DNA of 64,000 nucleotides, from assembly GCA_951406725.2 (NCBI GenBank), contig OX597832.1:56420001-56484000 (forward strand), read 5' to 3'. The stretch is from Octopus vulgaris. Lineage: Eukaryota. The notes under the pieces were generated by a model. It searched no databases. It saw only the letters and a list, made by a program, of their open reading frames with translations, and was not told where the DNA came from. The position numbers and the translations under genes are program-made. Shown here one piece after another: positions 1 through 64,000 of the stretch; the stretch's first letter is position 1, and each line of letters opens with the position of its first letter.

Positions 1-200
1 TCAGCCGAAATTACTACGATGATCCGGTTCTTGACTGAAGACTGAGGGCTTCGAATGTCCTGTCTGTGTTTGTTGTATCGTCTTCTAAGTTTTTATGCGT
101 TCTCGTCTCAGTTTGTATTTTTCTACATATCATAATATATATGTATGTATGTATATATGTATGTATGTATACATATATGTATGTATACATACGTGCGTAC

Positions 201-730
201 AACTGCGAGAAAATGTCTTCCAGATATTATCTTCCCATGAGACATGATGCAGTGGCCAGAACAAGGGGTTATTGATCCCAGAACAGTTAGGAACAAAATA
301 ACAAAAAAGAAAATACCTACAGATGAAGTTGACCATATTGAGACCGATGGGTCAATAGAATATTGATGGAACTTAAAAATTAAAACCGCCCCCAAGTTAA
401 AACACAACCGACCAGATATTGTTGTGTTGGACCACAAGGAAAAGATATGTTCTGCTGTGGAAACCAGCAATACCAATATAGTTAGAAAAATATAATAGAA
501 AGAGAACATCTATGGACCATCGATAAGGAATTTGTAAATCCAGTACCCAAGATACACTTTCAGCTTCATACTATTATTATTGGTTCAACAGGATACATAC
601 CAACCCGTCTGGAGCAAAGCATTGTTGAACTTGGGATCTTGGGGAGAGAACGCAAATCCCTAATTTGTACGCGGCGATCACGATTTCTGGGACTATAAAA
701 ATTTTTGCAAGACCGTCTGTAGGTTTAAAT
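201..730 (+). mobile_element. Decayed 3' end of an RLE-type non-LTR retrotransposon ORF (R4/Dong-like), endonuclease region
   Basis: Manual translation with stops/frameshifts: CEKMSSRYYLPMRHDAVA ... KLKHNRPDIVVLDHKEKICSAVE ... EKENIYG ... IIIGSTGYIP. This matches the RHD / RPD...E...K motif order of restriction-like endonucleases. Confidence 0.8.
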
Positions 731-846
731 GTATGGTGGTTAAAACGAGATGTTTTCCTTCACAAACTTGCTACCAAGTAGGTGGCCCGTCAAAATTTAT
801 TCGAAATTTAAAAAAAAGAAGAGAAGAACAAATTATCGAGGTGTAA

Positions 847-1210
847 GAGTGGCTGTGTGGTAAGTAGCTTGCTTACCAACCATATGGTTCCGGGTTCAGT
901 CCCACTGCATGGCACCTTGGGCAAGTGTCTTCTACTATAGCCTCAAGCTGACCAAAGTGAGTTGATTTGGTAGACGGAAACTGAAAGAAGCCTGTTGTGT
1001 ATATGCATATATATGTGTGTGTCTGTGTTTGTTCGCCCCGACATCGCTTGACAACCGATGTGTTTACGTCCCTGTAACTTAGCGGTTCGGCGAAAGAGAC
1101 CGATAGAATAAGTACTAGGCTTACAAACAATAAGTCCTAGGGTCGATTTGCTCGACTAAAGGTGGTGCTCCAGCATGGCAACAGTCAAATGACTGAAACA
1201 AGTAAAAGAG
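847..1210 (+). mobile_element. tRNA-derived SINE family A (CORE-like segment, internal (TA)/(TG) microsatellite)
   Basis: GGAGTGGCTGTGTGGTAAG head, GGTTCAGTCCC B-box-like, GGCACCTTGGGCAAGTG core, tail ...GACTGAAACAAGTAAAAGAG. More than 10 copies in the window. Confidence 0.85.
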
Positions 1211-1745
1211 TAATCGAATGGAAACGAGCCTGGGCGTGTGTATGCATGCATTACAATTCTGATGGAACTGGAGTCTTGACAAACCGACCCGTGAACATAG
1301 GGAGGGCACCTGGCTGGTAACGACAACGAGGTTGACAACGACGACGACGACGATGATGATAATATATGTGTATTTATGTGTATATGTATGTGTGTATGTA
1401 TGTATATGTATGGGATTTCTTTGAAACCACTTACTTTCAGAGCTCTGTCGTAAAGAGTGCGTGTACACCTCTGAAATCTGTCTCAGACCTACAGATGCCC
1501 GTAAAATTGGCAGGATAGGAGAATACATCGCGATACTCCTGCTCTCTCCACTGAAAGTTAAAATCCTACCGAGGTCAACTTACCGGCTCAGGGCAGGGAA
1601 TTAGCGGGCGAGATACTTTACGTTATCTGTTCCGACTCTTGACATTCTGTGTTCAAATTCCTCCGATTACCTCTGGCCAGAGATAATCCCCAGTCTACGA
1701 GAACACAACTTATAAAAAGCTTCTTTGTGGCTGTCAAATTAAGAT

Positions 1746-1801
<56 letters not shown>

Positions 1802-2220
1802 GTGAGACCGGATCAGGCTGTTTCAGTTAGGTAACTCCTACTAAATGCGTTGAGTTCCTCTTTCTCTCGTTTGTCCCCTCACACCTACATGTGTGTGTGT
1901 GTGCGTGTGCATGTATATGTATGCATGCATGTACGTGTATGTATATGTACGTGTGTATGTATGTATGTATACTCTTACTTGGTATATATACATACACACA
2001 CCATGCTGGAGCACCGCCTTTAGTCCAACAAATCGACCCCAGGACTTATTCTTTGTAAGCCTAGTACTTAATCTATCAGTCTCAATTGCCGAACAGCTAA
2101 GTTACGGGGACGTAAACATACCAACATCGGTTGTCAAGCGATGGTGGGGAGGGACAAACACACACACATAGATACATACATACACACATACACAAAACAT
2201 ACATATAAATAAGAAGCCCA

Positions 2221-2270
<50 letters not shown>

Positions 2271-2321
2271 GATGGGCTTCTTTCAGTTTCCGCCTACCAA
2301 ATCCACTCATATATACTTTAT

Positions 2322-2500
2322 TTAGAAGCAGCAGAAGTATCACAAAAACTGTTACACAGAGTTTTACGTTCCCGTTCGTCAGACGGGAACGCGAAACTCT
2401 GATATTTCTGCTGCTTTTAAATAAAGCATATTACTCTACCTCTGGTATTTGAGTACTCTTTTTTTTTTCACCTTGTTTCACATTTATGTGCTTACTCCGA
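2322..2500 (-). mobile_element. Small non-autonomous element with a damaged hammerhead motif and internal foldback; second copy at ~43465-43645
   Basis: Shared sequence AAGCAGCAGAA...TTCTGCTGCTTT...GAGTACTCTT with the 43.5-kb copy. Minus strand reads CTGACGA-ACG-GGAA-CGT-AAAA (G12 mutated). Confidence 0.7.
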
Positions 2501-2542
2501 TATGTGTGTGTGTGTGTACATATGTACATATACATATTTATG

Positions 2543-2868
2543 GAGTGGCTGTGGTATGTAGCTTGCTTACCAACCACATGGTTCTGTGTTCATGTCCACT
2601 GCGTGGCACCTTGGGCAAGTGTCTTCTACTCTAGCCAAAGCCTTGTAAGTGGACTTGTTAGACGGAAACTGGAAATGTGACCTCGTGTGTACCGTTGGCG
2701 ATTTTTTTCCCTCTGTCTTCCCTTCTCTGGATCTTTCCTTCTATGTTTCCGACGAAGAGCTCCGCTCGAAACGTTAAACCCTCCTACTTTCCTGAGCGTC
2801 CAATAATACTATATTTGTTCCACGTCCTCGCGTTGTTTTTTTTTGTGCTTTCTTGTTTGGATTAACTT

Positions 2869-2915
<47 letters not shown>

Positions 2916-3160
2916 CTATGTATCAATGTATGTATATATGCATGTATGTATGTGTGTGTATGTTTGTGTTTGTCCCTCCCCACCAACATCGCTTGACAAC
3001 CGATGATGGTGTGTTTATGTCCCCGTAACTTAGCGGTTCGGCAAAAGTATCCGATAGATTAAGTACTGGACTTACAAAGAATAAGTCCTGGGATCGATTT
3101 GCTCGACTAAAGGTGGTGCTCCGGCATGGCCACAGTCACATGACTGAAACAAGTAAAAGA
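2543..3160 (+). mobile_element. SINE family A copy interrupted at its internal microsatellite by a ~200-bp hammerhead-bearing element
   Basis: Head/core at 2543-2670, foreign segment ~2675-2870, (TA)n(TG)n, then the SINE 3' half to GAAACAAGTAAAAGAG. Confidence 0.8.
2745..2779 (+). ncRNA. Minimal type-I hammerhead ribozyme motif (U4C core)
   Basis: GTTT-CCGACGA-A-GAGC-TCC-GCTC-GAAA-CG-TT-AAAC: stem I GTTT/AAAC, stem II GAGC/GCTC, palindromic AACGTT in place of stem III. Confidence 0.65.
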
Positions 3161-3163
3161 GAG

Positions 3164-3303
<140 letters not shown>

Positions 3304-3392
3304 TCATAACATACAAGTACGCATAAGAATGTATGCATGTATGTATGAAATATGTATGTGTATGTATGTATGTACGTACGTACGTACGTATG

Positions 3393-3423
<31 letters not shown>

Positions 3424-3544
3424 GTATGTATGTATGCATGTACGTGTGTGTGCGTTGTGCATGTTATACACGCACCCTGAAATAAGAGTGCTTACGTAAT
3501 ATAAGCAGAAGGCATCAAATACGAAACCTAACCAAGCTTCGTTT

Positions 3545-3630
3545 TCACCTGACGGCACGTTAATTAATAGGGCAGTCAACGACATGACGTCATTGCTGCA
3601 GTTCTGTCGTCATCAGTCACGTGACTCTCT
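3545..3630. promoter_or_regulatory. Candidate cis-regulatory cluster (CRE plus E-box/CLEAR-type palindrome)
   Basis: ATGACGTCAT at 3584-3593, AGTCACGTGACT at 3615-3626, extra TGACG/CGTCA half-sites, all in non-repetitive CpG-retaining sequence. Confidence 0.45.
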
Positions 3631-4270
3631 ACCTCATAGTTTTTTGGGGTTGTTTCCAGAAGTAATTTGCGGATACGGTGGAATATTCACTCTTCCTTCC
3701 TTCTTTCCTTCATTTATTCACGCATTCATTTATTTATTTATCTTCTGTGTTTTTAAGATAACGAAGTACGGGAAAAATATATATATTCGGTATCGACATA
3801 ACGATAAAGTAGTAGCTTTTGTAGTAACCGTGATAGTTTCAAAGTTTGCATCTAATCAAAGTTCAAATGCTGCAGAAGACGGCTTTGCCTTTCAACCTTT
3901 CAGGTGGAGTGGTGGTGGTGGTGGTGGGGTTTAAATTAAACAAAGCACCAGTCAAGTATTGGAGGCGAACCAATCGACTTGCCCCTTCTCTTTAAAATTA
4001 CTGACCTTGTACCGAAATCATCATCATCATCATCATCATCATCACTAACATCGTCGCCACCACCACCACCATCACCACCATCGTCATCATCATTATCATC
4101 ATACACGAGTTGCACAAACCATACACATCGTTGCACCAGAAGTTTATCTCTGTTTATCTCTGGTTGTTGTTGTTGTTGTTGTTGTTGTTTTTTTGGGGGG
4201 GGCGGGGTTAAAATTTCTCTGACGAAAGTTTGAAATCATTTATTTGTTGAATTTGTTCGTAGCATACTCA

Positions 4271-4702
4271 GGAAGAAGAAGAAGAAGAAGAAGAAGAAGA
4301 AGAAGAAGAAGAAGAAGAAGAAGAAGAAGAAGAAGAAGGAAAAGAAGAAGAAGAAGAAGAAGAAGAAGAAGAAGGTGGAGAAGAAGAAGGAAAAGAAGAA
4401 GTAGAAGAAGAGAAGAAAAGAAGAAGAAGAAGAAGAAGAAGAAGAAGGTGGAGAAGAAGAGAAGAAAAAGAAGAAGAAGAAGAAGAAGAAGAAGAAGAAG
4501 AAGAAGAAGAAGAAGAAGGTGGAGAAGAAGAGAAGAAGAAGGAAAAAAAGAAGTAGAAGAAGGAAAAGAAGAAAAAGAAGGAGGAGAAGGAGAAGAAGAA
4601 GAAGAAGAAGAAGAAGAAGAAGAAGAAGAAGGAGGAGAAGAAGAAGAAAAAGGAGGAGGAGAAGAAGAAGAAGAAAAAAAAGGAGGAGAAGAAGAAGAAG
4701 AA
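4271..4702. repeat. (GAA)n/(GGA)n purine-rich microsatellite, ~430 bp
   Basis: Directly visible. Confidence 0.95.
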
Positions 4703-4959
4703 TTAGAAATTCTTTGGTGTCTTTCCTAATTAGAGGGAACACAGCTGTTTTTCTCCAACCTCTGCTGTTTGCAATCATATAAAAAAAATGTTGGCAGTAT
4801 TGACATTAAAGAGAAGAGCATTAAGAAGCAACCCCGATTAAAATGTTTGCAATCTCTCAGAGGCTGTCACATTACGAGGGCAAAAATGTGACAATTTTCA
4901 AAAATATTTTGTAAAAGCATAACCGCTAACAACAGTATAGCTTTCAACAACAACAACAG

Positions 4960-5140
4960 TGGAGGCGCAATGGCCCAGTGGTTAGGGCAGCAGACTCACG
5001 GTCGTAAGAACACAGTTTCGATTCCCAGACCGGTCATTGTGAGTGTTTATTGAGCAAAAACACCTAAGCTCCATGAGGCTCCGGTGGGGGGTTAGTGGTG
5101 AACCCCGCTGTACTCTTTCACCACAACTTTCTTCCACTCT
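4960..5140 (+). mobile_element. tRNA-derived SINE family C (Arg-like head), partial
   Basis: GTGGAGGCGCAATGGCCCAGTGGTTAG A-box, GTTTCGATTCC B-box. Homologous to the 26363-26635 and 33187-33495 copies. Confidence 0.75.
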
Positions 5141-5539
5141 TTCATCCTACTTCTGCCACCAAGCAGAGGAACCATGGTGTAACCCACTATGGTGTGGTAA
5201 ACTTTCAGACCCTAGTCTAGATTGCGAATCCTCTGTACTCCAGGATGGTTCAGCTCTCCACCCATTAAAAGACACCGTTTACGGAATGAAGATAACAACG
5301 TAGCTTTCACGCCCATGCAACCGCCAGTCTATCGCGTGTGGAGGGTTGATTTTCAAGTTGCCACACGCATTCTTAGTAGCTTAGAGTAGGCTTGAATTAG
5401 AGATTATTCTTTGTGGCTAATGGTATGAGTCCTGATTGGAAGAAGAAGAAGACAATGGTGGTGCACATAAACTAATCCAGTCTGGTTTTTAATTCCATGT
5501 CCTCTCCAGTTTTGCTCAGGCCTGGACTAGATGTAAGAA

Positions 5540-5720
5540 AATCCTGGGTAGCCCAGTCATCAAGATTTCTCTCTCGACCTTGCTGACGTAGTCCAAAGGA
5601 GTGCAGAGCATTATGTTTGGCATCAGCCTGGTTGCAGGAGCTGCTGGAAGAGTGCCAAATCGAACACTAAACTGCCAACGGGCCTCCACTCCGGATTCCT
5701 TTTAAGGTTTTCTCCTTTCC
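5540..5720 (+). mobile_element. Possible RTE-clade LINE 5' UTR remnant
   Basis: CTTGCTGACGTAGTCCAAAGG...TTTGGCATCAGC...GCAGGAGCTGC resembles RTE 5' UTR motifs from recollection; not verifiable here. Confidence 0.35.
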
Positions 5721-5844
5721 GTAACCCTCAATAGGGGGCTGTCAGCCAGAGCCAGCTGAGCCCAGGACTCATGTCAGACAGGGTCGTCACTCTCTGAAGT
5801 AGTGAAGAAAATCACTACCCACTACTTATATAAATGTCTATATA

Positions 5845-6110
5845 TCATCATCATCATCATCGTTTAATGTCCGTTTTCCGCGCTAGCACGGGTTGGACGG
5901 TTTCGACCGGGATCTGGGGAGCCAGGGGCTGCCCCAGGCTCCAGGCTGGTCTGGCAGTGTTTCTACAGCTGGATGCCCTTCCTAACGCTAACCACTCCGC
6001 GAGTGTAGTGGGTGCTTTTTACGTGCCACCTGCACAGGTGCCAGAGGGGTCTGGCATCGGCCACGGTCGGTTGGTGCTTTTTATGTGCCACCTGCACAGA
6101 AGCCAGTCGG
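5845..6110 (-). mobile_element. RTE-type LINE 3' end with (GAT)n tail
   Basis: Reverse complement of the GTTAGGAAGGGCATCCAGCTGTAGAAAC...GGACGTTAAACGATGATG terminus that follows the RTE ORF end at 10546-11295. Confidence 0.75.
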
Positions 6111-6149
6111 GGCATATATATATATATATATATAATGTATTCTTTTATT

Positions 6150-6530
6150 GGTTTACTTGTTTCAGTCATTTTGACTGCGGCCATGCTGGAGCACCACCTT
6201 TAGTCGAGTAAATCGACCCAGGACTTATTCTTTATAAGCCTAGTACTTATTCTATCAGTCTCTTTTGCTAAACCTCTAAGTTACAGGATGCAAACACACC
6301 AGCATCAGTTGTCAAGCAATGCAGGTGGGGGGAACAAACACAGACATATACACACACATACATACATACATCTATATATATACAATGGGTTTCTTTCAGT
6401 TTCCATCTACCAAATCCACTCACAAGGCTTTGGTCAGCCTGAGGCTATAGTTGAAGCCACTTGCCCAATGTGCCACGCAATGGAACTTAACCCCGAACCA
6501 TGTGGTTGGTAAGCAAGCTACTTACCACAC
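6150..6530 (-). mobile_element. SINE family A, near full length
   Basis: Reverse complement of 847-1210. Confidence 0.85.
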
Positions 6531-7253
6531 ACACTATATTATATATAGTATAGAGTCAGGCAGTTTGAAAACTTAAAATAGATTTATTTAACCACATGAT
6601 TACAGCTGTTTCCCCAACATTCAAATGTAGTGTTTATATGGAAATCATGGGGTTAGATGAATTTATTTTCACCTCTCACACCTTCTGACTTTATGCTTTA
6701 TATAACCCCTCACAGAATAATTTACTACATAAATTCTTTTGCATTTTCATTTACACAAACACTGTGCTACTTTGTAATTTATTTCTCTGTGAACTGATAC
6801 CTGGATCCATAGGATGTGCTTACTGTGATGGCTTTGGCACTCATGCTGGTGGTACATAAAAGCATCCATTAGATTCTCAGAGTGGCTGATGTTAGGAAGG
6901 GCATCTAGCCGTAGAAAGATACCAAATCAGGCTGGAGTCTGATACAGCCCTGATCAAACCATGCAACCCATGCCACCATGGACAACGAACGATAAATGAT
7001 GATGATGATATATATATATATATAGGTAGATAGATAATACATACATGCATGCATGCATACATACACACACACATACATACATATTTACATACATGCACAT
7101 ATACATATATATTATATATATATATATATATATAGTAGTAGTAGTAACAGAAAAGAGGAATTTCGGTTGTCCCCACGTGGTGGATTGTAATGTATATAAG
7201 AAAAATAAAAATGGAAAATACGCACACTTACATGGTTATAGTATAATTTTTAA

Positions 7254-7290
7254 TGTATCGACCGGTTTCGCAATCGCTATTCATGATACA
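7254..7290 (-). ncRNA. Minimal type-I hammerhead ribozyme motif with A3:U8 core
   Basis: Minus strand TGTATC-ATGAATA-GC-GATT-GC-GAAA-CCGG-TC-GATACA: 6-bp stem I, G10.1-C11.1 stem II, palindromic CCGG loop, GUC cleavage triplet. Confidence 0.7.
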
Positions 7291-7505
7291 ATGTTTAATT
7301 TATATGAAAATATATTTTTTTCTTAAGAAGAAAATGGGTCCATGTTGTTTATAATGAGATTCACAGATGGAGAAGGACCTTCTACAACCATGTTCTTAAT
7401 GATGAAATTAACCTCTCTGTCTATATATCTACCCTCTTTGTAATGTTGGCAAATGAAATAAGTATAAAAATGTACATTGTCTATTTAATTAAAATAAATT
7501 CTATA

Positions 7506-7593
7506 TGTGGCTGAAGATTGCTCTACATTTTAACACTGATGTAATACTTACATAGTTTAATAAAATGAAGTAGCATGAAACGATTGTACTACA
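7506..7593 (+). ncRNA. Type-I hammerhead ribozyme motif with long stem II (element ~7470-7630)
   Basis: TGTGG-CTGAAGA-T-TGCT...CATTTT...ATGTAA-TAC-TTACAT...AAAATG...AGCA-T-GAAA-C-GATT-GTA-CTACA. Second copy at 25121-25208. Confidence 0.7.
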
Positions 7594-7797
7594 CTACCTT
7601 GGATATCCTTGTTGCTTATTTTGATTATAATCACCCCATTTGATTTATATGGATAATACCATACCAAATTCTGGTGCCTTTAACTTAAGTACCATATTCA
7701 TCTGAATCTAAATTTTGCTGAACTTATATATATATATACACACACACACACTCATATATTCACATATATAAACATATATATACACATATGTATACAT

Positions 7798-7842
<45 letters not shown>

Positions 7843-8144
7843 TATATATGCAGAGTGAGAGACAGACGGACAGACAGAAACAGAGAGACAGAGAGCAGTA
7901 GTAGTAATAGCCTGGTAGTATGGGGTCAGCAAACGGATTCACTGATAGTCAAATTCTGTGGAGAAAATAAGGGAGGAAAATATCACTCGACTAATTTTCA
8001 ACTATTATAACTTTTCTTTGACATTAGTTCCAACCGAAACTGGAGAAGTCACATTAAACAAAAGACACAGTGACCTTTTACTGATATCAAGTTTAGTGGT
8101 GTCTCTGTAACCGTTTGTTTGGATGGATGTGTGGGTGTTTGTGG

Positions 8145-8184
<40 letters not shown>

Positions 8185-8404
8185 ATGTGTGTGTGTGTGT
8201 GGCTATGAATATGACTGGCTGTACACAGGGATGTGTGTATGTGTGTGCATTTGTATATGTGTGTAAATGTGTCCAGGTACTACTTCTGGATGTGTGTTTG
8301 ACTCTGACTGTGTTTGTGTGTGTATGTATATGTATATATATATCTATCTATATGTATATCTATCTATCTATATGTGCATGCATATACATGTATGTGTATG
8401 TGTC

Positions 8405-8457
<53 letters not shown>

Positions 8458-8474
8458 ATGTGCATACATGTATT

Positions 8475-8517
<43 letters not shown>

Positions 8518-9142
8518 TACATACATATATATATATGTACGTATGTATATATATATATGTGTGTATATGTGTGCACATGTGTGTGTATGTATATATGTAT
8601 ATAATTATATGCATATATATACATGTATGTGTGTGTATATGCGTGTGTGTGTGAATGCCTGTATGTAAAGGTAACTATGTGTGTGCAGATAGAATATTCA
8701 TGTACACAACTTGGGTTGCCTGAAGCCATGTCAAAGAATTTGGGTCGACAAAAACAGTAAGGAGAGACTTTGCTTGAACCATTGTGCTTTTAATTCAAAG
8801 GTCTCACCTTCTAACACACTGCAAGTTTGCTTTGCAACTAAATGGTCCTGGGTTCAGTTCCAACTGGTGGCACATTGACTAAACATCTTCTACTGCAACC
8901 TGGGGCTGATCAATGCTGTGTGTATGAACTTGGTAAACAGGAATGGTGCAGAAGCCCATCATAAATGTGCACATGTGTTTATGTATATATACATGTAGGT
9001 ATACATACATGCATATCTATATATATATATATTCTTTTCTACTCTAGGCACAAGACCCAAAATTTTGGGGGAGGAGGCCAGTCGATAAGATCAACCCCAG
9101 TACGCAACTGGTACTTAATTTAACGACCCCGAAAGGATGAAA

Positions 9143-9212
<70 letters not shown>

Positions 9213-9404
9213 TGTATGTATGTTAAACGTGTGTGTCTGTGTCTGTGTGTGTATGCCTATATCTAAGTGTGTGGGGGGGAGATCTGAATATACATGTGTG
9301 TGTGTGTATCTATTGTCAGTTAGGTCACTGTTGATATTAGAGATTTAACACACAATGGCCATCATAGTTCGCAAGTAGGTATTATTAACATTTCTGTTTG
9401 CACA

Positions 9405-9538
9405 AGGTGGTAGTGGTGATGGTGATGGTGGTGGTGGTGGTGGTGGTGGTGGTGGTGGTGGTAGTAGTAGTAGTCTTGGCTGTGGTGGTGATGATGATAG
9501 TAACAATAAGAGTGGCAGTGGTAGTATTTGTACTACTA

Positions 9539-9618
<80 letters not shown>

Positions 9619-9635
9619 AACTGCTGCTGCTGCTG

Positions 9636-9676
<41 letters not shown>

Positions 9677-9722
9677 GCTGCTGCTTCTGCTGCTGCTTCT
9701 GCTACCGTTGCTGCTGCTGCTG

Positions 9723-9766
<44 letters not shown>

Positions 9767-9797
9767 GCTACCGCTGCTGCTGCTGCTGCTGCTGCTG

Positions 9798-9856
<59 letters not shown>

Positions 9857-9865
9857 GTTGCTACT
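9405..9865. repeat. Compound trinucleotide microsatellite (GGT)n/(CTA)n/(CTG)n
   Basis: Directly visible. Confidence 0.95.
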
Positions 9866-9899
9866 GGCAATAATAACGTTTTCTTTTGTTCGAGAGTCT

Positions 9900-10230
9900 A
9901 GATTTACCGCACATGAGCCGGGGCATATACCAACCACCTTGGCGAATAATGGATTCAATTTGAGGCATGCATAGAGCGACCAGAAATGAGCTGGTCAATC
10001 GTTTCCTTGACCATGCAACAAAAGCGGCTAGTGGGCAGCCAGGCAGACAGGTCCTGCAACCATTCTTAAGGATGCTTTATTGGTAGTTTCTGGCAAGCAG
10101 ACATTGATCCTGTTTCGGATTCAGGGTCCAGATACAGCCAACCATTGATGGGTCATATTTGTATCCACATCCAGATCACTGGCCCTTGTTGGGTATTCAC
10201 CATGTAATACTGCATCTTGCGGTGAACTTT
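9900..10230 (-). mobile_element. Decayed R4/Dong-like non-LTR ORF fragment (post-RT region and CCHC knuckle)
   Basis: Minus-strand translation LHGEYPTRASDLDVDTNMTHQWLAVSG ... KETIDQLISG, matching the LHG.Y...THQWL...ETIDH..SGC pattern of this clade. Confidence 0.7.
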
Positions 10231-10545
10231 GCAGACCTGAAAATGCATTTGATTTCATCATCATCATCATCATCGTTTAACGTCCGTTCTCCATGTTAGC
10301 ATGGGTTGGACGGTTCGACCGGGGATCTGGGAAGCCAGAAGGCTGTACCAGGCTCCGGTCTTATCTGGCAATGTTTCTACAGCTGGATGCCCTTCCTAAT
10401 GCCAACCACTCCGTGAGTGTAGTGGGTGCTTTTTACGTGCCACCTGCACTGGTTTGTTTTACCTCGGTTTTGTTGATCCCCGGTTCTCGTACAGGCTTCT
10501 TTGCTTCTTTAGTACAATTTTTGAAACATTCATGCATATTATTAC

Positions 10546-11295
10546 TGTGGAAAAGGTAGACCCAGGAAGACCTGGAATGAAATGGTGAAGCACAACCTTC
10601 GAATATTAGGCCTCACCAAGGAAATGACTAGCGACCGAGACTTTTGGAAATATGCTGTGCTCGAGAAGACCGGCCAAGCCAAATGAGACCATAACCTGTG
10701 GCCTATGCCAGGAGCATAACCAGCCCGCTTATGCGTACCTTTTCATTCTTTGGTCACTAAACTCTGCTTGCATAGACCTGTTGAGGCAAGTGAAATCAAA
10801 ATCAAAATCAAATCGATGACTGGCATCTGTGCTAGCGGGGTGCAAAGAGCACCATACGAGTGTGATCGTTGACAGAGCAGCTATTCGAGTATGATCGTTA
10901 CCAGTGTCGCCTTACTGGCACTTATGCCTGTGCTAATAGGGTGCCAAGAGCACCATCCGAGCGTGATCATTGCCAGAGCAGCCAACTGGCTTCCGTACCC
11001 GTGGCACATACAAAGGCACCATTCAAGCATGATCATTACCAACGTCGCTTCACTGGCACGTGTAAAAAGATTCAAGCGAGGTCATTGCCAGTACCTGACT
11101 GGCCCCCATGGCACATAAAAAGCACCCACTACACTCTTGGAGTGGTTGGCATAAGGAAAGGCATCCAGATGTAGAAACTCTGCCAGATCAAGATTGGAGC
11201 CTGGTGCAGCCATCTGGCTTGCCAGCCCTCAGTCAAAATCGTCCAACCCATGCTAGCATGGAAAGCGGACTTTAAATGATGATGATGATGATGAT
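10546..11295 (+). mobile_element. 5'-truncated RTE-clade LINE: ORF C-terminus, repetitive 3' UTR and (GAT)n tail
   Basis: Translation CGKGRPRKTWNEMVKHNLRILGLTKEMTSDRDFWKYAV (GRPRKTW...DR..W motif). Other 3'-end copies lie at ~10255-10450, 11820-12230, 27395-27690, 49250-49475, 53915-54262 and 55200-55460. Confidence 0.85.
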
Positions 11296-11344
11296 TATCG
11301 TCATTATTATTATTATTATTCGACATTTGATAGTTTCAGGCAAA

Positions 11345-11760
11345 TTTCTACTGTGTCACCTGCTAACACCTCTGGCATTTCGTTGGATGAAATGCTTAGT
11401 GGTATTTCACCCATCAGTAAGTTCTGTGTTCAAATTCCACCAAGGTTGACTTAGCCATTCATCCTTTCGGAGGTCGATAAATAAAGTACCAGTGAAACAC
11501 TGGGAACTATGTAATCGACTAGTCCCCTCACCCACAATTTCAGGCCTTATGCCTCCAGTAGAAAGGATTATTATTATTGTTGTTGCTGTTGTTGTTATTC
11601 TAAGTTCAAATTCTGCCAAGGTCAACTTTGCCTTTCATCCTTTCAGGGTTGATTAAATAAGTGCCAGTGAAACTCTTGGGGGGGGGGGGGTTGATGTATC
11701 GACTTAATTCCCACCCACCCACCCAAACTGCCCTTGTGGCAAAAAAATTTGAAACCATTA
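11345..11760 (+). mobile_element. Two SINE family B copies with (ATT)n tails
   Basis: GTTCAAATTC B-box-like, GACTTTGCCTTTCATCCTTTCGGGGTCGATAAA...AGTACCAG central motif. Confidence 0.75.
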
Positions 11761-11777
11761 TCATAATTATAATTATA

Positions 11778-11820
<43 letters not shown>

Positions 11821-12431
11821 GGCTCCGATGTTGGTGGTATGCAATAAACACTGTGCATGCATGGGTTGTTGCCAGTGCCACCTGACTGGCTCCCCATGCC
11901 AGTGACACGTAAAAAGCACTATCCAAACATGGTCAATGCCAGCCTCCCCGACCTGACTGGCTCCTGTGCCGGTGGCAGGTAAAAAGCAACATCCACACGT
12001 GGCCAATACGAGTGCTGCCTGACTGGCTCCCGTGCTAGTGGCATGTAAAAAGCAGCTACTATATACCCGGAGTGGTTGGCATTAGGAATGGCATCCAGCT
12101 GTAGAAACTATGCCAAATCAGATTGGAACCTGGTGCAGCCTCTTGACTTGCCAGTCCCCAGTTAAACCATCCGACTCATGCACACATGGAAAGCGGACGT
12201 TAAACGATGATGATGATGATGATGATGATGATGGTGATGATGACAATGACGATGATGATGATGGATGATGATGATGATGATAGTTATTCTAAGTTCAAGT
12301 TCTGCTGAGGTCCACTTTGCCTTTCATCCTTTCGGGGTCAATAAAATAAGTACCAGTTGAGCACTGGTGGGGAGGTCAATGTAATCGACTCACCTTTCCC
12401 AAACACTTCTGGCGTTGGACCAAAATCTGAA

Positions 12432-12462
<31 letters not shown>

Positions 12463-13958
12463 CCATCACCACCACCACCATCATTAAAAATCTTTACCTT
12501 ACATATACCTAAGTGAGAGGAAACCAACAGCAAGCCTTTAGACCTAAAGACAAACAGTTTATTGACCTAACCAGCTGCACTAGTCTGCTTTCTTTCATTA
12601 ATCTCCTTCCATTCTTTGCCTTTGTTCTCTTACTTTGGTCTTCCATCTCCACTTGTCTATTTCTAGTGTAATTTTCTATGGACTGCCTTACCGATTCTTA
12701 ATTCCTTAACTTATTGATATAAGAAAACAGGTTGGAAATTATTGCTAATCAAAAGCATAGCAGGTGTTGAGAAATTGGTAAAAATGTTTTCCAATATTGT
12801 TGAGGTCAGATTATTGAATTAGGAGCTAATGGAGAAATTGGTTACAGCAGAGGGTGCCAGAAAGAATAGCGAGGAACGAGGGAGAGAGAGAGAGAGAGAA
12901 AGAGAGAGATTGAGGTGGGGGTGGAATAATGAAAGAGAAATTGTGTGTGTAGGTGTGTGCGAAGGGGGAAGTGAGAGAGAGAGGTGGGGGTGGAATAGAA
13001 AAAGAGAAATTGTGTATGTGTATGTGTGTGTGTGAAGGGAAAAGCGAGAGAGAGAGAGGGAAAAGCAGAAAGGTGGAAGGATTGGAAAAGAGGTAGAAAG
13101 AGAGAAATAGAGAAAGAGGTAGTGGTGGTGGTGGTGGCAGTGATGGTGGGGATGGTAATAGTGTGGCGATCAAGGTGGTGGCATCAGTGGTGATATGAAA
13201 GATGATCATCATCATCATCAACACCATCATCAACACCATCATCATCATCATCATCGTCATCATCATCATCATCATTGTCGTCATCATCATCATGGCAGAG
13301 TTTATTGAAGCAATTCATTAGAAAATCATTTCCATTTTCTCTATGCTTTTTTCCTTTGTTTTTGCTTTTTACTTCAGTCCTTTTTTTTTTATTGTCTTCA
13401 ATGTTATATGAAGAAAGATAAGAAAAAAAAAAGGAAGAAATGAGAGAAAGACAGAAAGAGTTATGCGCAAGGTCTAAATAGAGAGAAAGGAAAAAGTATA
13501 AAACAATGAGAAAGGGAGAGAGAGTAAGGGAGAGAGAGAGAGGGAGAGAGAGAGAGAGGTAGTGGTAACTCATGGCAAATATTCCAAAAGCATTTTTTAT
13601 GCGATATAGTTGCGGTGCTTTCTTCTTGAGTCATAGCACCTACTACCTGTTCAATTGTTGTGCACTCTTCCATAATTATAGATCTTACTTAGATGAATAC
13701 AAAATCTGAAATGCCTAGGATCGTCTACATACATTTATACATATATGTATGTATGTATATATATTTATATACATATATATATATTTATACACACACACAT
13801 ATATATATATACATACATACATATATATAAACATGAGCCTGGTGCAGCCCATTGGCTTGCCAGACCTCAGTCAAACCGTCCAACCCATGCCAATATGGAA
13901 AGTGAACGTTAAATGATGATGATGACACACACACACACACATATATATGTTTTTTTAT

Positions 13959-14042
13959 GTGTTACTATTAGTTTCATGTGTTGAGAGCATGCTTGACAGT
14001 ATATTTTAATATGTCTGGTTTCCTAGCACAATCATCAGGCAC
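13959..14042 (-). ncRNA. Type-I hammerhead ribozyme motif with long stem II
   Basis: Minus strand GTGC-CTGATGA-T-TGTG...CACA-T-GAAA-CTAATAG-TA-ACAC. One stem I mismatch; adjacent to a (CA)n(TA)n tract. Confidence 0.55.
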
Positions 14043-14159
14043 TGCCCACATGGCATAACAAACTAAAAATGAGACAATAGGATGAGAGATAAAGTGAGGA
14101 AAGGTAAGAAAGAAGTAGATATAAAAGGTGGAAGGTTAAAACCGGAAAACGAAAAAGAT

Positions 14160-14490
14160 ACATCTCACAGATGCTCTGGGATGCATCAACAGTGATACAT
14201 CATATCCCTTCACCCAGCTGATCCAGATCAGAAGTAGCGGGGAGGGCTGTTCCAAGTCCCAGCTTGCATTTCCAGTGGCAGCAGACCACTAGTCTTTCCT
14301 CTGAATCTAAGCCCAACCAGTCACGTTCTCTGCAGATTCAGTAACAGAATTTATGGTTCTTCTTTTTGCTGCACCAGTAACTCCATGCCCAGTCAGTGCT
14401 TTGCTGAATGAAAAGCCCTGCTTCAGCTGCCTTGCAACATGCATGCCAACCCTGGTTTCTGTACTGTTTTACCAGACCCTGGTATCGGGT
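14160..14490 (-). mobile_element. Decayed HERO-like RLE non-LTR 3' end
   Basis: Minus translation RYQGLVKQYRNQGWHACCKAAEAG ... GVTGAAKRRTINSVTESAENVTGWA*IQRK, matching KY..L...GW....EVG...EAAE.AS.WLW.KR. Confidence 0.6.
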
Positions 14491-15407
14491 ATCTGATATG
14501 CTTCATCTCATGAGTCTCCTCCATGTGTTCTTCATCCTCCTCATCATCATCATTCATCATCTACCTTCCTATCTTTTATCTTTGATCTTTTATTTGCTTT
14601 AGTCATTAGAAACGTGCCCATGCTGGGGCACTGCCTTCACAAATTTTTGGTCAAAATTAGGAGCACTCCCGCGCCTATGTTGTATAGAGAAATATTCCAG
14701 GACCTCAAAGGACTAAAACCAACAAAATATTGACTTCAAATTTTGGCACAAGGCCAGCAAGTTTAGGGGGTGCGCAGATTAAGTTTTCATCGACCCCAGT
14801 GTCCAACTGGTACTTATTTCATTGACCCCGAATAGATGAAAGGTAAAGTTGACCTCGGCAGATTTTGAACTCAGAATTTAAGATGAACGAAATACCTCTG
14901 AGCATTTCGCCCAGTATGCTAACAATTTTGCCAGCTGACCATCTTAAACCAACAAAATACCAATAATGATATTTTCCAAAAATCCAAGACTTCTGTTTAT
15001 CAAGGTAGAAAAGGAAGATTAAAAATGCTGTGTTGTTGATGCTTAGCTCCAGGTTAACCTGATCCAGCAGACCTATGGATAAAAGCCTTTCAGCCATGCC
15101 CACCTCTTCTTTAGTTCATCTGGTGCATCTGGGATTATATTTCTCAATGTCATTTTCTATTCTCTTTTTTGTAGGATGGTAGGTTATAATTTGAGAGAAG
15201 TTTAAAATTTAGCTGCTATGTCTAGCAAGCCACACGACCACATATAGTTACTGTCTCTGTTTCTCTCTCTCTCTGTTTCTCTCTCTCTCGCTCTCTCTCT
15301 CTCTCTGTTTCTTGGTGTTTGAGGAGAAAATATGTCATTCATATTTGTGTCAAGGGCATTAGTTACATAATCAGAATGGAAACAAAAGTTTTGGAGCACC
15401 AAAAGTA

Positions 15408-15450
<43 letters not shown>

Positions 15451-15723
15451 GCTAGATAAAAATATAGAATATACATACATATATATGCAAACATATATAG
15501 ACGTGCACACACATATAAAACACATACAAACTACACACACACACACACACAAAACATACATACTATATCTATATATACATATTATTATCTGTACTGAAAT
15601 TCTTGTTGTTGTTGTTATTATTAATAGTTTCAAATGTTGGCACAAGGCCAGCAAGTTCAAAGGAGGGGATCAGTTGATTACATCGATCCAATACTTGACT
15701 GGTACTTACTCTATTGACCCTGG

Positions 15724-15815
<92 letters not shown>

Positions 15816-16489
15816 CATAATGATGATGATAAAGTGTATTGAAATTGTTAGAATATATCATTTTTCAGTTGTATTGTTGTTTAGCTTCAAGTACACTTGT
15901 GCTCAAAGAAAGACAGTCTAGTCTTGACCATCCCATCTATTCAGGCATTAGCTTATCCCTTAAAATACTACATTATCCAATATAACACATCCTTTCCTGG
16001 AGATTTGACTGCCATGTCTAGCATATTGAGCGACCCGCATAAATTCTCCCTCTCCCGAACTATTACATGGATAGATCTTGTTTTTTTTTCACCTAGAAGC
16101 AAGGTCAAAGTTTGAAAGCGAGGGGAGGGGCACTTTAAAAATTAGAGTATGAAATCTGCATGGCTCTGTGCATTTTATTTATTCGTCAAGTTGTGAGTGA
16201 AGGTACAGAGTTATTCGTTAGCTAAGGGGGGGGGGGGGGCTACTGCGAATGAGGAAACCTAATATTTAGGTTGAATCTGACAGTGTAGTATGTGTGAGAT
16301 GGTGCATTGTTAGCCTGCAAGGGTTGGCGTGGGAGGATTGAGATGTGTGTGGGTGTGGGGTGGGGGTAAGAGGGAGAAGGAAGGGAAAAAGGTGTTAGAA
16401 GGGAAGACATTGCAGGTAAGAGAAAAAGGAGTGGAGAGAGGATTGTGTGAAGTAGTGTGTGAGATGAGAGGTAGATGGGGTGGTGAGTA

Positions 16490-16771
16490 AGTGGGTGGAT
16501 AGATGGATAGGTAGACAGGTAGACAGGCAGACACATGGGTAGTTAGGAGTGCAAATAGGTAGAGAGAGAGAGAGAGAGAGAGGGAGGGAGACAGAGAAAA
16601 AGGGAGTCAGAGACAGTGACACACAGACTGACAGACAGACACACGGGTAGGTAGGAGTGCAAATTGATAGAGAGAGAGGGGGGAGACAGAGAGAAAGGGA
16701 GACAGAGACAGTGATACACAGACAGAGAGATAGACAGAGAGACATAGACAAATAGACAGATAGATAGATAG

Positions 16772-16828
<57 letters not shown>

Positions 16829-16873
16829 GGCAGACACAAGATAGATAAATAGCTAGACAGGTAGATAGATAGG

Positions 16874-16956
<83 letters not shown>

Positions 16957-17050
16957 GCCAGAGAGACACACACACAGCCAGATACAGACAGACAAACAGT
17001 CAGACAGACAGATAAACAGGTAGTTAGGTAGATAGGTAGATAGGTAGAGT
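16490..17050. repeat. Compound (GA)n/(GACA)n/(GATA)n microsatellite field
   Basis: Directly visible. Similar fields at ~8150-8650, 18640-19070 and 24100-24520 ((CAT)n). Confidence 0.9.
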
Positions 17051-17804
17051 ATTAAAAGAAATAAGGATAGATTGATAATATACCTCTGTTGTGAAAGATA
17101 GACCGACACACAGACAGAGAGAAACCATTTTATCTTCTTTATATTTGAAGTCTACATCCCTCCAAGATGGATGAAGTAAATACCAGGGTTGTACACTGGA
17201 ATCAGTTCGATTCATTGAGAGAAAAGACATGGGTGGTAGAGGAGAAGTTTGCCAAAGTTTTGAGAATTCTGTTGCATTTCTTTCTGCTAGGAGGTGGGGC
17301 TGCGTACCAGAGACTGTGATCATGTGAAATTCTTGGGCCATGGGTGTTAGGACTTCCCAAGTTTATCACCATTTGTGCTGGGTCCCAAAGGACATGTTTG
17401 TATTTCTCTAGCCTCACTGGTGCTGGTGGCATGACAAAGGTACTCAGTAAGCACTGTAAAGTGGTTGGCATTAGGAAAGGCATCCAGCCATAGAAACCAT
17501 AGCAAAGCAGGCACTGGAGCTCGATGCTGCCCTGTAATTTGCCAGATCCTGTCAAACCGTCCGATTCATGGCAACATTGAAAAACATGTTAAATGATGAT
17601 GGTTGTGGTGGTGACGGTAAGTGGAGGCAGGATTAGAACTCGCAACACAAAGAGCTCGTACAGACATCACAAGACCTCCTATCTGACTCTCCCTGACAAC
17701 TCTGCTATTAGGAGGAATTGAACTCAGAGTGGAGAGGACTGGAACAAATATCAAATGACATTTTATCTGAACCTGTAACAACTCTGCCTGCCAATATGGC
17801 CCTC

Positions 17805-18095
17805 GGGCATATAGCATAGTGGTTAAGAGTGCGGGCTACTAACCCCAAGATTTTGAGTTCAATTCCAAGCAGTGACCTGAACAATAACAACAATAATAAT
17901 GACAATAATAACATTGAAAAATACCTTAGGAATGAGAGCCCCGGTTCGAAATTTCCCCCAAGACACCTGAAGAAGGCTGGAGGGTATATCAGCTGAAATG
18001 TTATGTTAACAACAAACAAGATGAGGACAAATATCCGTTGAATGTAAATAATGTAAATAATGTACATAATTCCTCATCTCTTAAATATAGAACTG
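17805..18095 (+). mobile_element. tRNA-headed SINE-like element with internal (AAT)n tract and a 3' hammerhead motif (17962-18007)
   Basis: TAGCATAGTGG A-box, GAGTTCAATTCC B-box, then GACAC-CTGAAGA-A-GGCTG-(10 nt)-CAGCT-GAAA-TG-TT-ATGTT. Second copy at 31403-32817 (-). Confidence 0.75.
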
Positions 18096-18637
18096 AATGA
18101 CAAAATTATTTTAATAAATTCTTCATTATTTTCAAAATTAATTAAAACAAAAGTCATGCATCTCAATAGAAATATGGTAACACAAAAGGATTAAGCATGT
18201 GGACTCAAGTTTTCAGAGTTGAATCCTTGAGCAAGGTATACAACTCTGTTTGCTTTCCAGTTAACCTGACTGACCAACAAAAGGAAATTCACAGAAAACA
18301 GTAAGAAAGGTATTTAACAATAAAAAACATTTGCTCCAACAAGTAACTCCCCTAACTCATGCTAACATGGCAATATGGATGTAAAACTTTTTATTCTTTT
18401 TCTTTTGAGATACCTTCAGTCCAGAATTACCAAACCATATTTTGTAATTCTAGATAATTTTCAGCAATTCTAGTGATTCTTAAATCTCTTTTGGCTTTAA
18501 ACCATTATTGCAAGCTTTCATTTTTCCTTTCTACTTTCTTGTTTTCTTACTCTCATCTTTTTCTCTATTATTTTCTTTCAATTTCATTTTTCCATACTTT
18601 TTTACTTTTGTATTTTCTAATTTTCTACCCTTCTCCA

Positions 18638-18705
<68 letters not shown>

Positions 18706-18874
18706 CCTACTTACCTACCTATCTACCTATCTATCTACCTACCTACCTACCTACCTACCTACCTACCTATCTATCTATCTATCTATCTATCTATCTCTCT
18801 ATATATATTTATTTATTTATTTATTTATTTATACATATGTATGATATAAAATAAATATAAACATCATACACACA

Positions 18875-18993
<119 letters not shown>

Positions 18994-19033
18994 CTATCTA
19001 TCTATCTATCTATGGATAAGTTACTGTCTGTCT

Positions 19034-19073
<40 letters not shown>

Positions 19074-20552
19074 ACTCATACACTTTCTTCCTGTGTTTCC
19101 TCATGCTTTCCCACCTGAAATTATTTCTCTTTCTCCCACCTCTCCCTCCCTCCCACTCCACGTTACACACTCAACCTCTATGGACCAATGAGGGAGGAAG
19201 CCTCTCCCTGCATGGTCGTTCAGCTTACTAGAAATAGCAACCAAAATAAATCTCCTTCAAATCATGCCCCACCATCTTAGAAAACAATGTGCTTCATAAT
19301 GCAGTCCTGGGAACAATATGACTTGAGAAAAAAATGTGATGGTCATGGCAGGAACATCTTTGATAATAGATTTTGTCTGTTCACTGAGGGCTGGGACAAA
19401 CAACCAAGAACTAAACAACAATTCCAATCAATCATCTCCCACACTCCCACTCAACATACACCCTTTCTCTCACATTCACACTCAATATACACCCATTCTC
19501 CTGCACTCCCACTCAATATACATCCTTTCTCCCTCACTTCATATACTTCCTGTCTCTCCATAAACCTCTATATTCCCTCCCACCATTTATCACCACCTCC
19601 TCCTCCTCCTCCTCCTTTCACTTACCCTATCTGCCTTTATTCATTCCTCTTTACTTCTACCTCCTCCTATCTCTCTTCTTTAGCCCTCTCTTTCTCCTCA
19701 TTTCCCTCTCTTCTACTATCTCTCTCCCTGTCTCCTTCTCTCTCTCTCTCTCCTACTATCTCTCTCCCTGTCTCTCTCTTTCTATCTGTCCCTATCTCCT
19801 TTTCTCCTTCCCTCTTGCCTCTCTAGCCTCTCTGCACCCCCTCCTTTATCTCCCTCTCTCCCAAATCCCCCCTCCACCTCGTCTCATTTTCTCCTTCTCT
19901 CACTTCCCCTCATCTCCTTCCCCTCCTCTCTCTCCCACTCTTACCCTTGCCCCTCTCCTCTCTCACTTCCCTTCCTCCTCTCCTTCTCTCTCTCCCACTC
20001 TTACCCTTGCCCCTCTCCTCTCTCTCTCTCTCCCTTTCATCCCCCTCTCTTTCAAACACTCTAGGCTTAAGTGAATTACTCCTTAACAAACTACTACCTG
20101 TCTTTCAAGGAACCTAATTACACAACAACCACAACCACAACAATAACAACAACTGGTTCTAACCCTAACCCTAACCCTAACCTCCCATTGATCCATCACT
20201 TGGTGCCTTACAAGAACGGAGAGTCTCTGCTACATTATTGTTCACTTTTGGCTAAAGTTAACTGAATCTCATGAATTCCTGCCAACTTTATTCAACCAAT
20301 TTTGTGAGGAGGACAGAACCGAAACAAAAGAAAGGAAACGAAAGAAAGAAGGACGGAAAGAGAGAAAGAAGGAAAAAGAAGAAATAAGGAAAGTAAAAGA
20401 ATAAAAACAAAAAATGCAAAACAAAATAAAACATTAGACAAAAGCATAAAAGGAAGGAAATAAAATTATTATTTTACTTTGCTTTCGCTTTGACCATTGC
20501 TGTTAAGGCCATGCTGGAGCTTGCTTTTCAGCTTTATATATAAATGCATCCA

Positions 20553-20599
<47 letters not shown>

Positions 20600-20601
<2 letters not shown>

Positions 20602-21165
20602 CTTTACTGCCCACAAGGGGCTAAACATAGAGGGGACAAACAAGGACAGACTAACGGATTAAGTTGATTACATTGACCTCAGTGCATAACTGGTACTTAA
20701 TTTATCGACCCCAAAAGGATGAAAGGCAAAGTCGACCTCAGGGGAATTTGAACTCAGAATGTAAAGACAGACGATATACCTATTTCTTTACTACCCACAA
20801 GGGGCTAAACACAGAGGGGACAAACAAGGACAGACAAACGGACCACCACTGCGTAACTGGTACTTAATTCATCGACCCCGAAAGGATGAAAGGCAAAGTC
20901 GACCTCAGGTGAATTTGAACTCAGAATGTAAAGACAGACGATATACCTATTTCTTTACTACCCACAAGGGGCTAAACACAGAGGGGACAAACAAGGACAG
21001 ACAAACAGACCACCACTGCATAACTGGTACTTAATTTATCGACCCCAAAAGGATGAAAGGCAAAGTCGACCTCAGCGGAATTTGAACTCACAACATAACG
21101 GCAGCCGAAATACCGCTAAGCATTTCGCTCGGCATGCTAACGTTTTTGCCAGCTCGCTGCCTTAT
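20600..21165 (-). mobile_element. SINE family B with triplicated ~170-180-bp 3' unit
   Basis: CCCACAAGGGGCTAAAC...GACCCC(G/A)AAAGGATGAAAGGCAAAGTCGACCTC occurs three times, with a single head at ~21110-21165. Confidence 0.85.
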
Positions 21166-22050
21166 CCAAAATATATAAATAAGCCAAAAAAGTAGTCAGA
21201 CCGGGTTGTGATTTGGTTTAATGTTTAGCTTTATGGTTGGCTGATTTCTTTAACAGATGAAATATTTAGTATCTTCCATAAAACCTGTACTGAAAGACTC
21301 TCATGTAGATTAAACACCAGAGTGAAGAAGTATGATATGAGATAGCTGTAGTAAACAGTATTTCTTGTGGTTCTTTATGTTCTGAGTTCAAATCCTGTCG
21401 AAGTCAATTTCACTTTTCATCCTTTCGGGATTGATGAAATAAAGTAGTGGGGACAATGTAATTGACTTGTCCTCCCCCGTCAAAACTTACTGGTCTTGAT
21501 CCCTGCAATGAACCAGTGTCCTGTTTAGGGAGAATGTTGTAATCTCAGTAACCAACCTTAGGGGTTCTAGGGCTCAAGAAAAAAAAATATATATATATAT
21601 AAGAAATCTGGTACATAGAGATGTTTGCGTTAATGACCACTAGTCCAAGTCATTCCTTGTTATGAAGGCACATGGCTTAAAGTTTAGGGTATTCAGGGCC
21701 CATGGCCGTAAGGTCATGAGTTTGATTCTTGGAGACACAATGTGCCCTTGAGCAAGACACTTCATTTCTTGTTGCTGCCGTCCACCCAGCTGTCAAAAAT
21801 GAGTAGTACTCTCTTTCACCTGGTACTTTACCAAAGGAACATGCCTCTCTCTCTTATTCACTCGGTGCTTTACTGGATGTACATGGCTGTTGTCCTTAGT
21901 CCTGTTGCCCTTCACTAAACATTTAGGGGCAGTTTGTTTTCACTCTTAGATGCCATGCATCTACCTCTTTCTACCTCTTACAGCACTTACACCTGATACA
22001 AACATTACCAAAGGTTGTGTGAGCCTTGTCATTACTATCATCCATTTACC

Positions 22051-22280
22051 TATTTCTTTACTACCCACAAGGGGCTAAACACAGAGAGGACAAACAAGGA
22101 CAGACAAATGGATTAAGTCGATTATATCGACCCCAGTGCGTAACTGGTACTTATTTAATTGACCCCGAAAGGATGAAAGGCAAAGTTGGCCTCGGCAGAA
22201 TTTGAACTCAGAACGTAGCGGCAGACGAAATACTGCGAAGCATTTCGCCCGGCGTGGTAACATTTCTGCCAGCTTGCCGC
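22051..22280 (-). mobile_element. SINE family B, full length, with 12-bp TSD
   Basis: CATCCATTTACC at 22039-22050 and 22281-22292. Confidence 0.85.
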
Positions 22281-22347
22281 CATCCATTTACCGCTGGGGA
22301 ACAGCCGATGACTACAGACTGTACATCATCTTTAATGACGAAATATA

Positions 22348-22745
22348 ACAGACACCCATAAAATTATTAACCAACTTACTAACAATAACTCTGAGCACCT
22401 TTTCAAACTTCACCTGTCTAACACCTGTGGACATGTTTACAAAGTCAGAAAACAGCACAGCTCCCATGACTTTCGGAAACATTTTTTCATGCTAAGAGTT
22501 GCTGAATTAAGGAACAAACTACCGGCATCAGTTGTTAGCTGTCAGAGCACTGCATCCTTCAAAACTTCCATGCTTCCTGAGATTTACCAACACTACACCT
22601 GATTTTCTCCCCTCTATACACACGCAAGCATGTATCTGACTCATACACTGTGCACTTTCCAGACCTTTGTACATTACTGCATATGCTTTATACGCACTTT
22701 TGACAAGTTGTGTTGCACCTGAGCACTTGTATACAATAATTTCAT
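22348..22745 (+). mobile_element. CR1/L2-like LINE 3' end (ORF2 C-terminus, 3' UTR, (ATT)n tail)
   Basis: Open translation TDTHKIINQ...LFKLHLSNTCGHVYKVRKQHSSHDFRKHFFMLRVAELRNKLPASVVSCQSTASFKTSM (T.GH..K...R..FF..RV...N.LP..VV.....FK motif); stop at 22600-22602. Confidence 0.8.
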
Positions 22746-22773
22746 TATTATTATTAATATTATTATTATTATT

Positions 22774-23212
22774 GAGTGAGAGAGCAGTTCATGCCATCAA
22801 AGTGACACTGGGGTAAAATATACGAAGCCCAATATACCCATCATGACTACCCGTCTGATAAGGGCACACCAGGCACATGCATCACAACCATATGTGCGCA
22901 ACATGGTGATCTCATATCAAGATAAACAGCACATGACCTTGCAGGTGGGGACCCAGTTAGAATTTTCTTCAGGTTGAGTAGCCCATCCCGCTCAAACGGT
23001 CCCTGAATAAGGGTTGTTTAAGGATGTTGAAAAACCACCCATGTTTCCAGAGGTGAATTATTCAAACCCCAAAGAATCCCTCTCAACACATGGCCATGAT
23101 GCTCCCCCACTACTTCTGCTCGTGATCAGAGATGCACATATCGTCAGCCACTAAGGGACATGCTCAACTGGTTAAGGTCAAACAACTGACAAGCAAATCT
23201 GTGGTATTGAGC

Positions 23213-23214
<2 letters not shown>
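22774..23214 (-). mobile_element. Truncated copy of the ~555-bp (TAA)n-embedded element
   Basis: Homologous to 31578-32132 and 32165-32720; flanked on both sides by (ATT)n. Confidence 0.85.
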
Positions 23215-23250
<36 letters not shown>

Positions 23251-24825
23251 CATTATGATAAATAAAATCTGTAAGCATTTGCTTTTTCCTTCTGTTAATT
23301 CATTTGGTGCATACATCACTGTCCCGTGAAGTTTTAACTAACCTGCTGTCAGTACAAATAACCACTGCATCTGTTATTGCTTTCAGCAACACAACTGATT
23401 GCACACATGTTAAATCAAATAAATTTCCTGTCAAACTACCTGAAGTCAGTAAAATATATATCATTAGAGCTGGGTGAAGAACCTCGTTAGTATTAAACGT
23501 GTGTTGCAGGTGTATATGAACTTGCAATGCAGGTGGTGGGCACATCAGTGCAAAGCAAAATAAAAAATCCTTTATAGATACACAGGTATGTCACTTATAT
23601 TAAATTACAATCTTGGTCATATAGCTTCTTTCTGGTTTTCCAAATTTGAACATGAGGCACAATTCCACCCCCCGGCATACAGTTCTCCATTCTTGAACTA
23701 AATAATCAAAGTTTTCATAAATTTCTACACAAACACAGTACAAATTGGGAGCTGACAAGGCCCATGACCTTCCCAAGGACATGAGGGACATAATTGAAAG
23801 AAAAGTCAAATAGCAAAATATAACTAAAAGTGGGTCATAGTTAAGGCCAGTACAAAACTCTTTTCTATTCAATGTCACCTGGTGATTTTGAAAGTTAATT
23901 TACTTATGAATTGCTCTGAATTAACAATGACCTCTGGGCCCATTTTTCTTATACCGGTTTGGCTTTTTTTTCTTTTTTCTTTTCTTTTAGGTTTTAACTC
24001 TGTACAAATTTACTTGTTCACATTAAAATTCCTATTTTATGAAATTCTTTTCTAATACAATTAAAGTGGAGTAGAAGTTAATGCAGGCAGATAAAATCAT
24101 AATCATCGTCATCATCATCATCATCATCATCATCATCGTCGTCGTCATCGTTGTCATCATCATCATCATCATCATCATCATCGTTGTCATCGTCGTCGTC
24201 GTCGTCGTCATCATCATCGTTGTCATCATCGTCGTCGACGTCATCGTCATCATCATCATCATCATCATCGTTGTCATCATCATCATTATCATCATCTTCA
24301 TCATCATCATTGTCATTGTTGTCATTATCATCATCATCATTGTCATAACCATCATCATCATCATCGTTGTCATCGTCATCGTTGTCATCCTCATTGTTGT
24401 CATCATCATTGTCATCATCAATGTTATTATTATCATCAATTATTATCATTGTCATCGTTATCATCATTAGTAACATCATCATCATTATCATCATTTTTGT
24501 CATCATCGTCATCCTCATCTAATCATCCACTTTTCTGTGCCTGCATTGGTCAGACGAAATATTGTTGAAGCGGATTTCCTCCTACCAGATGCCTTTCCTG
24601 TCACCAACCTTCACATGTTTCCAAGCAAGGTAATATTTCCCCATGGCAACACATGACTTTCAAGGAAGACTGGAAATGAACAACTTCCCTTATTTGACGA
24701 TGATGCTTGTTTACAACCGCCACATGATGTCAGCACAAGGACATGCACATACACACATGCACACAAACACACATACATACATACACATATGAATATAATT
24801 AATTAAATATACATACATACATACA

Positions 24826-24856
<31 letters not shown>

Positions 24857-25048
24857 GTACGTACGTATGTACATACATACATATATATTTATACATATAT
24901 TTATACATATAGACTGGAGTCTGGTGCAGCCTTCAGCATGCCAGCCCAGTCAAATCATCCAACCCATGCCAGTATGGACAACAGACATAAAATGATGATG
25001 ATATATAATATATATATATATATGTATGCATGTACAGCAAAATTTAGA

Positions 25049-25240
25049 TTCAGCCACATATAGAATTTTTTTAATTAAAATAGACAGTGCATTGTCTATT
25101 TAGTTAAAAAAAATTTTATATGTGGCTGAAGATTGCTCTACATTTTAAAACTGATGTAATACTTACATTGTTTAATAAAATGAAGTAGCATGAAACGATT
25201 GTACTACACTACCTTGGATATCCTTGTTGCTTATTTTGAT
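25049..25240 (+). mobile_element. Hammerhead-bearing element (HHR 25121-25208) with upstream inverted partial copy
   Basis: Same family as 7470-7630. 25049-25090 is the inverted complement of 25088-25130. Confidence 0.7.
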
Positions 25241-25303
25241 TATATATGTATGTATGTATGTATGTTTATATATATGCATATATATATATATATATTTCCT
25301 TTC

Positions 25304-25472
25304 TTGTCAAAATATTTTCGGCGATGCAGTACGAAGTTTTGTCAGTAAACAGGTCGCGGTCTCAAAGCGACGAAAATATTTTGACAAATTAAATTTAAAT
25401 GTTGAAGTGAATCTAACGGTTTTTGTGTATTTCTTAAATGGCTTATAAACACATTCCACGCTGCAATTATTT
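25304..25472 (+). mobile_element. Element carrying a G3:C8-type hammerhead fold (25338-25388; G5 mutated) with inverted 5' stub
   Basis: TTTGTCA-GTAAACA-G-GTCGC-(9 nt)-GCGAC-GAAA-ATAT-TT-TGACAAA. Homologous to 30008-30210 (-). Confidence 0.65.
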
Positions 25473-26362
25473 CCTTTCTGTTGTCCAAATAACATACAGA
25501 AAGGAATGTTTGTAGACAAACTGAATATATATATGTCTATATATATATATATATATAAGTACACACACATATATTTATACGCATGCACACACACACACAT
25601 ATATAGATAGATAGATAGATAGATACACAGATAGATATATAAATACATATATATACATACATACATATACATGTATATATATACACATGCACACACATAC
25701 AATGGGCTGACTTCAGCCTTTGTTTACCAAATCCATTCACAAGGCTTTAGTTGGCGCTAGGGCTCTGGTAGAAAGCACTTGCCAACATGCTGCACAGTGG
25801 GATGCGACCCAAGTCCACACGGTTGGCAAGCAAGCTGCTTAACCACATAGCCACTATAAATTTTTAAATTATGTAAATGTCTCTTAAGTCCTGATTGTGT
25901 TTTATGATGTTAAAAATAGACAAGACAGAATGGCTAAGGCCTGTGTTGGTTGCCAACAGACAGGCTAATTGTATGCCAGTCCCAGAGCGATTCTCTTTCA
26001 GCTAATTGAACCAAAGCATTTAGAATTATGTCTACTGTTGTCCAAATAACATACAGAAAGGAATGTTAGCAGACAAACTGAATTTATCGACTTTACCAGT
26101 TTATTTCCCCAGTATTGAAAGATGGCTGTGTGATCATCATCATCATCACCATCATCATCATCGTCGTCATCATTTAACATCTGTTTTTCATGCTGGCTTG
26201 GGTTGGACAGTTTGATGGGAGCCGGTAAAACCAAGGGTCACACCAGGTTCCATTGTCTGTTCTGGCATGGTTTATATGGCCGGGTGCCCTTCCTAATGCC
26301 AAGCGCTTTACAAAGTGTCTTTTTTTTCTTCTTCTTCTTAATCCTTTTTTCTCCCTTGTGGA

Positions 26363-26635
26363 GCACAGGGCCGGTTTCCCGGTTTCCTTGGCATATAGGT
26401 TCCCCACCTGGACGAGACACCAGTCCGTCACAGGTGAGCTGCAAGATGCAGGAGGAAAGAGTGAGAGAAAGTTGTGGCAAAAGAGTCAGCAGAAGTTCAC
26501 CATTACCTTCTGCCAGAGATGCGTGGAGCTTAGGTGTTTCGCTCATAAGCACACACATTGCCCGGTCTGAGATTCGAACCCGCGATCCCTTGACCGCGAA
26601 TCCGCTGCTCTAACCACTAGGCCATGTACCTCCAC
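26363..26635 (-). mobile_element. tRNA(Arg, TCG-like)-derived SINE family C inserted in an RTE 3' end
   Basis: Head GTGGAGGTACATGGCCTAGTGGTTAGAGCAGCGGATTCGCGGTC...GGTTCGAATC. TTACAAAGTGT direct repeat at ~26308 and ~26636. Confidence 0.85.
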
Positions 26636-26659
26636 TTACAAAGTGTACTGGGTGCTTTT

Positions 26660-27012
26660 TTTTTACATGGCACTAGCACCAGTGCCTTTGAAGTGGCACT
26701 AGCACTTGGGCTTTTTATGTAGGACCAGTACCAGTGGCTTTTATATGGCACTAGCACCAGTGCCTTTTTTGTGGAACTACCACCGATGCTTTTTACATGG
26801 AACCAGCACTGGGGTTTTTTATGTGACATCATCATCAGTGCTTTTGTGACACCAGCACCAGTGCTTTTGTGACACCAGCACCAGTGCTTTTTACATGGAA
26901 CCAGCACTGGGGTTTTTATGTGACATCATCACCAGTGCTTTTGTGACACCAGCACCAGTGCTTTTGTGACACCAGCACCAGTGCTTTTTACATGGAACCA
27001 TCACCAGTGCTT
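26660..27012. repeat. Minisatellite, ~23-25-bp unit (TTTTGTGACACCAGCACCAGTGC)
   Basis: Tandem degenerate units continuing the RTE 3' UTR repeat. Confidence 0.8.
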
Positions 27013-29301
27013 TATCTAAACTTTCTAAATGTTTGACCTAAAAAAACTAACTAAAATATTCATTCCCATTATTTTCAACATTGTCATCTTTAGAGTACAT
27101 TTTCCCATGTTCACATGGTTTTCATAAAATCTGTCAGTGCAAATTTTCTGTCTGTCTGTCTGTCTTTCTCTCTCAGTCTCTCTCCTGCTCTCTTCATCTT
27201 TCTCTGTGTATCTCTCTGTCGTTCTCTCTGGCCAGGTAACCATGTACCTCCCCTACAGCAAGACACCTGTTTCTGCTCCCCCCACCCTGTCTCACTATAA
27301 CCTTTCATCATCTGACACAAGACCACCTCCTCCTCCAATGCCCCCTCTCCTCTCAAAGGAACTTTGTCCTGCAAGTTACTTGGTGACCCTGCTAATGCAG
27401 GTGCCACTTAAAAAGCATCCAGTCTGCACTGTAAACTGGTTGGCATTTGTAAGGGCATCCAACTGTAAAAACCTTGCCGAAACTGACCTCACTTGTGCTA
27501 GTGCCTTGAAAAAAGAACTCAGCCCACTCTGTTGGGTTGTTGGTGTTAGGAAGGGCATCCAGCCGTAGAAACTCTGCCAAAACAGATACAGAAGTCTGGT
27601 GCAGTTTCCTTCCTGGTGCCATTTCTCTGTCAAACCGTCCAACCCATGCCAGCATGGAAAGCGGATGTTAAATGATGATGATGATGATGATTGGAAATTA
27701 AGGATACTCATTTACTACTATCACATGACGTCATGACAAGATACGCATACTCATGCACACACACACACACACATGTATATGTGTGTGTGCATGTGTGTAT
27801 ATGCATGCACATGCATGTGTGCGTGCATGTATGTGCACATGTGTGTGCACGTGCATGTCCACGTGTGCATGCATGTGTGTGTATATGCATGCATGTGTGT
27901 GCATGTGCATGTGTGTGCATGCACACATGTATGTGTCTGACGGGCTTCTTTCAGTTTCCATCCACCAAATCCACTCACAAAGCTTTGGTCAGCCTGGGGT
28001 CTATAATAGAATACTGTTGCCCAAGGTGCCACACAGTGGGACTGAACCCAAACCCATGCAGTTGGGAAACAACCTTCTCAACCACACAGGTATACTTAAG
28101 CCTATTGTCTTCAACATTGCACATCTCTTGTTATCATTAAGTATATTATGATAAGTATACCACCAAATAAACATAACACTACACCATGATAAGACATGCT
28201 GCGATAAAAGATAAACTGTAATATGAAGGCACAGCTGTGACTGTGGGGTAGGTAGTCTGTTTCCCAACCACATGGTTCCAGGTTCTGTCCCACTGCGTGG
28301 CACCTTGGGCAAGTGTCTTCAACTATAGCCTTATGTGTGGGTTTGGTAGATGGGAACTGAAAGAAGCACATCATATATGTGATTGAGTCTACATTTGTCC
28401 ACCACCACTGCTTGACAACTGGTGTTGGTGTGTTTACATCCCCGTAATTTAACAGTTTGGCAAAAGACACTGATTGAATAAGTAACAGGCTTAAACAAGA
28501 AAAATAAGTACTAGGGTTAATTCGCTTGACTAAAAGCTCTTTGAGACAGTGCCCCAGCATGGCCACAGTCCAATGACTGAAACATGCAAAAGATAACAGA
28601 TAAAAGAATGATGTGATAAATCAATAACAGGAGAATAAAATAATTACCTAATTTATTTACACCGCTGTTAATTATATTTCGGGCAAATGAGGAAAATATT
28701 TGAAATATATTAATTCAATAATCAAATCTAGGTTAGCTAAAAAACAGTGGAGGAATATCTTGTTAATACAGTGTAAAAAATGTATGTCACACACAAACCA
28801 CTTTCAGACATGGGTTAACAACACCGGTGAACAATGGACTTCATAAGCAACATAACTCAATCGACTTACATAATCTGTGTTGGCTGACAGAAGCCAGCAC
28901 AACAACAGAAAGGTGTTTGTGTTTAACTTGTGTAAATGACAATGGCATGACTTTAAGTCTGTACGCTTCTAGGTGACTTTTAAAGTTTTAACCTTCAATG
29001 ATAATATCACTGGCGAAAGATATTGTTTGTTTTGTCTTTATTTTTTGTTTTGTTTTGTTTTGTTGTCTTCATTTTTATTTTATTTATATCATTTAAAAAC
29101 TTCTTTTTTTTTAAAAAAAAAAAAAGGTGTTATTTAACATTGCAATATAGTTTCATTCTCCTTTTTTTAAAATCTTATTTACGTCATTTCAAAAAAAAAC
29201 TTTTTTGAAAAAAAGGTGTTATTTAACATTCCAATATTGTTTCATTCCCCCCTTTTTTAAAAATCTTATTTATGTCATTTAAAAAAAAAACACTTTATAA
29301 G

Positions 29302-29478
29302 CACAGGAGTGGGTGTGTGGTAAGTAGCTTGCTAACCAACCACATGGTTCCGGGTTCAGTCCCACTGCATGATACCTTGGGCAAGTGTCTTCTACTATAG
29401 CCTTGGACCGACCAAAGCCTTGTGAGTGGATTTAGTTGACGGAAACTGAAAGAAGCCCATCGTATATATGTATATATG

Positions 29479-29509
<31 letters not shown>

Positions 29510-29702
29510 CTGTCTTTGTCCCCCAACATCACTTGACAACCGATGGTGGTGTGTTTACATCCCCGTAACTTAGTGGTTCGGCAAAAGAGACCGATAGAAT
29601 AAGTACTAGGCTTACAAAGAATAAGTCCTGGGGTCGATTTGCTCAACTAAAGGTGGTGCTCCAGCATGGCTGCAGTCAAATGACTGAAACAAGTAAAAGA
29701 GT
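29302..29702 (+). mobile_element. SINE family A, full length
   Basis: Head to GAAACAAGTAAAAGAG tail. Further copies at ~28225-28600, 35312-35716, 49600-49920, 61531-61976 and 63352-63725. Confidence 0.9.
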
Positions 29703-30147
29703 AAAAAAGAGAGAGTATGTCCCCCTTTTAATTTATTAAATCTTTTACCATTTAGCCATTTACCTGTTTCAGGTGTTAGACTATGGCCATGCTGGGGCAC
29801 TGTGTTGAAGAATTTTAGTCAAAGAAATCAATCTGGTACTTATTATTTCGTTGTTAAGACTGGTACTTATTCTATCGATATCTTTTGCCAAACTGCTAAG
29901 TTACAGGAATGTAAATACACCAACACTGGTTGCCAAGCAACGGTGACTGACAAACAGACACAAGGATACACACACTTATATATATATGTATAAATATATA
30001 TATATTTATTACGGAGATGTACTTGCATAGCAAGTGACTTGATCTGAGATCGTGTGCTGGAACGAAAACAATTGCAGCATGGAAGGTGTTTATAAGCCAT
30101 TTAAAAAAACACAAAACCGTTAGATTCACTGCAACATTTAAATTTAA

Positions 30148-30198
30148 TTTGTCAAAATATTTTCGGCGCTTTCAGACCGCAACCTGTTCACTGACAAA
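30148..30198 (-). ncRNA. Minimal type-I hammerhead ribozyme motif with G3:C8 core (element ~30008-30210)
   Basis: Minus strand TTTGTCA-GTGAACA-GGTTGC-GGTCTGAAA-GCGCC-GAAA-ATAT-TT-TGACAAA: 7-bp stem I, palindromic ATAT loop; element flanked by (TA)n. Confidence 0.65.
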
Positions 30199-30216
30199 GC
30201 TTCGTGCTGTGTTTGT

Positions 30217-30275
<59 letters not shown>

Positions 30276-30367
30276 GATAGGCTTCTTTCAGTTTCCATTT
30301 ACCAAAGCCATGTGGTTGGGAAGCAAGCTTCTTACCACACAGCCATACCTATATACACACACACATA

Positions 30368-30402
<35 letters not shown>

Positions 30403-30682
30403 TTAATTTTTTTCTTCTTTTTTGCCATGTGTGAGTTACAAATATTGTTGTCTGTGGAGACATATTTTTGTAGAAAAAAGAAATACTAGTCTTTTGGCTG
30501 CTATTTCTAAAATTTTCAGTATGTGATCAAGCAACTTGTTGCAAAATCCTTATTGTTATAATTATATATAAAAAAAACTTTTTGTATAAATTTTTACTGA
30601 ATATGGCCCTTTTCCATACCGAAAAACTACTAGGTGAAATTTGTTGATTTTATTAAATTAACTATCTTTCACCCTATATCTG

Positions 30683-30757
<75 letters not shown>

Positions 30758-31577
30758 GTGGAAGATAGATGGATAGATAGATGTGTGTGTGTGTTTATTT
30801 ATGTTCATTCCCCTCAACTGCTTGACAACAGGTGTTGGTTTGTTTACGTCTCTTAACAGTTTGGCAAAAAAGGTCCATGGAGTAAGTGCCAAAACTATAA
30901 AAAAATAAATAAATACTGGGGTAAATTTGTTTGGCTGACCCCTTCAAGGCAGGAATCCTAGTATGGCCACTGTCCAATGAAGAAAACAAAAAAAGAAAAG
31001 AAGCTAGAAAATAAAAGACAGAAATTGAATGCAAGACAGAAAAATGTAATTAAGCAAGAGATAATGAAATTAAGAAAATTAATTAAATGAATGGTAATAA
31101 TATAATTATAAAAATAAAAGAGATAAATGAAAACTTACCAAATTGTCAATTTTTAAAAAGAAATCTCTAAATCTATTAATTAACATTCAAGTTAATCAAC
31201 TAGATAGAGAACTTTCATTTAATTAGTTTTAAATATTTAAAGGTATTTAATTTGAGTCTTTTATTAATAGGTTTATGCTTTTATTTTATTTTTTTTTCCA
31301 ATTAACTTTTACTTGTTTCGGTCATTTGACTGTGGCCATGCTGGGGCACAGCTATGAAGAATTTTTAGTTGAATGAGTCAACCCAAGTATTAATTTTTTA
31401 CGTTATGTACATTATTTACATTATTTACATTTGACGGATATTTGTCCTTGTTTGTTGTTAACACAACGATTCGGTGGATATACCCTCCAGCCTTCATCAG
31501 GTGTCTTGGGGAAATTTCGAACCTGGGTTCTTGTTCCTAAGGTATTTTTTTTTGTTATTATTATTATTATCATTATT

Positions 31578-32130
31578 GAGTGAGAGAGCAGCACATGCCA
31601 TCAAAGTGACACTGGGGTAAAATATACGAAGCCCAGTATACCCATCATGACTACCCGTCTGATAAGGGGACACTAGGCACATGCATCACAACCATATATG
31701 CGGAACATGGTGATCTCATATCAAGATAAACAGTGCATGACCTTGCAGGTGGGGCCCAGTTAGAATTTTCTTCTGGTCAAGTAACCCATCCTGCTCAAAA
31801 GGTCCCTGAATAAGGGTTGTTTAAGGATGTTGAACAAAACACCCATGTTTCCAGAGGTGAATTATTCAAACCCCAAAGAATCCCTCTCAATGCATGGCTA
31901 TGATGCACCTCACTACTTCTGCTCGTGATCGGAGATGCACATATCGTTAGTCACTAAGGGACATGGTCAACTGGTTATGGTCAAACAACTGACAAGCAAA
32001 TCTGTGGTATTGAGCAGAATATTTGCTGTGGCCCATCTTTTACACCATGGCAAAACAATACACATGATAATACTTCCAATCAGTTAAGATCAGAAGCCAT
32101 GAGAGCCACTGCCTGGTACTGCATCAGGGC

Positions 32131-32132
<2 letters not shown>
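31578..32132 (-). mobile_element. ~555-bp non-coding element inserted in (TAA)n, copy 1
   Basis: GAGTGAGAGAGCAG...GCATCAGGGCAT bounded by (ATT)n. Strand inferred from the truncation pattern. Confidence 0.85.
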
Positions 32133-32164
<32 letters not shown>

Positions 32165-32718
32165 GAGTGAGAGAGCAGTTCATGCCATCAAAGTGACACT
32201 GGGGTAAAATATACGAAGCCCAATATACCCATCATGACTACCCGTCTGATAAGGGTACACCAGGCACATGCATCACAACCATATGTGCGTGACATGGTAA
32301 TCTCATATCAAGATAAACAGCACATGACCTTGCAGGTGGGGTCCAGTTAGAATTTTCTTCAGGTTGAGTAGCCCATTCCGCTCAAACGGTCCCTGAATAA
32401 GGGTTGTTTAAGGATGTTGAAAGAACCACCCATGTTTCCAGAGGTGAATTATTCAAACCCCAAAGAATCCCTCTCAACACATGGCTATGATGCTCCCCCA
32501 CTACTTCTGCTCGTGATCAGAGATGCACATATCATCAGCCACTAAGGGACATGCTCAACTGGTTAAAGTCAAACAACTGACAAGCAAATCTGTGGTACTG
32601 AGCAGAATATTTGCTGTAGCCCATCTTTTACACCATGGCAAAACAATATACATGATAACACTTCCAATCAGTTAAGATCAGAAGCCACGAGAGCCACTGC
32701 CTGGTACTGCATCAGGGC

Positions 32719-32720
<2 letters not shown>
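32165..32720 (-). mobile_element. ~555-bp non-coding element inserted in (TAA)n, copy 2
   Basis: Same termini as copy 1 with scattered substitutions. A fourth partial copy lies at 53656-53914. Confidence 0.85.
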
Positions 32721-32753
<33 letters not shown>

Positions 32754-33186
32754 TCACTGCCTGGAATAGAACTTGGAATCTTGGGTTTAGTAGCCCATGC
32801 TCTTAACCACTACGCCAAACAAGATAAGGACATGCAACATGAAATCGCATGCTTTGCTCAAGAACACAACACACCACCCAGTTCAAGAAATGAAACCATG
32901 ATTTTATGATTATGAATCAACACTCTAACCACTAGACCATAAACCTTAGTGGGAGAATGGGTAAGGCAGTAACTATAACAAATGAAGAAAAATATGTGTT
33001 GAGTGAAGGACATAGGGAAGAGGGGGCAAGAATCACACAGGAAATTCACTTCATTGAAATCTTAGCTCACCAACACAACTCCTGTCACCAAGATTTTTTA
33101 GTAAGTGTTTCTTATACGAACATGAAACCTGATATTTTTAGGAACAGGGAAGTTGTGACATTCATGTCATTTGCAAACGCATTAGT

Positions 33187-33752
33187 TTGTTTCTTTGTTC
33201 CTTCTCGAGCCATGCCTGGCTCATAAGGGCCGGTTTCCCGGTTTCCTTGGCGTATAGGTTCCCCACCTGGACAGGACGCTGGTCCATCACAGGTGAGTTG
33301 CAAGATGCAGGAGGAAAGAGTGAGAGAAAGTTGTGGTGAAAGAGTCAGCAGAAGTTTCACCATTACCTTCTGCCGGAGCCACGTGGAGCTTAGGTGTTTC
33401 GCTCATAAATACACACATCGTCCGGTCTGAGATTCGAACCCGTGATCCCTCGACCACGAGTCCGCTGTACTAACCACTAGGCTATGTGCCTCCACTAAAT
33501 AAATGCGCCCTTTTAAAGCCTAGCCAGGTTCATGCGCCTGGTTTCCCGGTTTCTATGGCGTATGTATTCCCCAGCTGAACGGGATGCCAGTCCATCGCAG
33601 CGTTACTCATTTTTGCGAGCTGAGTGGACTGGAGGAACGTGAAATGAAGTGTTTTGCTCAAGAACACAACGCGTCACCCGGTCCAGGAATCGAAACCACT
33701 ATCTTATGATCATGATGCTGACACCCTAACCACTAAGCTACGCGCCTCCACA
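33187..33752 (-). mobile_element. Head-to-tail pair of two different tRNA-derived SINEs within one 13-bp TSD
   Basis: CAAACGCATTAGT at 33174-33186 and 33753-33765; two GTGGAGGC... heads ending at ~33495 and ~33751. Confidence 0.8.
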
Positions 33753-34202
33753 CAAACGCATTAGTGATGGAAAAGAAAAGAGTTAATTCCAAACGAGGCA
33801 GAGAAATATGGTAATCTGCATAAGATGTTAAATAGATGGCATGACATTAGTTTTGAAATGGATTTGATAATTACCTATTTTTTTAATCTTTTACTTGCTT
33901 CAGTCATTAGACTGCAGTCATGCTTGAGCACTGTCTTGAAGAATTTTTAGCCAAACTAATCAAAATCAACCACAGTGCTTATTTTCTTTTTAAGCCTGGT
34001 GTTTATTCCATCAGATTCTTAAAGAGAAGGACAGGTGTTAAAACCCAAATAGCTTGATTTTTCTTAGCTTAGTAGACAAGTACTTCCCACATACACTTAG
34101 GTTCAGCAAAATATTCAGTAGACATACCTGGAGAATTTCCTTTAGCTATGCACTCAGTGTAAAAAAGATCTGAGTAGGTAGGCCCACACCTGAGGCAGAG
34201 GC

Positions 34203-34640
34203 AAAATGCTCATGTAGGGGTAACACAACATGTCCACTGAATGACCACTGTAACATGGAGACCATTGTATATGAGGCAGAGGTGACAGCCATGGGACCAA
34301 ATGGGCAACCAGATGTGTGAAAGTATATGGGAGCAACTGAAGGCCCCTTCAGAACCCACTATAACAACCACATCCTGGAGAGATGCAACATCACAACCCT
34401 GCCAAGCATGTTTGGTCTTTGAAAGAAAGCGGCCTCAAGTACAGCATCAAGTGGAAGATTCAAGAGAAATGTAAACCACACTTCAATAGCAGCAGGAAGT
34501 GCAGGTTATGCCTAGCTGGGAAAAGAGTGATTTTAAAGAGCACTCAACACCCAGGCATTTACCTGAATAGCAGAAGTGAAATATTTAATCCTTGCCCACA
34601 TGAAAGGAAGTACATCCTATCATACCTGCATGCCCCATCA
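34203..34640 (+). mobile_element. Penelope-like element GIY-YIG endonuclease remnant (pseudogenised)
   Basis: KCSCRGNTTCPLNDHCNMETIVYEAEV...*KYMGATEGPFRTHYNNH, frameshift, then KHVWSLK...IKWKI...CRLCLAGK...LNSRSEIFNPCPHERK (IVY/YMG = GIY/YIG motifs). Confidence 0.85.
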
Positions 34641-36299
34641 TGACTATAATCACTAGTCCCCCAACTTCGGCCTTCCACCAATACTCTCGAGTCTGGCAAG
34701 GAGTTCGACCAGAGCATACACTAATGTACCCGCAAACAAACAAACATACCCCAACATGGTGAACACCTACCCAATAGACCTTTTTCCACCATCCCCAATA
34801 TAAAGTCTCACATATATTTATTTCTTTATTGCTAAACATAGAGGGAACAAATGAGGACAGAGAAAGGGATTAAGTCGATTACATCGACCCCAGTGTGTAA
34901 CAGGTACTTGTTTAATCAATACCGAAAGGATGAAAGGCAAAGTCGACCTTGGCGGAATTTGAACTCAGAACATAATGTATAAGTGCAGCATATCACCAAA
35001 GGTCTGAATCATTTGTCAACATCTCCATGGGACCCAACATTCAAAGATCATGCTTCACCACCTCAGCCCATGTTTTCTCGGGTCCACCTCTTTCACAGGT
35101 TCCCTCAACAGTAACAGATCAGCACTTCTTTATGCAGCTGTCCATGACCATATGTATGTTAAATGTTCAACTTTTATTTGAAACAAGCCTTAAACCCTTT
35201 CAATACCCACCCGCTTAGGACTACATTGAATCCTTCCATCAAAATTTCATGTTAATCTGTTTCAAACACTAGGTTAATAACGACAAAGTTATTTTATTAA
35301 ATCCTTCATTAGGCATAGGAGTGGCTGTGTGGTAAGTAGCTTGCTTACCAACCACATGGTTCTGGGTTCAGTCCCACTGCGTGGCACCTTGAGCAAGAGT
35401 CTTCTACTGTAGCCTCAGACCGACCAAAGCCTTGTGAGTGAATTTGGTAGACGGAAATTGAAAGAAGCCTGTTGTATATATGTATATATATGTGTGCGTG
35501 TGTGTGTGTGTGTATGTTTGTGTGTCTGTGTTTGTCCCCCCCAATATCGCTTGAAAACCAATGCTGGTGTCTTTGCGTCCCAGTAACTTAGAAGTTTGGC
35601 AAAAAGAGACTGATAGAATAAGTACTGGGCTTAAGAAAATAAGTCCTGGGGTCGATTTGCTCAACTAAAGGCGGTGTTCTAGCATGGCCACAGTCAAATG
35701 ATAGAAACAAGTAAAAGTAACAGAAAAGAATATTCTGAAAATATGGCAAGAAAAGGGTTAAACGAAGAATTACTATAAGGTACCTCCATTTAAGGTATCT
35801 AATAGAAATAGTAAATATTTCATAGCAGGTACAAAGCTTTGAATTTATAGGGCAGGTGAAAATAGATTGTGTGACATATTTATTTCAAGAAAGCTATAAA
35901 TTAAGCGGGAAGGTTACAATAGGGAATTGCTTATATTTACACTGCAAGTTAAATAATATGCATTTGTTTGATTCAGTATAAAAGGTGGGAAGACTTTTAA
36001 TAAACTAGCTTTCTTGTGTGATTACTATTTCAGTTTTCCCAGTTGTCTGTTATGTTGCCAACACGAATGACCCTCAAGGACTTAGTAGTCAGTAGCTTAG
36101 ATACAACTTAATTATTTTTATTAAAGTGAAATTCACAATCTATTATGTTGAATCTAAAATTAAAATGTTATTAATAGTAACTAGCAAGTTACTATAGAGT
36201 GAAGAGAGAAAGATAGAGAGATGGTATGGGGAGAGGGGTTCGTTTGAGCACCTGTCTTATAATAATGATGGACTGTCCGAATTACTCTTGTATTGTCTG

Positions 36300-36760
36300 G
36301 AGGCTGTGAACGAAATCCGAGGTGAAAATATTTCGTCGGAGACGAGCACATAAATTAATGACTCGTCCAGCAGTTATCAGCGACTAATTAATGATGCTAG
36401 TACCCTCAAGGTAGCAGCCATTAGCGAAGTGTTATCATGGCATAAGTAACACGTGACCTTATCGCCAGCGAAACACGACATTAAGAAAGAAAAATTTTAA
36501 ATGAAGTCTATCGATTGCAGCAATCAATTTAGCAAAGTACGTAATAATTCGGACAACTTCGTAACATTCCGTCAGTGACGACTTTTCAGCGGCGGACATT
36601 GCCGAAGTAGTGCCTGGAACATCGAACTCTAATTGGTTGAAAAAGCTCAGTGCTTGTTAGTAATTGCAGCAGCTTTGTACCACTCCGGGAGAGATCTCTG
36701 GCGTCGTGTGGCCGATTTCAGGAACAACTAATATCCATTACCACAGCGTAATTTTTAGAA
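36300..36760 (+). promoter_or_regulatory. CpG-retaining proximal promoter / 5' UTR of the Na+/K+-ATPase beta gene
   Basis: Repeat-free and CpG-rich directly upstream of the ATG. CACGTGAC 36450-36457, CGTCAGTGACG 36570-36580, ATTGG 36632-36636. TSS cannot be placed. Confidence 0.55.
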
Positions 36761-36893
36761 ATGGCTAGTTCTGATGTCGATCCGGTTTCTGCCCCTAGTC
36801 AAGCGGGGATTCGACAGAGTTTGGATGATTTTTTAGTATTTCTTTACAACCGCGATACTGGTGAGGTGTGTGGACGAACTGGTAAAAGCTGGG
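36761..36893 (+). CDS. ATP1B: Na+/K+-ATPase beta subunit, first coding exon
   Basis: MASSDVDPVSAPSQAGIRQSLDDFLVFLYNRDTGEVCGRTGKSW+G, donor GTACGT (phase 1). The F.YN..TGE..GRT..SW motif is diagnostic of X,K-ATPase beta subunits. Too short for the ORF track. Confidence 0.93.
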
Positions 36894-39800
36894 GTACGTT
36901 GTATTTTATGTTTGCTTTCTGCTAAATTTTAACTATTATGAAATATTTCTTTATTTGTTAATAATTTTCGCATCTTTATCCTATAAATTGCAACGTATTT
37001 TATTTTTCCTCTTTTAAGATTTGTCCTACGATCCCCTCGTTAATGTATCGCTAAGGTATTATATTTCATTGAGCTTCAGTGAGACTTGATATATTTTCAA
37101 AGTAATTTTTTATATCTTTTTTCCTAACCGCCTTAATTGGTATTTACGAGGAAAAAATCGTTAGATTCAAGATTAAAATTATGTGAAAATGAAATTAATT
37201 TATTATCCCCACCCTCCAAAATCCAACCTAGATAGAGAAGTACGTTTAAATGTTTGACCTTAATTAGGTAATTTTTATAAATGGTCTCATGCTTTGTAGT
37301 CTTGATGTCATTGCTCCCTCATCGTCCCGTTCGCTTTTAACCTATTGACTGTTTGCTGAAATACCATTATGTCTGTTTAGGACACTCAAAGTAAATGGAT
37401 CTGGGGAAATCAGCTAATTCTAGATGTCATTGAAAACAACCCTGTCCACTTTTACCGTATTCATTGAATGCACATCGATATAGTGTGCAGTGTTTGCAGA
37501 GGTTAAATTTATCTGTATTGTTTTTTTGTTTGTTTGTTTTTGCTAATAATAATAATAATAACAAGAACAAAAAAAAAAAAACCTCATATTTTCACTTCAT
37601 TAAATGAAAATACGTGGACATTGTTTTAATCTTCATTTGTTTCCCGAAAGCGAGCGCTTGATTTCGAGGAAATTTCCTCTGTCGGTTTTCTTCCCTCGTA
37701 ACCTTGACGCTAGCTGAAGCAAGTGAATGAAGGTGAAACAGATCGAAGATGATTTTTGCTTTCACTTTGCTCTGGACAGCTGATACAAAGCTGAACGTTA
37801 GCATCATCTATAATGTCACTTTCTCTATTTCTTAACAATTAATAGATCAGTGATTGGTTTATATTTATATTAATAATTATTATCATCGATATTATCGTTG
37901 TTACTTTTCAGAGCAGGCTCTCGCTGCATTAGCAAATCACTCGACTCCTCACACCCCGTTTATTTTAATATATTTTATCAGTAAATGACATCGACTTACT
38001 GCTTTGCGGGATTATCCGTTAAATATCACTATCAAATTATCTCCGACCCTTAATTTAATATTGCTAATATATTTCGAACTGTCGAGATAAATCAATTGAT
38101 GTTTGTTTTGGTTTATAGAGACACACTGCTTTCCACTATTCTGCAACAGTGCAATAGTAGTTTTCCTACATTTTTAGCCCTCCTGCTCTCATTCCTCCTC
38201 CTCTTAGCCTTTATTCTAAATTTTCATTTCTCCCCTACCAAGATTTTGTTTTCCTTTCGTCCTTAAATTCCTCGATCGCCTATGATCGAACCTGGTTAAG
38301 TAATAAATAACCTGTAGCCCAAACATGTCAAAACCATTTTTCTTTCTTTTTCTCTGTCTTATTTTTTTCCCCTCTTTTATAATAAAACCTTTAAGGATGA
38401 AATATATTGAAAGTGCGAAAGAAGTCTCCTGTTGAAGCTCATTATTAATCCTCTCCTCTTCTCGATTGTTCATGTTTTTGCAATATGGATGGAATCGATA
38501 TACTCCTATTCCTTAACGCTCCTTTCTATTCATAACTGATTCTACTGGCTTCTTTCCCGAGCTTTTATCCATTCTATTTATCGATTTCTATCTAGAAATT
38601 TTCCCTCGGTCTCTCTCTAGCACTCTACGTTACAGCCTTCGTTATTTATATCGTTGTTAAATGCGGTAAAAAATAAATAAATAAATAAAAAACCGTAGCC
38701 AAATGTTGCAATAATAGAATCGATGGATTTACATTACGTGTGGGTTATTCGATTTATATCAAAACTTATCGGTTGGAATAAAGGAGCTGTCGAAACCGCC
38801 AACGTCAGAACACCAGGCGTAAACGTTACGATACAAAAACCAGATATTTATGGTTTCAAATTAAGACAGGTTTTGTAGTCGTTAGATGATGATGATGATC
38901 GTGTGTAGCAGCACCACCTATGCGTGATTCGATCGTGTAGCTAGTCCTTACGGAGATTTGACCTTTTTTTAATTTTTTTTAGTTAATTTCATTTTTTTAG
39001 AAAAATATCGTTTTAGAAATGGTGATGGTTTAATTGGAGTAAAAAATTTTCCTCCTTCTAACATTAACTAAACGCTCATCTCTTTCTCTTTTCTTTCTCT
39101 CTCTCTCTCTCTCCGACTCTACTTAAATGTCATTTTAAAGTAGTTTATTTTCGTGGTTTACTAATCCGTTTAGTTTTGAGTGATTTACATCGTATTTACA
39201 AGATAATTTTATTTTAATAAACTATTTCTCTATCGTATCTTTACTACATTCATCATGCTCATATCTTATCCTATTACTCTCCTCCAATGACGTATTTCTC
39301 ACTTATCCACCCCCATCTCACACACTTATTTCAAACATTACCTAATACTGTCTTGTCTTTTTCTTTTTCTTAATTTCCCCAACATATATTATTTCTTTTT
39401 ATCTTATCTTAAATTATCTATCTTTCCGTCCATCCATCTATCCTTCCACCTATCTATCGAATGTTTTTTTTTTTTTATTTCATTTAAAGGACAAAAAAAA
39501 AAGATGTAATATAACATGCTTTCGTTAAATGTCATCTCTTGGTATCCTTCTTAATTCTGTTGATCGGCACATTTTTTTTTTTTATCTTATCTTATCGTAA
39601 GAGAACATCGCTGCGAGCTGGTTGACCTAGTTTGTTTTAGAGCTTGGGTCACTGCACTGGAAAGGTCATTTCTCTACACCACACGATTTTATTTTAGCTA
39701 TTCGAAATTCTGAAACCAATTTCTAATCGATAGATAGCATTTCGGTTAATAAGGCTTTAATAGTTATTTCTACTACAGGCACAAGACCTGTAGCTTGACG

Positions 39801-42449
39801 GGGGAGGGTCGAGATGGTTACACCAACGTCAAATCTTAGCTGATACTTCATCGATTTCGAGACGACGAATGGCAAAGTCGACCTCGGCGGCATTTGAACT
39901 CAGAACATAAAATAACGGCGTGCTAGCTATTATGATAGCTCGCCACCTTAACACTTTCATAATAACACCAATATGTATAACAAGGTTAAACTTAGAAATT
40001 ACAATTCCGTTTTCATTTTGGTTTACAATTATGTTTTCTTTTGACACATTCTACCAGTATACGAAGTTTCAAATTGTTTAGTTAACTAGGAAAATCTGGC
40101 TTTCAAAAGGAAAAGATCCATATATAATGGATTGTGGTATTTAAAAATCATATGTAGATCTTCGTGTATCAGCCACTCTATATTATATTTGATTTTAACA
40201 GGAAAAAAAAATGGGGTGCGACTTATAACACGAGTAAATACAGTATATGTTTATGAATTCGGTCTCTCAAATAAACGGTTCACTGTTTTAGCGCAATCGT
40301 TTAGTTGATTGTTACTTTAAAGCCCAAAGGGAACTGTTTCAGAAAGTCCCTCCACCCCGACTTCCCCATTATCAGTTAATCAAAAGAAAACCCACTCTAG
40401 CGCGCACGCGTGTGTCTATCTGTTAAAATTGCTGTTTATCAGTGTAGTGTAAAGAAGTGAGAAAATAGATAAAACAGGGTTGTTGTGTGTTTTTTTTTAA
40501 TGCAGAATAATAATAGGTTCTGGAAGAACATAATGTCGTTTTAAAAACTTCAAAAGGTTATAGAGTAACCAGAAACAATAATTAAGTTAATGATAATCAT
40601 AAAATATAAATGCATTAAAACGCTAATTGTGTTGCAGAATAACTATTTAAACAATTGTTAGTTGCTTATGTAAAGAGAGAGAGAGAGAAACCTTGTAAAA
40701 CCAGTTTAAGACAAGCTTTAATTCTCACTCGAAGGGTCGATAGAGTTCTTTATCTTTGTCTAACATCGATCTTTTATTATAATTTTGTTTTGTCCTTTTT
40801 TCCACGTTTGAATATTTTATTAATTTTGAACGAAACGTAATTAACTGAACTTTCGTCTGCTAGCTTCTGCTATTAAAAAATTTTCGTTCGCGAGGTACTG
40901 TGTCAAATCAAAATTCTTGACCTTTTGAGGTGAATTTCGAGGGGCTGAAGGACAACCATTTGAATTATTTTAACATTATTGCGTTGCTGAAGACTGCGAT
41001 TTTGGATTTGCCATTCCGTTTTCTTAGCCTATATCTATCTATCTATTTCATGGGTGGGCAACCTTTATCAAGAAGCGGTCCGCATGAGGCATGGCTCATC
41101 AGTAGGTGGGGCGCAGTTTTCCCGTGAATGCTATATACGGACCAACTAGAAGTTTTCTTAACTGGGGTTAGGTTTTATTGAGTGAAGAAAAATCTTGAGG
41201 GAGAGATATGTCAGTCATAACAAACCGATTTAACAGAAATTGTTGCCGATTTGCCCTAAAATCACTCTTGACTATCTCAAACAAATAACTCTTAAAAGGA
41301 AGAGATAGTCACGGTTGGCAGGCCTTGATTTTTTTGCCCGCTCGATCAGTACTCACTTGGGTTATAAATAACACATTGATTTCATAGAAATCTAAATAGG
41401 TTTAGAAGCTTATTTGAATAAATAAGTCTTAGAGGACCTTAAGTGACATTGTTTTAAATGTGTTGTACAGTTGAGCATAAATGATCTGATAGTTAAGCAA
41501 CACCAGGGAAAATATTTCTTTCTTTTACTATGTGAACCAACTTATCTGAGATTATTGAGAAGACGACACTGCTTCACCGAACTTAATGATTTTAATAGAA
41601 GCAGGTTTAATCGCGTTTCACTCCCGTGTTCATATCCCTGTCGAGTCGACCTTGTCTTTCGCACCTCCAAGGTCGATAAAATAAGAATTAGATACCATCG
41701 ACTGACGCCCCCACCTCCACACACCAAAATACACAGACATACAAAAATTAGCCTTATGTCTAATTACCCAAATGTGTTGTTATTATTAGCACTGCTGCGT
41801 CACTGAACACCAAGGCTTTGGTTTCGCTCCTCGGTATTGTCACATTCCTGTCAGTACTTGTTCAGTTCATCCAGAGAATATATACATATAATTAGGCTGT
41901 GTGGCAGATATGAAAAATATTATTTTAAATTGTACCTTTTAATCGTATTTACCTTTTCTGTCGTGACGACAGATGTTCTATCGTAATGACAGATGTTTTT
42001 TTTTTATCTCTCTCTCACTCAAATAATCCCTGTTTTAACAATTTTATTATGATTTAAATACCTGGAAGTGGATTAAAGATTAGCGACAAATTAACTATTT
42101 TAAGGGGAACTAAAATACGAAGGTGATATGAATTGAAGATATCGGCTTATATAATTAAAAAGAAAAAGAAAAAAGAACTTAACGCAATTAATTGTTTTAC
42201 GAGTAGCGAGTGGCCTGTACTTTATCAGCAACTAACAACAGATATTTCAATTTCCAGCGTTAACGTCTCTAATCTGTTAAAATAGAGTTAAGTAGATTCG
42301 ATGCCAGGTAGGACGGTTTCTAACTGGTTTTTCCCAAACTAATGAATGATTGATGATAATAATAATATTAAAGACAAACGTGTGTATGCTCAGAAATACG
42401 TACGCGCATTATACATACATATACCTTTATACACACACACACACATTTA

Positions 42450-42496
<47 letters not shown>

Positions 42497-42557
42497 AATG
42501 CAAATAAGTTAATGTTCACTACAGCTATTTCAGACGCGTTTTTATTGATTGTACTTG

Positions 42558-42629
<72 letters not shown>

Positions 42630-43079
42630 TGTTATATGAGGTTATATAACAAAATGAACCCAGCTCACAATATAACGAGGTTGGCAAATGTAAGAAGAAA
42701 GTGTAACATTTGTGAGATGTGTTTTAATGCTGTCGTGCTGAGGTCTAGTCAACCACTCTGGTGTTGGTGCCGCAAGAAAATGCACCCAGAATACTCTGTA
42801 GAGTGGTTGACGGGTTCTAACGGCATCCTATCGTAGAAACTGATTCAAATAGCACATGCTAGCATCAGTCTTTGAGAGCTACCGCTCCCCCAAAATATAT
42901 AAACTCGGACCGCCACGACCATCTGGCCCATACTAGCATGGAAAGCGGACGTTAAATGATTAGATAGATAGATAGATAGATAGACATTTGTTGCTAAATT
43001 TGCAACTTTAGTTACAAATAAACTAAAATATATAACGGATCATTTTAAGATTTTTCCGAATGAGACGAAACACTCAATG

Positions 43080-43115
<36 letters not shown>

Positions 43116-43483
43116 ATGTTAGAAAATACACCCGACTATTAATTTAAATATTATAGACTCTGCATTCTAGTATTGAGTCTTACTGTTAATACCTTTATCC
43201 CTGTTATACACACACCTGAAAATTTGCGTGTGGGTGTGTAACTACCTATATGTGACATGAGGTACATTACTCTGCGTATATACACACACACACACGCATA
43301 AGAGAGATTTGAACTCGTTACTAAGTGGTTAGTAGATGAGTGGCTTCACATCTGTTGCATGATTTTGCATGCGTACGCACAGACACATAGATAAGTGTCG
43401 CCATTAAGTTACATAAGTAGACGTGTGCGTGTATAAATATATATGTGTGTGTATGTGTGTACTTTAAAAGCAGCAGAAAATAT

Positions 43484-43537
43484 AACAAAAGCTGTAACTC
43501 AGAGTTTCACGTTCCCGTTCATCGGACAGGTTTTGTT
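43484..43537 (-). ncRNA. Type-I hammerhead ribozyme motif (U4C core) in element ~43465-43645
   Basis: Minus strand AACAAAACCTGT-CCGATGA-ACG-GGAA-CGT-GAAA-CTCTGAG-TT-ACAGCTTTTGTT: 11/12-bp stem I. Confidence 0.7.
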
Positions 43538-43717
43538 CTGAGCAACACCTTTTATATTTTCTGCTGCTTTCAAATCATATTACTCTATCTCTAATATTTG
43601 AGTACTCTTTTTTCCTCCTTGTTTCACATCTATGTGCTTACACTGGTGTGTGTGTGTGTGTGTGTATATATATATCAAGTGGCCAGCATGGAAAAAATAA
43701 CCTTCAAAGGTAATAAT

Positions 43718-43997
43718 TATTAAAATTATAAATTAGGGTATATACGAGATACCAACATGCTGAAAATAGCAGCCATGATCCGACTCTAAAACCACTTTAA
43801 GTTTTCATATAGCAACATGGAAAGAAGACAAAGCGACAAGATGAAACTAGTAAAATTATCCAGTAATTTTTTTACTAGTTTTATCGTCTCTTTGTCTTCT
43901 CTCCATGTTGCTATATGAAAATTTAAGGTGGTTTTAGAGTCGGATCATGGCTGCTATTTTCAGCATGGTGGTATCTCGTAAATACCCTAATTTATAA

Positions 43998-44005
<8 letters not shown>
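43718..44005. repeat. Long inverted repeat (foldback/MITE-like), ~140-bp arms
   Basis: TATTAAAATTATAAATTAGGGTA... mirrored by ...TACCCTAATTTATAATTTTAATA; centre ~43860; abuts (TA)n. Confidence 0.9.
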
Positions 44006-44048
<43 letters not shown>

Positions 44049-45479
44049 CCTCAGATACAAACGCGCACACACATACACATACACACATGTTCTCTCACTC
44101 ACTTCCTCCTCATCCACTTCACCCTCTTGTGCTGTCTTGTTCCTCCCCACCACTACGAAACTCTATAAAATGATTAAAATTCCCCACAAAGGAATTATTT
44201 TGATTTGAAAACCCCACTAGAATGGGAGAAAGCGCTAAGATCTGAATGATATGATATATATATGTAAAAAATGTAATATATAAATAAATATCTGTAAATA
44301 TGAACCATCCGATCTTCTGATTACCTCATTTCTTCTAATATATATATATTAGTGTAAGGATACAATAATTAGATACATACTTATTGTGTATGTATGATAG
44401 GACATACACGAATATGTATGTTTATACATATCCGTCCAATCCATACCACCAGGGAAATTGGATGTAAAATGACAATGACGGTGATCTCTCTTTCTATCGC
44501 AAAACACAAACAACCGTCATTGGTAGTACGTTGATAGTTGAATGTACGACTTAAGCCCTCAAATAATCTGACCCATCCATGCAAAATAGAAACCACTGAC
44601 AACTGTAGGTAGTGGCAGCACTCTAAAACTGCCGAGTGCTGTTCTAGTTGCTTGCTGACCTGATTAAATGTCCCGTTTGAACTTTTGGACAATCCGGAGA
44701 CGAGGTGTGACCTTGAGAGTGAAATCTTTGTAATGTCTAACATTGAGATAAATTAAAATTTTATTTTTACTATTTCATTTTATTGTTATTAGTGTTGTTA
44801 TTATGATAATTTTATTTTTATGGTAACTTATTTTCGAATATTCTTTTGAGATTAAGAATATTTTTATTGAATACAATTAAGAAATTTCGGTAACTAATAT
44901 AAATTTATTTAAAGTCGCTCAGCGAATTTCGCAATCATTTGGAGTTATCTCCCCTGTTCAACAGTCAGCTTTTAACCATTACATTACACGGCATAGTAAT
45001 AAGCCTGCAATATACAAAGACGCATACGTACACACACACATCACCACACATACGCACACGAAGACTTTTGACTAAACAGTTTTCGAGTCCTGAGATCGAT
45101 AAAATATGACCCAATAGAACTCTGAAGTCGATTCAATCGATTATGTCAAAATTCTTTAAAAAATTGAAACGAAAGCTGTTGATTCGATTAAAATCATTCA
45201 CCTTAGCTCTAGGCGACACCAGTGCCGTCCGGTTTCGTTTTTCTGACGCTAATTCACTTTTCCATATACATCTAATACTATTTGGAAATGCATGAACGTC
45301 ACAACCTAACCATTTTTATACTTTTCAAAAAAATATGTCTCGGAGCAAAAAAATAAAAACAAAAACAGGTTATTACAAAGTTAGAAATATGATATCCAAG
45401 GTCAAAACAATCTGTATTATAATTAAAGAAAACATTAGTGTTATTAATTAATTAATACACTTGAAACGTTATCAGGCGT

Positions 45480-46400
45480 TCAGAGCTCTCAGCCTTCTAC
45501 CAGTCGGGTGATGTGACCAGAGGAGATTCCATGTTAACTTTCGGTGGGATTAATGGGAAGACACAGCAACAAATGTTCTCAGGGGAATCCCTGGGTACTG
45601 ACAAGGATCAACTGGGTTGTCTGTTCCGAAAACTTAAAATAACTTCAAGAAATTCCTGGCCTAGCAATGTTAACAATGGGCATGGCTGGTTTGTGATAGA
45701 TAGACTCAATAGTACCATGGCTCAGTAGTACCTATTTCTTTATTACCCACAAGGGGCTAAACACAGAGGGGACAAACAAGGACAGACATGGGTATTACGT
45801 CGACCCCAGTGCGTAATTGGTACTTAATTTATCGATCCCGAAAGGATGAAAGGTAAAGTCGACCTCGGCGGAATTTGAACTCAGAACGTAACGGCAGACG
45901 AAATACCGCTAAGCATTTCGCCTGGCGTGCTAACGTTTCTGCCAGCTCGCCGCCTTACCGTGAGCCGGACTTGTCTCAGATGGGAGCAGAGCAGAGCATG
46001 TACTCATTTGGCTGGCACTTTCATGTCCTGCTCGTACTTACTTAGCTGGTACACATGCCCTCCACTCCCCATTCAGCGTGGTACAAGCATTGCTGACGTG
46101 TTTTGTCGAGCTATTTGTATCGCGGATATAACGTATCCAGCAATCGACCGATTTTATCGTGATGATGACTCGGCCTCCTTCCTTTAATCGAGAAAGACAT
46201 GCAGATTTCCTCTGTCTGATGGCTTTTTCCAAAAGAGGTGTAATAGACACGATTAAAACCCCTGACTGGGGACAGACAATTTCCTCTATCGACGTTTCTT
46301 CAGTTCCCCTTGATGACAATGATGAAGGATAAATTTGTTGAAAGGGTGCTGGGAATTTTGATCATGGCTCAAGTGAACGAACGTATTTCCAGCATGTCCC
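45480..46400 (+). mobile_element. Decayed L1/Tx1-like LINE ORF2 C-terminal region, interrupted by SINE B (~45733-45955, -)
   Basis: Fragments GESLGTDKDQLGCLF, NFKKFLA*QC, VSRTCLRWEQ, PPSFNRERHADFLCLMA resemble the Tx1-type ORF2 tail from recollection. Confidence 0.55.
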
Positions 46401-47351
46401 TATACACAGGGAACCTCCACTTGGTAGCCAGGATAATTTTATATCCGAGAGGGTATTTGGTTGCTCTTAGACGAAGCGCCTTCCCTCAAGTCTCATATAT
46501 TTGTTTAACTCCATCGCCATTTCTTTATTGATTGGCTTCCTCACCAATATCCCATCGTCGGTCGCCTATTTGGCCGAATCGTTAGAGCGTTCGGACAAAA
46601 ATACCTTGCTGTATTTGCTCCGGCTCTTTACTTCGCGAGTTCAAATTCCGCCGAGGTTAATTTTCGCCTTTCGCCCTTTCGGGATTGGTAAAAATAAGGT
46701 ACCAGTCATGTACTGGGGTCGATAATATCGACCTAACTCTTCCTATAAACTGCTGACCTTGTACCTAAACCAGCTGCTGCTACTACAACTACTACTACTA
46801 CTACTACTTAATATTTAAGCTTGTTCTCTGTCTCCTCAAAAATTGCGAAAAGTAACATTTGAAATTAAATATTTATATATATATATTTTTTTTTATGACA
46901 AACTTAGCTTTTTATCGGCGAATTCCGTCTCTCGGTACACATTCGTCAAATCGTTTATTGAAGACTACCGTACTTATTAGAAAGTTATTAAGGACGATGG
47001 ACGGAAAATAGCGGGCGAAAAAAAAAATTAAAAGCCCAAATACTTTGCGATATGTAATTATGTACCTTCGAGTTCAACTCCTACAGAAAGCTATCTTCGT
47101 GTTTCTTCTTACATCACTCAATATAATCGATGATGCGCCGCCATTAAAATATTTGACCTTCTACTTTCGCTGAAAAACAAGGAAAAGTCATCAATTTTTA
47201 AAGAAGGTTTTCGGCTATCGACGTGGGAGAGAGTCAGATGAAATCCATTGGGTTTCTCTTCCATTCCGACATCAACTTTACTTATTATTCTTCTTGTGCT
47301 AATATTAAAAAATCATCATCGTCATTATCATCATTATTATTATTATTATTA

Positions 47352-47750
47352 AGGCGGCGAACTGTCAGAGTCGTTAGCACGCCGGGTGAAATGCTTAGCG
47401 GTGTTTCGTCTGCCGCTACGTTCTGAGTTCAAATTGCGCCGAGGTCGACTTTGCCTTTCATCCTTTCGTGGTCGGTTATATAAGTACCAGTTACGCACTG
47501 GGGTCGATATAATTGACTTAATCCATTTGTCTGTCCTTGTTTGTCCCCTCTGTGTTTAGCCCCTTGTGGGTAGCAAAGAAATAGGTATTTCGTCTGCCGC
47601 TACGTTCTGAGTCCAAATTGTACCGAGGTCGACTTTGCCTTTCATCCTTTCAGGGTCGATAAATTAAGTACCAGTTACGCACTGGGATCGATATAATCGA
47701 CTAGCCCCCTTCCCCCAAAATTTTCAAGACCTTGTGCCAAGAGTAGAAAT
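47352..47750 (+). mobile_element. SINE family B with duplicated 3' unit
   Basis: Junction ...GCAAAGAAATA-GGTATTTCGTCTGCCGC at ~47582. Confidence 0.85.
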
Positions 47751-48099
47751 AATAATTATTATTAACAGTATTTCTCTCGTTGTGTGTGTGTGTGTGTGGT
47801 TGTGTGGTAAGAAGCTTCCTTTCCCTGTGTAAGGCCTTATGGCCAATATAATGAAATAAAGAAGTTTTCTTCCCAGCCATATGGTTCCGCGTGGCACCTT
47901 AGGCAAGTGTCTTCTACTATACCCTCAGGCTAACCAAAGCTTTATGAGTGGATTTGGTAGACGGAAACTGAAAGAAGCCCGTCGTGTTTGTATGTGTGTG
48001 ATGGAAACCAAAGAGTGGATGGCTGCATGGAAAGCATGTGTCCCATTGAGGCCTAATTCTGCTTTTATGTAACCATGGGTCAATATCGTTATTATTATA

Positions 48100-48720
48100 A
48101 AAGTTGCGAGCTGCTAGAATCCTTACAGCGTCGGAAAAAATTCTCTGCGTTAAATACTCGTTCTCTTCAAATTCTGAGTTCAAATCGCGCCGAAGTCGCC
48201 TTTCTCTTTCTAAAGTACCAGTCAAGTACTAGGGTCGATATAACCCCATACCCTAAAAACTGATGGCCTTGTGCCAAAATTTAAGATGGCAACTGTTAGA
48301 ATCGTTAGCATGCCGGACAAAATGCTTAGCGGCATTTCGTCCGTCTTTAGGTTCTCAGTTCAAATTCTGTCGACTTTGCTTTTCATCCTTTCGGGGTCAA
48401 TAAATTATGTAGCAGTTGAGCACTGGGGTCGATAACCCCCCTTTCCAGAATTTCAGGCTTTGTGCCTTTAGCAGGTAGGATTATTAAAGGCGGCAAGCTG
48501 GCAGAACTCGTTACCGCGCCGAACAAAAAAGCTTAGAGATATTTCTTCCTGCTCTTTACGTTCTGAGTTCAAATCCCGCCTAAATCCTCTTTCTCTTTTT
48601 TTTTTCTTTCGGGGTCGAAAAACTTAAAATACCAGTTAAGTACGGTGATCTATGTAATTGACTAACTCCTCTTCATAAAATTTCTGGCCTTGTGCCTTTA
48701 GTAGAAAGAATTATTATTTG
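48100..48720 (+). mobile_element. Head-to-tail cluster of three diverged SINE B copies
   Basis: Three GC(G/A)AGCTG...GAATCGTTA heads, each followed by GTTCAAAT and GGGGTCGA motifs. Similar clusters at 53200-53650 and 54270-54795. Confidence 0.7.
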
Positions 48721-49687
48721 TTTGCTGGTGTAGGTTGGGGGCCACGTTAGAAACTAGGAACTCTATAATGAATGTAAATCTTAGGTCTTATTAAACAAAA
48801 CATGACTCATTGACCCGGTAGATTCATTTTCCTTAAAGCCTGCTAAAAGCGATTAACTATTGTATTTGTAAATTACAATAAATCGTCTTATTACATCACA
48901 AACACATTTCGTCTTTTCATTCAATTCTACCTCGAAGATTAAATTGGATTGAGACGAACAAAGGAAGATTATTTAAAAGTGGAGAACGTTAGCTCAGTAT
49001 CACAGATGGTTGGACTTCTATAAAACCAGGGCAGAATAAAGCAATATCAAGGATGAGGTGATAGAAAAGAAAATTAGACCAAAGCACAAGTGTAGCTGAG
49101 CGGTTCAGAAGTCCGCTTTGCAACCACGTGATTTCTGGTTCAGTCCCACTGCGCGGCACGCTTTGCAATTATCTTCTGCTATCGCACCAGACCGACCATT
49201 GCTTTATCAGTGACTTTTGGAGACAGAAATTTCGTGAAAGCCCGTTAAGATTCGAGCGAGGTTGTTACCAATACCTCCTGACTGTGCCCCGTGTCGGTGG
49301 CACGTAAAAAGCACCCACTACACTCTCGGAGTGGCTGGCGTTAGGAAGGGCATCCAGCTGTAGAAACTCTGCCAGATCAAGATTGGAGCCTGGTGCAGCC
49401 ATCTGGTTCGCCAGTCCTCAGTCAAAACCGTCCGACCCATGCTAGTATGGAAAGCGGACGTTAAACGATGATGTTGATTATGTATATGGTAAGAGGGCGC
49501 CCAACGCTTAACAGCCAGTGTTCGTTTATTTACGTCCCCGAAACTTAGCAGTCCGGCAAAACAGACCGATAGTATGAGTACCAGACTATAAAAAAACCCA
49601 TGGCACCTTGGGCAAGAGTCTTCTATAGCCTTCAGCCGACCAAAGCCTTGTGAGTGGATTTGGTAGACGGAAACTGAAAGAAGCCCG

Positions 49688-49728
<41 letters not shown>

Positions 49729-50038
49729 TGTGTGTCTGTCCCCCCACCATCGCTTGACAACCGATGCTGGTGTGTTTACGTCTCCCTAACTTAGCGGTTC
49801 GGCAAAAGAGACCGATAGAATAAGTACTAAACCTTACAAAGAATAAGTCCTGGGGTCGATTTGTTGGACTAAAGGAGGTGTTCCAGCATGGCCGAAATCA
49901 AATGACTTAAAAGAAAAAAGAATCACTTTTTTTTTACCTGAGGCAAATAAAGATGAAAATACCCTGATGTCGAACAAGGGAAATAACTCTAACATTACAT
50001 TACCCGCAAACTTGTTGATAACTTCTAATATTTTTTTC

Positions 50039-50076
<38 letters not shown>

Positions 50077-51254
50077 TTGACTCGTTCTGTAAAATGTCTG
50101 CTGGTACCATGAGACGGACTGACAAGCCTTTTTAGATATTTTTGTTACTTTCAGTTGGCATATGATATCACTATTCTATTAAAACAATTTTAAGTTGAAA
50201 TAACTTCAAACAATATACTAAAGGCGGCGAGCTGGCAGAATCGTTAGCACGCCGGGAAAATGGTAAAGACGTTACCTCAGAAGATAACGAGGGAGACATT
50301 TGGTATTTCGAAGCAGCATATAGTGTAATGGACTAGATTAGATAGATATTTAAGCGTTTCCATTCTGAATTCAGCTGGAGCCAATTCGGTCCTCTTCTGA
50401 TAAAAATAAAATAATATACGGCGCAATAAGGAGTTGTTTGCACGCTTTTTGAGTACCTTGTAGTTATGTAGAAGACATCATTACATTCAGCTGTGGCATT
50501 GTGACCTTAAGCAAGACATATTACTATGTTATTTTTTTTATCTGAACCAATGAGGGAATTTCTATATGGTCAATCGACCTGCGAGAGAAGCCAGCCAAAT
50601 CTCCCTCAGGTAACACTAAAACATCTTTAAAAAATCTTTGGATAATAATAATGATAATAATAACGTAGTCCTAGATACAATATCTCTGAATAAAAGATGG
50701 TTATGATCGTTATATTTGTCTGTTTAGAAAGAATTCTGTATTTCTTTACTTCATAATGAAATAATTTGATTTTAATGAAGTTTATGTAACAGTGAAAGTG
50801 ACTTATTTTCTTAAAAATCAATCAGCAATTATTGGTCTTATTTCTTATCATCACTGACAGTCGTTAGCGCGCCAGACAAAATGCCAAGCGGCATCTCTTC
50901 TGGCTCTCAGCATTCTTAGTTCAAATTCCGTTGAAGTTGACTTAGTCCTCCACCCTTTCAGGGCCAATAAAATAAGTCCTAGTCATATACTGAGGTCGAT
51001 GTAATCGCCCCCCCCCCCACCATCAAAGTTGCTGGTTTTGTGCCTATATAAGAAAGAATTGTTAGCACGGACAACAAAGTTGAAATTTCGGGATTGACTT
51101 CAACATTCCATTCAATGGCAAAGATCAATTTCCTTCAAGACCCTCTCGTTCAACTTTCTCTTTTCAATTTCTTTCGTTTACAGAAACACTAATAAGTTTA
51201 GGAGTAAAAAAAGGATTGTTATCCCCAGACAAAATAAAACATTAAGCGTGTCAA

Positions 51255-51620
51255 ATATTTGGTTGATGAGGCCCTTGTCAAGAGATGGCCCGTGGCTTGT
51301 TTCCCTATTGAAGTTGGCTACCACAGATTTCCAGCTAAATCGTTGCGCTTTTTTCTGCAGAAGATTGATCTGGTACTTAACTTGAGAAAGCCACCAAGGA
51401 AATAAGCATGACAGCTGACACTAGCTCAAGGTGGCTGTGGTTGTCAGGAGATCAAAGGTGGAACCTTTCGTGCAGGCGAAGACTAATTCAGTCCTCGTTA
51501 CTCTTCTGGCGCGAAGCGTACAAGCTACGGGGCGAAATGTTTGCGACCCTGAGATAACCTGATGACGATATGAAAGGGTTTCCAACATTGCACTGGATTT
51601 AGAAGAGCTTGCAAGACTGA
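51255..51620 (+). mobile_element. Decayed HERO-like RLE non-LTR 3' end
   Basis: LVDEALVKRWPVACFPIEVGYHRFPAKSLRFFLQKID ... KATKEISMTADTSSRWLWLSGDQRW (FPIEVG.RGF...SRWLW motif). Confidence 0.75.
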
Positions 51621-54509
51621 GTAGTCCCAGCCGTGTCTATGTGAGGCAAAGCATCTCCATTGTTTATTACACTTCATAAGTTTAGGGGAGTAAAAAGGAT
51701 TTTTTTTTAAAAGCCAGAATGAAACGTATCCACCAACGAATATTAAAAAATATAATTTAACATACCTGGACTGCCTAAAAATAGTGATTCTTTTTATAAA
51801 ATTCTTTTCTTTAAGCTTATAAACTTTCCAGTATTTCCTTTGTTTTGTTTGTAACAAAAATTCGTTAGTATTTTTATAGATTATAATTAAAATTGCATAA
51901 ATTTAAAAATTGGATGCTTTTTCGAAAATTCGGTTTTAAAAGCTGCCAGTTATCTCCCTTGGACATTTTTAAAACTGTTTCTGAGACAAGCAGAAACTTG
52001 GGATATTTTTATTAGATTAATTAAAACAATTAAATAAACTTTCATTTTGCATAGCTTTTATTTAGTAAATAAATAAATAAAAAAATAAAAAATTTACAGA
52101 CTGTGTTCTTTAAGATAATTTTTTTTTTCATATATATTAAAATGATTAAATCTTGTCCCACTCTGCAGTGAATAAATATTTAATCCAACTACTTGGAGTA
52201 TTTCAAATTTTCTACGCTCACGACGAAAATGACTTTCATTTTTTTTTTTTCTTGAAATAAATAATTAAAAAGTTCCAATTATTTAAAGTTATGTAATTTT
52301 AATCAATCAGAAGTCTCCGTTATAAAAAAAATATTCAGGTGAAAATTTGATATATTTTGAGTGATTGGAAAAAAAATTTATATTTGTTCTTCAATTAATT
52401 TTCTAGATAATCAAGATTTTGAAATGGTTTAGTAAAGTATCTAACAGAAATATCGATATATTTCTGATGATGTTGATCAACGGATAATTTCGTTATAATT
52501 CATTCTTGCAATAATGAGATTTATAGATTGAGATATAAATAGGAACACAGACGGAAAGCTATCAAAATAGGATCGTTATTGACAAGTCAGAAAACACGTT
52601 CTTCTAAGATAGTTTTAAGAGAACTTCGGATTTGTTATTTTAAATGATAATACAGTTACTGACGATGAACAACGGCATCGACAGCGTTATTCATATATTT
52701 TTTTCTCTTCAAGACTGTTTATTCATTCTAACATTGGTCCACTGATTATATAAACTCCGTCTGTGTGCATGTATGTATATATCCATAAATTTATACACAG
52801 TTAATAAGAGCTGGCTTTTAGAAATAGGAGTTATATAACCATACTGTGTTGTAGATGTGTGTTGATGAAAATTCTCTGCTCTGGCCTCTGTAGGAGGATA
52901 TCTGAAGGCGATGTGATCGGACCATTCGTCGAATAACTGTTTGAATAGATAAATAAAGCACGTTATTTGAGATGAAAAATCACCAGTCCACTGCAACTGA
53001 AGCATTCTCTACTGCACGGACCGTGAATGAATTTGGTCGACGGAAACTGTACAGAATCCTGTAGTGTATGTGTGCGTGTGATTGCCTACCATCAACACTT
53101 GACAACCAGTGTTGGTTTATTTATACGGGTTCAAATCCTTCCAGATTCAATATTTGTTTATTTTCTTCCCTCAGGTCAATTACATCTAAGTTCTTTGTTC
53201 AGTTGACCAATCATTAGAGCATTGTAAAAAGATTTTCTTTTCAGCGTTTGTCCCAGCTCTTTGCATTCTGATTTCAATTCCTGCTGAGGTCAACTTTGCC
53301 TTTCATTCTTCCAGGGTCGATAAAATAAAGTACCACTCAAGTGTTGGGTCAGTGAAACTCCTGAATCCCTTAAAAAATTGTTGGCTTTATGCCCTAATTA
53401 GAAACAAGTATTATTATTATTATTATCATTAGGGCGGCAAGCTGGCTGAATCGTTAGTATGCCGGTCTAATGCTTTACGGCATTTCATCCATCTTTACGT
53501 TTTAAGTTCAAATTCTGCCACGGTCGACTTCGCCTTTCATCTTTCAGGGTTGATAAATTAAGTACCAGTTAAAAACTGGGGGTTAGTGTAATCGACTAGT
53601 CCTCTCCTCCCAAATTTCAAGCCTTGTGCCTTTAGTAGAAAGGATTATTATTATTGAGTGAGAGAGCAGTGCATGCCATCAAAGTGACACTGGAGTAAAA
53701 TATATGATGCCCAGTATACCCATCATGACTACCCGTCTGATAAGGGTACACTAGGCACATGCATCACAACCATATGTGCATGACACTGCGATCCCATATC
53801 AAGACAAACAGCGCATGACCTTGCAGGTGGATCCCAGTTAGAATTTTCTTCAGGTCAAGTAGCCCAAGGTCCCTAAATAAAGATTGTTTAAGGATGTTGG
53901 ACAAAACACGCATGCTACCTGACTGGTCCCATGCTGGTGGCACTTAACAAGCACCATTTGAGCGTGATCATTGCCAGTGCCACCTGACAGGCTCCTGTGC
54001 TGGTGGAACGTAAACAGCATCATTCGGGTGTCATTGTTGCCAGTGCTGCCTGACTGGCTCCCTGCCGGTAACACCATTCAAGCCAGTGGCACATAAAAGC
54101 ACCACTACACAGTGGTTGGCATTAGGAAGGGCACCTTGCTGTAGAAACATTGCCAGATCGGATTGGAGGCTGATGCAGCCTTCTGGCTCTCCAGCCCTCT
54201 GTCAAACTGTCCAACCCATGCCAGCACAGAAAGCAGATGTTAAATGACGACAATGATGATGATTATTAAGGTGGCAAATTGGCAGAACCATTAACACTTC
54301 AGGAAAAATGCTTAGTGGAATTTTGTCCGTTTTTATGTTCTGAATTCAAATGCCACTGAGTATGACTTAGCTTTTCATCATTATTGGGATCAGTAAATTA
54401 AGTACCAGTCAAATACTAGGGTTGATATGATCGTCTATGCCCCCCCCCCACAAATTTCAGGCCTTGTGCCTATAGTAGAAAGGAATATTATTATTATTAT
54501 TATTATTAT

Positions 54510-55178
54510 TAAAGTAGACATCACACAGTATACAATATCCTAAAGTTATTGTTTGAAGATATCATGTCTACTGGAAAGGTGGCGAGCTGGCAGAAACGTT
54601 AAAACACCGAGTGAATTGCTTAGTGGTATTTCATCTGTCTGTACGTTTGGAGTTCAAATTCCAGCAAGGTCAACGTTGCCTTTTATGCTTTCAGGGTGAA
54701 TAATTTAAGTACCAGTTGCGTACTGGTGTCGATCTAATCGACTGGCACCCTCCCCAAAACTTTTGGGCTTGTGCCTAGAGTAGAAAAGGATATTGTGTCT
54801 ACTGGGGTTTTGTAACGTTTGTCAAGTCACAACAAGGACCTCAGACAGACACGACTTTATGCAATATGCATGCAGTTCCAAGTAATGCTGACTTTCACGA
54901 TACACCTAGATTGTAAGGTATTTCTAAAGTTTCCAGATGTTTCTTCAGGTTGGGTGGTATTGAACCCAATGCTCTGATGACAATAGGGACAACCTTTATA
55001 TTTGACTTTCGTAGCTACCACAACTTAGCAATCTCAATTCTCAGGTCTCCATATTTATCAACCTTTGATCTTTCTTTCATGATGATATGTTGATCTAGCA
55101 CTGCTACATCAATTATTAGGTGCTCTTGTTTGTTCCTCCTAAAGGTTACTATATCCATCCTTCGGTGCTCTAATACCT
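54510..55178 (-). mobile_element. R4/Dong-like non-LTR 3' end (RLE domain, 3' UTR, (AAT)n tail), interrupted by SINE B at 54575-54788
   Basis: Minus translation KVLEHRRMDIVTFRRNKQEHLIIDVAVLDQHIIMKERSKVDKYGDLRIEIAKLW*...VVPIVIRALGSIP...KSALLGTACILHKV; (TTA)n on both flanks. Confidence 0.88.
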
Positions 55179-55793
55179 TATTATTATTATTATGCCAGTT
55201 TCCGGCCTCTGTGCCGGTGGCATGTAAAAAGCACCATCCGATCGTGGTTGTTTGCCAGCCTCGTCTGGCACCTGTGCCGGTGGCATGTAAAAAGCACCCA
55301 CTACACTCATGGAGTGGTTAGCGTTAGGAAGGGCATCCAGCCGTAGAAACATTGCCAGATCAGACTGGGCCTGGTGCAGCCTTCTGGCTTCCCAGACCCC
55401 AGTTGAACCGTCCAACCCATGCTAGTATGGAAAGCGGACGCTAAACAATGATGATGATGATTACTGCCTTCCCTAATCCCAACCATGTTACAGAGCACTT
55501 AGTACACTTTGTGAAGTAGTTGTTCTTAGGAATGTCATCTGGTCTTAGAAACCACGGCAAAACTGAATTGTATTGGTCTTGGTGGCAGTAAACCTGAATA
55601 GGATCTGATGCGGATTATGAAGACCTGTCCCGCCAGTGCCAGATCGTGGAAACTGGCATAAAATAATGTTGTTAATGATGGTGAAATGGCAGGAAACATT
55701 GTTTGTCAACAGTGGAGAGAAAAAAAAAAAAGACTGTTACCTATCTTTTCCAGTATTGGAATTGATAATTAATCTTCTTCTTTTTTTTTTTAT

Positions 55794-56100
55794 CGAGATG
55801 GAGTCCCATATCATGCCAACAAGGTATTAGAAGCTTTGCAAAGAACCTTCTTGAGTCACATCACTAAAATGTGTTGCTCAAAGCCCTGACCTTAATCCAA
55901 TGAAACTCATATGGGTACATCTTGGTAGAAGGTTGTGACCAAGATGGTTGACAATTCCATCAAAGAAAGAGCTGAAATAAGCATCAGCTGAAGAATGGAT
56001 GAACATGGATTAAACCTGTCATTGATAATTTAATCAAATCCATGGTTAATCTGGTGAAAGCTATAATATTAGGTAAAGGAGGGTCCTACAAAATACTGGG
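55794..56100 (+). mobile_element. Tc1-family transposase C-terminal remnant
   Basis: RDGVPYHA ... AQSPDLNPMKLIWVHLGRRL ... EEWMNM ... IDNLIKSMVNLVKAIILGKGG (SPDLNPIE..W motif), with frameshifts. Confidence 0.8.
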
Positions 56101-57944
56101 ACAAAATTTCATTCATTTTGGATAATGCTTGATGAAATTATTAAATGCTATATTATCATCATCATTATCATCATTTTTTAATATCTGTTTTCCATGTTGG
56201 CATGGGTCAGATGGCCTGACAGGAACTGGTGATGTTAAGGGGCTGCACCAGGTTCCAGAGTCTGTTTTGGCTTGGTTTTTCTGGCTGGATGTCCTTCCTA
56301 ATGCCAACCACTTTATTGAATATATTTGGTGCTTTTAGATGGTACCACATCACCAGCGCTTTTTATGTAGCCAAAAGCTACATTAACATGGCCGTTTATT
56401 ATTCCCATGGCTATAAATTTAATGCAGGCTACTGTGTACTTCATATACTTCATATTTAACAATATAAACATACAATATTCATAAAGGTACATGGCTTTGT
56501 GGTTAGGGTGTTGCACTTACAATTGCAAAACTGTGGTTTCAATTCCCAGTCTGGCAATGCATTGTGCTTGAGCAAAACACTTCATTTCATGTTGCAGTGT
56601 TTTCATAATTCAACTGTAAATGAATAACCCTACAACGGGCTGGCATTCCATTCAGGAGGAATATTGACCTGTCCATCTAACCACTGGAGTGGCATTATTT
56701 AAGAATCTGGTCAACATACTGTCAGAGTGGTTTAAATGTATAAGATATATTAAGTTAAACATATAAATATAATACATAAACATTTATTCATATCTGGTTG
56801 CTTCTGGGAATATTTAATCAGACTGATTTCTTAACAGAGCTTATATTGATTAGAATTATATGTAATTAGTGAAAAAGATTAATTGCAAGCCACAGTAATT
56901 AAGTTTACCAGTCAGTACGGAGGATAACAAATTTTCTAATATCTAATCAAAAAAGGTAGCCAGAAAGGGTTGTTTTTTGTTTGTTTCTTTCTTTCTTCGT
57001 TTTTTTTTTTGTTTCTTTTTATTGATTAGAACAAGTTATGCACCTAACTTGACCGGTTTTTTGCCTGTCCAAAGTATTTTCATAGGTTTGTCCTAAACAT
57101 CCATGTTATTTTCAGACTTGGTTAACCCTTGTTTTATACGTTCTGAGTAATTTAAAGCTTTCTTTTCATAAGTCCCAAGTTTCTCTGGTGGTTGAAATAA
57201 AATATGATGCATGGGTGCCAGTCCTGTATATCATATGTGGTACATAGAATAGGTAAAAGGTTAATGGGTCCTTACATATTGCTGTTACTCTCGTTTAATT
57301 TTGTTATACTTCACTGTTTTTGTGACTGCACAGGCATAGCTGTGTGGTTAAGAAGTTGGTTGCCCAACGGCATGGTTATGGGTTCAGATCCACTGTGTGA
57401 CACTAAATGTCTTCCACTATGGCCCAGAGCCAATCGAAGCTTTAGGAATGGATTTGCCTGATTGGAAACTGCAAAAAGTTCACTACTCATGCCACACGCT
57501 CACACATGTGTGTGTCTGTCCTTGTCTTGGCATCGTACAATAGTTGTAAACAAGTGTCACTGTCATACAAGCAGTGTCCATCATGTTTCATGGAAACACG
57601 TCCAGCTCCAGGGAAATATTACTTTGCTTAGAAACAGGGGAAGGTTGGTGACAGGAAGGGCATCCAGCTATAGAATATCTGCCTCAACAATTTCTGTCTT
57701 GATTCATGCAGGCATAAAAAAGAGAAGGATTAAAATAATGATGGTGATGATGATGATGATGGGCTAGTTATTGGTGTAGCAATGGCAGCTCTTTTTCTGG
57801 AATATTCTTCTCACTGTAGATTTACAATATTCTTGAAGGTTGATCATGATACAACCAAAGAGACTTGTTTAATGTTTCAATGGCTGGTTTAATTCAAGGT
57901 TATATATTTATACACCTCTCTCCACACACACACACAGGCACATA

Positions 57945-58195
57945 TTGGGTGGTGCATAATTATTGCGGATTTTTTTTTCAACAAATTTTATTCAACAAAA
58001 ACAATAACAGCATGTTGCAAAAACATCTTTAGATGATTATTCCGGAGCATATTCACCATCTACTTCAATTACTGTTTCCCATTTGCTTGGCAGATGGTCA
58101 GACCATCATTTAAAGATGTTTTTGTTAAATATTGTTATTATTTTTGTTGAATAAAATTTGTTGAAAAAAGCTGCAATAATAATGTACCAACCTAA
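57945..58195 (-). mobile_element. Internally deleted mariner element (MITE) with long TIRs and TA TSD
   Basis: TA-TTGGGTGGTGCATAATTATTGC ... GCAATAATAATGTACCAACCTAA-TA; interior encodes DHLPSKWETVIEVDGEYAPE* (mariner C-terminus) on the minus strand. Confidence 0.85.
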
Positions 58196-58653
58196 TATAT
58201 ATGCACACACACACACACACACATCTGGTTAGAAAATTTAATAAATGAAATTGAGTTCTATGAAGAAATAAAATCACAATCTCAATCAATTTTTGAATTA
58301 TGCAAGGTTTTTTTTAAAAAATTTAATTTCGGTTATTAAAAAAAATATATATATTTTCAAAACTGATTTGAATTATGAAAATCCTGCATTAACATCATCC
58401 CCAGTATCATTATATCCGATTTCCTTATAATTATGAACTTAATGAGTTTATAGTTTTATGTATTGTCATATGTTCTTGATTGTCTGTGAAGCTCAACTCT
58501 TGATCATGTCACGTCTTCCCAGTGCCAATAAAAAATTTTTTTAAATATTTAATTGAAATTTGTCATATCCGTTTGTAGCACATTGGTGAGAGATTCAGAA
58601 GGAAAATTACTATTTTTAAATCTCGCAAAGTGAGATATTCAGCAACAGTACTT

Positions 58654-58925
58654 TGTAGTAAAGATTGTTTACCAACATAACATGACAGTCCAGGTTTAGG
58701 ATGAATGTTGCTGTAATTTAGCCCCAGGAGACATTGTCTCCAGCTGGCTATACGACACGATCTATGTCCTTACATTTACGAAACAATTCCCTTGTTTCGA
58801 AAATGTAAGGGCACAGATCATGTCGTATAGCCAGCTGGAGACGATGTCTCCTGGGGCTAAATTACAGTAACATTCGTCCTAGACTGGGACTACCATGTTT
58901 ATGTTGGCAAACAATCTTTACTACA
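58654..58925. repeat. Long inverted repeat (foldback element), ~130-bp arms, short loop
   Basis: TGTAGTAAAGATTGTTT...CGAAACAA-TTCCC-TTGTTTCG...AAACAATCTTTACTACA. Confidence 0.92.
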
Positions 58926-59502
58926 GATTCTGAAGGGTTCGTTAGTCTAAAGAGTGGTGTGTTAAGTTACTAGTAAGACCCAAATGAGTGATTCTGAAGG
59001 GTAGCTCATTAAAATACAAATGCATAATTCTGAAGGGTGGATCTATAGGCCCTGCCTACTAGATTTTTGTTGGTTTGCATCTTGTTGTTAGTGTTGTTTT
59101 ACGTGTCCTGGGCAAAATTAACTCTTGCTAGCTCAGTGCTCCTAGCTGTAAATAAGTACCATGAAGATGCACAATTCATTGTTTTAAGTCATGAGTATAA
59201 ATATATAAGCTGTGAGCAGTCTTTGGTTAGTTTGTGACATTAGGCTGATAATGTCCCATGGGATTACTTAGAGAGGGGAGATAAATAGCTGCACATCTTC
59301 CATTACATGATGAACCTCTGTGACATGTGGTTGATTGATATGCAAGAAACAGTAGGTAGTAGTCCCCTATAAAGTCACTGATGTGAGACTGCTGTTGGGT
59401 GAACATGAATCTGTAAATGGTATGTTGATCTTGTGAGGCAGATTAATTGCTTTCAGTAGTTAAGTTTCTAACAGTGACATCCAAATCTGGTTTAATCTTG
59501 GC

Positions 59503-59675
59503 CAGGGGTCTCCAAAGTGGTTGATATTGACCCCTGGGGGTTGATAAATGCCTGAAACTGCACATCTACTTAATTACTATTATTTATTTATTTTTTTCTT
59601 GTACATGCTTGGGGGTCGATTAGGGGTCAAGAATGCCATGAAGGATCAATGGCCTAAAAAGTTTGGAGACCCCTG
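59503..59675. mobile_element. hAT-type MITE
   Basis: TIR CAGGGGTCTCCAAA / TTTGGAGACCCCTG; 8-bp TSD ATCTTGGC / CTCTTGGC. Confidence 0.88.
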
Positions 59676-60499
59676 CTCTTGGCTATGATAATCCTCTTCT
59701 TGAGTAACTTTTACCTTTTATAACATTTATTCAGAAAATTTGATAAGCAAGCAAATGAGAAGGTCACTATATGGTTTGCACATCTTGCTAGGAATAGCAG
59801 CCAAATATACTTCAAATCCAACCCAACTGTCTGAAAATGAAAAGGTGCATTAAATAATGTTATCTGAGATATCCCTAAAAATGACAGAGTGGTCATGGTT
59901 GGAATACTTTCGGTCATAAGTTTGCCCAATCGGAGTTGATCTGGTATTAACATACAATTATCTGGAGAAATTTTGATGGGAAAATATTAAATCCATTGTA
60001 CTTTATTGGATGTCTTCACACATGATTTAAACAAGGTGGGTGTTACAATGTCTTGTGACAACAATAGTAGCTATTTTGAAGACTGAACAGTCTACATTAA
60101 TGAGAGTATTATGCTGTTTAGTGTGTGGGAAATAAATTGTGTTATCTCATTTAATATTCCCATCTGATGTGCCTGTAGCAGTGATTTGAAACCTGGCCAT
60201 TAGATACTTGATTGGACATCATGAGCAAACCACCATAAATTCATGTGGTCAGTCTATTATTTGACAAATTAGCATGAGGCTGTGGTGGGTTATGGTTTTC
60301 TCAAACGGTCTGGAATTTACCTTCTGGTGCCCTACAAAAACCACTTTTGGTGCTTTTTAAAATTGTAGTGTTGAATCCAGCTGGCTGACTCATGCCTCCA
60401 CTCCTGCCATGAGCATTTGCACAGACAGCTCCAGGTTCTCAGAAAGACCATTCTGAACATTCATATGTCTCAGAAGTAACTTCTACAGATGTGGCATGG

Positions 60500-60532
<33 letters not shown>

Positions 60533-61701
60533 TGGCAATTATTAACATTGTTCACCAAATATCATCATGTCCAGCAATGAATATTTTGGTTAAATGTTTG
60601 TGGGTTTGCTTCTTCAGTCATTATTCTTTCAACCAGCAAAATTAAAACCCCATTTCGCCGCTATTCAAGCGACAGCTACCAACAACCTCAGCGACATTCC
60701 TTAACTTGGTAACATAAAACAAATAGGTTAAAATGAATATATCCTGTTTAACGTATTCCCAAGAGAATGTGAATTTCTCTTATGCTAATATTATTGTATT
60801 TACTTGTTTACAAGGCAAGGGATTTGATATAAAACTTTGGGGAGTGAACAAGAAATCATTGTCATCATCATAACATTCGATTTGTCATGGGAAATTTTGA
60901 AGCAGTTTCTTTTTTTTTTTATGGTTGGATACTCTTCCTGTCACTAATCCATACCTGTTTCCAAGTCAGGTTATATTCCGCTTTGTCCTTTTGATCTGCA
61001 AACAACTTGGTGACTGGACATTCCTTGGCAGTCATATTGTAAACAAGCAACACCGTTTTTGTGTGGCAATGGTTCTTGTTTATATTTAGTATGCACATGT
61101 CAAGACGGGAAACCTATGCTCTCTCAGATCCACGTCCGTGCATGTGTGTGTATATGTGTGTGCATGCATGCGTGTGTGTATTACAGGCTTCTTGTTTCTG
61201 TCTGCTAAATTTCACTCATAAGGGATTGGCGAACCTACTCTTGCAGTAGACAGCATCCATCTAACAGGAGCAAACTTCGAACCGCTTGGTTCCAAAGCTA
61301 ATTTCTTAACCAAATAGCCGATCCTGTGTCTTATAAAATGGATAAAATATATTACCGATTTTTAGTTACAAAGACTAGCCCTCAAGAAGTTGCTCAAATT
61401 GGTCCAATGTACTGTTTGTCCACCGGACAAATTCTTCTTTTGTATAAAACATGTTGTTAGTATTCCATCAGTAAATAACATTTATTTCAAACTTTATAAC
61501 AAATTCTTTATTTCGTGTAAATATCTTTAATAGGAGTGGCTGTGTGGTAAGTAGCTTGCTTACCAACCACATGGTTCTGGGTTCAATCCCACTGTGTGGC
61601 ACTTTGGGCAAGTGTCTTCTACTATAGCCTCGGGCCAACCAAAGCCTTCTGTGTGGATTTGGTAGACGGAAACTGAAAGAAGCCTGTCGTATATCTATAT
61701 A

Positions 61702-61738
<37 letters not shown>

Positions 61739-62200
61739 GTATATATGTATATGTATGTGTGTGTATATGTTTGTGTGCCTGTGTTTGTACCCCCAACATC
61801 GCTTGACAACCGATGCTGGTGTGTTTATGTCCCCCGTAACTTAGCGGTTCAGCAAAAAGAGACCAATAGAATAAGTACTAGGCTTACAAAGAATAAATCC
61901 TGGGGTCGATTTGCTCAACTAAAGGCGGTGCTCCAGCATGGCTGCAGTCAAATTACTGAAATAAGTAAAAGAGTAAAAACCAAACATTTTGTAAGATTTT
62001 AGGTCTGAGTATAAACCTTGCCAGAACATTTCGGCATTGGTACTGCATTGATGGTTCCGCTCTAACATTACCATTCTTGTCAAATAATTTTCATCTCTAA
62101 TTAGTATATTTTTTGATGATAGATTTTTGTTTATTTTTTAAGTACCTTTCCTATTTTTACTATATTTTATTTTATTTTCTTTGTCTTTTTTTTATTCCAG

Positions 62201-62341
62201 CTTTGATCACCATCTTCTATGTAATATTCTATGGATTTCTTGCTGGTTTCTTTACTGCCACGATTGCTGTCTTTTATACTACAGTAGATGCTCAATTTCC
62301 AAAACTTCAAGGAAAATCTAGTCTTCTTAAGGGGAGTCCAG
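62201..62341 (+). CDS. ATP1B: Na+/K+-ATPase beta subunit, second coding exon (transmembrane helix)
   Basis: Long polypyrimidine tract plus CCAG acceptor; (A)LITIFYVIFYGFLAGFFTATIAVFYTTVDAQFPKLQGKSSLLKGSP(G); donor GTAAGC. Phase 1-1, in frame with exon 1; FY..FY..LAG motif. Confidence 0.95.
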
Positions 62342-62595
62342 GTAAGCTGTATAAATTTATTTATTCAGATAAGCACAATAACCAATGTTACTAACCTATG
62401 TTAAATCTTTAACATTTGAATTAGTCATATCTAACCAAAATTTTCTGTTTTGTGTTCAAACTGGCCAGATCTGGCCTCTCAGACCAACCCTACAATATTA
62501 TTCTAAAGATTAACAGTTACCTCATCAAAATCTCAAAGCTACAAAATAATACATGATTCATTCAAAACGATGTGAATAAATAAGCATTAATTTTA

Positions 62596-62766
62596 ATAGA
62601 ATAATGGTTTACGATCTTCAAATGTTGAGAAAAGAATGGGCAAGATGTTGACCTCAAAGTTTTGGTTACTACCACATTATAGAATAAAGGTTTACGATCT
62701 TCAAATGTTGAGAAAAGAATGGGCAAGATGTTGACCTCAAAGTTTCGGTTACTACCACATTATAGA
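62596..62766. repeat. Tandem duplication, 83-bp period
   Basis: GGTTTACGATCTTCAAATGTTGAG... starts at 62606 and again at 62689. Confidence 0.9.
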
Positions 62767-62767
62767 T

Positions 62768-62968
62768 CAGTGCTTTTCAAACTTTTTGCTGGAGTGGAAC
62801 CCCAAGGAAACATTCCACTGGCTCGAGGAACCCCTGTGCTATAATTTAATAGTCTTATGCACAAATATCTGCACAGGAGAATTAAAAATTACTGCCAATT
62901 TTAGCTGTTTTGTAACTTCTTGCGGAACCCCTGGACTGTACTGGTGGAACCCTGGTTGAAAACCACTG
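62768..62968. mobile_element. hAT-type (Charlie-like) MITE
   Basis: TIR CAGTGCTTTTCAA / TTGAAAACCACTG; 8-bp TSD TTATAGAT / TTATTGAT. Confidence 0.88.
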
Positions 62969-64000
62969 TTATTGATATACACACTCTGGGCTGACCAGGC
63001 ACGAAACAATGCCAGCCATGTGTTGGTAAACTTCAAGGGAGGTCCTAATGAAGCTGTTACGGAAATGCAAAAATAGGAAGTTACCAAAGAAACTGAAAAT
63101 CTTCCACTAAAAAAACAAATTGAAGTAGCATGTTGACTAAACACCATAACTCTTGACTAAAAGAAAATAAACCCTTTATTTTCTTTTTTTTTTTGTTGCT
63201 TTTTTTTTCATATGAAGCATGAGATTAGAATTTTTAATCAGATGTGTTTTCAAATATGGCTCATAATTGAACTAAATGAACTTTGTTTTTTTTGTGCACT
63301 TATATTGATAAATATCTATTTCCAAGCAAGAAAGAAGTAGAAAAAAAAAACAGTAAGTAGCTTGCTAATCAACCACATGGTTCCGTGTTCAGTCCCACTG
63401 CGTGGCATCTTGGGCAAGTGTCTTCTGCTTTAGCCCCGGGCCGACCAATGCCTTGTGAGTGGATTTGGTAGACGGAAACTGAAAGAAGCCTGTCGTATAT
63501 ATGTATATATATATATGTATGTGTTTGTGTGTCTGTGTTTGTCCCCCTAGCATTGCTTGACAACTGATGCTGGTGTGTTTACGTCCCCGTCACTTAGCGG
63601 TTCGGCAAAAGAGACTGATAGAATAAGTACTGGGCTTACAAAGAATAAGTCCCGGGGTCGATTTGCTCGACTAAAGGAGGTGCTCCAGCATGGCCGCAGT
63701 CAAATGACTGAAACAAGTAAAAGAGCAAAGAGAGTAACAAGCAGTCTGAACTTGTTCTATAAAAATTATAATCAGCTTATTGGAAAACAGTTTTTCGAAT
63801 TAACAGTATTGAACAGGGAAATCAATATGCCAATAGTGTAAGTGAGGCTTTACTTGTTCAATTTATTAATCTCATAAGGCTGTCAATATTAGATCTGTGA
63901 ATTTGACACCAAAATCTTGGTTGGTGATCATGTATAAGTAAATAACAATGTGTATGTGTGTGCTTTTGACCTGTCAATAAATGTGAAAAATTACTGAAGC

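What the first reader, a model, noticed from the sequence alone, without database searches (positions are those of the whole stretch)
30148..30198. Minimal hammerhead with reversed G3:C8 core, two copies
Seen: UUUGUCA-GUGAACA-G-stem II-GAAA-AUAU-UU-UGACAAA. G3 and C8 are present in both copies. The 25338 copy has a perfect GUCGC/GCGAC stem II but G5A; this copy has an intact core but an imperfect stem II. The one-base-pair stem III with a palindromic tetraloop is the Penelope minimal-hammerhead signature. Established: engineered 3:8 swaps partly rescue activity. Inference: a whole repeat family using the inverted pair.
Basis: partly seen in the sequence, partly recalled or inferred. Interest (0 to 1): 0.8.

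Follow-up and report, generated by a model that had tools for sequence, protein, structure and literature searches.

The report
Penelope hammerhead with flipped core pair
Thousands of copies of a Penelope-like jumping gene in this genome carry a small hammerhead-shaped RNA motif whose central C-G pair is naturally flipped to G-C, while sister elements keep C-G at the same place; it is likely a slow self-cutting ribozyme in a form found in the papers searched only as a laboratory mutant, but cutting is untested.

Summary
Both window copies (30148-30198 minus; 25338-25388 plus) are short insertions of the pseudo-LTR of a Penelope-like element (RT plus GIY-YIG ORF). G3:C8 is the family state: 3715 of 4118 genome matches, none C3:G8. 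It persists through three generations of subfamilies while N7, loop II and the stem III palindrome change. Sister Penelope families carry the same scaffold at the homologous place with C3:G8 (807 fully canonical matches). Outgroups have C3:G8 or U3:A8. So this is natural covariation of the 3:8 pair, not decay. Against function: cleavage is untested; 5' ends of 100 copies show no peak at the cut site; a G3:G8 sublineage spread (159 matches); other families here break A9 or A6. The papers read report natural U3:A8 and only engineered G3:C8, but two key papers were not held. The scan noted G3-C8 candidates before, beside Penelope RTs in two other genomes (unchecked). Verdict: a new variant of a known kind.

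The parts
30148..30198 (-). Minimal type I hammerhead motif with G3:C8 core (copy 1; stem II carries one mismatch and one wobble)
30185..30191 (-). Core positions 3-9 (G3 at 30191, C8 at 30186)
30154..30155 (-). Predicted cleavage site, 3' of U17 (between 30155 and 30154); inferred from hammerhead numbering, not shown
30008..30209 (-). Short pLTR insertion of the Penelope-like element (subfamily A) beside an (AT)n tract; ends at the distal 3' end site ('tail')
   Evidence: 89% to the pLTR of full element L115; end sites
30008..30100 (-). First ~31 codons of the element's ORF (start codon 30100-30098)
25338..25388 (+). Copy 2 of the motif: G3:C8, perfect stem II, G5A decay
25323..25472 (+). Second pLTR insertion, ending at the proximal 3' end site; flanked by an ~11-bp target-site duplication
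25304..25323 (-). 20-nt inverted 5' piece of the same insertion (typical Penelope 5' inversion)

Best explanation
The motif lies in the pseudo-LTR of a Penelope-like retrotransposon and is the homologue of the minimal type I hammerhead that sister elements carry at the same place, with the 3:8 core pair naturally flipped to G3:C8; it likely still self-cleaves slowly after U17, likely as a dimer and with help from the element's protein. Shown: location, family-wide state, covariation. Inferred: two motifs pair through the AAUAUU palindrome to build helix III; G3 pairs with C8 in the active fold and positions the 2'-OH of nucleotide 8 as general acid (established for C3:G8, partly rescued in engineered G3:C8); G3 can also wobble-pair with U17 in the ground state, which would slow it. 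Cleavage would cut the ~58-nt 5' leader from the element RNA, 54 nt before the ORF start. Most new insertions are copied from uncut RNA.
For: G3:C8 in 3715 of 4118 subfamily-A matches; 10 with both changed, none C3:G8. 5719 G3:C8:A9 matches on the shared scaffold. 74 of 77 readable cores among 100 copies picked by sequence 3' of the motif. Kept in old group E, subfamily A and young subfamily B while N7, loop II, the stem III palindrome and distal stem I change. Sister families at the homologous position have C3:G8; outgroup L188 has a canonical core and L186 has U3:A8. On 22 aligned motifs the 3:8 pair reads GC 12, CG 8, UA 1, unpaired 0, gap 1; the covariation score 0.437 exceeds 500 of 500 shuffles and all slid controls. 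The RT tree puts A+B in one clade (100/99), with C, L186 and L188 outside it. Extra nucleotide after A9, G10.1-C11.1 and palindrome match Cervera and De la Pena 2014. Engineered C3G/G8C partly restores cleavage of an Anolis Penelope hammerhead, which needs the element's protein. U17 in 110 of 111 held G3:C8 copies matching a strict pattern, where C17 would trap G3.
Against: No cleavage data. 5' ends of 100 copies peak 55-58 nt upstream of the cut site (40 of 100); only 4 of 100 lie within 3 nt of it (P about 0.2). A G3:G8 (unpaired) sublineage spread: 159 of 4118 matches, clustered on C16, and 13 of 48 upstream-extended copies. Young family C with intact 1312-aa ORFs has A9C, and other repeats here show A6U or U4C cores, so core constraint in this genome's Penelope hammerheads looks loose. 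The flip is one evolutionary event, and most rows were picked by patterns that fixed positions 3 and 8, so its statistics overstate independence. Frangieh 2024 found cleavage dispensable for insertion in vitro.
Confidence: 0.6

Rival explanations
1. It is a catalytically dead relic: a master element drifted to G3:C8 through an unpaired intermediate, and the state hitchhiked with successful elements because cleavage no longer matters.
For: The G3:G8 sublineage was mobile. A9C, A6U and U4C cores occur in other abundant families. No 5'-end peak at the cut site. Hammerhead-less Penelope clades thrive (Craig 2021 passages).
Against: The other core positions and G10.1-C11.1 stay nearly fixed across 50% protein divergence while loops and stems turn over. 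The two independent changes seen at 3:8 (G:C and U:A) are both Watson-Crick. G3:C8 outlasted three subfamily generations.
Confidence: 0.2
2. The hammerhead fold is kept for a job other than cutting, such as dimerising element RNAs or binding the element's protein, so the 3:8 pair is selected as structure.
For: Palindromes and stems are kept with compensatory changes. Copies derive mostly from uncut RNA. Cervera and De la Pena leave non-cleavage roles open.
Against: The 3:8 pair is described as a feature of the active conformation, so keeping it points to catalysis. G12, the general base, is invariant in the representatives.
Confidence: 0.17
3. The resemblance to a hammerhead is chance in an AT-rich repeat.
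For: No Rfam hammerhead match.
Against: 0 hits in 100 shuffles. The homologous position holds fully canonical hammerheads in sister and outgroup elements.
Confidence: 0.02

Closest known systems
Minimal type I hammerheads of metazoan Penelope-like elements (Cervera and De la Pena 2014, PMC4209133)
   Same: Position in the pLTR, type I topology, extra nucleotide after A9, G10.1-C11.1, palindromic 15-16 segment, U-H cleavage site, mostly solitary or inverted copies.
   Different: The core pair is G3:C8. Their text names only U3-A8 as covariation, and every core in their supplementary alignment starts with C or U. The extra nucleotide is G here; their consensus is H.
Natural U3:A8 hammerheads (Perreault 2011, PMC3088659; Schistosoma Cercyon elements)
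   Same: A compensatory change of the same core pair.
   Different: U3:A8 keeps pyrimidine-purine order (two transitions). G3:C8 inverts it (two transversions).
Engineered C3G/G8C double mutants (Frangieh 2024, PMC11167929, Anolis Poseidon element; review PMC8495972)
   Same: The same core state; partial activity shown there, protein-assisted in the Penelope case.
   Different: Those are laboratory constructs; this state is natural and fixed in a lineage with thousands of copies.
Endonuclease-bearing Penelope-like elements of the Neptune/Nematis type (Craig 2021, PMC8557442)
   Same: C-terminal GIY-YIG, CX3CxxC linker before it, pLTRs, inverted 5' copies, tail, (TA)n targets.
   Different: Clade not tested against named reference elements.

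Membership tests
Minimal hammerhead of Penelope-like elements | Type I junction with helix I and helix II | tested here: met
   7-bp stem I and 5-bp stem II in subfamilies A and B; compensatory changes against sisters
Minimal hammerhead of Penelope-like elements | Literal core CUGANGA (C3, G8) | tested here: not met
   GUGANCA. It is therefore filed as a variant, not as a canonical-core member.
Minimal hammerhead of Penelope-like elements | Watson-Crick complementarity of positions 3 and 8 | tested here: met
   GC 12, CG 8, UA 1, unpaired 0; a minor G3:G8 sublineage exists, 159 of 4118
Minimal hammerhead of Penelope-like elements | U4, G5, A6, A9, G12, A13, A14, A15.1-U16.1, H17 | tested here: met
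   All present in copy 1 and in subfamily B; copy 2 has G5A
Minimal hammerhead of Penelope-like elements | Extra nucleotide after 9, G10.1-C11.1, palindromic 15.1-16.1 segment | tested here: met
   G insertion; AAUAUU in A/B, AAUU in E
Minimal hammerhead of Penelope-like elements | Site-specific self-cleavage, as a dimer | not testable with these tools
   Only contigs, no raw reads, were available; genomic 5' ends show no peak at the site
Rfam hammerhead families | Covariance-model match | tested here: not met
Penelope-like element (EN+) | Single ORF with RT then GIY-YIG | tested here: met
   1025-aa open frame in L111 with Pfam GIY-YIG E 1.8e-5; RT by the YxDD motif and homologues named reverse transcriptase domain; Pfam gave no RT family hit
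Penelope-like element (EN+) | Direct pseudo-LTRs flanking the ORF | tested here: met
   L115: motifs at 2442 and 6703, units 201 of 202 identical
Penelope-like element (EN+) | Inverted 5' copies, two 3' end sites inside the ORF (tail), AT-rich targets | tested here: met
   3' ends at 2563-2569 (36 of 100) and 2621-2627 (55 of 100) in L115 numbering; inversions and duplications
Neptune/Nematis clades | CX2-5CxxC linker plus phylogenetic placement | tested here: inconclusive
   Linker present; no named references in the tree

The most novel reading that the evidence does not exclude
A lineage of Penelope-like retrotransposons has run for three subfamily generations and thousands of insertions on an active hammerhead with a naturally inverted G3:C8 catalytic pair, not previously described in nature. 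Together with its C3:G8 and U3:A8 relatives and the A9C, A6U and U4C families beside it, it is a natural mutagenesis series showing that protein-assisted Penelope hammerheads tolerate cores that standard descriptors miss, so elements called hammerhead-less may not be.
Probability: 0.4. Interest if true: 0.75.

Novelty: new variant of a known kind. Interest (0 to 1): 0.6.

Why it matters
The 3:8 pair was read from structure and rescue mutants. Natural support in the papers read is limited to U3:A8. A full inversion fixed in a mobile lineage would be evolutionary confirmation that the pair, not the bases, is what matters. It also bears on an open question: whether Penelope hammerheads are selected to cut at all. 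Natural C3:G8, G3:C8 and G3:G8 versions on nearly the same scaffold make that directly testable. Descriptors built on CUGANGA, and Rfam, miss this form, so ribozyme counts in animal genomes may be too low.

Tried and rejected
Rfam scans: no hammerhead match. DNA-transposon reading of the inverted ends at 25304-25388: rejected; it is a Penelope 5' inversion. Short tandem retrozyme or satellite: rejected; copies are dispersed with target-site duplications. L039/L040, 3.5 kb apart on one strand, have no long ORF between them and look like a local duplication. Spliced-intron reading of the 5' boundary: the upstream sequence resembles a branch point and 3' splice site, but among 66 flanks (not deduplicated) none showed a shared exon 1. 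A capped start fits better (G before the unit in 12 of 17 copies ending there), but this is inference. Cleavage footprint in genomic 5' ends: none. Expression: no RNA holder listed; the four runs laid were contigs, which cannot show RNA ends. Metagenome relatives: 12 loci; only L186 and L188 gave a readable motif at the homologous place, the other 10 were uninformative. L126, L127 and L130 gave no motif with the descriptor. Lunse 2017 (PMC5785218) and Przybilski and Hammann 2007 (PMC1986816) were not held.

Full report
Observation. Both motifs are present as described. Copy 1 (minus strand, 30198 to 30148) has a 7-bp stem I, core GUGAACA, one extra G, a 5-pair stem II with a U.C mismatch and a U.G wobble, GAAA, the palindrome AAUAUU spanning 15.1 to 16.1, and U17. 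Copy 2 (25338-25388) has a perfect stem II and G5A. A descriptor allowing any Watson-Crick 3:8 pair hits copy 1 only and never hits 100 shuffled windows (written after seeing the motif). Rfam lists no hammerhead.

What it belongs to. A 201-nt query had 2591 candidates in the 2.8-Gb genome, of which 40 were scored. The 30 loci fetched are dispersed units of about 210 bp with AT-rich target duplications and frequent inverted 5' pieces. Copies that extend upstream (110 pattern matches) led to ORF remnants: L070 has the unit followed by an RT/GIY-YIG frame, and L063, L065 and L066 have the frame followed by the unit. A protein search found better preserved relatives. In L115 two units, identical at 201 of 202 positions, flank the ORF 4.3 kb apart; L111 has a 1025-aa open frame with a Pfam GIY-YIG domain. 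Pfam gave no RT hit; the RT rests on its motifs and on homologues named as RT-domain proteins. Among 100 copies the 3' ends fall at two sites inside the ORF, 36 at 2563-2569 and 55 at 2621-2627, like the two RT start sites ('tail') of Frangieh 2024. This is the pLTR of an endonuclease-bearing Penelope-like element with a CX3CxxC linker (Neptune/Nematis type by Craig 2021, passages; clade not tested). The host is probably an octopus: one close homologue is labelled Octopus vulgaris.

G3:C8 is the family state. With positions 3 and 8 free, the subfamily-A pattern has 4118 matches; G3:C8 accounts for 3715; both positions differ in 10, none of them C3:G8. Matches count both arms of inverted insertions, so they are not insertion counts. 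On the wider scaffold there are 10795 matches, 5719 with G3:C8:A9 and 807 with canonical CUGANGA. In 100 copies chosen by sequence 3' of the motif, 77 had a readable core and 74 were GUGAACA; 23 were truncated or unreadable. Young subfamily B keeps core and stems but has a different loop II. An older, more decayed group E keeps G3:C8 with N7 mostly C, another loop II, a shorter palindrome (AAUU) and a different distal stem I. E copies found by downstream sequence alone show C8 and mostly G3 where the motif survives (read by eye from a partly cut output). Contigs from runs labelled as four different organisms show the same core string.

Covariation. Family C (56% RT identity, intact 1312-aa ORFs) and further families carry the same scaffold upstream of the homologous start codon with C3:G8 and compensatory changes in stems I to III. 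L157 shares the proximal stem I and the 5' strand of stem II with A/B and has C3:G8. Of 12 metagenome relatives, L188 (50% identity) has a textbook minimal hammerhead and L186 has U3:A8 with C9; the other 10 gave no readable motif. On 22 aligned motifs the 3:8 pair is GC 12, CG 8, UA 1, never unpaired, with one gap from the misaligned L188 row. Most rows were picked by patterns fixing these positions and they are related, so the shuffle result (0 of 500) is not a probability. The RT tree groups A and B (100/99), with C as a weakly supported sister (80/83) and L186 and L188 outside; it is midpoint-rooted and E has no protein in it. The simplest reading is one flip from C3:G8 to G3:C8 on the stem of A/B/E (inference).

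Mechanism. Established: these motifs need a partner to form helix III, cleave slowly, and in the Anolis element need the element's protein; there C3G and G8C each kill cleavage and the double mutant partly restores it. Inferred here: the same chemistry, with the cut between 30155 and 30154. The predicted ground-state fold pairs G3 with U17, and 110 of 111 held G3:C8 copies matching a strict pattern have U17 rather than C17. This fits the trap argument of Kalweit 2013, where G3-C8 is less active with C17 ('data not shown' there), but it reflects few independent lineages. Copies' 5' ends cluster 55-58 nt upstream of the cut (40 of 100), often after a G (12 of 17 at the modal site), which suggests reverse transcription of uncut, capped RNA (inference).

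Results against. There is no peak of 5' ends at the cut site (4 of 100, P about 0.2). A G3:G8 sublineage with separate insertion junctions exists: 159 matches, many on C16, and 13 of 48 upstream-extended copies. Young family C carries A9C, and other repeats carry A6U or U4C. Cleavage may therefore be weakly selected, and a dead or non-catalytic reading keeps substantial weight.

Literature. Searches; none surfaced a natural G3:C8. Cervera 2014 (main text parts 1-2 of 4; supplement parts 1-2 of 3) and Perreault 2011 (outline, sections 8 and 17; string search of 11 supplements, 0 hits, which gapped alignments could defeat) report natural U3:A8 as the only covariation at 3:8. Frangieh 2024: parts 1-2 of 4. 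Passages or single sections only: PMC3884650, PMC8557442, PMC6765202, PMC10085705, PMC8495972, PMC7151607, PMC6155905, PMC6962438. Term search of PMC11014351 gave 0 hits. Part 1 of 5 of the 2026 retrozyme preprint was read. Not seen: Lunse 2017 and Przybilski and Hammann 2007 (not held), and Hammann 2012 and Arkhipova 2017 (not read). Any of these could already record the variant, so novelty is provisional. The scan's own notes list two G3-C8 candidates beside Penelope RTs in other genomes (unchecked) and nothing for this genome or sequence.

Verdict. A real, family-wide, phylogenetically covarying G3:C8 hammerhead homologue in a Penelope pLTR. It is a new variant of a known kind, with activity untested. 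Interest 0.6.

Noticed in passing
L118:8533-8582 (-), also L117, L119: Young Penelope family C (near-identical copies, intact 1312-aa ORF) has core CUGAUGC (A9C); related copies have A9. Outgroup L186 also has C9.
   Followed up: partly
L006:1229 (+), L010:1316 (+), L030:1411 (-), L021, L032, L038, L125: Another minimal-hammerhead repeat with core CUGUNGA (A6U) in 11 of 23 motifs of that scaffold among held loci; its parent element was not traced.
   Followed up: partly
window 2749-2780 (+); L034:803, L064:7872: A third minimal-hammerhead family with core CCGACGA (U4C) in 7 held motifs, beside canonical CUGACGA copies.
   Followed up: partly
G000:C16 (about 0.6-16 Mb and 43-56 Mb): Upstream-extended copies and the G3:G8 sublineage are strongly clustered on contig C16; unexplained.
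   Followed up: no
L115:2400-2422: Just 5' of the unit lies a branch-point and 3'-splice-site-like sequence that also resembles an initiator; copies' 5' ends peak here, often after a G.
   Followed up: partly
window 43713-44010: Long inverted repeat (125-nt arms, 94% complementary, 48-nt spacer), possibly a MITE or fold-back insertion.
   Followed up: no
window 20590-21173, 22044-22281, 47341-47702; 839-1229, 29298-29720: Several abundant SINE-like dispersed repeats, one as a 167-bp tandem of 2.4 copies.
   Followed up: no
L190:3-4898 (+): A metagenomic Penelope relative with an open frame of at least 1632 aa holding long Thr/Ala/Ser repeats and a protease-like stretch upstream of the RT (by eye).
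   Followed up: no
L060:261-1001 (-): Remnant of a different Penelope-like element (GIY-YIG with Cys linker) next to a copy of the family studied.
   Followed up: no
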